64,000 bases of DNA, from the NCBI GenBank assembly GCA_963848295.1, contig CAWKDB010000001.1:1-64000 (forward strand). Direction: 5' to 3'. The stretch is from an uncultured delta proteobacterium (GTDB lineage: Bacteria > Myxococcota_A > Polyangia > Haliangiales > Haliangiaceae). The position numbers and the translations under genes are program-made. The first letter of the stretch is position 1. The number at the start of each line of letters is the position of its first letter. The notes beneath the pieces are model-generated. The model was given only the letters and a program-made list of their open reading frames with translations, ran no database searches and was not told the origin of the DNA. Positions 1 to 64,000 of the stretch are shown piece by piece.

Positions 1-1
1 C

Positions 2-1009
2 GCCGCGTGCCACCACGACCCGCCGGCTCGCCGCGAGGTGCTCGCGCGCCTGCCGGGCGCGGCCGATCTCGTGGTCGTGGCCGACGGTCGCGCGCTCGCG
101 GATCCGGCCTTGCGCCCGCTGATCGATGCGCTGCGTCCCGGGCTGCCCGAGCGGTTCGGCTGCGTGCTCGAGGTCGCGCTCGCGTCCGAGGTCGTCGGCT
201 TGACCTCGGACCACGCGACCGGTGTCACGCTCGTGATCGCCGGGAACGCGGCACCTCATCATTGCAACGCGCTGTCCGAGATCGCGCCCGGCCTATGGTC
301 GGCGACGATCGGGGCCGGAGCTCCGGTCGCGACCCGCGAGACGTCGGTCGCCGTCGATCCGCGGTGGCAACGCGCGCGCAGCTATCTCGAGACCGCGCCG
401 ATCGCGCTCGCCGCGTCGTCGGAGGGTCGCGATCTGATCGGCGCGTTGCGGCCGACCCCATTCTCGGCCTGGCTCACGATCGACGCGCGCGATGCCGATC
501 AGGTCGAGCTCGTCGCGCGCACCGCGGTCGCCGGCATGCCGAGCACCCATATCGATCACAACGGCGATCAGATCACGCTCAGCGTCGAGGGCAGCGATCG
601 CGAGACCGTGATGAAGGCGCTGCAACAGGTCGCGGTACGCAAGGTGTGGCGCGCGTTCGAATCGGCGCCGGTGCGGGTCGCGAGCGACGACGAGTTTCGC
701 TGCCCGGCGGACGACCCCGACATCGTGACCTGCGAAGGCGAGCGCGTCACCGTGCGCACGCTGCACGCCGTGATCATGGATCTCGCCGCGACGGCCTCGG
801 CGCCCGTCGTCGATGGTGGCGACGTGATCGGCCTCCGGCTGGTCAGCGACGGGCCGATCGGGCTGCGCCGCGGGGACGTCGTGATGGCGCTCGGCGCGAC
901 CCGGGTGGCGAATCGCGCCGACTTTGCGTTGTCGGGGACGGCGCGGACGATCACGCTGGCCGTCCGCCGCGGGGCACGTGATTTGATTCTCGACCTCGTC
1001 CAGGAATAG
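2..1009 (+). CDS. Hypothetical lipoprotein, 5'-truncated, possible C-terminal PDZ-like region
   Basis: Frame of ORF 38..1009 is open to the window edge and reads AACHHDP (lipobox-like). C-terminal 'IGLRRGDVVMALG' resembles a PDZ GLxxGDxI motif. Confidence 0.55.
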   Translation, partial: AACHHDPPARREVLARLPGAADLVVVADGRALADPALRPLIDALRPGLPERFGCVLEVALASEVVGLTSDHATGVTLVIAGNAAPHHCNALSEIAPGLWSATIGAGAPVATRETSVAVDPRWQRARSYLETAPIALAASSEGRDLIGALRPTPFSAWLTIDARDADQVELVARTAVAGMPSTHIDHNGDQITLSVEGSDRETVMKALQQVAVRKVWRAFESAPVRVASDDEFRCPADDPDIVTCEGERVTVRTLHAVIMDLAATASAPVVDGGDVIGLRLVSDGPIGLRRGDVVMALGATRVANRADFALSGTARTITLAVRRGARDLILDLVQE

Positions 1010-1043
1010 CCAATCTCTCCGGTTCGTTGCATGATGGGCCGCC

Positions 1044-2384
1044 ATGCGTAAGCTCCTCACCGCCGCCCTTGTCATCGCGGCGTGCCACGGCAACGATCCA
1101 GCCACCGGCGGTGCCGGCTCGGCAGGTAGTGCTCCGCAGACCACTCCGTCGACGAAGACGGCCCCCGGCTCGGCAAGCGCCGGCTCGGATCAGCCGGTCA
1201 CGGCGGGCTCGGGCTCGAGCGCGCCCGTCGCCGACAAGGCGCCGCCACCGGCGCCCAAGCCCGCCGACTCGACACCGCAAGCCCCGATCGCCGATGGCGG
1301 GCACGACTTCACCGCCGAGGGCAAAGCGCTGCTCGCGGTCGGAGCGTGCGGCGATGTCCCGGCGCCGGACGGCTTCGACAAAGCCGCGCTCGCCGAGCAC
1401 TGCGAGATCATCAAGAAGGCGCAGGACGACTACGCCGAGAAATGGGTCAAGCCCGCGAGCGAGTTCTTCGCGGTGCACGTGCCGAAGGACATCCCGAAGA
1501 ACGTCATCTACCCGTTCGCGGGCGGCGACTTCTCCACCGCACTGACGGTGTTCCCCGACGCCGATCTGATCACGACGATGTCGCTCGAGCCGTCTGGCGA
1601 TCCGCGCACGCTCGATGCGCTCAAGGGCAACGAGCTCCTCCACGCGCTCAAGAAGGTCGAGTACGAGCTCAAGTTTCTCTACCGCGTGAACTTCAGCAAC
1701 ACGCAAAACATGATCGATGCGATGCGCGGCGGCGCGTTGCCGACCGAGCTGATCTTCGCGCTGTCGGCGCTCAAGATTCACGGCTACGAGCTCGTCAAGC
1801 TGCGCTACTTCTCGCTCGATCCCGACGGCTCGGTGAAGTATCTCGACGACGACGATCTGAAGAAGGCGCCAGATCCGACGAAGGCGACCGCGCAGAAACG
1901 CAACTGGCTGTTCGCGAACGCGGAGATTCAGTACAAGAAGCCGAACGGGCGGATCCAGGTCTATCGCCACATCCGGGCGAACCTCGGCAACGACGACAGC
2001 AAGGGCATCGGCACCGGGCTCAAGAGGGATCCGCGCGTCGTGAAGTACCTCGAGGCGATGGGGCCGGTCGCGGCGATGACGAAGGCGGCGAGCTATTTGT
2101 TGTCGTGGGAATCGTTCTCGATCATGCGCGACTATCTGACGAGCCACGTCGTGTGGATGGTCTCCGACGCCACGGGAGTTGCGCCGAAGTGGGGCAAGCC
2201 CGCAGGCTACGAATACGAGACCTACGGCGAGTTCGTCGGGCCGCATATCCCGGCAGGCAATGGCATCGCGAAGGATTGGCGAACCGAGTTCGAGAGCGAA
2301 CCGAAGCGAGAGCTATCGTTTCGGTTCGGCTATTACGACAAGCACAACGCGAATCACTTGATCATCATGCGCAAGAAGAGCTAG
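1044..2384 (+). CDS. Conserved hypothetical lipoprotein with Pro/Ser-rich linker
   Basis: MRKLL...IAAC lipobox, low-complexity linker, then a globular domain (VIYPFAGGDF); typical codon usage. Confidence 0.75.
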   Translation: MRKLLTAALVIAACHGNDPATGGAGSAGSAPQTTPSTKTAPGSASAGSDQPVTAGSGSSAPVADKAPPPAPKPADSTPQAPIADGGHDFTAEGKALLAVGACGDVPAPDGFDKAALAEHCEIIKKAQDDYAEKWVKPASEFFAVHVPKDIPKNVIYPFAGGDFSTALTVFPDADLITTMSLEPSGDPRTLDALKGNELLHALKKVEYELKFLYRVNFSNTQNMIDAMRGGALPTELIFALSALKIHGYELVKLRYFSLDPDGSVKYLDDDDLKKAPDPTKATAQKRNWLFANAEIQYKKPNGRIQVYRHIRANLGNDDSKGIGTGLKRDPRVVKYLEAMGPVAAMTKAASYLLSWESFSIMRDYLTSHVVWMVSDATGVAPKWGKPAGYEYETYGEFVGPHIPAGNGIAKDWRTEFESEPKRELSFRFGYYDKHNANHLIIMRKKS

Positions 2385-2514
2385 CGCGTTCGCGACCGAC
2401 GTCGTCCGACGCTGTACGACACGTCGCACATTCGGCGCGCGATCGACGCGTGGCGAATGAAAATGATCTCGGCGCGCGGCGATCGCACGCGCCGGTTCGT
2501 CTAGCATCTGAAGC

Positions 2515-3474
2515 ATGGTGGCCGCGGTGTGTCCTCGTTGTGGCTGCGGCGTAGCGCTCCACGAGGGTCGGCCGGTGATCACCGCGAGTGGTGCGGTCGA
2601 GCTGTGGCACGCGTGCTGTCAGTTACTCGGCCCGGTTGTCGTCGACCGCGCCAGACGGCCCGCCGCGATCGCGGTCGAGCCGATCGTTATTCCGTGGGCC
2701 GGCACTCGTCGGCGCGCGCCGCATCGCGGGGCGATCGCCGGCGCGAGCGCCGCCATGGTCGCGCTGGTCGCGGCGCGACTCGCCTCGTCGAATGCGCAGA
2801 TCGGGTCGGTGCCAGTCGCGTGCCTCGACATCGACGAGCCCGAGCCGGTGTCCGCGCGAGCGCACGGCATCGAGCGCGAAGGCATTCCGCCGCGCCCCCC
2901 AGAGCCGACGCCGGCCGAGCGCTACCCGATTCCCGAGGTCGACACGGTCGCGCTCGATGAACAATACCCGTCGCTGCACACCTGGATTCATCCGGTGATC
3001 GGGAGCGCGGAGCAGGTCCCCGCGCAGCAGAGCCGGCTGTTCGGCGCCGAGCGCCGAGGCGTCACGCGGACCGAATGCGGCGCGGGCCATTGCGGCATCG
3101 ATCTCGACGGGCCGCGCGGTCGCCCGATCGTAGCGGTCGCCAGTGGCGTCGCCGTTCGCGTCGAGCGTCACGAGCTCGGGCTCGATGGGCGCAGCGGTCG
3201 CTACGTCCGGATCGAGCACGATGACGGCGTGCTGACCGCATACATGCATCTCGATGACGTCGCGACCGACTTGCACGTCGGTGATCACGTCACGGCCGGC
3301 CAGTACCTCGGCACCCTCGGAGCATCGGCGGTCTACCAGTCCGTGCCGCACTTGCACTTCTCGCTCGAATTGCCGAACCAGCCGGGTCGCCACGGTGACA
3401 ACACCGAGACCCACTACATCGATCCCGCGCCGTTCCTGGCGAGAGCCTCGATAGCCAGCGCCCCCGTGCGCTGA
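2515..3474 (+). CDS. M23 family metallopeptidase
   Basis: HCGID (HxxxD), YMHL and PHLHF (HxH) motifs; one hydrophobic segment; TAGCAT 7 nt upstream of ATG. Confidence 0.85.
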   Translation: MVAAVCPRCGCGVALHEGRPVITASGAVELWHACCQLLGPVVVDRARRPAAIAVEPIVIPWAGTRRRAPHRGAIAGASAAMVALVAARLASSNAQIGSVPVACLDIDEPEPVSARAHGIEREGIPPRPPEPTPAERYPIPEVDTVALDEQYPSLHTWIHPVIGSAEQVPAQQSRLFGAERRGVTRTECGAGHCGIDLDGPRGRPIVAVASGVAVRVERHELGLDGRSGRYVRIEHDDGVLTAYMHLDDVATDLHVGDHVTAGQYLGTLGASAVYQSVPHLHFSLELPNQPGRHGDNTETHYIDPAPFLARASIASAPVR

Positions 3475-3477
3475 ACC

Positions 3478-3567
3478 GGGGACGGAGGAAGCTCTGCCAA
3501 CCGGCGCTGCGGCCGAGACGCGAGCGGATCCGAGCTCTGGCGTGGGGACGGAGGAATCTCTGTCAAC
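3478..3567 (+). repeat. Doublet of 24-bp direct repeats, 42-nt spacer
   Basis: GGGGACGGAGGAAGCTCTGCCAAC (3478-3501) and GGGGACGGAGGAATCTCTGTCAAC (3544-3567). Confidence 0.85.
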
Positions 3568-3613
3568 TTGCCCGGCGGGCGCGGGACGAGCGCGTTCGGA
3601 GTAAGCTGCGGCT

Positions 3614-4345
3614 GTGTCGAGTCGGGAGGACTGGATGCGAAAGCTCGGACCGCTCTACGGCGGAGCGGTCGCGCTCGTGCATTCGACGCCGTGGCGATGG
3701 CCGCTCGACATCGGTGACGAGGCGCGCTCGCCCGGCTGGATCGTCGCGATCGCGCTGCCGATCGGGTTTTGCGCCTGGCTCGTCGCGGCATTGGCGCGCG
3801 CCGCCGGAATCCCGAGCTCCGTCGCGGGCACCCTCGGGATGGCGGGCCTGTCGCTCGCGTCGGCGGCGCTGATCGAGCGCGGCGTGGCGGAGAGGGTCGA
3901 CGCGTGGCAACGCGAATCGCACAGTCCTGGCGTCGCCGCGATCCTCGCGCTCGTGTTCACGACGCTGGTCCGCGTCGTCGCGTTCATCGCGCTACCGCCG
4001 GAGCGCTGGCTCGCCGTGCTGGTAACAACCGCGGTCGTAGGGCGGTGGGCTGCGGTATTCTTGCAGGCGCTTGGTGATCCGATCCTCGACGATCATTCGC
4101 CGCGCTCCCTCGTGGCGAACCCGTCGCCGGTCTGGCTGACCGTGTTGCTCAGCGCCGGAGCGCTCGTCGTGGCGGTGCTCGCGCTCGGTAAAGGTGGCCT
4201 GGCCGCCGTAGCGATCACCGCAGCGATAGCGTTCGTGCTCGGCGTGGATGCGCAGCGCCGCGACCACGGTTTGACTGCACCGGTCGTCGCGATGGCGGCG
4301 GCAGCGGGTGAGCTGTGCATCTTGCTCGTCGCTTGCGCGGAGTAG
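3614..4345 (+). CDS. CobS-like (cobalamin synthase fold) multi-pass membrane protein, divergent
   Basis: About 7 TM segments with CobS-like layout (AVVGRWA; terminal 'HGLTAPVVAMAAAAGEL' resembles GGxTGDxxGAxxE) but without the H-x-D-G-L-x-D-x-x-D motif; TAAGCT 6 nt before GTG. Confidence 0.55.
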   Translation: MSSREDWMRKLGPLYGGAVALVHSTPWRWPLDIGDEARSPGWIVAIALPIGFCAWLVAALARAAGIPSSVAGTLGMAGLSLASAALIERGVAERVDAWQRESHSPGVAAILALVFTTLVRVVAFIALPPERWLAVLVTTAVVGRWAAVFLQALGDPILDDHSPRSLVANPSPVWLTVLLSAGALVVAVLALGKGGLAAVAITAAIAFVLGVDAQRRDHGLTAPVVAMAAAAGELCILLVACAE

Positions 4346-4348
4346 CAA

Positions 4349-4447
4349 AGTGACAAAAGAGACAGCGTCCCCAGCCACAGTCGAACGATTCCCGCGACTT
4401 TCGCGTGCGCCGGCGCAGCGCAAGTTGACAAAAGAGACAGCGTCACC
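4349..4447 (-). repeat. Doublet of 24-bp direct repeats, same family as 3478-3567, reverse orientation
   Basis: AGTGACAAAAGAGACAGCGTCCCC (4349-4372) and GTTGACAAAAGAGACAGCGTCACC (4424-4447); reverse complement of the second copy is GGTGACG-N8-TTTGTCAAC. Confidence 0.8.
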
Positions 4448-4461
4448 CTAGCCGGCGGGTA

Positions 4462-5314
4462 TCAGCCCGGCCAGTGGTCGTCCGCAGGCACGAACGGGAC
4501 CATCTTCGCGCGTAGCGCCCGGGGCACGCGCGCATCGAGGATCGCGGCCACTTCGCCGGGGCGATAGAGCTGCGAGCAGTGCATCAGCACGATGTGCTCG
4601 TTCTCGAAGTGTGGTGCGCGCTCGATCAGGTCGTCGAGGTGGATGTGACAGCCCGCACGAGCCGCGTCTAGCGACTTGCGGGCATCGAGAAAGGTGCACT
4701 CGATGATCAACACGCGTGCGGTCAGCAGCTCGGGAGAATGATCGAGCACGGTCGCGAGCGTGTCGGTCGCGTACGCGACTTCGAGGTGCTCGCGATGCTC
4801 GGCCACGACCTCACCGGCGCGGCGACGCGCCGCGATTTCGGTGCCGGGTAAGCCGACGAGATCGTCTTTGAGCTTCGCCACTTTGCGCACGAACACGTAG
4901 CCGAGCGACGGGACCGGGTGAAACGTGCGGACCGCGCGGAGCAGCAGGTCTCCGCGCAGCGCGAGCTCGTCGCCGGGCGCCATGCCGATCGCCTCGATCT
5001 CCAGCGGAAAGCGCTGGAGCTTGCACAGCGCGGCGAGCGCGATGCGCAGATCGTCGACGATCTCGATCGGCATTACGACGCGCGGCGGCTTGGTCTTGCC
5101 GTGCAGCGCGCGAATGCCGAGCAGAGCGGGCAGGGCGCCGACATGATCGGCGTGGCCGTGCGACAGCACGATCGTGTCGGTCGCGCCGAACGAGCGCAGC
5201 GGAATGCCGGCGTCGAGTAGGACGCCCGAGCTCGGGGACCGACAGCGACGTGTACACGCCGCCGACCGAAACGCCGCGCACGGTGTACGGCCCGGCCGTC
5301 ACGGTCGTGAGCAT
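4462..5314 (-). CDS. MBL-fold metallohydrolase, RNase Z-like; apparent frameshift at ~5225
   Basis: N-terminus MLTTVTAGPY...VPELG (ATG 5314) joins VLLDAG...SHGHADH after removing one C at 5225-5227; also FHPVPSLGY, ATDT, IECTF, CHIH and LMHCS motifs. Confidence 0.8.
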
Positions 5315-5379
5315 CGCTCGCAGTGTACTGCCGCGGGCCAGCCCGGTGGCCGGGCCCGGTGATAGACTGATCCGCGCAC

Positions 5380-6784
5380 ATGGTCTTGTACTCGTTCCTC
5401 GCCGCGTTGGCGGTGCTGTTCCTGCTCTCGGTCGCGCTGCCGGTGCCACGCCGGATCTGGGCGTTCTCGATCTACACGTCGAAGTACTTCTGGATGTGGA
5501 TCGGTGACGTGCTCGGCATCCGCAGGCTGATCTTCAAGCTCGGCGGTCGCGGCGACAAGTACACCAAGCTCACTCGGCCGATGATGCTGCGCATGTTCTG
5601 CGAGGATCTCGGCCCGACCTTCATCAAGTTCGGCCAGATCATCGCGTCGTCGTCCGGGATGTTCCCGGACCGCTACGTCAAAGAGTTCCAACGCGTGCTC
5701 GATCGCGTCAAGCCGTTTCCGTTCGCGGATGTCATGCGCACGCTCGACGAAGAGCTCGGAGCCGAGAAAGCGGCGCACCTCATCGATATCGAGCCGAAGC
5801 AGCTCGCGTCCGCGTCGATCGCGCAGGTTCATACCGCGAAGCTTCGCGACGGCACGCTCGTGGTCATCAAGGTCCAGCGCCCGGGGATCATTCCGCGCTG
5901 CATGGCCGACATGAAGATCATGCGGTTCGTCGCGAAGGTCGTGACCCGGTTCAAGCGCGACGCAGAGCTCGCGAACCCGGTCGGCATCGTCGACGATTTC
6001 ACGAAGACGCTGAGCGAGGAGCTCGACTTCCGCACCGAGGCGGCGAACCTCGATCGGTTCAACGAGATCATGCGCGAGCTCGGCCACACGAACATCCGTG
6101 CGCCGGTGCCCCACCAGGAGTACACGACGCGCAAGGTGCTCGTGATGGAGCGGTTCCGCGGTCTGCGCGTCGATGCCTTCGAGGAGATCAAGGCGCGCGG
6201 CATCGACGGCGAAGGCAAGCTCGTCGACTGGCCTACGTGCCTGGTTCCAGTGCGTCGTGTTTTACGGGTTCTTCCACGGCGACGTTCATGCCGGGAATCT
6301 GATGTTGCTCGACGACGACACGATCGGCTTCCTCGATTTCGGCATCGTGGGTCGGTTCGACGACAAAGAGCGCTACCTCGTCACCGACTACATGATCGCG
6401 TTCGCGTCGGGTAACTACAAACGGCTGGCCGAGATCATCTGCGAGATGGGCGGCACGCCGGCGGGGCTCGATATGGACAAGTTCGTCGCCGATCTCGGCG
6501 AGACCTACAGTCCGCTGCTCAAACTGTCGTTCGGCGAGGTCAACTACGCCGAGTTCTTCCCCGGCATCCAACGCACCGCGACCCGTCACAAGATCATGAT
6601 GCCGAACGCGTTCATCTTGATCACGAAGCAGCTGCTTTACTTCGATCGCTATGCGAAGTCGCTCGCGCCGAAGCTCAACGTCTTCACCGATCCGCGCCTC
6701 GTACTCGGCATGATGGGGGACATCCAGAAGGCGCGAATGATGGCGGACGCGCAGAAGTCGCAGAGCGCGCAAGCCAGCTCGTAA
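5380..6784 (+). CDS. ABC1/UbiB (AarF) atypical kinase; apparent frameshift at ~6226
   Basis: [26 protein letters not shown] and ELDFRTEA in the first frame; FHGDVHAGN and LDFG in the second frame. Confidence 0.85.
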
Positions 6785-7227
6785 TGGCGGAGGTGCTCGT
6801 CGGCTTCCTATCTGCGGCTGAAGTCGCCGGGCTGCGCGCGCTCGAATCGCAAGCCGGCTGGAAGCCCGGCCGCCAAGCCACCGGTTACGACATCCTGCCG
6901 CTGCCGCGCGTCCGCGAGGCACTGGTCGCGCGCGCTCTCTCGCACATCGGGGCGCCGTTCGAGGACTTCTGGGACGTCTACTTGATCCGCTACAGCGACG
7001 GATCGTTCATCCCACCCCACCGCGACCCGGCCGAGCACGGACGGCAACATCGTCGGCTGAACGCATTGTTGACGCCGGCACATAGCGGCGGTGATCTGAC
7101 GATCGACGGCCACCGCATCGAGCTCGCGATCGGCGACGCCGTGTTGTTCGAGCCCGATCGCGAGACTCATGAAGTCTCGCGCGTCGTCGGCTCGCGTTTG
7201 CTGTTCTCGGTCGGCGCCTGGGTCTAA
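6784..7227 (+). CDS. 2OG-Fe(II) oxygenase
   Basis: PHRD (HxD), GGDL, distal H (THEV) and R; TAATG overlap with the upstream gene. Confidence 0.8.
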   Translation: MAEVLVGFLSAAEVAGLRALESQAGWKPGRQATGYDILPLPRVREALVARALSHIGAPFEDFWDVYLIRYSDGSFIPPHRDPAEHGRQHRRLNALLTPAHSGGDLTIDGHRIELAIGDAVLFEPDRETHEVSRVVGSRLLFSVGAWV

Positions 7228-7233
7228 ATTTAG

Positions 7234-7617
7234 CTACCGAAACCGGTCGTCGAGGTTGCCGTGGCGCGGCTGCTTCTCCGCTCGGCTATCACCGAGATAG
7301 CGCAGGAACAGCGTGAGGTAGTCGGCTTGGCCGGCATCGAGCGGCCGGAACGCGATGCCGATCTGATGGGCATCATCGAGCGGCGTGCACCATACGACGC
7401 GGCCCGGGATGCTCAGCGCCTCCGACTGCATGTCGTCATCGAACACCAGCACGATGTCGGTATCGACGTCGGCGCCGAACGGGATCGGATCGGCGCATAG
7501 CGCGCACAGGCCGCCGCGCGACAAGTTGCGAGTCCGGCCCTGGATCGCCGCCCCGTCGACGCGAAACGTGACCGCGGCCTCGTGGGCATAACGTGGGTGC
7601 TCGCGATCGCGACTCAC
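7234..7617 (-). CDS. PilZ domain protein (c-di-GMP binding)
   Basis: REHPR (RxxxR) and NLSRGG (NxSxxG); probable GTG start at 7617. Confidence 0.85.
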   Translation of the reverse strand: MSRDREHPRYAHEAAVTFRVDGAAIQGRTRNLSRGGLCALCADPIPFGADVDTDIVLVFDDDMQSEALSIPGRVVWCTPLDDAHQIGIAFRPLDAGQADYLTLFLRYLGDSRAEKQPRHGNLDDRFR

Positions 7618-7621
7618 TCCG

Positions 7622-8260
7622 CTAGAGCTTGGCCGGCGGCGCAGAGGCTGGCAAGTTTCCGGAGAACCAGCCATCGGTGAGTGCGTCCAACCGGTCGCGC
7701 GCCTCGTCGGCGATCCAGCGCCAGCGGTTGTCATCTCCGGCGGCCGCAACTGCCCGCCGCCAATCGTAATACGCGCGGATCACGAGGTCCGCGACCCGCC
7801 GCTTTTCGCGCCTGCGACCGGCTTGGATCTGCGACGCCCGCATCTCGTTCGGGTCGAATGCGAGCCGGTCGAGGTGCCAGGTCGCGCTGATGTCGAAGAT
7901 CGAGACGTAAGCGACGGTCGGATCGGAGATGTCGTGCCATGTCGCGTCGCTGCCGTCGCGCACGGTCACCCATGGGACGAGGCTAGCGAGCCGAGCTCGG
8001 CGGCTCCAGCCGATCGTCGGATCGCGATCGAGCCCGGCGGTGCGGTACGCCGCAGCGAGCAGCGCTTTCGTCGCTGGGCCGCGCGGCACTTGGGCAGCCG
8101 GCGTCGCCGCATCGATCTGCGCCGTTGGCTCGAGTGCGGGCTCGGTGGTCTCCGCATCATCGGCCGAGTCCGCCGGCTCTCTCGGGTCGGCTATCGGTGC
8201 AGCGATCGCGCGCCCGACGAGCGCCACCAGTAACGCGAAGATCGCGACCGCGATCAGCCA
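7622..8260 (-). CDS. Hypothetical secreted protein, weakly TolC/outer-membrane-efflux-like; start uncertain
   Basis: Last part of ORF 7622..10120 has a signal-like segment (WLIAVAIFALLVALVGRAIA) and a folded domain (ATWHLDRLAF...LDALTDGWF); no clear in-frame ATG. Confidence 0.55.
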   Translation of the reverse strand, partial: WLIAVAIFALLVALVGRAIAAPIADPREPADSADDAETTEPALEPTAQIDAATPAAQVPRGPATKALLAAAYRTAGLDRDPTIGWSRRARLASLVPWVTVRDGSDATWHDISDPTVAYVSIFDISATWHLDRLAFDPNEMRASQIQAGRRREKRRVADLVIRAYYDWRRAVAAAGDDNRWRWIADEARDRLDALTDGWFSGNLPASAPPAKL

Positions 8261-8311
8261 TCGCCCGGGCGGTCGGTTGCGCGCCCGTGCTGCGGATCGT
8301 ACGGTGCGAAT

Positions 8312-10117
8312 ATGCCGGCGCCGCTCACCGCTAACGCGCTCGCTGTCTTGCGCGCGCGCTATCTCGCACGCGCGGACGGTGTCCTCGTGGAGACGCCGGA
8401 GCAGATGTTCCGCCGGGTCGCCGTTCATATAGCGAACGTCGAGGGCGGTTCCACCGAACACAAAGCTGCCGTCGCTATCCGGTTCGAACGGATGATGACC
8501 AGTCTCGAGTTCCTGCCCAACTCGCCGACTCTCATGAATGCGGGCCGCCCACTCGGCCAGCTCGCGGCGTGCTTCGTCGTCCCCGTCGACGACTCCACCA
8601 CCGGCGTGTTCGAAGCGGTGCGCTGGGCTGCCGAAATCCAGAAGACCGGCGGCGGCACCGGCTTCTCGTTCTCCCGGCTGCGCCCGGCCGGGGATCTCGT
8701 CGCCTCCACCGGCGGCCATGCCTCCGGCCCGGTGTCGCTCATGCAGGTGTTCGACGTAGCGACCGAAGCGATCAAACAAGGCGGCACCCGGCGCGGCGCC
8801 AACATGGGGATGTTGCGCGTCGATCACCCCGATGTGCTCGAGTTCATCGCGCTCAAGCTCGATCCGACCCGGATGCGCAACTTCAACCTGTCGGTCGCGG
8901 TGACCGACGCCTTCATGGCCGCCGCGGCCGCCGGCGAGAGCTACGAGCTGGTCAATCCGCGCACCGGCAAGCCCGTCGGGACGCTCAGCGCCCGCCGGGT
9001 GCTCGACGCGATCGCGAATGCCGCGTGGGCCGTGGGCGACCCCGGCATGGTGTTCATCGATCGGGTCAATCAACTCCAGCCCACGCCTTTGCTCGGCATG
9101 ATCGAGGCGACGAACCCCTGCGGCGAGCAGCCCTTGCTGCCGTTCGAGTCGTGCACGCTCGGCTCGATCGATGTCGGGCGATTCGTGGTCGGGGACTCCC
9201 TCGATTGGCCGCGGTTGCGCGAGGCGATCCGTGACGGCGTGCGGTTCCTCGATGACGTGATCGACGCGAACCGCTATCCGCTTCCCGAGATCGAACGCGC
9301 GACCAAGGCCACTCGCAAGATCGGCCTCGGCATCATGGGCTGGGCCGACGCGCTCGCCGCCCTCGACGTCGCGTACGACGATCCCGCTGCGCTCGCGCTC
9401 GCCGAGAAAATCGCGGCGTTCCTCGAGGACGAATCGCTCGAAGCGTCGCGCGCTCTCGCGGCCGAGCGCGGGCCATTCCCGGCGTGGCGCGGGTCGCGCT
9501 GGTTCACGTCCGATCAGCGGCCCCTGCGCAACGCCACCACGACGACGATCGCCCCGACCGGCACGATCAGCATCATCGCCGGCTGCGCCAGCGGGATCGA
9601 GCCACTCTATGCGCTCGCATACCGCCGTAACGTCCTCGACGGCGCCGAGCTCGTGGAGGTCAATCCGAGCTTCATGCAGATCGCCGGGGACCGCGGGTTC
9701 GGCTCGCCGGCCCTGTTCGATGCGCTCGCGATCGCCGGAGGCATCCGCGGTCGCAGCGATGTTCCCGCCGACATCCAACGCCGGTTCCCGACCGCGCACG
9801 AGATCGACATCGCGACGCATGTCCGCATGCAGGCCGCCTTCCAGCGTCACGTCCACGCCGCCGTCAGCAAGACGATCAACCTCCGGCGCGACGCCACGCC
9901 GTCCGATGTCAAAGCTGCGTACGAGCTCGCGTACGAGCTGGGTTGCAAGGGAATCACCGTGTACCGGGACGGCAGCCGCGATGGCCAAGTGTTGGTCACC
10001 GGTGCGCGCAGTGCGGTCGTCGATCGCGCTGCTCGCTGTCCCGAATGCGGAGCGGTGTTGATCGAGCAAGCTCGGTGTCAGCTGTGTCGGACGTGCGGTT
10101 GGTCGGTCTGCAATTGA
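8312..10117 (+). CDS. nrdJ: Class II (adenosylcobalamin-dependent) ribonucleotide reductase
   Basis: FLPNSPTLMNAG, ACFV, GGGTG, RRGANM, ATNPCGEQ (thiyl-radical Cys), TIAPTGTIS, SKTIN, KGITVYRDGSR and a C-terminal Cys cluster. Confidence 0.95.
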   Translation: MPAPLTANALAVLRARYLARADGVLVETPEQMFRRVAVHIANVEGGSTEHKAAVAIRFERMMTSLEFLPNSPTLMNAGRPLGQLAACFVVPVDDSTTGVFEAVRWAAEIQKTGGGTGFSFSRLRPAGDLVASTGGHASGPVSLMQVFDVATEAIKQGGTRRGANMGMLRVDHPDVLEFIALKLDPTRMRNFNLSVAVTDAFMAAAAAGESYELVNPRTGKPVGTLSARRVLDAIANAAWAVGDPGMVFIDRVNQLQPTPLLGMIEATNPCGEQPLLPFESCTLGSIDVGRFVVGDSLDWPRLREAIRDGVRFLDDVIDANRYPLPEIERATKATRKIGLGIMGWADALAALDVAYDDPAALALAEKIAAFLEDESLEASRALAAERGPFPAWRGSRWFTSDQRPLRNATTTTIAPTGTISIIAGCASGIEPLYALAYRRNVLDGAELVEVNPSFMQIAGDRGFGSPALFDALAIAGGIRGRSDVPADIQRRFPTAHEIDIATHVRMQAAFQRHVHAAVSKTINLRRDATPSDVKAAYELAYELGCKGITVYRDGSRDGQVLVTGARSAVVDRAARCPECGAVLIEQARCQLCRTCGWSVCN

Positions 10118-10260
10118 CATGGCGCGGCCCTGTTCAGCAACCGGCGCGCCGATCTCGGCTCGCGTGATCGCGCGCGGTTAGCCGGCGACTGTCCGGCGGT
10201 CGTCCGGCCGTGGCCGGGACAACCGGACGATCCGGCCGGTCCCGATCGATCCGCGTCCGC

Positions 10261-10291
10261 AAATAGAAAAGCCCGGCCAACGGCCAGGCTT
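10261..10291 (-). terminator. Intrinsic terminator downstream of 10319..10732
   Basis: Minus strand reads AAGCCTGGCC-GTT-GGCCGGGCTT followed by TTCTATTT. Confidence 0.7.
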
Positions 10292-10318
10292 CGGTTCCGA
10301 TTCCGCCCTTGCGAACGG

Positions 10319-10732
10319 CTAGCGGCGACGACGACGGCGAGCCGGACGCGGTGCGACGGCGGCAGCTTCGAGCTCTTCGAGGTGCTCGAGCATGCTGATC
10401 ATCGTATTGCGCGTAGCGGCATGCGGCTCGTTGGTGATCGCGCGGCCCAGGCTGATCCGGAGCTCCGCGCGGAGCTCCGATTCGATCAGGCGATAGGTGC
10501 GAAGGGCCTCTTCGGGATCGTAATGATTGAGATCCGCCTCACAGCCGGTCGCGGCGATCCACACGGCCGCCAGCGCGGCTGCGCGGCGACCCGGTTGCGA
10601 TGCCGAGAACTCCTTGACCGACGCGCGAAGGCGTTGGCGAACCAGCGTGACCGGCGGCAGAGCCACAAGGCCATCGTTGTCGTCGTCCGGCCGACGGAGG
10701 ACAGGGCGTGTCATTGACTTGTCGGTTTCCAT
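10319..10732 (-). CDS. Hypothetical protein with Arg-rich C-terminus
   Basis: Helical 137-aa ORF followed by a terminator, with an AT-richer upstream region. Confidence 0.65.
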   Translation of the reverse strand: METDKSMTRPVLRRPDDDNDGLVALPPVTLVRQRLRASVKEFSASQPGRRAAALAAVWIAATGCEADLNHYDPEEALRTYRLIESELRAELRISLGRAITNEPHAATRNTMISMLEHLEELEAAAVAPRPARRRRRR

Positions 10733-10948
10733 GGCTTTTTTGTCCTGGTCTCGCGGCCCGACCTTGTCTCTCCCCTACAAGTTTCGAGCTACGATGGAAC
10801 GCGACACTGCCTGATCGATTTCGAAAAAGCGATGAATTTCCGCGCGAAACCTTACGAAAAAAGGCACCTACATGCGGTGATCTGCGAATCAACTTCACGC
10901 CGAGGGCGAGCGGGGCTCAACTGTCCCCAGCAGCGAGAATCTCGCATC

Positions 10949-11881
10949 TCACTCCCGCATCTTCTCGTCATTCGTAGTCGCTACCGGACCGCTATCCAAA
11001 GCCTGATCGATTCGTCTCGAAATGAAATCGCGAATCGTGAAATCGACGAGATGAGGCCGCTCGATAGGCGCGGTGTGCGACGCATTCGGGATCTCGAGCA
11101 GCTCGCAACCCCGGATCGCCGCGGCCATTTCACGACTGCGCTCCGCCGGGGTGAAGCCATCGCGTGCACCGGCGACGATCAACGTCGGTACATCGATCTC
11201 GGGCAACAGATCTTCGGCGGAGTGCTGGCCGGCGGACGACAACATCGCGATGAACAGCCGCGTATCGATCCGCGCCATGCCTTCGAGGTAGGGCATGAAG
11301 TCAGCCGGCTCGACGAGCTCGCGCCGGATCTCGAGTCGGCTCGCGATCTCGTACGACAGGCGCGTCGGCAACAGCCAGCGGCTCACGCGGTTGACCACGC
11401 CGGGCACGCGATGGATCCATTTCTCGATCGTTGGCAACATCTCTTCGAGGGCCGCCGATCCGCGGAACGTGCGCAGCGGATGCGAGGCCGCGCCGCAAAC
11501 GAGGACGAGCCCGGCAACGCGCGCGCGGTGCCGGCGATAGACCTCGAGCGCGACCTGCACGCCCATCGAATGGCCGATCAACACCGCGCGCTCGACCAGC
11601 GCGTCGTCGAGCACCGCCTCGATGTCATCTGCGAGATCCTCGACCGTCACGTGCGTCGGATCGCGCGGCGCGGCGGTCCGGCCGTGCCCACGATAATGAG
11701 GATGCAGCGCGAAGCGATCGGCGAGGTCGGCGCGCAGATAGCGCCATACGTAGCCGTCGCATCCGATCCCATCGCACAACAGCGCAGGCACATCGGTGCC
11801 GCGCTCTCCCCACTGTTCGTAGAAGATCGGACTGCCGTCGCTGTGACTGACGGCGTACCCCCACGCCGTCGACTTACTCAC
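10949..11881 (-). CDS. Alpha/beta hydrolase
   Basis: YRGHG, GHSMG nucleophile elbow, GARD and SHTA catalytic motifs. Confidence 0.9.
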   Translation of the reverse strand: MSKSTAWGYAVSHSDGSPIFYEQWGERGTDVPALLCDGIGCDGYVWRYLRADLADRFALHPHYRGHGRTAAPRDPTHVTVEDLADDIEAVLDDALVERAVLIGHSMGVQVALEVYRRHRARVAGLVLVCGAASHPLRTFRGSAALEEMLPTIEKWIHRVPGVVNRVSRWLLPTRLSYEIASRLEIRRELVEPADFMPYLEGMARIDTRLFIAMLSSAGQHSAEDLLPEIDVPTLIVAGARDGFTPAERSREMAAAIRGCELLEIPNASHTAPIERPHLVDFTIRDFISRRIDQALDSGPVATTNDEKMRE

Positions 11882-11889
11882 GCAGCGGC

Positions 11890-12090
11890 CTAGGCGATTT
11901 CCTTCTCGTCTTCCTCGCCGGGGAACTCATTCACCGACGGATACTTCATGATCTCTTTCCGAGCGATCTTCCATGCCTTCTGAACGATCCAGGACAGAGA
12001 CCGGTCCTGCCGGGTCGCCTCGTCTTGGATTTCCTTGAGCATGTCTTCGGGAAAGTAGAGGGACTGCTTGCGTTTATCCGAGCCGGCCAT
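11890..12090 (-). CDS. TIGR04563-type (MXAN_4361/4362-like) small myxobacterial protein, RHH-like
   Basis: KRKQSLYFPEDMLKEIQDEATRQDRSLSWIVQKAW matches the family pattern as recalled. Confidence 0.8.
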   Translation of the reverse strand: MAGSDKRKQSLYFPEDMLKEIQDEATRQDRSLSWIVQKAWKIARKEIMKYPSVNEFPGEEDEKEIA

Positions 12091-12221
12091 CACGAATTAT
12101 CTTCGGTGCCTACCTACACGGTGTCAAGCATACCCACCATTGTATGATGCAGGATCTCCCTTATAGGGGGGTTGCCAGCCCCACTGCTCACTACTAAGCT
12201 GTCGCGCCTTCTGAGGGGACC

Positions 12222-12626
12222 ATGAGCACCACCACTGCTGCCGCCGCTAGCGCCAAGGCTCTCAACAAGAAAGAGTTGAAGAAGTTCCAGGAGCTACTGC
12301 AGGACAAGCGCAAGGCGGTGCTCGAGCGGGCCCGCCGGATGCTGTCCGAGGAAAACATGACCTTGGACACCAACGACCTCCCGGACGAGATGGATCTCGC
12401 GGCCAGCGAGTACCTCCAGTCGTTCGAGTTCAGGCTACGCGGCCGCGAGAAAAGCCTGTTATCTAAGCTCGACCTGGCCCTGCACAAGATCGACGAAGGA
12501 ACCTTCGGGGTCTGCGAGATCTGCGAGGAGCCGATCGGGAAGAAGCGGCTCGAGGCGCGGCCGGAGACCACGCTGTGTATCAAGTGCAAAGAGGACCAGG
12601 AGCGAGAAGAACGGACGATGGGCTGA
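12222..12626 (+). CDS. dksA: DksA/TraR C4 zinc-finger RNA polymerase-binding protein
   Basis: Coiled-coil tip DEMDLA (DxxDxA), CEIC...RLEARP...CIKC; GAGGGG RBS. Confidence 0.9.
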   Translation: MSTTTAAAASAKALNKKELKKFQELLQDKRKAVLERARRMLSEENMTLDTNDLPDEMDLAASEYLQSFEFRLRGREKSLLSKLDLALHKIDEGTFGVCEICEEPIGKKRLEARPETTLCIKCKEDQEREERTMG

Positions 12627-12707
12627 GAAATTGATCAATTGATCAACAGGCAACAGGCAACAGGCAATGCCGGATCCGCCATTGCCTGTTCTTGGTTGAT
12701 CAATTTC
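12627..12707. repeat. Long AT-rich imperfect inverted repeat containing a tandem heptamer (CAACAGG x3)
   Basis: GAAATTGATCAA...TTGATCAATTTC outer arms and AACAGGCAATG...CATTGCCTGTT inner arms, directly after the dksA stop. Confidence 0.8.
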
Positions 12708-12773
12708 CCCGGACGGACAGTTCGACCGCACGACGCGCGCGATCTCGAAGGTTCCTGTTACCGTAGCTAGTGC

Positions 12774-13301
12774 ATGGCGGATGACCCGGACCGGCGTGGG
12801 TTCCTAAAGCTCACGACCTGTGCGATCGGCGGAGGGATCGGCCTCGTCGCGGCGGGCCCGGTGTTGCGGTTCGTGACCGCTCCCGCGGGCGAGATCACCG
12901 TGACCTCGCCGACCGATCCTCTCGATGTCGGCGAGCTGTCGCGATTCGCGATCGGCGCTCCGCCGACCAAGGTCGATGTGGTCGCGCCGAGCGTCCGAGA
13001 CGCGTGGGTCGCGGCGCACGATGTCGTGCTCGGCGCCGCGTGGGTCCGGCGCATCGCCGCCGACAAGGTCGAAGCACTGTCCGCGGTGTGCCCCCACCTC
13101 GGCTGCGCGATCGGCTGGGATCCGGCCGGAAAGTCGTTCCTGTGCCCGTGTCACGAGAGCCGGTTCGGGCTGACCGGCGATCCGATCGGCGGGCCGGCGA
13201 AGCGCGGGCTCGATCCGTTGCCGGTCGCGATCAAGGACGGTCGCCTCCAGCTGACCTGGGTGCGCTACAAGCTCGACACCGCAGCGCGAGAGCCCGCGTG
13301 A
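12774..13301 (+). CDS. Rieske [2Fe-2S] subunit of a quinol:cytochrome c oxidoreductase
   Basis: Tat motif DRRGFLK, CPHLGC and CPCH boxes. Confidence 0.92.
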   Translation: MADDPDRRGFLKLTTCAIGGGIGLVAAGPVLRFVTAPAGEITVTSPTDPLDVGELSRFAIGAPPTKVDVVAPSVRDAWVAAHDVVLGAAWVRRIAADKVEALSAVCPHLGCAIGWDPAGKSFLCPCHESRFGLTGDPIGGPAKRGLDPLPVAIKDGRLQLTWVRYKLDTAAREPA

Positions 13302-15007
13302 AGCTGGGCGACTGGCTGCGGCTGCGCATCGGCGCTGCCCGGACCCCGATGGTGCCGGGCGGGCCATCGTTCGCGCACGTGTTCGGCTGGGTGCTCGTGA
13401 TGTTGCTCGGCATCGAGGCGCTGACCGGCGTCGCGCTCGCCGCGTTCTACTCGCCGTCGTCGACCGACGCGTGGGCCTCGGTCGCGTACATCAAAGATCG
13501 CGTGCCGCTCGGTTGGCTCGTGCGCGGCCTGCATTTCCACGCGGGCTCGGCGATCGTGATCGTCGCCGGCATTCATCTCGTGCAGACCGCCGTGTGGGGC
13601 GCGTACAAGAAACCGCGCGAGCTCGTCTGGTGGCTCGGTCTGTTGTTGATCGTGCTCGTGCTCGGGTTCGCGGTGACCGGCTACGTCCTGCGGTGGGATC
13701 AGGCCGGCTACTGGGCCAATCGCGTCGAGGTCAGCATCGCGGCGGGCACTCCGATCATCGGCGATGCGATCCGCAGCCTCGCGATCGGCGGCAACGACTA
13801 CGGCAACTTGACGTTGACCCGGTTCTACGCACTGCACGTCATCGTGCTGCCCGCGATCGTCGCCGCCGCGACGTTCGCCCACGTCGCGATCGCTCGGCGC
13901 CATGGCTCGACCGCGCGCTGGGGCAAGGCCGCGGGCCGGCCATCGACGCCATATTGGCCGCGCCAGGCGCTGCGCGATTCGATCGCGATGGCGATCGCGT
14001 TTGCCGCGCTGCTCGCGTTCGTCGCGAGCCAACACGGCGCCGACCTCGCCGCGCCGGCCGATCCGTCCGCGGCCTACGACGCTCGACCGCTCTGGTACTT
14101 CCGCTGGCTGTTTCAGCTGCGGCATCTCGCCGGCTCGTTCGAGAAGCTCGCCGCGCTCGCCGCACCTGCGGTGGTCGGCGGGTTTCTCGCGGCGCTGCCA
14201 CTCGTCGACCGCGGTGTCGCTCGTGCACCGAAGATGCGGTTGCCGTGGGTCGGCGGCGTGGTCGCGCTGTTCGCGGTGATCGTCGCGTTGACCGCGGTGT
14301 CGTTCGCGGTCGATGCCGGCGACGATCAGCTCGCTCAGCGGCAGGACGATGCCGACAAGCTCGCCGCCAAGGCGCGCGCGCTCGCGTTGGCGCACGGAGT
14401 GCCGGCGACCGGCGCGCTAGACGTGTACACGACGGTCGAGATGTGGCGCGGGCGCTCGTTGTACAAACAGAAGTGCGCCGGCTGTCACGACGAGCACAGC
14501 AAGGATCGCAAGGGGCCGATCATCGGTCCCGGCCATGGTGATCGCGAATGGCTCGCCGGGTTCCTGAAGGCGCCGAGCAGCTCGCCGTATTGGGGCAAGA
14601 CCAAGCTAGGCCAAGGCGACGGTGCCATGAAGCCGGTCGAGATCGGCGCCGAGGAATTCGATGCGCTGGTCGAAGCGTTGTACTCGCAGAGTGGCGCGAG
14701 CGACGTGGACCCTGCGAAGCGCGACCGCGGGCTCGAGGTGTTCAGCAAGGCTTGCACCGACTGCCACGCGATCGACGATGGCTCCGCGGGAGCCGATGCT
14801 CCCGGCCTCGGCATGCTCGGCTCGCGCGACTACTACACGCACTTCATCGGCAACCCGAAGGCGCCGATCCACATGGGCCCGAAGAGCTCCGAGATGCCGC
14901 GGTTCGACAAAGAGCTGACGATCGTCGAGCGCGACGCGATCGCCGGCTACCTGGTCTGGCTGAGGACCGCGACCCCCGCCGACGTCGCGAACCTCGAACC
15001 GCTCTAA
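13298..15007 (+). CDS. Cytochrome b fused to a di-heme cytochrome c
   Basis: GTGA overlap with Rieske; four heme-b His, TGYVLRWDQ, RPLWYF (PEWY position); C-terminal CAGCH and CTDCH. Confidence 0.9.
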   Translation: MKLGDWLRLRIGAARTPMVPGGPSFAHVFGWVLVMLLGIEALTGVALAAFYSPSSTDAWASVAYIKDRVPLGWLVRGLHFHAGSAIVIVAGIHLVQTAVWGAYKKPRELVWWLGLLLIVLVLGFAVTGYVLRWDQAGYWANRVEVSIAAGTPIIGDAIRSLAIGGNDYGNLTLTRFYALHVIVLPAIVAAATFAHVAIARRHGSTARWGKAAGRPSTPYWPRQALRDSIAMAIAFAALLAFVASQHGADLAAPADPSAAYDARPLWYFRWLFQLRHLAGSFEKLAALAAPAVVGGFLAALPLVDRGVARAPKMRLPWVGGVVALFAVIVALTAVSFAVDAGDDQLAQRQDDADKLAAKARALALAHGVPATGALDVYTTVEMWRGRSLYKQKCAGCHDEHSKDRKGPIIGPGHGDREWLAGFLKAPSSSPYWGKTKLGQGDGAMKPVEIGAEEFDALVEALYSQSGASDVDPAKRDRGLEVFSKACTDCHAIDDGSAGADAPGLGMLGSRDYYTHFIGNPKAPIHMGPKSSEMPRFDKELTIVERDAIAGYLVWLRTATPADVANLEPL

Positions 15008-15101
15008 GCGCGATCTCGCATGCGACGCGTGCGACGGCTGCGACATCGGTGGCTGGAGAGGTGTCGATGCCCGGCGATGATGGTAAAGACGCCGCGTGGT
15101 G

Positions 15102-16271
15102 ATGCGCGCGCTGCTGTTCTCTGTCGTCATCGCTGCGGCCGCTTGCAGCAAGGGCTCGGCGTCGCAAGCGCAAGGTCGCGGGCCGATGCCGCCCGCCGAG
15201 GTTTCGGTCGTCACGCTCGAGACCGAGAAGGTGACGCTCCAGACCGAGCTGTCGGGCCGGACGACCGCATCTCTCGAGTCCGAAGTCCGGCCGCAGATCA
15301 CGGGCATCGTCAAGGCGCGCACGTTCGTCGAGGGCGCCGCGGTGAAGGCAGGCCAGGTGATCTATCAGATCGAGCCGGCGCAGTATCAGGCGGCGTATCA
15401 GGCCGCGGCCGCCGATCTCGCGAGCGCGAAGGCGCAGCTCGAGTCCGCGAAGATCCGCGACGACCGCTACGCCGGGTTGCTCAAGATCGAGGGTGTGTCG
15501 AAGCAGGAGGCCGACGACGCGCGGCTCACTCACGCGCAGGCCGCGGCCAGCGTCGCTCAGAAGACCGCGGCGCTCGAGATGGCGCGGATCAACCTCGGCT
15601 ACACGTCGATCGTGGCGCCGATCAGCGGCCGGATCGGCAAGTCCTCGGTGACGCCGGGCGCGCTGGTCACCGCAGGACAGCCGGCGGTGCTCGCGACGAT
15701 CCGCGCGCTCGACCCGATCTATGTCGATGTCACCGAGTCCACCGAACAGCGCCTGAGGCTCCGCGCGCAGCTCGGCGCGGGTGGACTGCAAGCCGGCTCG
15801 ACCACGGTCAAGCTGCTGTTGCCCGATGGCTCGACGTACGACCACCCCGGCACGCTCGAGTTCTCCGAGGTCGCGGTCGACGAGGCGACGGGGACGGTGA
15901 CGCTGCGCGCGAAGTTCCCGAACCCGGAGGGCACGCTGCTCCCCGGCATGTACGTGCGCGCCGTGCTCGACGAAGCGGTCGATCAGAACGCGATCCTCGC
16001 ACCGCAGCAGGGCATCACGCACGACGCGAAGGGCAACGCGACCGCGATGGTGGTCGGTCCCGATGGCAAGGTCGAGCTACGCACGTTGGTCGCGACTCGC
16101 GCGATCGGCGATCGCTGGCTGGTCGACAGTGGGCTCAAGGCCGGGGACAAGCTGATCGTCGAAGGTCTCAACAAGATCGGCCCGGGCATGCCGGTGCATG
16201 CGACCGAGCTCGGCGCCGGCTCCGGCTCCGGATCGGGCTCCGCCGCACCGCCACCACCGCCAGGGAAGTAA
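15102..16271 (+). CDS. RND efflux periplasmic adaptor (AcrA/MexA-like lipoprotein)
   Basis: AAAC lipobox, EVRPQITG, APISGRIG, LLPGMYVR. Confidence 0.93.
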   Translation: MRALLFSVVIAAAACSKGSASQAQGRGPMPPAEVSVVTLETEKVTLQTELSGRTTASLESEVRPQITGIVKARTFVEGAAVKAGQVIYQIEPAQYQAAYQAAAADLASAKAQLESAKIRDDRYAGLLKIEGVSKQEADDARLTHAQAAASVAQKTAALEMARINLGYTSIVAPISGRIGKSSVTPGALVTAGQPAVLATIRALDPIYVDVTESTEQRLRLRAQLGAGGLQAGSTTVKLLLPDGSTYDHPGTLEFSEVAVDEATGTVTLRAKFPNPEGTLLPGMYVRAVLDEAVDQNAILAPQQGITHDAKGNATAMVVGPDGKVELRTLVATRAIGDRWLVDSGLKAGDKLIVEGLNKIGPGMPVHATELGAGSGSGSGSAAPPPPPGK

Positions 16272-19200
16272 TGCTCGCGAGGTTCTTCGCCAACCGCCCC
16301 GTCTTCGCGTGGGTGCTCTCGATCGGCATCATGCTCGCCGGCGTCGCGTCGATCCTCGCGCTGCCGATCGCGCAGTATCCCAACGTCGCTCCGCCGAGCG
16401 TGAACATCTCGGCCGGCTACACCGGCGCCTCGGCCGATACCGTCGAGGCGAGCGTGACCCAGGTACTCGAGCAGCAGCTAACCGGCATCGACGGCCTGTT
16501 GTACTTCTCGAGCACGTCGACCTCGCAGGGCACCGCGAACATCAACGTCACGTTCACGCAGGGCACGAACCCGGACGTCGCGCAGGTCCAGGTCCAGAAC
16601 AAGATCCAGCAGGCGATCCCTCGCCTGCCACCCTCGGTCCAGCAGGGCGGCATCGTCGTGACCAAGGCGCAGACGAACTTCCTGACGATCGTCGCGATCT
16701 ACGACGAGACCGATCGCGCGAAAGACAGCGACATCGCGGACTACCTCAACAGCACGTTGGCCGACTCGATCGCGCGGGTCAACGGCGTCGGCGGCATCCA
16801 GGTGTTCGGCGGCGCGTATGCGATGCGGATCTGGCTCGATCCGCAAAAGCTGTTCGCGCTGAACCTCATGCCGAGCGACATCGAAGCGGCGATCCAGGCG
16901 CAGAACGTCCAGGTCTCGGCCGGCAAGATCGGCGGGCAGCCGGCGCCGCCCGGCCAACAGCTCAACGCGACGGTCACCGCGCAATCGAAGCTGCGCACCG
17001 CCGACCAATTCAAGGCGATCATCGTCAAGTACGATCCGAACGGAGCGACGGTCCGGCTCGGCGACGTCGCGCATGTCGAGCTCGGCAGCGAGGCCTACGA
17101 CTTCGCGACCCGGCTCAATCGCCACCCCGCATCGGGCCTCGCGGTGTTGCTCGCACCGAACGCGAACGCGCTCGCGGTCGCCGACAACGTCAAGGCGAAG
17201 GTCGCCGAGTTCCAGCACACGATGCCGGCCGGTTGGCGCGTGAGCTATCCGTTCGACAGCACGAAGTTCATCCGGATCTCGATCGAAGAGGTCGTCAAGA
17301 CGCTGATCGAAGCGATCGTGCTCGTCGTGCTCGTGATGTTCCTGTTCTTGCAGAGCTGGCGCGCGACGTTGATCCCGGTGATCGCGGTGCCGGTCGTGAT
17401 GCTCGGCACGATGTGCGTGCTGAGGCTGCTGAATTATTCGATCAACACGCTGACGATGTTCGGGTTGGTGCTGTCGATCGGGCTGCTCGTCGACGACGCG
17501 ATCGTCGTGGTCGAGAACGTCGAGCGGTTGATGCGCGAGGACAACCTGTCGCCGATCGAAGCGACGGTGCGTTCGATGAAGGAGATCACCGGCGCCTTGG
17601 TCGGCGTCGCGACCGTGCTGTCCGCCGTGTTCCTGCCGATGGCGTTCTTCAGCGGCGCGACCGGCGTCATCTATCGCCAGTTCTCGATCACGATCGTCGC
17701 GTCGATGCTGCTGTCGGTGTTCGTCGCGCTGACGATCACGCCCGCGATGTGTGCCTCGCTGCTGCGCGCGACCCACCACGCGCCGCGCCGCGGTCCGTTG
17801 GCGTGGTTCAACCGCGGCTTCGACAAGTTCACCCACGGCTATCGCGGGATGGTCGCGTGGATGCTGCGCGGGCCGTTGAAGTGGCTCGTGCCGTACGCCG
17901 CGGTCTGCGTCGTGATGTACGCGATGCTGACGAAGCTACCTACCGGGTTCCTGCCGCAAGAAGATCAAGGCGTCGGGATGGTGATCTGGACGCTGCCCGC
18001 CGGTGCGACGCTCGGTCGTACGGTCAACGTCGCGAAGGCCGTCGAGGATCACTACCTCGGATTCGAGAAGAAGAACGTCGACTCGCTGTTCACGGTCGCC
18101 GGGTTCAGCTTCATCGGCGCCGGCCAGAACGCCGGCATGGCGTTCGTCGAGCTCAAGGACTGGGACGACCGGCCCGGCAAGGACAACACCGCGGCCGCGA
18201 TCTCGAATCGCGCGACCGGCATGCTGTCGAGCGTGCGCGACGCGTTCATCTTCGCGCTCACCCCGCCCGCGATCCAAGGCCTCGGCCAGTCCGAGGGCTT
18301 CGACTTCGAGCTCCAAGCGGCTGGCGGCACCGACCGGACCAAGCTCGCCGCCGCACGCGATCAGCTGCTCGCGGCCGCGTCCAAGGATCCCGCGCTGGTC
18401 GCGGTCCGCCGCGGCGATCTACCCGAGACGCCCCAGCTCAAGATCGACATCGATCAAGCCAAGGCGTCCGCGCACGGGCTGTCATCGAGCGACATCACGA
18501 ACACGCTGACCGCGGCGTGGGGCGGCGTCTACGTCAATGACTTCATCGATCGCGGTCGCGTCAAGCGCGTGTTCGTGCAAGGCGACGCGCAATTCCGCTC
18601 GAAGCCCGAGGACCTCGCGCAGTGGTACGTGCGCGGCGCGACCGGCCAGATGACGCCATTCTCGGCGTTCGCGACGACCCACTGGACGAACGGCGCCGAG
18701 TCGCTGTCGCGCTACAACGGCCTCGCCGCGTACGAGATCCAGGGCATGGGCGCGCCGGGCACGAGCTCGGGCACGGCGATGGACGAGATGGAGAAGCTCG
18801 CGAAGCAGCTGCCGCCCGGGACGACGTACTCGTGGACCGGCCAATCGTATCAAGAGCGGATCGCGAGCGGCCAGACCCTGACGCTCTATGCGATCTCGCT
18901 GCTCGTGATCTTCCTGTGCCTCGCCGCGCTCTACGAGAGCTGGTCGGTGCCGTTCTCGGTGCTGCTCGTGATCCCGCTCGGCATCGTCGGCGCCGTGATC
19001 GCGGCGAACGTGCGCGGCCTGGAGAACGACGTGTACTTTCGCGTCGCGCTGCTGACGACGATGGGCCTGTCGTCGAAGAATGCGATCCTGATCGTCGAGT
19101 TCGCCGAGACCGCGTATCATAAAGGCGCGTCGCTGGTCGACGCCGCGGTCACGGGTGCGAGGCTGCGGTTGCGGCCGATCGTGATGACGTCGCTCGCGTT

Positions 19201-19381
19201 CATCGCCGGCGTGTTGCCGCTCGCGGTCTCCACCGGCGCCGGCGCGAACAGCCGCGTCTCGATCGGCTCGGGGATCGTCGGCGGGACGCTGACCGGGACG
19301 CTGCTCGCGATCGTGTTCGTGCCGGTGTTCTTCGTGCTCGTCCGCAAGCTCGTGCGCGGCAAGCGCCAGGTGGAGTCGTGA
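16271..19381 (+). CDS. RND efflux permease (AcrB/MexB, HAE1)
   Basis: MLARFFANRPVFAWV, GLLVDDAIVVVENVER, KNAILIVEFA, RLRPIVMTSLAF; TAATG coupling. Confidence 0.96.
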   Translation: MLARFFANRPVFAWVLSIGIMLAGVASILALPIAQYPNVAPPSVNISAGYTGASADTVEASVTQVLEQQLTGIDGLLYFSSTSTSQGTANINVTFTQGTNPDVAQVQVQNKIQQAIPRLPPSVQQGGIVVTKAQTNFLTIVAIYDETDRAKDSDIADYLNSTLADSIARVNGVGGIQVFGGAYAMRIWLDPQKLFALNLMPSDIEAAIQAQNVQVSAGKIGGQPAPPGQQLNATVTAQSKLRTADQFKAIIVKYDPNGATVRLGDVAHVELGSEAYDFATRLNRHPASGLAVLLAPNANALAVADNVKAKVAEFQHTMPAGWRVSYPFDSTKFIRISIEEVVKTLIEAIVLVVLVMFLFLQSWRATLIPVIAVPVVMLGTMCVLRLLNYSINTLTMFGLVLSIGLLVDDAIVVVENVERLMREDNLSPIEATVRSMKEITGALVGVATVLSAVFLPMAFFSGATGVIYRQFSITIVASMLLSVFVALTITPAMCASLLRATHHAPRRGPLAWFNRGFDKFTHGYRGMVAWMLRGPLKWLVPYAAVCVVMYAMLTKLPTGFLPQEDQGVGMVIWTLPAGATLGRTVNVAKAVEDHYLGFEKKNVDSLFTVAGFSFIGAGQNAGMAFVELKDWDDRPGKDNTAAAISNRATGMLSSVRDAFIFALTPPAIQGLGQSEGFDFELQAAGGTDRTKLAAARDQLLAAASKDPALVAVRRGDLPETPQLKIDIDQAKASAHGLSSSDITNTLTAAWGGVYVNDFIDRGRVKRVFVQGDAQFRSKPEDLAQWYVRGATGQMTPFSAFATTHWTNGAESLSRYNGLAAYEIQGMGAPGTSSGTAMDEMEKLAKQLPPGTTYSWTGQSYQERIASGQTLTLYAISLLVIFLCLAALYESWSVPFSVLLVIPLGIVGAVIAANVRGLENDVYFRVALLTTMGLSSKNAILIVEFAETAYHKGASLVDAAVTGARLRLRPIVMTSLAFIAGVLPLAVSTGAGANSRVSIGSGIVGGTLTGTLLAIVFVPVFFVLVRKLVRGKRQVES

Positions 19382-20748
19382 GGCGAGCCGCGCTCCTCGC
19401 CGCGCTCGCGAGCTGCTACTCGATGGCGCCCGAGTACAAGCGCCCTGCGTCGCCGGTCGCGGCGCAGATCGCGGGCGGCCAGGGCAGCGCGAAGGCCTCG
19501 GACGTGCCGCTCGAGCAATTCGTGCGCGATCCCAAGCTGCGCCAGATCCTCGCGCAGGTCGTCGCGCAGAACCGCTCGCTGCGTCGCGCGGTGCTCGACA
19601 TCGAGTCCGCGCGCCAGCTCTACCGGATCCAGCGCGCCGGGGTCTATCCGCAGGTCGGCCTGTCCGCCGGCGTCGTGACCGGCGCCGAGTTCCTCGGCAT
19701 CCCGGGCGAGGAGACGATCAAGATCACCGAGTACTCGGCCTCGGTCGGGCTCGCGAGCTGGGAGCTCGATCTGTTCGGCAAGGTCAAGAGCCAGTCCGAC
19801 TCGAAGCTGCACCAATACTTCTCGGCGGTCGAATCCGCGCGCGCGCAACGCACGAGCTTGATCGCCGAGGCCGCGGCAGCGTACGTCACGATCGCGGCCG
19901 ATCGCAGCCGGCTCGCGATCGCGCGCGACACGATGGCGACGTCGAAGAAGGCGATGGATCTGACCGAGGAGCTCGTCGGCGGCGGCACGTCGAACCGTGG
20001 CGACTTCTGGCAGGCGTCGACGGTCTACGACCAGGCGCGGGGCGATGTCGCCGCGCTGACCGCGACGATCGCGCAAGACCGCAACGCACTCGAGCTGCTC
20101 GCCGGCGGCAAGCTCGACGATGCGCTGTTGCCGGCGTCGCTGCCCGATGCGCTCGATTGGTTCGCCGACGTACCGGTCGGCCTGTCGTCGGACGTGTTGC
20201 TCGAGCGGCCCGACGTGCTCGCCGCCGAGCACGATCTCATGGCGGCGAACGCGAACATCGGCGCGGCGCGCGCGGAGTTCTTTCCCTCGATCACGTTGAC
20301 CGCGAGTGGCGGGCTCGCGAGCCTCACGCTTGGCAAGCTGTTCACCGCGCCGACCGCGTTGTGGACGATCGCGCCCGGCCTCAACCTGCCGCTGTTCCGC
20401 GGTGGGGCGCTGCGCGCGAACCTCGCGTACACCGAGACGCAGAAGCTCGGCTTCGTCGCCACGTACGAGCGCGCGATCGAGAGCGCGTTTCGCGAGGTCG
20501 CCGACGCGCTCGCGACTCGCGCGACGATCGAGGACCAGCTCGCGGCGCAGACGGCGCTCGTCGAAGCGGCGACCAAAGGGCTCGAGCTGGCGCAGGCGCG
20601 CTACAAGGCCGGCGTCGACACGTTCCTGGCGACGCTCGTCTCGGAGCGCGCGTTGTACGCGGCGAAGAACTCGCTGGTCGCGACGCAGCTCGCGGCGCTC
20701 GACAACCGCGTGACGCTGTATCGCGTCCTCGGCGGCGGCTTGAAGTAG
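19378..20748 (+). CDS. RND outer-membrane factor lipoprotein (OprM/NodT-like)
   Basis: LASC lipobox, SWELDLFG, RPDVLAAE, LYRVLGGG. Confidence 0.93.
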   Translation: MRRAALLAALASCYSMAPEYKRPASPVAAQIAGGQGSAKASDVPLEQFVRDPKLRQILAQVVAQNRSLRRAVLDIESARQLYRIQRAGVYPQVGLSAGVVTGAEFLGIPGEETIKITEYSASVGLASWELDLFGKVKSQSDSKLHQYFSAVESARAQRTSLIAEAAAAYVTIAADRSRLAIARDTMATSKKAMDLTEELVGGGTSNRGDFWQASTVYDQARGDVAALTATIAQDRNALELLAGGKLDDALLPASLPDALDWFADVPVGLSSDVLLERPDVLAAEHDLMAANANIGAARAEFFPSITLTASGGLASLTLGKLFTAPTALWTIAPGLNLPLFRGGALRANLAYTETQKLGFVATYERAIESAFREVADALATRATIEDQLAAQTALVEAATKGLELAQARYKAGVDTFLATLVSERALYAAKNSLVATQLAALDNRVTLYRVLGGGLK

Positions 20749-20750
20749 CG

Positions 20751-21836
20751 CTATGACAGCAACAGACAGCGATCCCAGGCCGGTGCGGTCGTTGGATCGA
20801 GCGCCGCGATCAGCGCGAGGCCGACGCCGGCGGTGCCTTGCAGCAGATCGTCGCACGCGACATCGCGGCTGAGCAGATGAAAGTCGAGGCCGTGCGGCCG
20901 CGCCGCGAGCGAGAGCGTGTGAGCGAGCCAGCGGTCGGCGCCGACCAGCCATCCGCCGTCGCCGGTCGCGAGCGCGGCGCGGCGGTACATGTGCGAGACC
21001 CCCATGCTGCCGTGGCACAGCGACACGTCCGCGATCTTGCCGTTGTCGGCGTCGCGATGCGCGAGCGTATGGACGAGCAGCTCGCGAGCTGCGGCGAGCA
21101 CGGCGGTGTCGCCGAGCCGGGTGCCGGCTCGCCATAACGCCGATGCGATGGCGAGATCGCCGTAGCACCAGCCGAGCCGACTGGGCTCGGGGTCGCCGGC
21201 GAGCGCCGGGTACAGCGATGGCCCGCACGGCGATCGCGCCGCGCGCACGAGCTCGGTCAGCCGTCGCAGCAACGGCTGGCAGGCGACGCCGCGTTCGTCG
21301 GCGTGGCTCGCGAGCACGAGCGCCGCGGCCGCGCCATGGGCGAGCCCGAGGTCGAGCGGCGCCGCGCGGTACACCCGTTCGAGCCGGTCGAGCGCGGCTT
21401 CGACACACGCGCGCGCGGCCGGCGTCGGCAGTCGCTCGATCGCGTAGAGCAGAGCACCGACGCCATCGTGGAGAAAGTCGCTGCGTCCGGCATCGAGGTC
21501 GGCGATGACCCACGGCAACAGCACGCGATCGAGCTCGTCGAATGCATCCGCCGCGTCGATCATGCCGAGCGCGGCGAGATGCTGCAACCCCCAGCCGATG
21601 CCGGCGAGCCCGCTGCAATGCGAACGGCTCGCCACGCCAGTCGCGACCGCCGCGAGACAACGCTCGACCAGCGCGTGCAGCAGATCGATCTGGTCATCAT
21701 CGCCGGTGAGCTGAAAATAGTACGCGCGAAACAGCGCGCGACCCGCGTCGCCGTCGAGCAGCCCCGGCCGGACCTCGGCCGACTCGCGCAGCGCGCGATC
21801 GATGTGATGCAAGAGCTCGGGGGCGCTCGGCGTCAT
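20751..21836 (-). CDS. lanC: Lanthionine synthetase LanC-type cyclase
   Basis: GLAHG (catalytic His), WCYG and CHG (Zn ligands), repeated GxxG hairpins (GLLDGDAG, SGLAG, LLQGTAG); ATG 21836 preceded by GAGGT. Confidence 0.9.
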   Translation of the reverse strand: MTPSAPELLHHIDRALRESAEVRPGLLDGDAGRALFRAYYFQLTGDDDQIDLLHALVERCLAAVATGVASRSHCSGLAGIGWGLQHLAALGMIDAADAFDELDRVLLPWVIADLDAGRSDFLHDGVGALLYAIERLPTPAARACVEAALDRLERVYRAAPLDLGLAHGAAAALVLASHADERGVACQPLLRRLTELVRAARSPCGPSLYPALAGDPEPSRLGWCYGDLAIASALWRAGTRLGDTAVLAAARELLVHTLAHRDADNGKIADVSLCHGSMGVSHMYRRAALATGDGGWLVGADRWLAHTLSLAARPHGLDFHLLSRDVACDDLLQGTAGVGLALIAALDPTTAPAWDRCLLLS

Positions 21837-21844
21837 GACAGACC

Positions 21845-22012
21845 TCAGCAGCCGTAGACCGACGTGCCGGTCGTACAACACTGCTCGGCGCAGATGCTCG
21901 CCTTCGTCATCGCCGGCGCGAGGCCACCGCCGGCCGCGCGCAGGTCGCTGTCGCTGAGCACGGCGACGGTGATCTTGTTGAGGTTCAGCTTCTTGGTCGG
22001 GATCTTCTTCAT
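21845..22012 (-). CDS. Class I-type lanthipeptide precursor (55 aa)
   Basis: MKKIPTKKLNLNKITVAVLSDSDLRAAGGG-LAPAMTKASICAEQCCTTGTSVYGC: LxLxKx5L leader motif, Gly-Gly-type junction, core with 4 Cys and 6 Ser/Thr; ends 8 nt upstream of lanC. Confidence 0.85.
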   Translation of the reverse strand: MKKIPTKKLNLNKITVAVLSDSDLRAAGGGLAPAMTKASICAEQCCTTGTSVYGC

Positions 22013-22135
22013 GGTGGTTCTCGTCGAGGTGAGGTGGGTGGCGGCTGTCCTCGTTTCCATCACCGCCGCTCATCAAGAGCGAGCCGTCGCGAGTCGTCGC
22101 AAAGAAATCGCGTCCTCTCGGATCGGGCCGAGTTC

Positions 22136-24856
22136 TCAGGGGTTAGCGCTGCGGCGCTGCTGCCATGCCGCGATCTCCGCGAGCCGGGTCTCGATGTGCG
22201 TGACCATCAGGCGGAGCCCGCCGGGTTTCACGGTCGCGAGCGCGGCGCGAAAGTCGCGTACGGCGTCGTCAGCCAGCGTCCTCGCGCGTGCCCGCTCGGG
22301 GGCGCCACCGTCGTCCCATAGCGCCCGGGCGAGCCCGAACTCGGCGCCGGCGCGGCGTTGCAGGAGCGCGTCGGGATCGTCGACGAGCTTGCGCACCACG
22401 GGTTCGAGCAACTCGCGCGCCTCGTGCGGCTTGCCGGTCGTGACGAGCGCGCCGCCGAGCGCGACCGCGGCCGATGCGTAGTCGGTCGCGAGCCCAGGCT
22501 TGCGGTCGATCTCGACCGCCTTGCGCAGCGGCTCGAGCGCTTGCTCCGGCTTGCCGAGCTGCAGCCAGCCACGGCCGATGCCCTCGTTCGCTTCGCCTTG
22601 CACATCGTCGCCGCCGCTTCCCGGGTCGTGCTCGACCAGATCGAGCACGCCGCGATACGCCTCGACCATCATCCGGCCGTTGTCGTCGATCTCGTACGAC
22701 CGCGCGAGCGCGATCGCGGCGGCGATCTCGGCGCTCCGCTCGTGCATCTCGTGCGCGACCGCGACGTACTCGCGCGACAGCGTGATCGCGCGCGGCGCGT
22801 CGCCGGCCTGAAATGCAAGCATCTGCTTGTTCGCGATCGTCACGAGGTCCTTGACCCCGCCGCTCTGGGCGCGCGCGAGGTCCCCGAGCCTCGCCTGTTC
22901 CAAGGCCTTGCTCGTCTCCTCGAAGTTGCCGCTCGCGGAGTACTCGCGCGCGAGCAACAGATACAAGCTGGTGAGCTCGGGGCTGTGAGCGCCGGTCCGG
23001 GCGGTCATCGGCGCGAGCAGGCCGCGTGCGAGCCCGATCGCGGTGGCGTGGTCGCCGGTCGCCGATGCCAGCTCGGCGCGGACGTTGGTGACGAAGACCT
23101 CGAGCTCGGGATCGCCGCCGGCGCGCGCCAGGGCCGCGGTGGCGAGCTCGATCGCCGAACGCGCTTCGTCGAGCTTGCCGAGCTTGATCACGATCTGCGC
23201 GAGCGAGTGTGCGACGCGCGCGACGCCGAGGTCGTCGTGGTTAGCCTCGGCGGTCGCCATCGCGTGGCGCAAGACGTCGGCCGCGGCGTCTGGTTGCGAG
23301 CCGCGCGCGAGCGCCTCGGCTTCGGTGGTGGATGCGTCGATGATCGCCGGCTCGTAGCCGAGCGCGGTCGCGGTCGCGACAAGCGCGTGGATGTCCTCGA
23401 GCTTGCCGGTGCCGGAAAGCGCGAGCCCGAGCTCGGCCGCGTCGATCTGTTTGCGCAGTTGCTCGCCCGCTTGTTGCTGCATCGGCGACGCCGAGCCGCG
23501 CAGTGCCGTCCGGCAATCCCCGAGCGGGGGTAGCGCGAGCACCGCTGCATGCAGTTGATCGGGATCGGTGGCCGGGGTGACGCTCGCGACGAGGCTGCGC
23601 AATGCCTCGCGTGCGCGATCGAGGCAGGTCATTCTCGGATCGCCGCTCGCGTTGCCGGCGAGACACGCATCGCGCCGCAGCGCGATCCAGTCGTGGGCGT
23701 AGCTATCGACGATCGGCTTCGCGCTCGCGAACGTCGCTCGTGCGGCGGCGGTCCACGTGTCGTCGAGCTCGCTCGCCGTCGCGCGGCACGCGTCGACGGC
23801 GGAATGGCTGCTCGCGACGGTGAGCCCGATCGCGATCCCGACCGCCGCGAGCGACAGCAACCCACCGGCGACGAATGGCCAACGTCGCCGCGGCGGCCCG
23901 AGGGCGGCGCGCAGCGAGTCGATGGACGGAAAGCGCTGCGCGGGATCGGCGCGCAAGCCGCGCTCGAGGGCGGCGCGAATGCGGGCAGGCACTCGACGGC
24001 TGTCCGGCGTCGGCGCCAGCTCGCCCGCTTCGATCCGGGTGCGCAGCTCGGCATAGGTCTTCGCGGCGAACGGTCGCGCGCCGTAGAGTGCCTCCCACGC
24101 GGTCACGCAGAAGCTAAATTGATCAGACGCGACGGTCGGCTCGCCATCGGCGTGCTCCGGCGCCATGTACGCCGGTGTTCCGAGCACCGCGCCGGTCTGC
24201 GTCAGGTCGAACAGGTCGCGCACGCTCGCGGCGGCATCGAGCTCGCCATCGCTGCGCGCGAGCCCGAAGTCGCCGACTTGGACGGTGCCATCGTCGCCGA
24301 CGAAGATGTTGTCCGGCTTGAGATCGCGGTGGATGAGGCCAGCGGCGTGGGCCGCGGCAAGCCCGCTCGCCGCATCCCGTACGATGCGAACGGTGACGTC
24401 GGTTGGATGAGGGTTGGCGAGCCACGACCTCAGATTTTCGCCGTCGACCAGCTCCATCGCCACGAACGTCTGGCCATCGTGCTCGCCGACGTCGTAGACC
24501 GCGACGACGTTCGGATGGCGTAGCCGAGCGAGCAGCTGCGCCTCTCGTCGCAACCGAGACGCCGAACCGCCGCCGCGCAGCACCTTGATCGCGACGCGGC
24601 GCTGGAGCTCCGGATCGAACGCACAGTAGACGACGCCCATCGCGCCCGCGCCGAGCCGCCGCTCGATCACGTAGCGGCCGATGCGCTCGGGCGTGCCCGC
24701 GTCCACGGCCGGTGCAGCGCTCAGCTCGAGCAGCGCGGCGAGCATCTGGTGGCACTCGGCGCACGTCGCGGCGTGATCGACGATCGAGGCTCGCACCTGC
24801 GAGTCGAGCGTGTTCGCGACCAGCGCGTTGAACGTGTCCGGCTCGGGGCAGCCCAT
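22136..24856 (-). CDS. Membrane Ser/Thr kinase with N-terminal zinc finger (HxxxCxxC) and TPR-like extracellular region
   Basis: HAATCAEC; GAGAMG, VAIK, HRDLKPDN, DFG, GTPAYMAPE; one TM; helical repeats. Confidence 0.92.
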   Translation of the reverse strand: MGCPEPDTFNALVANTLDSQVRASIVDHAATCAECHQMLAALLELSAAPAVDAGTPERIGRYVIERRLGAGAMGVVYCAFDPELQRRVAIKVLRGGGSASRLRREAQLLARLRHPNVVAVYDVGEHDGQTFVAMELVDGENLRSWLANPHPTDVTVRIVRDAASGLAAAHAAGLIHRDLKPDNIFVGDDGTVQVGDFGLARSDGELDAAASVRDLFDLTQTGAVLGTPAYMAPEHADGEPTVASDQFSFCVTAWEALYGARPFAAKTYAELRTRIEAGELAPTPDSRRVPARIRAALERGLRADPAQRFPSIDSLRAALGPPRRRWPFVAGGLLSLAAVGIAIGLTVASSHSAVDACRATASELDDTWTAAARATFASAKPIVDSYAHDWIALRRDACLAGNASGDPRMTCLDRAREALRSLVASVTPATDPDQLHAAVLALPPLGDCRTALRGSASPMQQQAGEQLRKQIDAAELGLALSGTGKLEDIHALVATATALGYEPAIIDASTTEAEALARGSQPDAAADVLRHAMATAEANHDDLGVARVAHSLAQIVIKLGKLDEARSAIELATAALARAGGDPELEVFVTNVRAELASATGDHATAIGLARGLLAPMTARTGAHSPELTSLYLLLAREYSASGNFEETSKALEQARLGDLARAQSGGVKDLVTIANKQMLAFQAGDAPRAITLSREYVAVAHEMHERSAEIAAAIALARSYEIDDNGRMMVEAYRGVLDLVEHDPGSGGDDVQGEANEGIGRGWLQLGKPEQALEPLRKAVEIDRKPGLATDYASAAVALGGALVTTGKPHEARELLEPVVRKLVDDPDALLQRRAGAEFGLARALWDDGGAPERARARTLADDAVRDFRAALATVKPGGLRLMVTHIETRLAEIAAWQQRRSANP

Positions 24857-24863
24857 CGCGCGT

Positions 24864-24873
24864 AGTGTATCCT
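24864..24873. promoter_or_regulatory. Overlapping divergent -10 hexamers (putative bidirectional leaderless promoter)
   Basis: Minus-strand TACACT (24864-24869) is 7 nt from the kinase ATG; plus-strand TATCCT (24868-24873) is 6 nt from the sigma GTG. Confidence 0.55.
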
Positions 24874-24879
24874 CGACGC

Positions 24880-25686
24880 GTGTCCGATCCGCTCGCTAGC
24901 GCGATCCGCGCCGCCCACGCGACCGCTCGTGCCGCTTGGCCCGACGTCGCGGTCGAGCTCGTTCGGTTCGATGCCGAGCTGCGCCGCCGGCTCGGCCCGG
25001 AGCTCTCGGTCGACGAGCTCGCGAAGATCGTCACGACCGATGTCTATCTCGCGATCGCGTGCGCCGACGGCGATTCGCGGGCCGCGGCGCACCTCGAGCG
25101 CGAGCACTTCGCCGAGGTCGACATCGCGGCGCGCAAGCTGCGCGCAACCGACGAGCAAGCCGCCGAGATGCGCGGCCACCTGCGCGGCATCCTGTTCACG
25201 TCCGAGGGCAACCGGCGCGCCGCGCTCGCCGAGTTCACCGGGCGGGGCGACCTGCGCGGTTACTTCAAGGTGATCGCGACGCGCGAGCTGATCCGCGTCA
25301 TCAACCGCGGCCGCAAGGAGTTGCCGATCGAACCGGTGCTCGACCGGCTCGAGATCGATCGCGCGCCGGAGCTCAGCCTGCTGCGGGCGCGCCACGGTGC
25401 CGACATCGCGGTCGCGTTGCGCACCGCGCTCGCCGCGTTGCCCGAACGAGAGCGCGCGTTGCTCCGCTACAGCCTTGTCGACGGCTGGACTGTCGATCAG
25501 ATCGGCGAGGCGTACGGCGTGCATCGCGCTACCGCCGCGCGCTGGGCCGCCGCCGCTCGCGACGCGCTCGGCGAGCGCATCCGCGCCGAAGTCGCGGCCC
25601 GGCTCGCGATCGATCAAGGCGACGTCGACTCGCTGATCGAGCTCGTGCGCAGCCGGATCGATGTCTCGCTCGAACGCATTCTGTGA
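24880..25686 (+). CDS. Sigma-70 family factor, Myxococcales kinase-associated type
   Basis: DVYLAIACADGD, FTGRGDL, region 4 HTH (LPERERALL...QIGEAYGVHRATAARW), SRIDVSL. Confidence 0.8.
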   Translation: MSDPLASAIRAAHATARAAWPDVAVELVRFDAELRRRLGPELSVDELAKIVTTDVYLAIACADGDSRAAAHLEREHFAEVDIAARKLRATDEQAAEMRGHLRGILFTSEGNRRAALAEFTGRGDLRGYFKVIATRELIRVINRGRKELPIEPVLDRLEIDRAPELSLLRARHGADIAVALRTALAALPERERALLRYSLVDGWTVDQIGEAYGVHRATAARWAAAARDALGERIRAEVAARLAIDQGDVDSLIELVRSRIDVSLERIL

Positions 25687-25688
25687 AC

Positions 25689-26678
25689 CTAGAACGACGG
25701 GAACGTGTTCTTGCCGTCGGTGGTGAGCGGAGCGAAGTTCTGCAGGTCGGTCGTCGCGTAGAGGTTGCTCGCGAACATCGCGGTGTCGTGGCCCTGGATC
25801 ACGAGGGTCGTGCCGTCGGGGGACTCGCTGACGTTGTCCATCGAGTAACCGGTCGGCGCTGGCACGGTGCCGGTCACCGCGCCGTTCTGGACGAGCAGGA
25901 TGCCGTTACCGCTGCCGACCTGGCCGAGCGCCAGGATCGTGCCGTCGGGAAAGATCATGGGCTTGCTCAACTCGACCTCGGCGTGCACGAGCAAGGCGCC
26001 GCTTCCGTCGGGATCGTGCCTCCACAGCCCCTCGTTGTTCCCGTCGATGCACACCGAGTGGATCGCGATGACGTACGACCCGTCGGGCGAGAACCTCGGG
26101 TTGGTAACACCGGTGCAGTTGCTGCCCATCGCGGCCCCGAGCATCGTGACCGAGCCACCGGCGACCGCGACGGTCGATAGCGCGGTGCCGCCGCTCTCGC
26201 CGTCGAACAGGCCATAGTCGAGATAGAGCGTGCTGCCATCGGGCGACCACTCCGGGCCGTCGAGCGTGACCTCGTAGCCAGCCGGCGGCGTGATCGGTTC
26301 GGACACTTGATGCGGATTCGACCCGTCGACGCCGACGACGAACACCGCGGTCGGGATGGTGTACGCGATCCATTTGCGGTCGGGCGAGATCGCGATGCCG
26401 GTGATGGAGTCTCCAGCCGACAGCAGCTCACTCGACGCGCCCGACAGATCGCCGACCATCAGGCTGTCCAGGTACGGCGCGTCTTCGTGCGCGAACGCGA
26501 ACGACGACGGGCCGAGCGCGGTCGGGTCCCCCGAGCCCGAGCCGGACCCCGAGCCCGATCCGGACCCCGAGCCCGAGCCCGATCCGGACCCCGAGCCCGA
26601 GCCCGATCCGGACCCCGAGCCAGGTTGCGAGACGCACGAACACAGCACCGCGATGCCGATGACGATCAGGTTGCGCAT
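25689..26678 (-). CDS. Lipoprotein with (GS)n linker and TolB/PD40-like beta-propeller
   Basis: MRNLIVIG...CSC; ISPDRK, WSPDG, FSPDG and SPDG repeats. Confidence 0.8.
   Translation of the reverse strand: MRNLIVIGIAVLCSCVSQPGSGSGSGSGSGSGSGSGSGSGSGSGSGSGSGDPTALGPSSFAFAHEDAPYLDSLMVGDLSGASSELLSAGDSITGIAISPDRKWIAYTIPTAVFVVGVDGSNPHQVSEPITPPAGYEVTLDGPEWSPDGSTLYLDYGLFDGESGGTALSTVAVAGGSVTMLGAAMGSNCTGVTNPRFSPDGSYVIAIHSVCIDGNNEGLWRHDPDGSGALLVHAEVELSKPMIFPDGTILALGQVGSGNGILLVQNGAVTGTVPAPTGYSMDNVSESPDGTTLVIQGHDTAMFASNLYATTDLQNFAPLTTDGKNTFPSF
26530..26622 (-). repeat. Hexamer-based tandem repeat encoding about (GS)15
   Basis: CCCGAG/CCCGAT/CCGGAC units in tandem. Confidence 0.9.
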
Positions 26679-26821
26679 GGCGATCAGGAGTGACCTGATC
26701 GGATCCGTCGCACGAGCGCTCGAATCCAAGCCGGGACGGCAACTTGAGCGTCCGTCGCGGTCCGGCGGCTCGGTCTACGCTCGCCGCGACGACCAAGCAC
26801 CTCGCGCGACCTGGCGCGATC

Positions 26822-27232
26822 TCACCGGAGTTGTACGCCGAGCGATCTCAGCGAAGCGATCGACTTGCGGCGCGCGCTGATCCCACCCAGGTGGTGCTTT
26901 CCATCTTTGTACGTGATCGCGAGACAGGGCAGCTTGTTCGTGCCGGTATCGATCTCGCGGATGTCCGACATCAGAACCTGAAACGGCGGGCCGGTTCGTC
27001 GGCGCGCTTCGATCGCTGTCTTCGTGATCCGAAACGTTCCCGATCGCCGCCACAGCAAGCCCGCCACGGCCAAGAACACGACGCCACCGATCGCGGGATA
27101 ACCGGCGACGTCGAACCCTCGATCGACGACCATGAGCTTGACGCTCGCGGCGAGACATAGGGCGCCCATTCCGGCGAGCATCCACGCCGCCCTCCACGGT
27201 CCCAATTGCCCAGTTACGAGTGTGTCATCCAT
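26822..27232 (-). CDS. Hypothetical membrane protein (2 TM plus small domain)
   Basis: Two hydrophobic segments followed by a beta-rich domain. Confidence 0.55.
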   Translation of the reverse strand: MDDTLVTGQLGPWRAAWMLAGMGALCLAASVKLMVVDRGFDVAGYPAIGGVVFLAVAGLLWRRSGTFRITKTAIEARRRTGPPFQVLMSDIREIDTGTNKLPCLAITYKDGKHHLGGISARRKSIASLRSLGVQLR

Positions 27233-27347
27233 GGCTGCCTAGACCTTCCCGAAGATCCGCGCGAGCGGCCGCGAGCGGTGCGGCACCTCAAGCGACGGTG
27301 AATGCGCGTGCTCGCTGGTGCCATCTCTCGGCTCTCGGCGCGGTCGG

Positions 27348-27986
27348 CTAGGGCGCGACCCAGCCGCCGTCGACCGACACGTACGCGCCGTCGCGCATCT
27401 CCCAGCGCGGTTCGCGCCAGACAAAGCCCGGGCGCTCGCGCTCGTAGTGGCCGCCGATCCACGCCCACTGTCCGCCGCGCCAATCGTAGCGACCGCGGAT
27501 CCACACGAAGCCGCGGCGCGCTTCCCACCGCTCTTCACGGAGCGCGGGCGGTGCCATGGTCGGCGGCGGGGCGTACCAGCCGCCTTCAATGCGGACGTAC
27601 GCGCCGTCGCGCATTTCCCACCGCGGTTCGCGCCACGCAAAGCCAGGTCGCTCTCGCTCGTAGCGACCGCCGACCCAGCCGTAGCGACCGTTGTTGTAGT
27701 CCCAGCGGCCGCCGATCCACGTGTAGCCGCGGCGCTGTTCATGGCGCTCTTCCCGCAGCGCAGGCGGTGCCTCGCGCGGGCCGCGGTGCTCGTCGCGAAC
27801 GGCTTCGCGATGGTCCTCGCGGCGCACCTCGCGATGCTCTTCGGCGCGGTGCTCTTCGTGATGCTCCGCGGCTTTGTGCTCGTCGTGGCGCTCTTCATGC
27901 CGCGGCGGGTCGCCATACGACGGCGTGACCGACGCGATCGTCGCCGCGCCTAGCAGAGTTGCTAACAGGTTCCGGGTTCTTCGCAT
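27348..27986 (-). CDS. Secreted WxxGxW (YXWGXW) repeat protein
   Basis: Signal peptide, His/Glu-rich tract, two near-identical modules (PPALREER...WIxGRxD...WxGGxYERERPGFxWREPRWEMRDGAYV). Confidence 0.8.
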   Translation of the reverse strand: MRRTRNLLATLLGAATIASVTPSYGDPPRHEERHDEHKAAEHHEEHRAEEHREVRREDHREAVRDEHRGPREAPPALREERHEQRRGYTWIGGRWDYNNGRYGWVGGRYERERPGFAWREPRWEMRDGAYVRIEGGWYAPPPTMAPPALREERWEARRGFVWIRGRYDWRGGQWAWIGGHYERERPGFVWREPRWEMRDGAYVSVDGGWVAP

Positions 27987-28102
27987 GTGGCCTCCTAACG
28001 GTGGACGACTGTATCGCGATTCTATTCGCCGCGAGCAGGTCCGGCGCGGCGAAGGTGACATCGGCGACGAACGCCCACATCGCGGTGCGATACGATCGAG
28101 CC

Positions 28103-29947
28103 ATGGTTCGCGGAGACGGAGCGACCGACCCGACCCTCGCTGCTGCGGCTGCGTCCGATACCGCGCTCGAGGGCGCGACCGACGACGACGCAGCGACGCC
28201 GCGGCGCCAGGGTGATGGTGCGAGCTACGTGGTCCCCGGCTATCACCTCGGCGATCTCCTCGGCCGCGGTGGCATGGGCGAGGTCTTGCTCGCGCACGAT
28301 CCGAAGATCGGCCGCGACGTCGCGGTCAAGCGGATGCGGATGGCCGAGCCGTCGGCCGATGCGATCGCGCGGTTCTGGCGCGAAGCGAAGATCCAAGCGC
28401 GCCTCGACCACCCCGCGATCGTGCCGGTGCACGAGCTCGGCCACGACGCCGGCGGTCAGCCGTACTTCACGATGAAGCGCCTCGCCGGTACGACGCTGCA
28501 GGACGTGCTCGCGCACGGCCGCGACTCGCAGCAAAAGCTGCTGCGCACGTTCATCGACGTCTGCCTCGCGATCGAGTTCGCACACGTTCGCCGCGTCGTC
28601 CACCGCGATCTCAAGCCGTCGAACATCATGCTAGGCGATTACGGCGAGGTCTACGTGCTCGATTGGGGCATCGCCCGGGTGCTCGGCGACACCGCGAACC
28701 CCGACGCGATTTCAGATATCCCCAGTCTCGACGGTCATACCCAGGTCGGGGCGATGCTCGGCACGCCCGGATTCATGGCACCCGAGCAAGTGCGCGGCGA
28801 CGCCGAGGTCGGCACCGCGGCCGATGTCTACGCGCTCGGCGCGATCTTGTTCGAGATCCTCGCCGGCGAGTCGCTTCACCCGAGCGGCGCCGCCGCGATC
28901 GCGAGCACGCTGACCACGCCGACAGCCGCGCCTGCGCAGCGCGCTTCGGATCGGCAGATCGCGCCGGAGCTCGATGCGGCATGTACCGCCGCGCTCGTGG
29001 AGGTTGCGCTCGCGCGGCCGACCGCGCGCGAGCTCGGCGAACGAGTCCAACGCTATCTCGACGGCGATCGTGACGTCGCCGCCCGGCGTGCGTTCGCCGC
29101 GGATCAGCTCGCGCTCGCGCACGAAGCCGCCGCCGATCCGGCTCGCCGGATCGAGGCGATGCGCGTCGCTGGCCGGGCGCTCGCGATCGACCATCAGTCG
29201 GTAGAAGCGGCGCAGCTCGTCACCCGGTTGTTGCTCGAGCCGCCGGTCGCGGAGCCGCCGGAGCTCGCGGCGCGGTTGCGCGCGGTCGACGACGAATACA
29301 CGACCAAGTCCGCTCGGCTGTCGGTGTACGCGCTGCTCTGCTTCTTCACGTTCTTGCCGGTGCTCGCGTGGAACGGCGTCAAGTCGTGGGGCCTGGTGGC
29401 CGCCGCGTTCGTGGTCATCGCCGCGCTCGTCGCCTACGTGTTCGTGTACGCACGCCGCGGCGGCGTCACGTTGGTCCCGACGCTGATCGGCAACTGTATC
29501 GTCGGGGCCATGCTCGGGCGCTTGTTCGGCCCCTTCGTGTTCATCCCGCCGACGATGGCGATCGTCATCTTCGGGATGGCGGCGCAACCCGAGTTCGTCG
29601 AACGCCCGTTCGTGGTGATCGGCGGCGGCATCGCCGCGCTCGTCGTGCCGATCGTGCTCGAAGCGACCGGCGTCATCAGCTCGACGTGGTCGCTGTCGAA
29701 CGGCGGTCTCGAGATCCACTCCGATGCGATTGCCATCGGCGGCGCGCCGACTGCAACGCTGCTGATCGCCGGCACGATCGCCACGATGATCGTCGCGGGG
29801 CTGTTCAGTCGTGGCCTCGCGCGGTCGCGTCGCGACGCGCATCGCCGGCTCGAAATTCACGCGTGGCATCTCGCGCAGATGCTGCCGGTGGAGACACCGC
29901 CCGCTCCGAGTCCCGCACCGGCGAGCAGTTGTCACGACCGCCCGTGA
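28103..29947 (+). CDS. Ser/Thr kinase with multi-pass C-terminal membrane domain
   Basis: GRGGMG, VAVK, HRDLKPSN, DWG, GTPGFMAPE; about 6 TM segments; TACGAT 6 nt before ATG. Confidence 0.92.
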   Translation: MVRGDGATDPTLAAAAASDTALEGATDDDAATPRRQGDGASYVVPGYHLGDLLGRGGMGEVLLAHDPKIGRDVAVKRMRMAEPSADAIARFWREAKIQARLDHPAIVPVHELGHDAGGQPYFTMKRLAGTTLQDVLAHGRDSQQKLLRTFIDVCLAIEFAHVRRVVHRDLKPSNIMLGDYGEVYVLDWGIARVLGDTANPDAISDIPSLDGHTQVGAMLGTPGFMAPEQVRGDAEVGTAADVYALGAILFEILAGESLHPSGAAAIASTLTTPTAAPAQRASDRQIAPELDAACTAALVEVALARPTARELGERVQRYLDGDRDVAARRAFAADQLALAHEAAADPARRIEAMRVAGRALAIDHQSVEAAQLVTRLLLEPPVAEPPELAARLRAVDDEYTTKSARLSVYALLCFFTFLPVLAWNGVKSWGLVAAAFVVIAALVAYVFVYARRGGVTLVPTLIGNCIVGAMLGRLFGPFVFIPPTMAIVIFGMAAQPEFVERPFVVIGGGIAALVVPIVLEATGVISSTWSLSNGGLEIHSDAIAIGGAPTATLLIAGTIATMIVAGLFSRGLARSRRDAHRRLEIHAWHLAQMLPVETPPAPSPAPASSCHDRP

Positions 29948-30001
29948 GCTAGGGCGGAACTCGCACACTATGCGATCCGGCGTTTGCCGCGTGCACGATC
30001 C

Positions 30002-30637
30002 TCAGGATTCGAGCGCGAAGCCTCGCCTGACCTGGACCAGTGCGGCGGCCAGACAGGGATCGTCGGGCAGCTCGAACGCGAGCGATGTCCCCCAAGAGGT
30101 GTCGAGCAGGTGATCGAGCTGCGCGTGCATGCGCGCGACCTCCGCGGTCGACGGCCGGCGCGGCAAGCCGAGCGTGACGCGGAACCGCAGCGCACCGGCT
30201 TCGGCTTGCAGCTGGCCCGAGAACGCGACGACCTCGGGCGCGAAGCCGAGCATCGCGAACAGTCCTCCCGGTGGCGGATCGTTGAGCTCTCCGCGCGCGG
30301 CGAGATCGATCACCTGTGCGTCGACGATCGGTTCGTCGCGCACGACGTCGTACAGCTCGCACCGCGTCGTGAAGCTGACACTGCACGGCGGCGGCGCAGC
30401 GGCTGGTGGCGGCGCGAACTCGCGCGCGTGGTCGAGCAGCTCGATGATGTCGTCTTCGAGCTCGACCCATTCGTCGGCGTCGAGCGCGATGCCGGCGACG
30501 ACATGCGCGCGGCGATCGAGCTGATGCTCGACGGTATTGCGAAACGCCTCCGCTTCGCCCGACGTCCTTACCCTCGCGCCGAGCTCGACGAGATCGTCGA
30601 GCGCTGCTCGCGCGAACGCGATCTTCTTGTTCCGCAT
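30002..30637 (-). CDS. Hypothetical protein
   Basis: Only non-shadow-like ORF between the kinase and fumarase genes. Confidence 0.55.
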   Translation of the reverse strand: MRNKKIAFARAALDDLVELGARVRTSGEAEAFRNTVEHQLDRRAHVVAGIALDADEWVELEDDIIELLDHAREFAPPPAAAPPPCSVSFTTRCELYDVVRDEPIVDAQVIDLAARGELNDPPPGGLFAMLGFAPEVVAFSGQLQAEAGALRFRVTLGLPRRPSTAEVARMHAQLDHLLDTSWGTSLAFELPDDPCLAAALVQVRRGFALES

Positions 30638-30844
30638 GCTTCCAGTCACGGCGCGAGACGCTACTTCACTTGGCGCGTCCGGCGCCTCTAACTGGACATC
30701 ACTAGTTCATGACCGACAGGTCCGACCGTTCGACCGAGGTGATCTAGCGTGTGCGCGAGCGTGAGCATGCTCACGAGCGCGAGCGCGGGCGATCACCAGC
30801 TCGCGTTGGCCGAGATCCCGGGGGGCCACGCTAGACTCCGCCGC

Positions 30845-32485
30845 ATGCCGACGTTCGCGTACCAAGAGCTCCTCCCGGTCGGTCACCACGACGACACCCC
30901 GTTCAAGCAGTTGACCAGCGACTACGTGTCGACGTTCGACGCGCGCGGCAAGACGTTCCTCGAGGTTCAGCCCGAGGCGTTGACGCTGCTCGCCCGCACC
31001 GCGATGCACGATATCGCGCACTTGTTGCGGCCCGGCCACCTCGGCCAGCTCCGCAAGATTCTCGACGACGCCGAGGCGTCGGCAAACGATCGGTTCGTCG
31101 CACTCGAGCTGCTCAAGAACGCGAACATCGCCGCCGGCGGCATCTTGCCCGGCTGCCAAGACACCGGCACCGCGATCATCATGGGCAAGCGCGGTCAGTA
31201 CGTGATCTCGGAAGGCGACGAAGCGGCGCTCGCGCGCGGCATCTTCGACACGTACACGATGACGAACCTGCGTTATTCGCAGGTGTCGCCGCTCGACATG
31301 TTCGAGGAGAAGAACACCGGGACGAACCTGCCGGCGCAGATCGAGCTCTACGCGACCGCCGGCGACGAGTACCACTTCCTGTTCATGGCCAAGGGCGGGG
31401 GCTCGGCGAACAAGAGCCTGCTGTTTCAAGAGACCAAGGCGCTGCTCAACCCGAAGTCACTCGCCGCGTTCCTCGATCAGAAGCTGCGCTCGCTCGGCAC
31501 CGCCGCGTGCCCGCCGTATCACCTCGCGATCGTGATCGGCGGCACGAGCGCGGAGTACACGCTCAAGGTCGCGAAGCTCGCGTCGGCGCACTACCTCGAT
31601 CATCTCCCGACGAAGGGCGGCACGACCGGCCACGCGTATCGCGATCTCGAATGGGAGCACGAGGTCGTGAACATCGCGCGATCGACGGGCATCGGCGCGC
31701 AGTTCGGCGGCAAGTACTTCTGTCACGATGCGCGCGTGATCCGGTTACCGCGCCACGGTGCGAGTTGTCCGGTCGCGATCGCGGTGTCGTGCTCGGCGGA
31801 TCGCCAGGCGCTCGGCAAGATCACGAAGGACGGCGTGTTCCTCGAGCAACTCGAGACCGAGCCCGCGAAGTATCTGCCCGAGGTCACGCACGACGACCTG
31901 GCCGGCGACGTCGTCGCGATCGATCTGACGCGCCCGATGGCGGAGATCCGAGCGACGCTGGCGAAGTACCCGATCAGGACGCGGCTATCGCTGACCGGCC
32001 CGCTCGTCGTGGCGCGCGACATCGCGCACGCCAAGCTCAAGGAGCGGCTCGATCGCGGCGAGGGCCTGCCGCAGTACCTCAAGGACCACGCGGTCTACTA
32101 TGCGGGTCCGGCGAAGACTCCCGCGGGCTATGCGTCCGGCTCGTTCGGACCGACGACCGCGGGCCGGATGGACGGCTACGTCGAGCAGTTTCAGGCCGCC
32201 GGCGGCAGCCACGTGATGCTCGCGAAGGGCAACCGCTCGGCGGCGGTGACCGCGGCGTGCAAGGCTCACGGTGGATTCTACCTCGGCTCGATCGGCGGTC
32301 CGGCGGCGCGGCTCGCGAAGGACTGCATCAAGCAAGTCTCGGTGCTCGAGTATCAAGAGCTCGGCATGGAGGCGGTGTGGAAGATCGACGTCGTCGATTT
32401 TCCGGCGTTCATCGTCGTCGACGACAAGGGCAACGATTTCTTCGCGGGGCTCTCGGGCGACAAGAAGCTCCCGGTCAAGGCGTAG
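30845..32485 (+). CDS. Class I (Fe-S) fumarate hydratase
   Basis: [51 protein letters not shown]. Confidence 0.95.
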
Positions 32486-33515
32486 CGCGCACGAGCTCCC
32501 AGGTGTCGCTGGTCGTGGGCGTGACGACATCGGGGCTGCCGCCGTAGGTCACGACGACATCGCGCGTCGGATCGTAGACCGCGCCGAACGCTCCGCGCCG
32601 CACCGGCATGGTCGCGACCGAGTCGAACTCGAACGGCGCCTCGACCGCATTGACGACCTCGGTGTCGGTCAACCCGATCGGGCTCGTCGGGCCATCGCCG
32701 AAACCGCCGATCACGAACGTCTGATCGTAGTCCGGGATGTGCACGATCGCGGCGGCCGTGCGCTCGGCGAAGCACGTCACGCACGCCGGCGCGCCTGGCC
32801 ACGCGGCGTCGGCAGGGTCATACAGCCAGGTCTGCGACCTGAGCTGGCCATCGGGGTCGGCCAACGCGACGAATCTCGCGTGCTCGTGGTCGTAGGCGAC
32901 GATCGGGGTGCCATCGGCGATCCCGCCCGAGCCCTGACCGTTGGGCGACGGCGGCGTGATCTGCGTCCAGGTCGTGCCGACGAGCGTGTAGACGTCATCG
33001 GACGACTTCGCGTTTGCGACGTAACCGCCGAACATGAACAGCTCGTTCAGGTCGGGGTCGAACACCAGCTGCGCGCCCGCGCGGCCGCTCGGAGCGTTCG
33101 TCGTGGTCAGTGGCTGGAACGTGGTGCTGTCGCCGTCGAGCACGTAGACGTCGTTCTCGAACGAGCTGAAGTCCGGCGTGCCGCCGAAGATCACGATGCG
33201 ATCGCTGGCCGCGTCGTACGCCACCGCGGAATCGTTGATGCCGCCGTTCGTGCATTGTTGGCAGATCTCCGACCAGCCCGCGGTCTCGAGCTGCCACAGC
33301 GCATCGCTCGCGTTCGAGAACTCGTCGTTGCCGCCGTACATCAACACGCGCTGTCGCTTGGAGTCATAGAACAGGTGCGGCGCGTAGAGCGCGCCAGGGA
33401 GCGGATCGAGATCGGTGCGCTGGCGCCATACCCGCGCGACGCCATCGGTGGACGGCGCGCCGGGCTCGGAGATGCAAGCGCTCGCGACCAGCGCACACGC
33501 GATCGCGCGCATCAT
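32475..33515 (-). CDS. Kelch-repeat lipoprotein
   Basis: [14 protein letters not shown]; repeated YD...xxFGG...DxW units. Confidence 0.8.
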
Positions 33516-34387
33516 CGCGTCCACCCGATGATCACCGCGCCACCATCGCGATCGATTCGCGCCGTGACGTCCACCGGCCTGGTGCGCTCGTGATGGACGA
33601 GCCAGGCGCCCACGCCGACCGCGATCGCTGCGCCGATCCAGCAGCCGATCGCCGCGCCTTGCCAGGTCTGGAACGCGCCGTGGTTCTTGGTGTAGTTGAA
33701 GTAGCTCTTCCGATCGGCGGTGCGCAGCGGTTGCAGCTCGTACTGATCGATCGCCAGGCCGCCGAGCGCGACCGCGACGCCGCCGCCGATCACGATCCAC
33801 GGCGCGAGCGTGTGGTGGACCACGCGCTCGAGGTGCAGCACGACCGTCTCGTGGTCGCCGGTCGCCACCGTGAGATCGCGCGTCGCATCGACGTAGCCCG
33901 GCGCCGATGCGCGCAGCGTGTAGTGGCCGGGGGCGAGGTGGATCGTCCCCGGCGCGAAGGTCTCGTCCGACGGGAAGCCGCTGACCGCGATCGTCGCGTC
34001 GGCCGGCGTCGTCTCGATCGCGAGGGTCGGGATGTTCGCCGCCGCGAGCTTCGCCGCCAGCTCGGCCTCGGCTTCGGCCGCCCACGGTGGCAGCGGGTCC
34101 GCGCCGTTCACCCGAGCGTGGCAGCGCGCGAAGAACAACTCGGCTTGCGGCCACAGCTCGCGTCGCGTGTAGGCAAGGCCGATCAGGCACGCGTACTCCG
34201 CGCGATGGCGCTGCGCGTCGGCTTGCTTGAACGCGTCGATCGCCTGTGTCCAGCTGCCCTGCTTGCCGAGCTCTTGACCCTTCGCGACCAGGTCGTCGAG
34301 CGGATCGGCGCGCGTCGTCGAAGCAAACGCGCATGTCGCGGCGAAGGCCACGAGCGCGAGAACCGACGGTGCGCCGATCCACCTCAT
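33512..34387 (-). CDS. TPR plus PEGA-domain secreted/membrane protein
   Basis: Signal peptide, TPR helices, PEGA-like 'IETTPADATI...LAPGHYTLRASAPGY', C-terminal TMs; ATGA coupling to the kelch gene. Confidence 0.8.
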   Translation of the reverse strand: MRWIGAPSVLALVAFAATCAFASTTRADPLDDLVAKGQELGKQGSWTQAIDAFKQADAQRHRAEYACLIGLAYTRRELWPQAELFFARCHARVNGADPLPPWAAEAEAELAAKLAAANIPTLAIETTPADATIAVSGFPSDETFAPGTIHLAPGHYTLRASAPGYVDATRDLTVATGDHETVVLHLERVVHHTLAPWIVIGGGVAVALGGLAIDQYELQPLRTADRKSYFNYTKNHGAFQTWQGAAIGCWIGAAIAVGVGAWLVHHERTRPVDVTARIDRDGGAVIIGWTR

Positions 34388-34460
34388 CCCGAGCAGCTCC
34401 CATAGGATAGCGATCTGTCGCCAGCTAGTAAAGACCGAACGGATCGCCGACGGTGGATGC

Positions 34461-35681
34461 GTGTTCGTCGGTATCGATTTCGGAACCACTAACTCGGCGG
34501 TCGCGATCGCCGACGAGCGCGGCGGTGTCGCGCTCGCACCGCTCGCCGGCGCGCCGTACTGGCGCACGGTGTTGTACTTCGAGCCCGGCGGCGGGCTCAC
34601 CGCAGGTGCGCGTGCGATCGCGCGCTACGTCGAGACCGAAGGCGAGGGCCGGCTGGTCCAGTCGATCAAGAGTCACCTCGCGAGCGCTTCGTTCACGCGC
34701 ACGACGATCTTCGGCAAGCGCTGGGCGCTCGAAGACATCGTCGCGGCGTATCTGCGCCACGTGCGCAGCGCCGTCGGCATCGAGCTCGGCAACCGCTGCG
34801 TGATCGGGCGGCCGGTGCGTTACTGGGGCGCGGAGACCGCGGACGACGACGCGCGTGCGGTGACTCGGATGCGCTCGGCGCTCGCGAGCGCCGGCTTCGA
34901 CGAGGTCGTGTTCGAGTACGAGCCGGTCGGCGCGGCCGCCCGTTATGCCGCTCGACTCGATCGCGAGCAGCTGATCGTCGTCGCGGACTTCGGCGGCGGC
35001 ACGACCGACTTTTCGGTGTTGCGCGTCGGGCCGGGTGCGACGATCGTGCTCGCGACCGGCGGCGTCGGGATCTCGGGCGACGCGTTCGACGCGCGCGTCA
35101 TCGATGCGGTCGTGGCGCCGGCACTCGGGCGCGGCACGCGTTATCGCGACGAGATGGGCGGCGAGGCGCCGGTGCCCGCGTGGCTGTATGGCCATCTCCG
35201 GCGCTGGCACCTGCTGTCTTTTCTCAAGGAGGACTCGACCCAACGCCTGCTCGCGCGCGTGTTGCGCGGTGCGATCGAGCCCGAGCCGCTCGAGAAGCTG
35301 ATCCAGATCGTCGACGACGATCTCGGGCTCGCGCTGCATCGCGCGGTCGAAGGCGCGAAGCTCGCGCTGTCGGTCGGTGACGCGGCTCGGGTCTCCGACC
35401 GAGTGATCGGCATCGATCTGCCGGTGACGCGCACGGCGTTCGATCGCTGGATCGCACCCGACCTCGACGCGATCGACACGGTGCTCGACGACGTCCTCGC
35501 GCGCGCCGGGATCGCCGCGACCGCGATCGATCACGTGTTCGCGACGGGCGGGAGCTCGCTCGTCCCCGCGGTGCGCGCCCGCCTCGCCGATCGGTTCGGC
35601 GCCGAACGGATCGAAGGGGGCGACGAGCTCACGAGCGTCGCGTGGGGGCTCGCGGCGCGCGCGCGCTCAGTGTTTGGCTAG
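34461..35681 (+). CDS. Hsp70-like ATPase without substrate-binding domain (YegD-like)
   Basis: GIDFGTTNS, IGRPV, YEPVGAA, DFGGGTTD, TGGSS; 406 aa. Confidence 0.88.
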   Translation: MFVGIDFGTTNSAVAIADERGGVALAPLAGAPYWRTVLYFEPGGGLTAGARAIARYVETEGEGRLVQSIKSHLASASFTRTTIFGKRWALEDIVAAYLRHVRSAVGIELGNRCVIGRPVRYWGAETADDDARAVTRMRSALASAGFDEVVFEYEPVGAAARYAARLDREQLIVVADFGGGTTDFSVLRVGPGATIVLATGGVGISGDAFDARVIDAVVAPALGRGTRYRDEMGGEAPVPAWLYGHLRRWHLLSFLKEDSTQRLLARVLRGAIEPEPLEKLIQIVDDDLGLALHRAVEGAKLALSVGDAARVSDRVIGIDLPVTRTAFDRWIAPDLDAIDTVLDDVLARAGIAATAIDHVFATGGSSLVPAVRARLADRFGAERIEGGDELTSVAWGLAARARSVFG

Positions 35682-36539
35682 GAACTTGTCGACGAGGCGA
35701 TAGAAGCCGTCGGGGTCGTCGTACATGACGAAGTGCTTGGTGTGCGGCAGCACCTTGACGACGTGATCGGGGATCGCTTCGACCTGCTGCGTGATCATCT
35801 GTTGATTGCCGCCGTCGGCGAGCACGACGAGCACCGGCGCGCGGATGTTCGCGACCTGGTCGCGCAGGTCGGTCGTGACGGTCTCGTAGATCGCGTCGCC
35901 CATCGTGTGACGGTCGGATTTCGCGATCGCGCCCAAGATCGGCTCGATCGTTTTCGGATCGGTGACCATGCTCGAGTACGCGGTCTTCACTTGATCCGGT
36001 AGCTCGTCATCGCCCGCTTGCGCCCACATGTTGCGCAGCGATCGCGCGGTCTCGTCGTCGGTGTCGGCGAGCGCGGGCCCGGCATCGACGATGATCACGC
36101 CGCCGATCAGATCGGGCGCGGTCGCCGCGAGCCAGTACGCGATCGTGCCGCCGAGGCTGTGGCCGACGATGATCGGCTTGTCGAGGTGACGCGACCGGAT
36201 GTAGCGGATCAGCTCCTTGCGTACGGTCGCTGCGAGCGGGCCGTGGATCCGCGGTCGCCCGGCGAACCCCGACAGGGTCAAGACGTGGCTCTCGACCTTG
36301 TCGCCGAGGTGGGCGACCGTGCCGTCCCAGACCTCGCCCGGACAGCCGAGACCGGGGATGAAGATGATCGCACGCCCGTGGCCGCTGACCTTCGCGGCGA
36401 ACGAACGCGGCTTGTAGCCGGCGGCGTCGACGAACGGTCGTCCGCCGAGCTCGTCGCCCGGTGCGTCGATCGGATCACCTGCGCGCTCGGTGCTCGCGCC
36501 GCAGGCGGCGAGGGCGAGGACCAGCACGAGGGATCGCAC
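35667..36539 (-). CDS. Alpha/beta hydrolase lipoprotein
   Basis: LAAC lipobox, FIPGL, GHSLGG, HFVMYD. Confidence 0.88.
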   Translation of the reverse strand: MRSLVLVLALAACGASTERAGDPIDAPGDELGGRPFVDAAGYKPRSFAAKVSGHGRAIIFIPGLGCPGEVWDGTVAHLGDKVESHVLTLSGFAGRPRIHGPLAATVRKELIRYIRSRHLDKPIIVGHSLGGTIAYWLAATAPDLIGGVIIVDAGPALADTDDETARSLRNMWAQAGDDELPDQVKTAYSSMVTDPKTIEPILGAIAKSDRHTMGDAIYETVTTDLRDQVANIRAPVLVVLADGGNQQMITQQVEAIPDHVVKVLPHTKHFVMYDDPDGFYRLVDKFLAKH

Positions 36540-36636
36540 CCCGCGACTATGCCACCGTCGGAGGCGTTCGAATCGCCGCAGCGTTGTCACATTCGCAAGC
36601 CGGATGTGAAACGCACGCGCGGTTCGATGCAGGGCC

Positions 36637-37929
36637 GTGCGCGCTCTAGCCTTCGCGACCCTCGGTCTTGTCGTTGCCGCGACCTCCTACGCGGTGGCTC
36701 AGCCCGCGCCAGCCGAGCCCCCTGCGGCGCCGGCACCCGAGCCCGCGCCACCGCCCGCGCCCGCGCCGCCGCCCGCCGCGCCGCCGCCCGCCGTGCCTGC
36801 ACCAACGCCTCCGCCGTCTCCGCCACCGCCGGACACCGCGCCCGAGCCGTCGCTGCAAACCGAGGAGGTGAGCCCGAGCGCCACACCATGGGCGATGCGA
36901 TTCGGTGGGTTCATCCAGCCGCAGTATCGAGTGCGCCAAGACGCACCCGGAGCGCCTAACGACACCAACGGGTTTCGCCTCGCGCGCGCGCGGTTCACCG
37001 CGACGGGCTCCGGCAAGCTCGGCAACATCGATCTGTCGTCCTACGTCGAGGCCGAGCTCCAGCCGTCGTTCTCGCTGTACGACGCCTACGTCACCGCGCG
37101 CCGGGCGCTCCCGGACCAGGGCGAGATCGCGATCGACCTGGGCCAGACCCGCACTCCGATCTCGATGCAGCAGCTGATCAGCGATACCCGCCGCTCGTTT
37201 GTCGAAGCCGCGCAGATCCAGACGATCGCGCCCGATCGCGACCTCGGGTTGCGGCTGTGGTTCACGCCGCCGAAGGCGAAGTGGATCCGGCTGATCGCCG
37301 GCGCGTTCAACGGCGAAGGCCGCAACCAAGTCCAGAATATCAACGAGAGCCTGTTCTACGCCGGCCGGCTCGAATTCACGCCGTTCGGCAAGGTGACGTA
37401 CGCCGAGTCGGCCTTCGCCGGGAACTGGCTGTCCGCTGCGATCTCGGCCGGCTACAACAAGCTGACGCCGGGCATGTATCACGAGAACGACAAGTACCTC
37501 GGCTACGACATTTCGGGAGCGTGGGACGGACTGTCCGGCTCGTACGAGTACCTCCAGGTCCAGCACGATTACCAAGGCGATGCGGCGAATTTCCCCGGCC
37601 CGACGTATCTGTCGAACGGCTGGGTCGCGCAGGTCGCGTACTTGCTGCCGATGCGGCTGCCGCCGTTCCGCAAGAGCCGGCTCGAGCTCGGGTTTCGCGT
37701 CGAAGAAATCGATCGCAACAATGCCGTCCCGATCACGATGATCGGCGATCCGAATCAGTCTTCTCGCGAGTACACCGCCGTGGTCTCCTACTACTTGCGG
37801 GAACACACGATGAAGCTCCAGATCGCCGCGAGCCACTTCACCGAGGTCGAGAACCACACCGCGACCGGGGCGGATGCGACCTACCCGAACGATCAGATCC
37901 TCGCCCAACTCACCTATCGAGTGGAGTGA
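36637..37929 (+). CDS. OprO/OprP-like porin with Pro-rich N-terminal linker
   Basis: Signal peptide, FRLARAR, LYDAY, GQTRTP, PDRDLG, FNGEG; amphipathic beta strands. Confidence 0.75.
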   Translation: MRALAFATLGLVVAATSYAVAQPAPAEPPAAPAPEPAPPPAPAPPPAAPPPAVPAPTPPPSPPPPDTAPEPSLQTEEVSPSATPWAMRFGGFIQPQYRVRQDAPGAPNDTNGFRLARARFTATGSGKLGNIDLSSYVEAELQPSFSLYDAYVTARRALPDQGEIAIDLGQTRTPISMQQLISDTRRSFVEAAQIQTIAPDRDLGLRLWFTPPKAKWIRLIAGAFNGEGRNQVQNINESLFYAGRLEFTPFGKVTYAESAFAGNWLSAAISAGYNKLTPGMYHENDKYLGYDISGAWDGLSGSYEYLQVQHDYQGDAANFPGPTYLSNGWVAQVAYLLPMRLPPFRKSRLELGFRVEEIDRNNAVPITMIGDPNQSSREYTAVVSYYLREHTMKLQIAASHFTEVENHTATGADATYPNDQILAQLTYRVE

Positions 37930-37931
37930 TC

Positions 37932-39236
37932 ATGCGCGCCCGCTTGCTCTATCTACTGTTCGTCGCAGGATGCGTGAAGGGCGATCCGATCGATCTCGGC
38001 TCGTTCGTCAACAATGGCGGCTCGCTCGTGATCGACGGCTGCGGCTACACGTTGACGACCTATCCCGGCGCGGAAGCGCCGACCGTCGCGCTCGCCGCGT
38101 TCGGTGCCGACCCGACCCCGAAGAACATCCACCTCGGGCTGATGGGCGATCCGAAGACCTCGATGGTCGCGCAATGGCGAACCAACGACGACACGACTCG
38201 CGCATCGAGCGTTCGCTACGGCGTCGGCGCGAACCTCACCGCCGCCCAGCTGACGACCACGGTGCAGGGCATCGAGTTCGGCTATCAAGGCACCGGCGGC
38301 AGCATCTATCGCGTCCACCAAGGCCATCTGTGCGGATTGTCGCCGGGCACGACCTACAGCTATCAAGTCGGCGGCGAGGATCTTAGCGGCAACTCGAACT
38401 ACTCGCCGATCTTCACGTTCCACACCGCGCCCGATATCAACGCGAACCCCGATACGTCCGTCGTGCTCGGCTTCGTCGGCGACTCGCGCGGCGGCTACGA
38501 CGTGTGGCAGCAGCTGATCACGGAGCTCCAGAGTCGCACGCCGGATCTGATCCTGTTCTCCGGCGACGCCGTCACGTTCGGGATCACGCAGGACGAGTGG
38601 GAAGACTTCTTCGCGCTCGCGCAGCCGCTGTTCGCGAACGTCCCGATGATCGCCGCCGACGGCAACCACGAGGCCAACGCGGTGAACTTCTATTCGCAGG
38701 TCGCGATGCCTGGCGATCAGCAGGACTACGGCGTCGACTACGGCTTCGCCCACATCACGGTCGGTAACGACTCGCCGGACGATCCGAGCGCGATCACCGG
38801 TGCGGCTCGTGACGCGATCGCGGCGGACTTCGCGGCGAGCCAGGGTGCGCAGTGGAAGATCTTCATGCACCACCAGCCGATCTGGTCGGCGTCGACCCGG
38901 CACGGATCGAGCGCGACGTTGCAGATGGCCTGGCAGCCGCTGATCGACCAGTACCATATCGACCTCGTGCTCAACGGTCACGACCACGACTACGAGGTCA
39001 CCAAGCCGCTGGTCGGCATGACCGTCCAGCCGACCTCCGATAACGCGACGGTGTACATCGTCGCCGGCGGCGCGGGCGCCGAGCTCTATCCGAACGGCAG
39101 CAACTTCTGGACGCAGTACTCCGAGAGCACGTACTCGGCCGCGACGATCAACGTCCGTCAAGGACAGCTCGACTTCGAGGCGTTTCGTCAAGACGGATCG
39201 GTGATCCCGACCGGATTCACGAAGACCAAGCCATGA
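37932..39236 (+). CDS. Metallophosphoesterase lipoprotein with purple-acid-phosphatase-like N-terminal domain
   Basis: VAGC lipobox, GLSPGTTYSYQVG, GDSRG, GDAV, GNHE, HHQP, GHDH. Confidence 0.88.
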   Translation: MRARLLYLLFVAGCVKGDPIDLGSFVNNGGSLVIDGCGYTLTTYPGAEAPTVALAAFGADPTPKNIHLGLMGDPKTSMVAQWRTNDDTTRASSVRYGVGANLTAAQLTTTVQGIEFGYQGTGGSIYRVHQGHLCGLSPGTTYSYQVGGEDLSGNSNYSPIFTFHTAPDINANPDTSVVLGFVGDSRGGYDVWQQLITELQSRTPDLILFSGDAVTFGITQDEWEDFFALAQPLFANVPMIAADGNHEANAVNFYSQVAMPGDQQDYGVDYGFAHITVGNDSPDDPSAITGAARDAIAADFAASQGAQWKIFMHHQPIWSASTRHGSSATLQMAWQPLIDQYHIDLVLNGHDHDYEVTKPLVGMTVQPTSDNATVYIVAGGAGAELYPNGSNFWTQYSESTYSAATINVRQGQLDFEAFRQDGSVIPTGFTKTKP

Positions 39237-40387
39237 GCCGACTCGCGATCGCGGTGATCGCGATCGCGGCGACCGGCTCGATGGCCGCAGCGGACGATGC
39301 CGAGACCGCGGCCGATCGTGCGTTTCGCGCGGCGGAGACGGCGGTCACCAATGGCTCGGCGGCGGCGGCGCTCGACCAGTTCGAAGCGCTCGGTGCCGCT
39401 CGGCCCATCACGCGGTGGACCGACGACGCCTGGCTCGAGGCGGCCCGGCTCGCCGAACGCGCTCGCGACTACGATCGGGCGCGGCGTGATTTCGAAGCGG
39501 TGATCGCGGTGACGACTGACGACCAGCTCGCGAGGCGCGCGAAGAACGCGCTGGCTCGGATCGCGACCGCTGCGGGCGCCGAGGGCCAGTGGAGCGCGGT
39601 CGCCGCCGATTTCGATCGCCTCGCCAGTGCGATCCTCGCGCCGACCGGCGATCCGAAGCCCGCGATCCGCGAGCTCGAGCAGCTCGTGCTCGATCATCCC
39701 GACTATCCGCGCGCGGGCAACGCGCGGCTCGTGATCGCTCGCGGCTGGGAGCGCGATGGCGATGCCGACCGCGCGGTCGCGACGCTGCGCGCCGCCGCGA
39801 ACATCGGTCCGGCGATCGATCGCCGCCGCGCGGGCTTGGAGCTCGTGCGCGTGCTCGTGCGCCACGACGACCTCGACGAGGCGACCGCGGCGCTCGCCCG
39901 CGTCGATCACGTCGATCCGCACGATCGCGCCGAGGTCGCCGATCAGCTCGAGACCGCGCGCCATCGCGAGTGGTGGCGGCGCGCGCTGTGGCTGGGGCTC
40001 GCCGCGCTCGGCGCCGCCGCTGCGATCCGGCTGCGCCGGGCGACCGGGTCGTGGCGCGCGACCGGCCGCGCGCTGCTCCGGCCACCGATCGAGCTCGCGT
40101 TCTTCGTGCCGATCGCGGTCGTCATCGTCATCGTCGCCGCGACCGGCAACCCGATGGTCGCGCGCGCGGTCCGGACGATCGCGATCGCGGGCGCCGTGGT
40201 CGGATGGCTGTCGGGTGTCGCGCTCGAGGCACGGCGCCGGCGCGGCCCCTTGTCGCGGTTCGGTGCCGTTGGCCATGCCGCATGCGCCGCGCTCGCCGTC
40301 GCCGCCGCGGTGTGGCTCGCGATCGATCGCGGTCACATGATCGATCTCGTCGAGATGACGTGGCGCGACGGCCCGGCGATGCGCTGA
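39233..40387 (+). CDS. TPR-containing membrane protein
   Basis: Signal peptide, TPR-like helices, 4 C-terminal TMs; ATGA coupling. Confidence 0.7.
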   Translation: MSRLAIAVIAIAATGSMAAADDAETAADRAFRAAETAVTNGSAAAALDQFEALGAARPITRWTDDAWLEAARLAERARDYDRARRDFEAVIAVTTDDQLARRAKNALARIATAAGAEGQWSAVAADFDRLASAILAPTGDPKPAIRELEQLVLDHPDYPRAGNARLVIARGWERDGDADRAVATLRAAANIGPAIDRRRAGLELVRVLVRHDDLDEATAALARVDHVDPHDRAEVADQLETARHREWWRRALWLGLAALGAAAAIRLRRATGSWRATGRALLRPPIELAFFVPIAVVIVIVAATGNPMVARAVRTIAIAGAVVGWLSGVALEARRRRGPLSRFGAVGHAACAALAVAAAVWLAIDRGHMIDLVEMTWRDGPAMR

Positions 40388-40395
40388 CGAACGCC

Positions 40396-40866
40396 TCAGT
40401 CGACGAAGAACGCCGAGACCTGACCGAGATCGGCGCGCGCGGTGAACGTCGGCTTGTGGTCTTCGATCGCGCAACACTGCGCGGTGCGAAACGGCTGGAT
40501 CGCCGGCACGCCGAGCAAGAATGCACCTAGCGCCGAGATCGCAGGCTCGTGCCCGACCACGACGACCGCGCCGCCCAATGCGGCGAGCTCGCCGGCCGCG
40601 ACGCGCGGTTGCGCCGATGGCTCGAGGCAGCGCCACGACGCGATCGCGGCGATGTAATCGAGGCCGGCAGCGAGCAGCTCGGCGGTCTGCACCGCGCGCG
40701 GCAGCGGCGAGCACACGATCGCGCCGGGCGCGACGTTGGTTTCGCGCAGCAGCCGGGCGAGCACGCGCGCCGATTCGCGGCCGCGATCGCTCAACCACCG
40801 ATCGCGATCGCTGCCGGCTCGCGCTTCGGGCACCGCTTCGCCGTGGCGAACGAGGTAGATCTTCAT
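40396..40866 (-). CDS. sixA: Phosphohistidine phosphatase SixA
   Basis: LVRHG, SPLPRAVQTA, VVGHEP. Confidence 0.85.
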   Translation of the reverse strand: MKIYLVRHGEAVPEARAGSDRDRWLSDRGRESARVLARLLRETNVAPGAIVCSPLPRAVQTAELLAAGLDYIAAIASWRCLEPSAQPRVAAGELAALGGAVVVVGHEPAISALGAFLLGVPAIQPFRTAQCCAIEDHKPTFTARADLGQVSAFFVD

Positions 40867-42371
40867 GGCTTGGTGACCGGGCCGCCGCTGCCCTCTTCCA
40901 CCGGCAACGGCTCGTCTGATCCCGCGTGCTCGATCACGGGCGGCGCCTGCTTGCACAGCGGGGCCGGGCCCGCAGACAACACGTCGAGCGCGATCCCGGC
41001 CTTGTTATCGAGCTTCTGTGACTCGTGCCCGGTCGTGGTGTCCCACAGCCGGATCGCCCCGTCGCCATCGTCGTAGGCGAGGGTCGTAGGATCGATCCAC
41101 CGGTTCGCGAACCGGCTCTTCGCGGTCAGCACGTGCTTGAGTGCGCCGGTCTTGTCGTCGGCGATGTACAGCGATGGCGCCGCATCGACCGCGCAGGGAT
41201 CGACCGCGGTGGCGAACGCGACGTGGCCGCCGCCCGGGCTCACCGCGACCGTGAGCTGCGCGGCTTGGCCAGACTCCGGCACGGCGATCGTCGCGCCACC
41301 CGCGGTCTTGAGCGTGGGCGCCGTCGCCGGCTCTGCGGTCCACGCGGCATCCACGCCGTCGGGCTTGCGGACGAGCCGACCTTCGTCGAGCGTGAACTCG
41401 ATGCGCGGCACGGGCAGCGGGTCCGCCACCTTCGTCAGCTTGCCGGTCGACTTGTCGACCGAGGCGATCACGGGATCGGCGAGTCCCCAGCGACCGTTCG
41501 CCGCGGCGGTGCCGACGAGGAGTTGATCGCCCGCGCCGTAGCCGACCGACACCATCCGCGCCGCCGGCAGGTGGACGCGCGGGCTCGGCTTGAAGTCGCT
41601 GTCTAGCACGACGAGCCACGGTCGCGCGACGAGCGCCGGCGCGTCGTCCGCCTTCGGGTGATCGACCTTGTCGAACCCGAGCACCGCGGTCTCCGCGTTG
41701 TCCGGCGCCCGGACAAAGCCGACGACCTGGTGATCGGTGTGGGTGAGGCGCAAGTAGCGCTTGCTATCCCGATCGAACACATAGAGCTCGCCGCGGCTCG
41801 ACGCCGGTTGCACGCCGGCGGCGGCGGGCCACTTGAACGCGCTGCGCCGGCCGACGAGCCAGACCCCGGCTTTGATCTCCTTGACGTATTCGTCGTGGAT
41901 CCGCTGCGCGAGCGCGATGACCGCTTGGCCGTGGGGCGTGGCGATGAGCGGCTTGAGGTCGTCGTCGCCGAGCTTGGGGGCGTAGTAGAAATAGTCGCCG
42001 GCGATCGCGGTGACCGCGTGATCGACCGCGGCGGCCGGGTCGCCTTGCTGCGCGAGTGCGGCGGCGAGCAACCATTGAGCATCGAGGTGCTGCGGATCCT
42101 TCGCGAGTGCGGCTTCGCAGTCGGCCTTGACCGCCGCCCAGTCGTGGGTCTTCGTCTTCGCCACGACCGCTTTTTCGTAGGCGGGCGCACCCTCGGCGTA
42201 GATGAAGCCGAACCTCGCGATCTTGTCCACGCCGAGCGCGGGCAGCGCGAGCGGAGCGGCGTGGGGCGCGATGGGCCCGCCATCCTGCCTTACCGCGGGC
42301 GCTTGTTTCTTCTTGCCGCAGCCCAGAAGCGCCACTGTAAGGAGCAGCCATGGTAATCGTTGCAGCACCAA
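40863..42371 (-). CDS. Lipoprotein with TPR and beta-propeller-like regions
   Basis: LLGC lipobox, TPR segment, beta-rich C-terminal half. Confidence 0.7.
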   Translation of the reverse strand: MVLQRLPWLLLTVALLGCGKKKQAPAVRQDGGPIAPHAAPLALPALGVDKIARFGFIYAEGAPAYEKAVVAKTKTHDWAAVKADCEAALAKDPQHLDAQWLLAAALAQQGDPAAAVDHAVTAIAGDYFYYAPKLGDDDLKPLIATPHGQAVIALAQRIHDEYVKEIKAGVWLVGRRSAFKWPAAAGVQPASSRGELYVFDRDSKRYLRLTHTDHQVVGFVRAPDNAETAVLGFDKVDHPKADDAPALVARPWLVVLDSDFKPSPRVHLPAARMVSVGYGAGDQLLVGTAAANGRWGLADPVIASVDKSTGKLTKVADPLPVPRIEFTLDEGRLVRKPDGVDAAWTAEPATAPTLKTAGGATIAVPESGQAAQLTVAVSPGGGHVAFATAVDPCAVDAAPSLYIADDKTGALKHVLTAKSRFANRWIDPTTLAYDDGDGAIRLWDTTTGHESQKLDNKAGIALDVLSAGPAPLCKQAPPVIEHAGSDEPLPVEEGSGGPVTKP

Positions 42372-42382
42372 CGGAGGATGCC

Positions 42383-42922
42383 ATGAAGACCCCTATGCTC
42401 GCGCTCGCGGTCGCACTCGTCTGCGGCTGTTCTCATCAGAAGCCCAAGGCGACGACGCCGACCGCGGCCGAGCCGCCCCCGGAAAACACCACGAAGCCGG
42501 CTCCGGCGGTGACGACCGATCAGAAGGTCAGCAACAACCTCGCGCTGGCCGGCGACCTGCTCGCGATGTGCGGCATCAAGGCGACGCCGTCCGCGGCGAA
42601 CCCGAAGTTCGACTACGACAAGGACGAGCTCACCGCCGATGACCGCAACGTCCTCGACCAGCTCGCGACGTGCATGACGACGGGCGCGCTCAAGGGCAAG
42701 CCGGTCGCCCTGATCGGTCGCGCCGATCCACGTGGCACCACCGAGTACAACCTCGGTCTCGGATCGCGCCGCGCCGGCACGGTCAGCTCGTATCTCGAGC
42801 ACCTCGGCGTGGTTCAGACCCAGCTCGCGGTCACGACGCGCGGCTCGCTCGATGCGACGGGAACCGACGAGGCGACGTGGGCCGCCGATCGCCGGGTCGA
42901 CGTCCAGCTCAAGCGAGACTGA
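42383..42922 (+). CDS. OmpA/Pal-family peptidoglycan-binding lipoprotein
   Basis: VCGC lipobox, FDYD, GRADPRG, YNLGLGSRRA, DRRV; GGAGG RBS. Confidence 0.9.
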   Translation: MKTPMLALAVALVCGCSHQKPKATTPTAAEPPPENTTKPAPAVTTDQKVSNNLALAGDLLAMCGIKATPSAANPKFDYDKDELTADDRNVLDQLATCMTTGALKGKPVALIGRADPRGTTEYNLGLGSRRAGTVSSYLEHLGVVQTQLAVTTRGSLDATGTDEATWAADRRVDVQLKRD

Positions 42923-42939
42923 TCGGGTACAGTCGCGAC

Positions 42940-44472
42940 GTGGCTCTCGAGCACGTCGCGCAAGGCCAGACCCGGTTCTTCACGCCGGGGGTCGCGCCGG
43001 ATCCGCGCGGGATCGTGCTCGGTCGTGTCTGCTTGATGACGTTTCCGACGCTCGAAGGCGCGATCGCTTGGTTGCGGCTGTACGCGTCGGAGGCTTCGCT
43101 CGACGAGCTGTTGTCCGGCTTGGCGATCACGAAGGCGAAGACCGCGCTCGGCAGCCGCGAGATCGTCGTGCAGATCCCCGCCGTGTCGTCGTATGCCGCG
43201 GATCGCGCGGCGCGGCTCGCTCGGCTCGTCGGCGGGGCGATCTACACCGGCACCGCGAAGCACTTCGTCAAGTACCGCGACGATCGCTCGCCGTATGGCT
43301 ACGACGCGGTCGACATCGGCGCGATGCCCGCCGCCGCTGACTTCGTGGTGCATGGCGACGAGTTCGCACAAGGCTACGAGCGCGAGGGCGACCTGCCGTT
43401 CGCGCGGCTGCTGTTCCGCCTGTCGATCCGAAAGATTCCGGGCGGAGAGCGGCTCGGGCCCGACGATCGTGCCGAGCTCTACCTCGCGGTCGCGCACGGC
43501 CTGTCCGACGGGATCATTCGCTACTTGTGGCGCAATCGGGTCGAGGCCCACGCCGGCATCTTCACGCCGAAGACGACGAGCGCGTTCGACGACCACGGCC
43601 GCGAGCGCGGCTACATGTGGATTCGCGCGCGCAACATGCCCGAGCGGATCCTCGCACTGTTCCTTGGCACGCCGGGCATCGATGTGTTTCGCGCCGCGGG
43701 TCCAGGGGCCGCGGTCGCGGTCGGTTATTCGCATCCGATCGATCTCGCGTCGTGCTCGTCGGTGTTTCCCGCCGACACGTTCCACGTATTCTGGCCCGGC
43801 GATCGCGTCGATGTGTTGCCGGGACCGCTCGCGCTTGCCGACATCGCCGATCTGACGCGCGTCGATCTCGAGCTCGACAAGCCGAGCGAGCCGCAAGCTC
43901 GCAACGGGGCGCCGCCCGAGCCGATCGGCGTGCCGCTGCGCATCGCGGTGGCGATGGGCCCGCCGCGGCGAGTCGTCGCGACGCTGATCGCGACCGAGCA
44001 TGCGAGTCGGCTCAAGCGCATCCTGTTCGCGTTGCCGCCGGTATCGTTGCGCGGCCATCGCGTCGCGATCACCGATCGCGGCATCCTCGTGATCGGCTCG
44101 GAGAACCTCGACGTCATCCCGCTCGGCCAGCTGCTGTGCGAGCTCACGCCTGGCTTGCTCGTCCCGCTCGGCATGGATGTCGTGCCGCGCGTGACGCCCG
44201 AAGTGCTCGCGCGCGCGCTCGGCCACGCCGCAGGCCTCGTCACCGTGTTCACCGCCGACGGCAAGCCGTTCCAGGTGTCCGAAGCCGCGTTCGTCACGCT
44301 CGAGCGCCGCTCGCTCGCCAAGCTCGACGTCGAGCAAGCCGAGACCACGAGCTACACCGCCGATCCGACGACCGCGCCCGAAGTCGTCAACGACGTCGTC
44401 GGTCGATTCGCGCTGTGGGGCTTCCCCGACGCGCCGGATCGCAAGCTGCTACCGCCGGGCTCTGGCAAGTAA
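42940..44472 (+). CDS. Uncharacterised cytoplasmic protein, candidate MoxR-vWA system component
   Basis: 510 aa, typical codon usage, TACAGT 6 nt before GTG, no signal peptide or TM. Confidence 0.7.
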   Translation: MALEHVAQGQTRFFTPGVAPDPRGIVLGRVCLMTFPTLEGAIAWLRLYASEASLDELLSGLAITKAKTALGSREIVVQIPAVSSYAADRAARLARLVGGAIYTGTAKHFVKYRDDRSPYGYDAVDIGAMPAAADFVVHGDEFAQGYEREGDLPFARLLFRLSIRKIPGGERLGPDDRAELYLAVAHGLSDGIIRYLWRNRVEAHAGIFTPKTTSAFDDHGRERGYMWIRARNMPERILALFLGTPGIDVFRAAGPGAAVAVGYSHPIDLASCSSVFPADTFHVFWPGDRVDVLPGPLALADIADLTRVDLELDKPSEPQARNGAPPEPIGVPLRIAVAMGPPRRVVATLIATEHASRLKRILFALPPVSLRGHRVAITDRGILVIGSENLDVIPLGQLLCELTPGLLVPLGMDVVPRVTPEVLARALGHAAGLVTVFTADGKPFQVSEAAFVTLERRSLAKLDVEQAETTSYTADPTTAPEVVNDVVGRFALWGFPDAPDRKLLPPGSGK

Positions 44473-45656
44473 TGGCGCGCCCGCACGTTCGCGACTTCCT
44501 CGACAAGTTCGTGCGCCCGCTCGTCGCTGGCGGCGAGCTCCACGTCGGCGTGCCGATCCCGCTCGCCGATGTCGAGCGCTGGGAGCAGGAGCTCGACGAC
44601 GCGAGCGTCGAGCAAGTCGCGGTCGATGACGCGCGCGCCGCGGTGCTCGCCCCGCTCGTCGTTCGACCGCCGGCGCTGCTGCTCGGTGCCGACGAGCTCG
44701 CGCTCGCGGCCGGGTTGCACGACGCGCTGTTCCTCGTTCACCCGCGCGCCGATCGGTGGTCGGTGACCGATCGCCAGCGCCGCAAGATCGTCGATACCGC
44801 GCTCTCGCTCGTCAGCCAGCCGCTGACCCGCGATCGCACGCGGATCATGGCGCGCCACGCGCTGCTCCATAACTTGATGGCGCTGACCCGCAACGACATC
44901 ACGGTGTCGTGGTGGACGGGGCGTGCGCGTTTCCAAGGTCAGAAGCCTCCGGCGCGGTTGACCGCGTGGCGCGGCGTGCGGCGCGTGCGAGAAGAGGTGA
45001 CGGTCGCGGACTTCGACGAGCTGCTCGCCGTACCCGACACCGCGCCGGTGATCGCGACGCTGTTGCGCCGCACGCCGTTGACCCAACTGCTCGACGATCA
45101 TCCCGGTGCGCCGCCGCTGCACTGGGAAGATGCGGTGTTCGTGTTGCGCGATCACGAGCTCGCCCGTGGCGTCGCGTATCGCCTCGTTCCCGATGCGGCG
45201 GCGCGCGAGCAGGTCACCGGTCCGGCCCGGCTCGCCGCCGCGTTCGAGCAGATGCTCGAGCGCGCGCCGGATGAAGCCGACGTGCGCGCGGTCGCGGCAT
45301 TTCTCGTCTACCTCGGCGCGCTGTTCTGCCTCGGCGAGCTCCACCTGCGCGAGCCGGCAGCGAAGAGCCCGCTGTTGTCGACCGTGCTCTCGGTCGAGGC
45401 GATCGGCCAGCGGCCCCGCGGCCTCGCGACGCTGTTCGCGCTGCCCGGTGCACTCGCCACGGTCGATCCACGGCTTGCGACCCCGCCCGGGCTCGCCGAC
45501 TCGCCGGCGCTCGCAGCGCGGTGGCGCGTTCACCGCGCACAAGCCTCCGAGCTGCTCGGCGACGCGGTGATCGAAGCGCTCGCGAACCGCTTGCGCCGGC
45601 ACCTAAAACCGGGGACGGAAGAATCTTTGTCAACCGGAGTTCAGACGCAGACCTAG
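44472..45656 (+). CDS. Uncharacterised cytoplasmic protein, coupled to the upstream gene
   Basis: TAATG overlap; motif ARHALLHNL...VSWWTG...PPARL.AW; the 3' end contains a copy of the 24-bp repeat. Confidence 0.7.
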   Translation: MARPHVRDFLDKFVRPLVAGGELHVGVPIPLADVERWEQELDDASVEQVAVDDARAAVLAPLVVRPPALLLGADELALAAGLHDALFLVHPRADRWSVTDRQRRKIVDTALSLVSQPLTRDRTRIMARHALLHNLMALTRNDITVSWWTGRARFQGQKPPARLTAWRGVRRVREEVTVADFDELLAVPDTAPVIATLLRRTPLTQLLDDHPGAPPLHWEDAVFVLRDHELARGVAYRLVPDAAAREQVTGPARLAAAFEQMLERAPDEADVRAVAAFLVYLGALFCLGELHLREPAAKSPLLSTVLSVEAIGQRPRGLATLFALPGALATVDPRLATPPGLADSPALAARWRVHRAQASELLGDAVIEALANRLRRHLKPGTEESLSTGVQTQT

Positions 45657-45699
45657 CGATCTCGAACACTTGTCGGGGGACGGAGGAATCTTTGTCAAC
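45611..45699 (+). repeat. Doublet of 24-bp direct repeats, same family as 3478-3567
   Basis: GGGGACGGAAGAATCTTTGTCAAC (45611-45634) and GGGGACGGAGGAATCTTTGTCAAC (45676-45699), 41-nt spacer. Confidence 0.85.
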
Positions 45700-45727
45700 C
45701 GGCCACCGCACGCGGCGCACGACCTGC

Positions 45728-47035
45728 CTACCCCGGATCGATCGGCGCGGCGAGTTGCTCGCGAATGATCTCGCCCCACGGAGCGCGCGCGCCGAGCTGC
45801 GCGAGCACCGCGAACAGTCCCCACTGCAGGCGATTGAGGAACAGCCACTCGGGCGGCATCGCGAGCTTCATGCGATTCGGATTGTCGAACATCTGCACGC
45901 TGAAGCTCTCGGTCACGAAGCCGGGCGTGAACCCGAACCCGGGCTCGAGGAACGGTCGATACAACGTCCGCAGCGCGTTCCACTGGTAGTCCCAGTCGAA
46001 GCCGCGCTCCTTGCCGACAAACCCGAGCGTGCGAAAACCGGACGCGAAGCCAGCGCGATCGCCGGCGAGCACCGAGCTCGCCATCTGTTTCCACACCGCG
46101 ATCATCGCGGGCTCGAAGCGACGAACGCAACCGAAATCCAAGAACGTCACGTCGCCGGCGGGCGTTACCAAGTAATTCCCCGGGTGCGGATCGGCGTTGT
46201 AGATGCAGCGGCGGAACAGCAGCTCGAACGACGCGCGGAACACGAGCTCGCCGGCGCGATCGCGCGCCGCTTGGTCGCCGGTCGTCGCGAACGCGGGCAG
46301 CGGCATCGAGCGGTCGAGCTCGCTCGTCAGCACGCGCCGGCTCGAGCGCTCGGCGATCACCGCGGGAACGTTCGCGCCGGGCAGAGCCGCGAGTAGCGCC
46401 GCGAAGTCGCGCTGGTTGCGCGCCTCGCGCTCGTAATCGCACTCCTCGAGCAAGCGATCGCGGAGCTCGCGCACGAGCTCGCCGCCGCTGACCGGCGAGC
46501 CGATCATCGACAGCCGAGCGAGCGCGCCGACCGTACGCAGATCGCTGCGAATCGCGTCTTCGATCCCCGGGTACTGCACCTTGACCGCGAGCTCTTGGCC
46601 GCGCCACCGCGCGCGGTGCACTTGCCCGATCGATGCCGCGGCGAACGGCCGTGGCTCGAGCTCGTCGAACAGCTCGCCGGTGGGCGCCCCGAGCTCGCTG
46701 CGCACGACCTCATCGATCCGCGCGAACGTCATCGGGGTCGACGCCGACTGCAGCTCGGCGAGCACTTCCTGCGCCTCGGGAGGCAGCGCGCCCGGCATGT
46801 AGCTCGCGATCTGGCCGGCCTTCATCACGAGGCCCTTGAGCTGGCCCATGCGCGCGACCAGCTGCTTCGCCGACGCGATCGTCGCGGCGCGGCTCGCGAG
46901 CGCGGCGTCGGGGTCCGGTGGCTTGCCGCGAAAGAACACGCGACCGGCGGCCTTCATCCCGAGCTTGCTGGTCAGGCTCGCGGTCGACCACACACGACCC
47001 AGGCCGCCGCGCAGCTTGTCGAGATCGTCTGCCAC
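45728..47035 (-). CDS. ABC1/UbiB atypical kinase (second copy)
   Basis: LKGLVMKAGQ, AAASIGQVH, AVKVQYP, ADPHPGN, LDFG; probable GTG start at 47035. Confidence 0.88.
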   Translation of the reverse strand: MADDLDKLRGGLGRVWSTASLTSKLGMKAAGRVFFRGKPPDPDAALASRAATIASAKQLVARMGQLKGLVMKAGQIASYMPGALPPEAQEVLAELQSASTPMTFARIDEVVRSELGAPTGELFDELEPRPFAAASIGQVHRARWRGQELAVKVQYPGIEDAIRSDLRTVGALARLSMIGSPVSGGELVRELRDRLLEECDYEREARNQRDFAALLAALPGANVPAVIAERSSRRVLTSELDRSMPLPAFATTGDQAARDRAGELVFRASFELLFRRCIYNADPHPGNYLVTPAGDVTFLDFGCVRRFEPAMIAVWKQMASSVLAGDRAGFASGFRTLGFVGKERGFDWDYQWNALRTLYRPFLEPGFGFTPGFVTESFSVQMFDNPNRMKLAMPPEWLFLNRLQWGLFAVLAQLGARAPWGEIIREQLAAPIDPG

Positions 47036-47073
47036 CCCGATACGATGCAGGGCCCGCCGCGGTCGTTGCGCAG

Positions 47074-48786
47074 CTAGTGCTTGCGCTCTTCGATCGCGAC
47101 GTGAACGGCGCGCTCCGCGTTGCGGATGTGTCCATTCGCGCGGCCGCGCAGGCCCTTGGCCCAGTTGTCGTCTTCGCGCTTCTCGATGTCGTCCGCCGCC
47201 TTGTGGAGCAGCTCCTCGGCCTGGCGCAGGCGATTGCGATGCGACAGCTTCGCATCGACCGGCGGGTGCTCGGTGAGCGGCTTGCCGTCGTCGATCGACG
47301 CGCCCTTGATCTCGTTGATCGCGCCGTCGATCTCGCGGACCGCGCTCTGCTCGTCCCACTTGACCTCGGGCTTCGCCGGCTTCTCGAGCAGGAAGCGCGC
47401 GAGGCGCAGGTCGCTGAGCGCGTGGAGATACGCCGGATGATCGCCCGGGCCCGGGGCAGGCGCCATCGTCATGCCAGCCGCGTCAGCGCGCTCGCCGATC
47501 GCGGCGCGAACCGCTTGCTCCGCGGCGCGAATGCGACCGACCGCGCGGTTGCGCAAGCCCTTGGCCCAGTTGTCGTCTTCGCGCTTCTCGATGTCGTCGG
47601 CCGACTTGTGGAGCAGGTCCATCGCCTGGCGCAAGCGATCGCGGTGCGGCAGCTTCGCATCGACCGGCGGGTGGTCGGTGAGCGGCTTGCCGTCATCGAT
47701 CGACGCGTCGCGGATCTCCTTCAGCGCGCCATCGATATCGCGGATCGCGGCTCTCTCGTCCCACTTGACGTCCGGGCGAGCCGGCTTCGCCAGTAGGAAG
47801 CGCGCGAACCGCAGGTCGCTCATCGCGTGCAGGTACGCGGGGTGATCGCCCGGGCCCGCGCCCACCGGCGCGACGACCGCGACCGGCGCTTCGTGCAACC
47901 GCTTCGCGTCTTGCATGCCTTCGCGGATCGCCTGGTCGGCGCGGTTGATGTGCTCGAGCGACGCGCGCTTCAGCTTGCGGACCTCCGGGCTGTCCTCGGC
48001 TTGGTTGACGTCGGCGCGCGCTGCGGCGACGAGCTCGGCGGCCTTGCCGAGGCGACCGCCCCACGTCGGGATGTCGAGCGGCGGGTGATCCTCGAGTGGC
48101 TTGCCGTCGTCGATCGAGGCGTGCTTGATCTCGTTGATCGCCGCGTCGAGCTGGCGGATCGCGCGGTTCTCGTCCCACTTCACGGCGAGGCCGGCCGGGC
48201 GCGATAGCCAACCGCGCGCCGCGCGCAGATCGCTCAGCGCGTGGAGGTAGGCGGGGTGCTTCGGCGGCGGGCCCACCGGCGCGACAACCGCGACGGGCGC
48301 GCTGGCATCGGCGATGCCTTCTTTGATGTCGTTCGCGGCGCCATCGATCTGACCGAGCGCGCGATTACGCAGGCCACCGGCGAACGCGTTGTCCTCTTCT
48401 TGGTTGACGTCGCGATGCGCGGTCTCGACGAGCTCGAGCGCTTTTTGCAGGCGACCACCCCAGACCATGCCGGCGTCGACCATCGGGTGATCTTCGATCG
48501 GCTTTCCATCATCGATCGAGGCGCGCTTGATCTCGTTGATCGCGTTGTCGATCTGCCGGATCGCGCGATTCTCGTCCCACTTGACGACCGTGCCAGCGGG
48601 GCGTGCGAGGTAGCCGCGCGCGGCGCGCAGATCGCTCAGCGCGCGCAGGTACGACGGGTGCGCGGACGGCGCCACGGCGACGGCAACCGGCACGGGACGA
48701 ACCGGCGCGACCGGTGCGGGCGAGGTCGCGACCGTGGCGGTGCAACCGGCGGCAAACAACGTAGCGAGTAGCAAGCGATGCTTCAT
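47074..48786 (-). CDS. Lipoprotein with four tandem ~130-aa helical repeats
   Basis: AAGC lipobox; four copies of HPxYLxAxSDLRxAR...KWDE...SIDDGKP..HP..D. Confidence 0.85.
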   Translation of the reverse strand: MKHRLLLATLFAAGCTATVATSPAPVAPVRPVPVAVAVAPSAHPSYLRALSDLRAARGYLARPAGTVVKWDENRAIRQIDNAINEIKRASIDDGKPIEDHPMVDAGMVWGGRLQKALELVETAHRDVNQEEDNAFAGGLRNRALGQIDGAANDIKEGIADASAPVAVVAPVGPPPKHPAYLHALSDLRAARGWLSRPAGLAVKWDENRAIRQLDAAINEIKHASIDDGKPLEDHPPLDIPTWGGRLGKAAELVAAARADVNQAEDSPEVRKLKRASLEHINRADQAIREGMQDAKRLHEAPVAVVAPVGAGPGDHPAYLHAMSDLRFARFLLAKPARPDVKWDERAAIRDIDGALKEIRDASIDDGKPLTDHPPVDAKLPHRDRLRQAMDLLHKSADDIEKREDDNWAKGLRNRAVGRIRAAEQAVRAAIGERADAAGMTMAPAPGPGDHPAYLHALSDLRLARFLLEKPAKPEVKWDEQSAVREIDGAINEIKGASIDDGKPLTEHPPVDAKLSHRNRLRQAEELLHKAADDIEKREDDNWAKGLRGRANGHIRNAERAVHVAIEERKH

Positions 48787-48999
48787 GGTCTTCACCCTTT
48801 GTGGATAAGTGATACGCGGGACACTGCACGGTCTGCGCCGACGAGGCGATCGCTATGCCCTCGGATTAACTCGGTCCCGCCGAGGCCTTGTCGCGTCAGC
48901 TTGCCTCACCACGAGGCGATCTGACCGCGGCAGTGAGGCATACTCAGGTCATCCTCACCGCGGTCGCTTCGCTATCGATTGAGGTAAGGTCGCTCGCCC

Positions 49000-50228
<1,229 letters not shown>

Positions 50229-50243
50229 CTACCCGGCCTCTCC

Positions 50244-50639
50244 ATGATCCCCGCCGCAGCGTCCAACCCCCAGCCCGTGTTGAAGGTCGCGATCTTCGAC
50301 GATGTGGTTGCGGCGCGCAGCGAGCAGTTTCATATCCCCGGCCTGGCGGTCGACGTGTTCGCGCATGCCGACGACGCGGTCGGCAACTGCACGCGCGGTA
50401 GCTACGACCTCGTGTTCATGGACTTCGCGATGGGCCCCGGCCGCAAGGATGGCGCGACGGCTTGTCGCGAGCTCCGGGGCGCCGGCTTTCGCGGCAAGCT
50501 GATCGGGATCTCGAGCGACCCGGCGGCGAACGCATCGATGAAGTCGTCGGGCGCGGACGAGTCACTCGGCAGCAAAGCGCACCTTCGCAGCTATCTCGTT
50601 CACGTCGGCGGCAAGCACCTCGCCGCGCACCGCGCGTAG
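50244..50639 (+). CDS. Single-domain response regulator
   Basis: IFDD, YDLVFMD (phospho-acceptor Asp), ISS, K. Confidence 0.8.
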   Translation: MIPAAASNPQPVLKVAIFDDVVAARSEQFHIPGLAVDVFAHADDAVGNCTRGSYDLVFMDFAMGPGRKDGATACRELRGAGFRGKLIGISSDPAANASMKSSGADESLGSKAHLRSYLVHVGGKHLAAHRA

Positions 50640-50650
50640 CTACGCAGCCG

Positions 50651-51109
50651 TTACTGCTTGCCGAGCGCGACGGCCCGCCAGTGCGCGATCTCTTCGGGCT
50701 TCGGTGGCGAGAACGCGTTGGTATCCCGATCGGGCGATCGCTGGATTTCCGCGTAACGGAGCAGCTTCGCGAATCGCGCGTGATCGACGTGGTCGCCCGG
50801 CTGGACCGATGACATCGCCGCGTAGAGTGCGAGGTCGATCACGACCGGCGTCATCTCCCCCTTAGCGGCTTCTTCGATCAAGGGCTCGACCGGGCAACCT
50901 GGCGGACCGATCAGCGCCATCAGAACCAGATCGACTCCGAGAACTTCCGGGCTCTTGACCTCGCGTGCAGCCGGGGCTGGCTTGGCCGGCGGAGCCGCCG
51001 CTGTCGCAGGGATGACGGCGGCCCGCTCGACGATCGGCGTCGGCGTCGGCGTCGGGCAGTCACGCGTGCATCCGACCAATAGGAGCACGAGCCCGTAGTT
51101 GCGAAGCAT
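50651..51109 (-). CDS. Hypothetical lipoprotein
   Basis: LVGC lipobox, Pro/Ala linker; TAAGAT 6 nt before ATG. Confidence 0.6.
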   Translation of the reverse strand: MLRNYGLVLLLVGCTRDCPTPTPTPIVERAAVIPATAAAPPAKPAPAAREVKSPEVLGVDLVLMALIGPPGCPVEPLIEEAAKGEMTPVVIDLALYAAMSSVQPGDHVDHARFAKLLRYAEIQRSPDRDTNAFSPPKPEEIAHWRAVALGKQ

Positions 51110-51151
51110 GCGCGCATCTTACGGCACCCGAGAACCGAGGATGGTGAATTG

Positions 51152-52378
51152 CTATGGCGCGAAGCCCGCGGCCGAGGTCGTGAAGATCTCGCCGGCGGCC
51201 GGCGTCGGCACGATCACGCTCTGGAAGATCGATTCGACGTAGAGCCCGGCGCTGGCGAGCGAGCCGTAATCAGCCACGTCGGTCGACGACACGATCGTCT
51301 GGTTCGCGGTCAGCATGCTCGGGTCCGAAGGCGCGGTGAACAGCGAGCCGGCATCGGTGCTGATCTGCGGGAACGCGACCGCGGTGATGTCGGTCGGCAA
51401 CACGATGTCCCAAACGATGTTTTGCATCGGGCCCTGCCACGCGAGCTGGACGTCGGAAGCCGCCGCCGCGAACGTCGGTGCGGTCCACGTCAGCGCCAGC
51501 GTGGTCAGATCGCCGAGCGCGAGCGATGGCGTGATCGCCGGCAGCGGGAAATCGGTGGTCGAGAAGTTGATCGCGGTCGGCGCGCCGGCGATGTCGAGCG
51601 TGGTCACGACGTTGCCGACCGTCGCGTGGACGACCGCGGCGTCGACCGCGAGCCCGTCGTAGAGCATGCCCGTCACTCCGAGCGGACCCTGACCGTACGG
51701 CAGGCCGTCGACGAGCTGCGCCCAATCGAGCGTCGGCGTGACCCCGGTGAGCGTGACCGGGATCTCGGTGCCGGTCGTCGACCACGTCGCAGGTGCGAGC
51801 ATCCCGTCGCCGGACGACAGATCGGCCTCGCCTGCGACGTAGCCGATCACTTGCTGCGGCGTGCTCGCGTCGTACGCGAGCACGAGCGCGTCGACGATCG
51901 TGTCGGTCCCTTCACACGGCGCGATGACGGTGACGGTGTCGGGCATCGTCGTCGTCGCGATCGCGTTGCAGCCGAGCTCGATCGCGTACGCCGCCGCGGG
52001 GATCGAGGTCATCGGCGCCACGGTCAGCGCACCGGCGACGACCGCGACGTTCGGATCGGCCGGCCCGTGGATCGTGATCGTCGCGCCGGCGGCGGGCGCG
52101 AGCGTCGTGATCACCGACAGCGTCGTCGTCTCCGGGACGAGCTGGCCGGGGAACACCACGGTGATCAACGAGCCATCGATGACGCCGATCGTCGCGGTGC
52201 CGGTCGCATCGGCGGTCTGCTGATCGAGGATCGAGCCGTCCGCGTCGTGCGAGACCACCGTGACGCCACCCTCGGGCGCTTCGCCGCCGATCGCGATCAC
52301 CGTCGCGGTCGTCGTGGGCGGAGCAGGCGCGTTGCTGCAGCCGGCGAACAGCGCGACGAGGGCGAGCGAGCGAGCCAT
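51152..52378 (-). CDS. Thr/Ala-rich beta-sandwich lipoprotein
   Basis: FAGC lipobox, beta-rich acidic sequence; TAGCGT 7 nt before ATG. Confidence 0.7.
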   Translation of the reverse strand: MARSLALVALFAGCSNAPAPPTTTATVIAIGGEAPEGGVTVVSHDADGSILDQQTADATGTATIGVIDGSLITVVFPGQLVPETTTLSVITTLAPAAGATITIHGPADPNVAVVAGALTVAPMTSIPAAAYAIELGCNAIATTTMPDTVTVIAPCEGTDTIVDALVLAYDASTPQQVIGYVAGEADLSSGDGMLAPATWSTTGTEIPVTLTGVTPTLDWAQLVDGLPYGQGPLGVTGMLYDGLAVDAAVVHATVGNVVTTLDIAGAPTAINFSTTDFPLPAITPSLALGDLTTLALTWTAPTFAAAASDVQLAWQGPMQNIVWDIVLPTDITAVAFPQISTDAGSLFTAPSDPSMLTANQTIVSSTDVADYGSLASAGLYVESIFQSVIVPTPAAGEIFTTSAAGFAP

Positions 52379-52446
52379 CGCGCGAACGCTACTCCACCCG
52401 GGCCGGACATCGTTGAGGAACGATGCCCCATGCTAGGGTTTCCGCC

Positions 52447-53964
<1,518 letters not shown>

Positions 53965-53979
53965 GCGCGCGACCGCCCG

Positions 53980-54492
53980 CTACGGCTTCTTCTTCTTGAA
54001 CACGCCGACCCGGTCCATCGTCGCGATGAACGCCGGATCGCTGCCGCACGCCTTGCGGATGGCCTGATCCTTCGCCTCCGCGTCGGCCATCGTGACGTGG
54101 TGCTGATCGAGCCAGCCATGCATCTCTGCCATCGTCGCGGTCTTGTGCTTCATCAGCTCGCTCTTGACGTCGGCTTCGCCGGCCGGATCGAGCGCGATCA
54201 GCTGCGCCGTGGCGTGACGAATCTTCGTGGCGAGCGGTTCGAGCGTGATCAGCCGATCGATCTGGGCCTTGCAGTCTCCGTCGAACGCCATCGTGACCGG
54301 CATCGCGGCCTTCGCGTACGTCAGGCTGTCGTTCGCGATCTGCTCGATCAGCTGCCTCGCCGCCGGAGACAAGGCCGACCCAGGGTCAGCGTTCGAGACC
54401 TCCATCGACTTCGCCGCCGGGGCTGGGTTTGTCTTTTCGCACGCGGCGACGGCGAGGCATCCGGCGAGCGCGACGGCGATCGTTCGACTCAT
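53980..54492 (-). CDS. Hypothetical helical lipoprotein
   Basis: MSRTIAVALAGCLAVAAC lipobox. Confidence 0.7.
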   Translation of the reverse strand: MSRTIAVALAGCLAVAACEKTNPAPAAKSMEVSNADPGSALSPAARQLIEQIANDSLTYAKAAMPVTMAFDGDCKAQIDRLITLEPLATKIRHATAQLIALDPAGEADVKSELMKHKTATMAEMHGWLDQHHVTMADAEAKDQAIRKACGSDPAFIATMDRVGVFKKKKP

Positions 54493-54507
54493 ACCGCCGT
54501 CTCTAGC

Positions 54508-56337
<1,830 letters not shown>

Positions 56338-56401
56338 TCGCGACGCCGACGCCCCGGCTCCGGTCGCGTCATGCGACCCGAGACGCGCTATCATGGCCGC
56401 C

Positions 56402-57304
56402 ATGGTGCGTTTTGCGCTCGTGACTGCATTGCTCGCGATGTTCGGCGGGTGCGATTCGAAGGCGAAGGCGTCGGATCCGGGTCAGAAGTCGAAGGAGTAC
56501 GAGACCTGCTCGGCGAGCGCCCAGTGCGTGGGCGAGCTGCGTTGCTTCGACCACGCGTGCCGGCGCGTCATGCGCTCGACGGTCGGCGATTACTTCGCCG
56601 CGGTCGGTTCGCGCGCGCTCGCGAGCCACGACACCGACGGCGCGATCGACGCGTATAACCGCGCGCTCGGTCACTACGACAGCGAAAAGATTCCGCTGCC
56701 GCCCGATATCGACTGCGCCTACGGCACGGCGCTCGCCGCCGGCCGCGGCAAGAAAGAGCACGCCGAGCTCGGAGCGCGCGTGCTGCACCGCTGTCTGCTC
56801 GCGCTGCCCGCGAGCGGTGGCTTGCGCGATCAGGCGCTCGCCGATCTCGCGTCGCTCGCCGACTCCGGCCTCGATCCGCTCGCGCTCGGCCGCAGCCAGC
56901 TCGCCGACGTGTACCTGACCCGCCAGCCAGCGCCGCCGACCGATGCCGGCGTCACCGTGACTGCGAGCCCGGCGGTGACCGGCAAGTCGTACCAAGCCAT
57001 TCCCGACAAGCTCGCCGAGGCCGACGTCAAGGCGGCGCTGCTCGCGTGCTTCAACACGTACACCGCGGCGGCGCACAAGGACGCGTTGGCCACCGCGATC
57101 GGCGTCAGGGTCGCGTACATTCCGTCGGAGTACGAGGACGAAGCGGGGAGCTTCGCGATCAAGATCGAGCCCGCGCCGGCGATGCCTGCCGGACCCGAAG
57201 CGACCGCCGATCAATGCGTGCGCGCCGTGGCGGAGCCCGCGATCAAAGGGCTGACCACGCTGCGCGATGCGTTCACCACGAAGCTGACGATCACGATCAA
57301 GTAG
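56402..57304 (+). CDS. Cys-rich hypothetical lipoprotein with TPR-like segment
   Basis: FGGC lipobox, CSASAQCVGELRCFDHAC; TATCAT 7 nt before ATG 56402. Confidence 0.7.
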   Translation: MVRFALVTALLAMFGGCDSKAKASDPGQKSKEYETCSASAQCVGELRCFDHACRRVMRSTVGDYFAAVGSRALASHDTDGAIDAYNRALGHYDSEKIPLPPDIDCAYGTALAAGRGKKEHAELGARVLHRCLLALPASGGLRDQALADLASLADSGLDPLALGRSQLADVYLTRQPAPPTDAGVTVTASPAVTGKSYQAIPDKLAEADVKAALLACFNTYTAAAHKDALATAIGVRVAYIPSEYEDEAGSFAIKIEPAPAMPAGPEATADQCVRAVAEPAIKGLTTLRDAFTTKLTITIK

Positions 57305-58425
57305 TGACGACCGCGCCCGATCTCAGTGCGATGACGCTCGCGGATGCCGAAGCATTCGCGGTCGCGCAGGGATGGCCGAAGTTTCGCGGCGAGCAAGCCT
57401 GGCGCTGGGTCCACGAGCGCGGCGTGCGCTCGGTCGACGACATGACGAACCTGCCGCCGGCGATCCGTGGCGAGCTCGCGACTCGCGTGCGGATCGGCAC
57501 GCTCGCGATCGCCGAGATCCAGACGTCGCACGATGGCACGCGCAAGCTGCGGCTGACCACCGGCGATGGTCGCTCGATCGAGAGCGTGATCATTCCCGAT
57601 GCCGAGGGCGACAAGGCGACGCTGTGCATCTCGTCGCAGATCGGCTGCGCGGTCGACTGCCAGTTCTGCGCGACCGCGAAGCTCGGGCTCGTGCGCAACC
57701 TCGACGCCGGCGAGATCGTCGACCAGGTCTACCTCGCGCGCCGACTGCTCGCCGAGGTCGATCCCGACCGCCGGCTGTCGAACCTCGTGTACATGGGCAT
57801 GGGCGAGCCGCTACACAACTACGACAACGTGCTCAAGTCGATCCGGATCCTGACGAACCAGAAGGGCGCCAGGATCGCGCCGCGCCGGATCACGCTATCG
57901 ACCGCCGGGCTCGTGCCGAAGCTCGCGAAGCTCGGCGCCGAGGACGTCCGCCCGAACCTCGCGGTATCGCTCAACGCGCCGAACGACGCGATCCGCGATC
58001 AGATCATGCCGATCAATCGCAAGTGGAACATCGCGAAGCTGCTCGACACGCTGCGCGCCTATCCGCTCGAGCAACGCCGGCGGATCACGTTCGAATACGT
58101 GCTGCTCGCCGGGGTCAACGATTCGGTGCGCGATGCGGCTCAGCTGTCGAAGCTGTTGCGCGGCCTCAAGTGCAAGGTCAACGTGATCCCGTGGAACCCG
58201 CACCCCGAGGCGCCGTATCAGCGGCCGGCGCCGGCGGTGATCGATGCGTTCCAGGCCGAGTGCAAGCGGCTCGGCTTGCCGACGTATTTGCGCACGCCGC
58301 GCGGTGACGATATCGATGCCGCGTGCGGCCAGCTCGCGAATCGCAGCAACGGCCAGGCGCTCGTACCACTGCGCGTACGCAAGCGTGGCGCGGATGCGCT
58401 GCCACCGCCGCCCGACGTCGATTAA
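57304..58425 (+). CDS. rlmN: 23S rRNA m2A2503 methyltransferase (radical SAM)
   Basis: CISSQIGCAVDCQFCAT, MGMGEP, EYVLL, DIDAACGQL. Confidence 0.95.
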   Translation: MTTAPDLSAMTLADAEAFAVAQGWPKFRGEQAWRWVHERGVRSVDDMTNLPPAIRGELATRVRIGTLAIAEIQTSHDGTRKLRLTTGDGRSIESVIIPDAEGDKATLCISSQIGCAVDCQFCATAKLGLVRNLDAGEIVDQVYLARRLLAEVDPDRRLSNLVYMGMGEPLHNYDNVLKSIRILTNQKGARIAPRRITLSTAGLVPKLAKLGAEDVRPNLAVSLNAPNDAIRDQIMPINRKWNIAKLLDTLRAYPLEQRRRITFEYVLLAGVNDSVRDAAQLSKLLRGLKCKVNVIPWNPHPEAPYQRPAPAVIDAFQAECKRLGLPTYLRTPRGDDIDAACGQLANRSNGQALVPLRVRKRGADALPPPPDVD

Positions 58426-58437
58426 GATCCCGAGCCG

Positions 58438-60009
<1,572 letters not shown>

Positions 60010-60085
60010 CGCCGAGGCTCGGTCGCGCACAACGCTTGCTGGCCGTCCGGGGAAGCGCTAGGGTCCGCGCCCTAAGGAGTCCCCT

Positions 60086-60517
60086 ATGGCCATCGAACGT
60101 ACGTTCTCGATCATCAAGCCCGACGCCGTCGCGAAGAACGTGATCGGTCCGATCATCGCCAAGCTCGAAGCCGCCGGCCTGCGCGTGATCGCGGCGAAGA
60201 CCGTCCGGCTCAGCGAGGCCCAGGCCAAGGCGTTCTACGCCGTGCACAAGGATCGCCCGTTCTACGGCGACCTCGTGAAGTTCATGACCGAGGGACCGGT
60301 CGTCGTCCAGGTGCTCGAAGGCGAGAACGCGGTCGCGAAGAACCGCGAAGTGATGGGTGCGACGAACCCGGAGAAGGCCGCGCCCGGCACGATCCGCAAG
60401 GAGTTCGCGACCAACATCGAGCGCAACGCGGTGCACGGCTCGGATGCGCCCGAGACCGCGCGCGAGGAGATCGCGTTCTTCTTCTCGACGGCCGATCTCG
60501 CGTCGCTACACCGCTAG
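60086..60517 (+). CDS. ndk: Nucleoside diphosphate kinase
   Basis: [33 protein letters not shown]. Confidence 0.97.
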
Positions 60518-61554
60518 GCAGCCCGCCGCCGCGGGAAAGCGAGCTTCGCGAGAGCGAGCGCGCCTTGCTTCCACGGCACGCGATGCGTGACGCCGGCTTT
60601 GCCCAGGCCATCGGCATGGGCGAGGTACCAGCGGTAGTTGCGGATCAGCGCGTCGCGATTCGAGAACTGCGGCTGCCAACCGAGCACGCGTTCGGCTTTG
60701 TCGATCGAGACGAACGAGTCCTCGGTGACGGTCTCGTAGATCCACGGGTACAGCGGCGACAGGTGCAGCCGCTCCAGTGCGCGCAGCGCGGCGATCGCCG
60801 GTGCGACCGGGATCGAGCGGATCTTGCGGCCGTGGCCGGCCTCGTCGAGCACCGCCTGGAAATCGCCGCGCAGCGTCGTGAACTCGGCGGCGCCGATGTT
60901 GAACACGTCGTTCGCCGCTGCGGCGGGCACGGTGGCAGCGAGCGCGATCGCAGCGCACAGGTCTTCGACATCGAGCAGCTGGTAGCGATTGTCGCCGCGG
61001 CCGAGGATCGGGAAGTCGCGACCTTCGCGCGCCCATTCGTACATCAGCGCGAACACGCCGAGCCGCTCGGGCCCGACGAACGACTTCGGCCGGACGATCG
61101 CGATCGTCTGACCGCGATCGCGCGCGCGCTCGCACACGCGTTCGGCCTCGACCTTCGCGATGCCGTACGGTCCGACGCCGCGCATGTCGTCGGCCTCGAC
61201 GAGCGGATGATGATCGGGCACGCCGTACACCGCGGTCGATGACACGTGGACGACGCGCGCCTCGCCCGCCGCTTCGAGCACGGTGCGCGTGCCGTCGATG
61301 TCGATCGAGTGAATCTCGGCGGGCGGGTAGAGCGGCAGCGCCGCCGCGGCGTGGACGACGACGTCGCAGCCCGCCGCCGCGCGCTCGACCGCAGCGCGAT
61401 CGCGAATGTCGCCGCGGTGCTCGGTGATCCTCGGCTGTTCCGGGTAGTCGAACGGCTCGCGATCGAGCGACACGACGTCGTCTCCGCGCGCGAGGAGATG
61501 GCGCACGAGGTTGATGCCGAGAAATCCCGCGCCGCCGGTGACGAGCCATCGCAT
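60514..61554 (-). CDS. NAD-dependent epimerase/dehydratase (extended SDR)
   Basis: [23 protein letters not shown]. Confidence 0.9.
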
Positions 61555-61670
61555 GGCGGGCATCTTGCCACTCGGTCGATCGCGAAGCGACGAGCCTCGC
61601 CGTTGCTTATCAGCGGTGACGCCGCGACCCGACGCCATCTTCCGCGCCGCACTCGCGTTACATTCTGGCG

Positions 61671-62672
61671 ATGCCTGCTCCGCGCGAGACGCGCTACGGC
61701 CCATGGCTGGTCGCGCTCGGCGCGGCGCTGTGGGGCACGGAGAGCGCGTGGCGGATCCCGCTCGACCAGGTGTTCGACGCCGACGTCATGGTGCTGTGGG
61801 AGCACGTCATCCTGGTCGCGTGCGCGCTGCCGTTCATCGTGCCGCGGCTCGGCGAGCTGCGGCGTGCTCGATGGCAGACGCTCGCGTGGCTCGGCTTCTC
61901 GGGCGTCGCGGGCTCGGCGGTCGGTACGATCTTCTTCACGCTCGCGCTCAAGCGCGAGACCATCGTGTCGTTCGACAGCATCGCGTCGTTCCTCTCGGCG
62001 ATCGGCGCCGACTCGGCGGCCAGCGCGGTGCCGCGAGACCAGGTCGTCAATGCGACCGTGATCAACGTCGTGCTCAACATCCAGCCCGTGCTGTCGACCG
62101 CCGCGGCCTGGTTGTTCTTCCGCGACCGGCTCGCCCGCGGGTTCTATCCATGGGCGGCCCTCGCGGTCGGGTGCGGCGTCGTGCTCGCGATCGGCGATGG
62201 CGACGTCATCTACGGCGTGGACTACGCGTTGCTCACCGCGCTGCTCTGGGGGTTGTCGACGGTCGCGGGCCGCGGCGTGATGGTCGAGCTATCGCTCCCG
62301 CTCGCCGCGGGCATGCGCGTCGTGATCGGGCTCGTCGCGACATTCGCGATCGTCGCGATCCGAGGCGGGCTCTCGGCGGACGCGCTGTGGCCGGCCGCGG
62401 CTGCAGTGGCGCCGGCCAAGACCGTCACGTGGCTGCTGCTGCTCGCGATCCTGTCGGGCGGGCTTCCGCTCGTGATCTATTTCGCGGGCCTCGCGCGAAC
62501 TCGCGCGTCGACCGCGGGCTACTTCGAGATGTTGCAGACGCTCGCCGCCGCGGCGATCACGTGGACGTTCTTCGGCGACGCGCTCGCGCCGCATCAACTC
62601 GCGGCCGGGGTCCTGCTGATCGGCGCGGTCGCGATGGTGCAGCGCGCGCAATCGTCGACCGCGCGCGTGTGA
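61671..62672 (+). CDS. DMT/EamA family transporter
   Basis: About 10 TMs, ALWG repeated in both halves, FFGD. Confidence 0.85.
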
Positions 62673-62686
62673 CCACAGCTACGCCG

Positions 62687-64000
62687 TCAGTCGAGGTGCA
62701 ACGGACATGGCCACTCGACGCGGTCGACGAACGGCGCCGCGGCGAGGCGTGCGAGCTGATCGTGCGGCCCGGTGACGTTCATCACGCTCCCTGCGTGACC
62801 GGCGATCTCGTAGCCGGTCGCTTGCAGCCCCGGGCAGCCGGCGACGAACTGCCGCGCGGTCTCGATCGGGAGGGCGATCACGACCCAGGCCACGTTCTGT
62901 TTGGCGTCGCAGCCGCCCTGCTTCGCGCCGAGTTGCACGGGAGTCGCGAGGAGCTCGGCGCACGACGGCAGTGGCTGCGCTGCATTCGCCGCGATCACGG
63001 CGCGGCGCTCGCCGTTGGCGCGGAGATCGGCGAGCATGTGGGCCGGCAACGCGGGATCGGCGGCGAACGCGCCCATCAGGGGCGAGATGCCGTGGCCGCC
63101 GTAGCGCGCGGTCGGCCACTCGACGTCGATACCGGAGCGCGGTAAGCGCGCAAGTCCCCATTCATCGCCGACGAGGCTATCGCTCGTCATCTGACCGGCG
63201 AGCGCCTGCGAGTCGCGCTCGCTCGCGAGGTGCCCGAGCAGCTCGCCCGCAACGCCGGTCTCGTGGTCGTACAGCACGTATAGCTTGCCGATGGCGGTCG
63301 GCGGCCGGCTGGCGAGCTCGGGCGCGAACCGCGCGAGGACCTCGGCGCCGATCGCGATCCGCTGTTCGTCGTCGGCGAGCGTCGCCCACAGCTCGCGAGA
63401 GCGCACCGGCACGTCGCCGCGCAGCCGCGTGCGATTCGCGCGCGCCGCTTGCGCGATCGGGTCGTCGTGCACGATGGGAGTGCGCAGCGTGGGCATCGCC
63501 GAGTGGCGCACGAGATCGAGGCCGAACAGGTGGAGTAACGCGAGCCCCACGCGCGGATCATCGCCGCGCGCGCCGCGCAGGTCGATCAGCAGCAAGTCGT
63601 GCGCGGCCAGCGCGCGTAGCGCATCGCCGAACCCGGTCCAACGGGGGTCATCCGGAGGCGCGAGCTCGTGCAGCGCGATCACGCCGACCGCCGCCGGGCC
63701 CGTGCCATCGATCCGGAATTCGAACAGCGGGCCGGTGCGCGGTGGCGCTGCGGTCGGCGGTGGAATCGTCCGGCTGTCGCGGTTGCAGCGCTTGCCGTCG
63801 AGGCTGAACGTCAGCGTGCGCTCGAAGTCGATGTCGCCGAGCAGCACGCACAGCTCGTGCGCGGTGTGCGCGCGGGTCGCGGCAGCGCGCAGCCGTGCAC
63901 GCAGGTCTGGCGTCACTTCGATCCACGTCGTCGCGAGCAGATCGTCGAGGAACATCGCGTCGGCCCCGCGCTCGTCTGCCGACAGCCCGCGGTTGTGCCC
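62687..64000 (-). CDS. S41-peptidase-like protein, degenerate, 5'-truncated
   Basis: LLIDLRGARG resembles DLRxNxGG and VLYDHETGVAGE resembles TxSAxE; frame is open to the window end. Confidence 0.55.
   Translation of the reverse strand, partial: GHNRGLSADERGADAMFLDDLLATTWIEVTPDLRARLRAAATRAHTAHELCVLLGDIDFERTLTFSLDGKRCNRDSRTIPPPTAAPPRTGPLFEFRIDGTGPAAVGVIALHELAPPDDPRWTGFGDALRALAAHDLLLIDLRGARGDDPRVGLALLHLFGLDLVRHSAMPTLRTPIVHDDPIAQAARANRTRLRGDVPVRSRELWATLADDEQRIAIGAEVLARFAPELASRPPTAIGKLYVLYDHETGVAGELLGHLASERDSQALAGQMTSDSLVGDEWGLARLPRSGIDVEWPTARYGGHGISPLMGAFAADPALPAHMLADLRANGERRAVIAANAAQPLPSCAELLATPVQLGAKQGGCDAKQNVAWVVIALPIETARQFVAGCPGLQATGYEIAGHAGSVMNVTGPHDQLARLAAAPFVDRVEWPCPLHLD

Follow-up and report, generated by a model that had tools for sequence, protein, structure and literature searches.

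Class I lanthipeptides of Gram-negative bacteria have been described from clusters in the Bacteroidota, namely those of Chryseobacterium and Runella (PMC9993889), the viridisin cluster (PMC9680876) and the clusters of Walker et al. (2020, PMC7268733). In the parts of these accounts drawn on here, lanA, lanB and lanC lie together, and the systems combine an LxLxKx5L leader ending in Gly-Gly (the class I leader type described in PMC7268733), a zinc-type LanC, a LanB dehydratase and a C39 exporter. The cassette reported below shares the leader type and the stand-alone zinc-type LanC, and its genome also encodes a full-length LanB and a C39 exporter. It differs from those clusters in that lanB and the exporter lie on another contig, that one LanB faces three separate lanC genes, and that its host is Kofleriaceae-like (Myxococcota).

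The cassette lies in a window of 64,000 nucleotides, the whole stretch of DNA analyzed, at the start of contig C1 of an uncultured delta proteobacterium (genome G000). It consists of a precursor gene, lanA1, and a cyclase gene, lanC1. From sequence and genomic context, we consider it probable that the cassette is a class I-type satellite, served in trans by a LanB encoded elsewhere and using ordinary class I chemistry. The features of the locus are as follows.

15096..20748, forward strand: RND efflux operon, convergent with the cassette and marking its 3' boundary.
20751..21836, reverse strand: lanC1, a stand-alone class I cyclase of 361 aa (H167, C224/Y225, C274/H275, D120, R220).
21837..21847, reverse strand: lanA1 stop codon TGA (21847-21845), an overlapping Shine-Dalgarno-like word, TGAGGT, and the 8-nt gap to lanC1.
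21845..22012, reverse strand: lanA1, precursor peptide gene, 55 aa (ORF translation, NF038153, homologues P0036/P0037, family alignment A3).
21848..21922, reverse strand: LanA1 core, 25 aa (T6, S9, C11, C16, T/S18 and C25 conserved in the family).
21923..22012, reverse strand: LanA1 leader, 30 aa (LxLxKx5L motif, Leu at -7 and -12, Gly-Gly end).
22136..24856, reverse strand: receptor-type Ser/Thr kinase with a kinase domain, one TM helix (~329-347) and TPRs.
24865..25686, forward strand: gene for an ECF-type sigma factor, divergently oriented to the kinase gene (Sigma70_r4_2, synteny).

LanA1 is composed of the leader MKKIPTKKLNLNKITVAVLSDSDLRAAGGG and the core LAPAMTKASICAEQCCTTGTSVYGC. A sequence-only reading of this DNA had described a 55-aa precursor with an exact LxLxKx5L leader and a Gly-Gly end. 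This is borne out by the class I lanthipeptide leader model of NCBIfam, NF038153, which scores the leader at 31.4 bits against a cut-off of 22, the exact fit to the motif being LNLNKITVAVL. The two leucines follow the -7/-12 leader rule of C39 exporters. Translation likewise agrees with the 25-aa core, four Cys and six Ser/Thr of that reading, the Cys falling at positions 11, 15, 16 and 25 and the Ser/Thr at 6, 9, 17, 18, 20 and 21. A Pfam scan of the precursor returned 0 families, and the ESM Atlas gave leader-domain clusters at 0.89 that serve as leads only. Close precursor homologues, P0036/P0037, have 87% and 80% identity; because both keep all four Cys, the lanA1 ORF is not a chance reading frame. 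P0038, listed in the same cluster, proved to be a protein of 407 aa unrelated to the precursor and was set aside.

The lanC1 start, an ATG at 21836, lies 8 nt past the lanA1 stop, the same gap as in the earlier description, and the GLAHG, WCYG and CHG motifs noted there as intact are all present. The arrangement of stop codon, Shine-Dalgarno-like word and gap suggests that the two genes are likely to be translationally coupled. A sigma-70 promoter scan found 0 sites; two terminator-like sites fall within lanC1. LanC1 matches PF05147 (E 3e-27) and has no fused domain. H167, C224, Y225, C274 and H275 are invariant across a 12-row LanC alignment and represent the zinc triad with the catalytic His and Tyr; the catalytic pair, His212/Tyr285 in NisC, is taken from PMC9934072. 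An AlphaFold model of LanC1 (pLDDT 79.7) finds its best fold matches in MadC (top), LanCL and NisC (rank 6), and a sequence search against solved structures gave 0 matches at E 0.001. LanC1 is ~35-50 aa shorter than most relatives, with short loop deletions in common with its closest orthologue. In a quick tree, it groups with LanCs of Chitinophaga and Ferruginibacter; the clade is otherwise Bacteroidota-rich, which hints at transfer between phyla.

On the 3' side, lanC1 stops 2 nt from the stop of the convergent RND outer-membrane gene, so that no further gene can come after it in the operon. The RND operon also neighbors family loci L149 and L069, is absent at the other family loci, and probably lies outside the lanthipeptide system. 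On the other side, the kinase gene ends 124 bp upstream of lanA1 on the same strand, and the true start of the ECF gene may be further down. Kinase and sigma factor are both possible regulators; the pair is retained at L014 and L160, and the kinase is absent at G066 and at the Chitinophaga loci. Two predicted exported proteins of the window carry Gly-Ser dipeptide repeat linkers (PD/PE on the opposite strand), at 26519-26640 and about 59,150.

No dehydratase or C39 transporter had been seen near the cassette, and this holds on the contig as searched: LanB, C39 peptidase and LanM-type dehydratase have 0 matches on C1 outside 104,001-112,000, an 8-kb interval situated 82 kb from the cassette, and the left flank of ~20 kb (20.7 kb) is the start of the contig. 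By the clustering criterion of Walker et al., a lanB within seven genes, the cassette falls outside class I. Since C1 outside 104,001-112,000 carries no lanB, the layout is a variant one.

Members of the core's family occur in both Myxococcota and Chitinophaga. Across an alignment of 11 precursors, S9, C11, C16 and C25 are invariant and position 18 is occupied by Thr or Ser in every one; T6 is in register in nine and one residue off in two, and C15 is replaced by Ser in two. Such a core, with three conserved Ser/Thr residues preceding three conserved Cys, would suit thioether rings. The sequence-only reading had recognized no lanthipeptide that the core matches: we found no characterized match, but it is not a one-off, since the family is conserved across phyla.

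Ten family loci have a readable context past lanC: the window, G112/L149, G012 (L014), G066 (L276), L160, L077, L143, L071/L151, L099 and L156/L157. Loci L164, L177 and L150 were left out of this count, as their contigs end too soon. A lanB adjoins in one of the ten (L160) and is absent in nine, in two phyla; consistent presence of lanB at orthologous loci, named beforehand as a finding that would count against a satellite, is thus not what is observed. L160 reads kinase-ECF-lanA-lanC-lanB, with lanB directly after lanC, and its core has TKASICAEQ in common with LanA1. Five Chitinophaga loci (L077, L099, L143, L156 and L071) have the order HlyD-C39ABC-lanA-lanC-response regulator, without lanB; at L071 the precursor is frameshifted. 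All eight satellite carriers that could be searched (G000, G112, G012, G066, G115-G118) encode a LanB away from the satellite. In the Chitinophaga genomes, three to five LanB matches occur, and these are of other kinds.

Genome G000 (7.8 Mb, 85% complete) encodes one intact LanB, at G000:C2:785177-788341, with PF04738 and PF14028 in a single 1054-aa frame. It aligns to MibB/NisB with catalytic motifs retained. The genome has a single ABC transporter with a C39 peptidase, accompanied by HlyD and TolC genes, at C2:788.7-795.4 kb. The closest titled homologues come from MAGs of Kofleriaceae and Haliangiales, and the host is likely to be a member of the Kofleriaceae. None of the three stand-alone lanC genes of the genome lies within 460 kb of lanB on lanB's contig. 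A 35-row FastTree unites the LanBs of G000, G112, G012 and L160 within a single clade of seven members with support 100; G012 carries the same satellite and a lone LanB. G066, also with the satellite, has as its only LanB an enzyme 43.6% identical to that of G000, beside a lanC of its own, and the LanB clade and the satellite are therefore not strictly paired. The sequence-only reading had offered a satellite with a shared LanB in trans as one of two explanations. It is supported by the lone lanB and C39-ABC elsewhere in the genome, by the split layout in relatives and by the clade shared with the L160 enzyme.

The lanB and exporter genes of C2 might be taken for one conserved locus. We rejected this, because a junction near C2:788,548 (C2:788,350-788,700, L006) cuts short both a kinase-nSTAND1 gene and a cupin gene, which run on in the sister genome G112, where the parts lie on separate contigs. 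The junction that brings lanB beside the exporter is either a real deletion or an assembly error. Directly after the exporter operon, at C2:795,466-796,561, is a frameshifted reverse-transcriptase/maturase-like ORF with a YADD motif, which we take to be of the group II intron type.

A further lanB could be missing from G000, given its 85% completeness and the 8 kb of C1 outside the search. A different LanB, encoded in the 15% of the genome missing from the assembly or in C1:104,001-112,000, might then serve the cassette in trans, the more so as only 20.7 kb separate the cassette from the contig end at which the window begins. This is improbable: G112, 90% complete, also has exactly one LanB, 92% identical to that of G000 (dN/dS between the two 0.119), and the lone LanB already falls in a clade with the L160 enzyme.

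If the cassette is a satellite of the lone LanB, LanA1 and LanC1 would be made together, and leader residues 7-22 would dock as a beta-strand on that LanB (G000:C2:785177-788341). With glutamyl-tRNA as its cosubstrate, LanB would dehydrate T6, S9, T18 and possibly further residues, as in the tRNA-dependent class I dehydration described in PMC7268733 and PMC9993889. LanC1 would add the Cys thiols, the simplest rings being T6-C11, S9-C16 (or C15) and T18-C25, with C15 left free or engaged in a fourth ring. The C39-ABC/HlyD/TolC set (C2:788.7-795.4 kb) would then cut after the Gly-Gly (Gly30) and export the peptide. The dehydratase would be common to several peptides, each scaffold having its own cyclase. 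A complex model of LanB residues 1-745 with LanA1 scores 0.69 against 0.01 for the best of three controls; 38% or more of the contacts agree between runs, the partner has a pLDDT of 44 or higher, and the mark for this score is reached by 116 of 157 solved pairs and 2 of 215 mismatched pairs. The model places leader residues 7-22 against LanB 178-185. Because a like complex, NisB-NisA, is already solved, the model speaks for likeness, not binding, and the placement may only mirror the likeness to NisB-NisA.

A class I assignment agrees with the class I leader with its Ser/Thr/Cys-rich core, the stand-alone LanC and the full-length LanB in the genome. As for class II (LanM), LanC1 has no fused dehydratase and the genome has no PF13575 match, though the control gave none either. 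For class III/IV (LanKC/LanL), NCBIfam scores are 45 and 41 bits against cut-offs of 575 and 650, and the kinase, with its TM helix and TPRs, is encoded by a gene of its own. Class V is defined by a separate LanK kinase and a LanY lyase beside lanC. HopA1 (PF17914) has no match in the genome, and the cassette has no further enzyme gene at its flanks; judged by these two results, the cassette is not of class V. The eukaryotic LanCL type does not fit the Tyr of WCYG or the precursor gene 8 nt upstream.

Processing without any LanB could be envisaged in two forms: a class V-like route using the neighboring kinase and a lyase, or a LanCL-like intermolecular thiol addition, with the Cys in disulfides. 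The Ser/Thr kinase gene 124 bp upstream, the enrichment of such peptides by kinases (see below) and the LanCL structures near the top of the fold search lend this some appeal, but we give it little credence. The TM helix and TPRs of the kinase are typical of a receptor, and the gene is missing at G066 and the Chitinophaga loci; neither DUF4135 nor HopA1 has a match in the genome (the DUF4135 control being without a match too); and the Tyr of WCYG is that of bacterial class I LanC rather than the His of LanCL, according to the part of PMC9934072 used here. The same core motif, moreover, adjoins lanB in the complete lanA-lanC-lanB locus L160. For this reason, the non-canonical LanC chemistry that the sequence-only reading had proposed as its second explanation is not supported, and we hold it unlikely.

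The cassette is under purifying selection. Between LanC1 and the 85%-identical LanC of L149, dN/dS is 0.187 (CI 0.13-0.27) at a dS of 0.45, with 0.15 and 0.07 for neighboring-gene controls; L149 has the same RND operon 3', and neither L149 nor the window has a downstream lanB. Ratios against distant LanCs (L075 0.42, L160 0.62) were set aside as unreliable, because identity is 46-47% in high-GC DNA. That the cassette is a decaying remnant of a lanA-lanC-lanB cluster, with lanB lost and the product no longer made, might be read from the complete form at L160, the loop deletions in LanC1 and the frameshifted precursor of Chitinophaga L071, but is very improbable in view of a dN/dS of 0.19 at dS 0.45 between two copies without downstream lanB, the retention of all Cys in precursor homologues and the lanB-less form of 9/10 readable loci in two phyla. 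The cassette is likely to have come from an L160-like lanA-lanC-lanB locus after lanB moved or was lost locally. Several Bacteroidota loci (L072-L118, L121, L134, L146) have one lanB with several precursors, some with repeated lanA-lanC pairs; these repeats by a single lanB are a possible in-cluster forerunner of the satellite layout.

The genome search that the earlier reading had recommended, for LanB, C39 transporters and other precursors, thus returned one, one and about 11 Gly-Gly-leader peptides, the last scattered over the genome. A leader HMM seeded with nine of the peptides, first found by pattern or phmmer, recovers ten at E up to 0.03 (best reversed control, E 0.28) and an eleventh more weakly. 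FNLD-type leaders gave 27 regex matches, 0 of them precursor-like. Leader-family matches were found in both LanB-bearing genomes tested and in 0/3 well-assembled genomes without LanB and LanC (E up to 1). On C10, lanC2 is followed by its own GG-leader precursor, forming a second satellite, lanC2-lanA2 (C10:2866493-2868063), that is conserved in G112 with dN/dS of 0.128 for LanC2 and 0.117 for LanA2. Two orphan LanA2 paralogues (C10:2999764 and C10:2562936) have PTTT/THT-type cores with two Cys and occur in G112 and G080 as well. The third gene, lanC3 (C2:319075-320199, L008), stops 5 bp short of a frameshifted kinase-nSTAND1-WD40 gene, after which comes a one-Cys precursor; several genes are frameshifted at this locus. 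In several genus members, degenerate-Zn LanC-like genes (L044, L045, L043, L028, L034) adjoin Gly-Gly precursors and large kinases; 8 of 19 degenerate LanCs have a precursor within 2 kb.

Of ten peptide genes, six have one of the 202 kinase genes no more than 150 bp away, against 7.8% under a gene-end-slot null (P 4e-5). At 12 nSTAND1 loci, a peptide gene adjoins 6/6 with a WD40 tail (kinase-nSTAND1-WD40, NLR-like) and 1/6 without. These nSTAND1-linked peptide genes of G000 are located as follows.

C10:350163
C10:1948500
C10:4360283
C11:345296
C2:313468
C2:730100
C10:4158681

In G112, two kinase-nSTAND1-WD40 loci with readable 3' ends (L317, L318) also have a peptide gene; at 12 nSTAND1 loci of G011, G095, G108 and G113, one of which matched the WD40 query, there was none. 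Most nSTAND1-linked cores are short with few Cys, and some of these peptides may therefore not be lanthipeptides. We may speculate that the Kofleriaceae possess a dispersed peptide-signaling network, in which one LanB and one C39 exporter serve ~11 peptides, most beside receptor-type kinases, the cyclase travels with each ringed scaffold, and the cassette peptide is a ligand or output of the kinase/ECF module and not an antibiotic; we regard this as doubtful. A signaling role is a lead only, because the kinase-ECF pair of the window is kept in L014 and L160 and absent from G066 and Chitinophaga.

To place these observations in the genus, 91 genomes were searched and two unpublished ones removed (n = 89), most relatives being fragmented MAGs. 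Both LanC and LanB matches occur in 37, LanC only in 7, LanB only in 7 and neither in 38, a co-occurrence (Fisher P 4e-11) overstated by the survey because kin are not independent. PF05147 matches also take in LanM/LanKC domains and LanCL-like proteins. Just 22 of 117 LanC matches are at most 15 kb from a LanB match, a separation that fragmented MAGs inflate. Among the 37 genomes with both, 27 have more LanC than LanB and 19 have no adjacent pair; 7 of the 44 LanC-positive genomes lack a LanB match. From 83 fetched loci with 78 LanC genes, a sample biased to contigs without lanB, 59 LanC genes keep all three motifs. Of these, 26 are flanked on both sides by at least 3.5 kb free of lanB, and for 15 of them a precursor is found no more than 2 kb away.

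In genome mining, a lanB near lanC is what marks a class I lanthipeptide. If scattered pairs are indeed served by a single LanB, most of the lanthipeptides of the genus would escape cluster-based tools (only 22 of the 117 LanC matches are near a LanB match, a separation that fragmentation exaggerates). Cyclases specific to their scaffolds, combined with a LanB that is naturally shared, would also offer a useful engineering set and a direct test of which enzyme sets the ring pattern, and since the core family occurs in cultured Chitinophaga, such work need not depend on the uncultured host. In the literature covered, which leaves out most subscription journals and supplements, we found no description of a class I lanA-lanC satellite served by a distant LanB.

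Among known systems, the prochlorosins (ProcM, class II) likewise have one central enzyme and scattered precursors, as presented in the consulted sections of 10.64898/2026.01.17.700038. ProcM both dehydrates and cyclizes, and precursors alone are scattered; in the cassette, by contrast, the dehydratase would be shared and the cyclases travel with the precursors. The same source reports cross-cluster use of class III/IV synthetases and lists an orphan LanKC; class I is absent from the extra-cluster examples in its sections 3 and 6. A LanC fold without lanB nearby is also found in the LanC-like proteins of Bacteroidales (PMC10352776) and in eukaryotic LanCL. The Bacteroidales cluster examples given there lack the zinc triad and come from genomes without LanB matches, whereas LanC1 keeps the triad, adjoins a Ser/Thr/Cys precursor and has a LanB in its genome. 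LanCL is not known to have a dedicated precursor and, as described in the part of PMC9934072 used here, has His where LanC1 has Tyr after the first zinc Cys. Finally, in the account of Walker et al. (PMC7268733), 1,392 lanC loci without lanB within seven genes are left unclassified, and by this rule the cassette would land among them. The authors suggested an uncharacterized, new RiPP class; for this subset, our evidence points to class I satellites, and should one LanB indeed act for dispersed lanA-lanC pairs, some of these unclassified loci would represent ordinary class I chemistry in a split layout.
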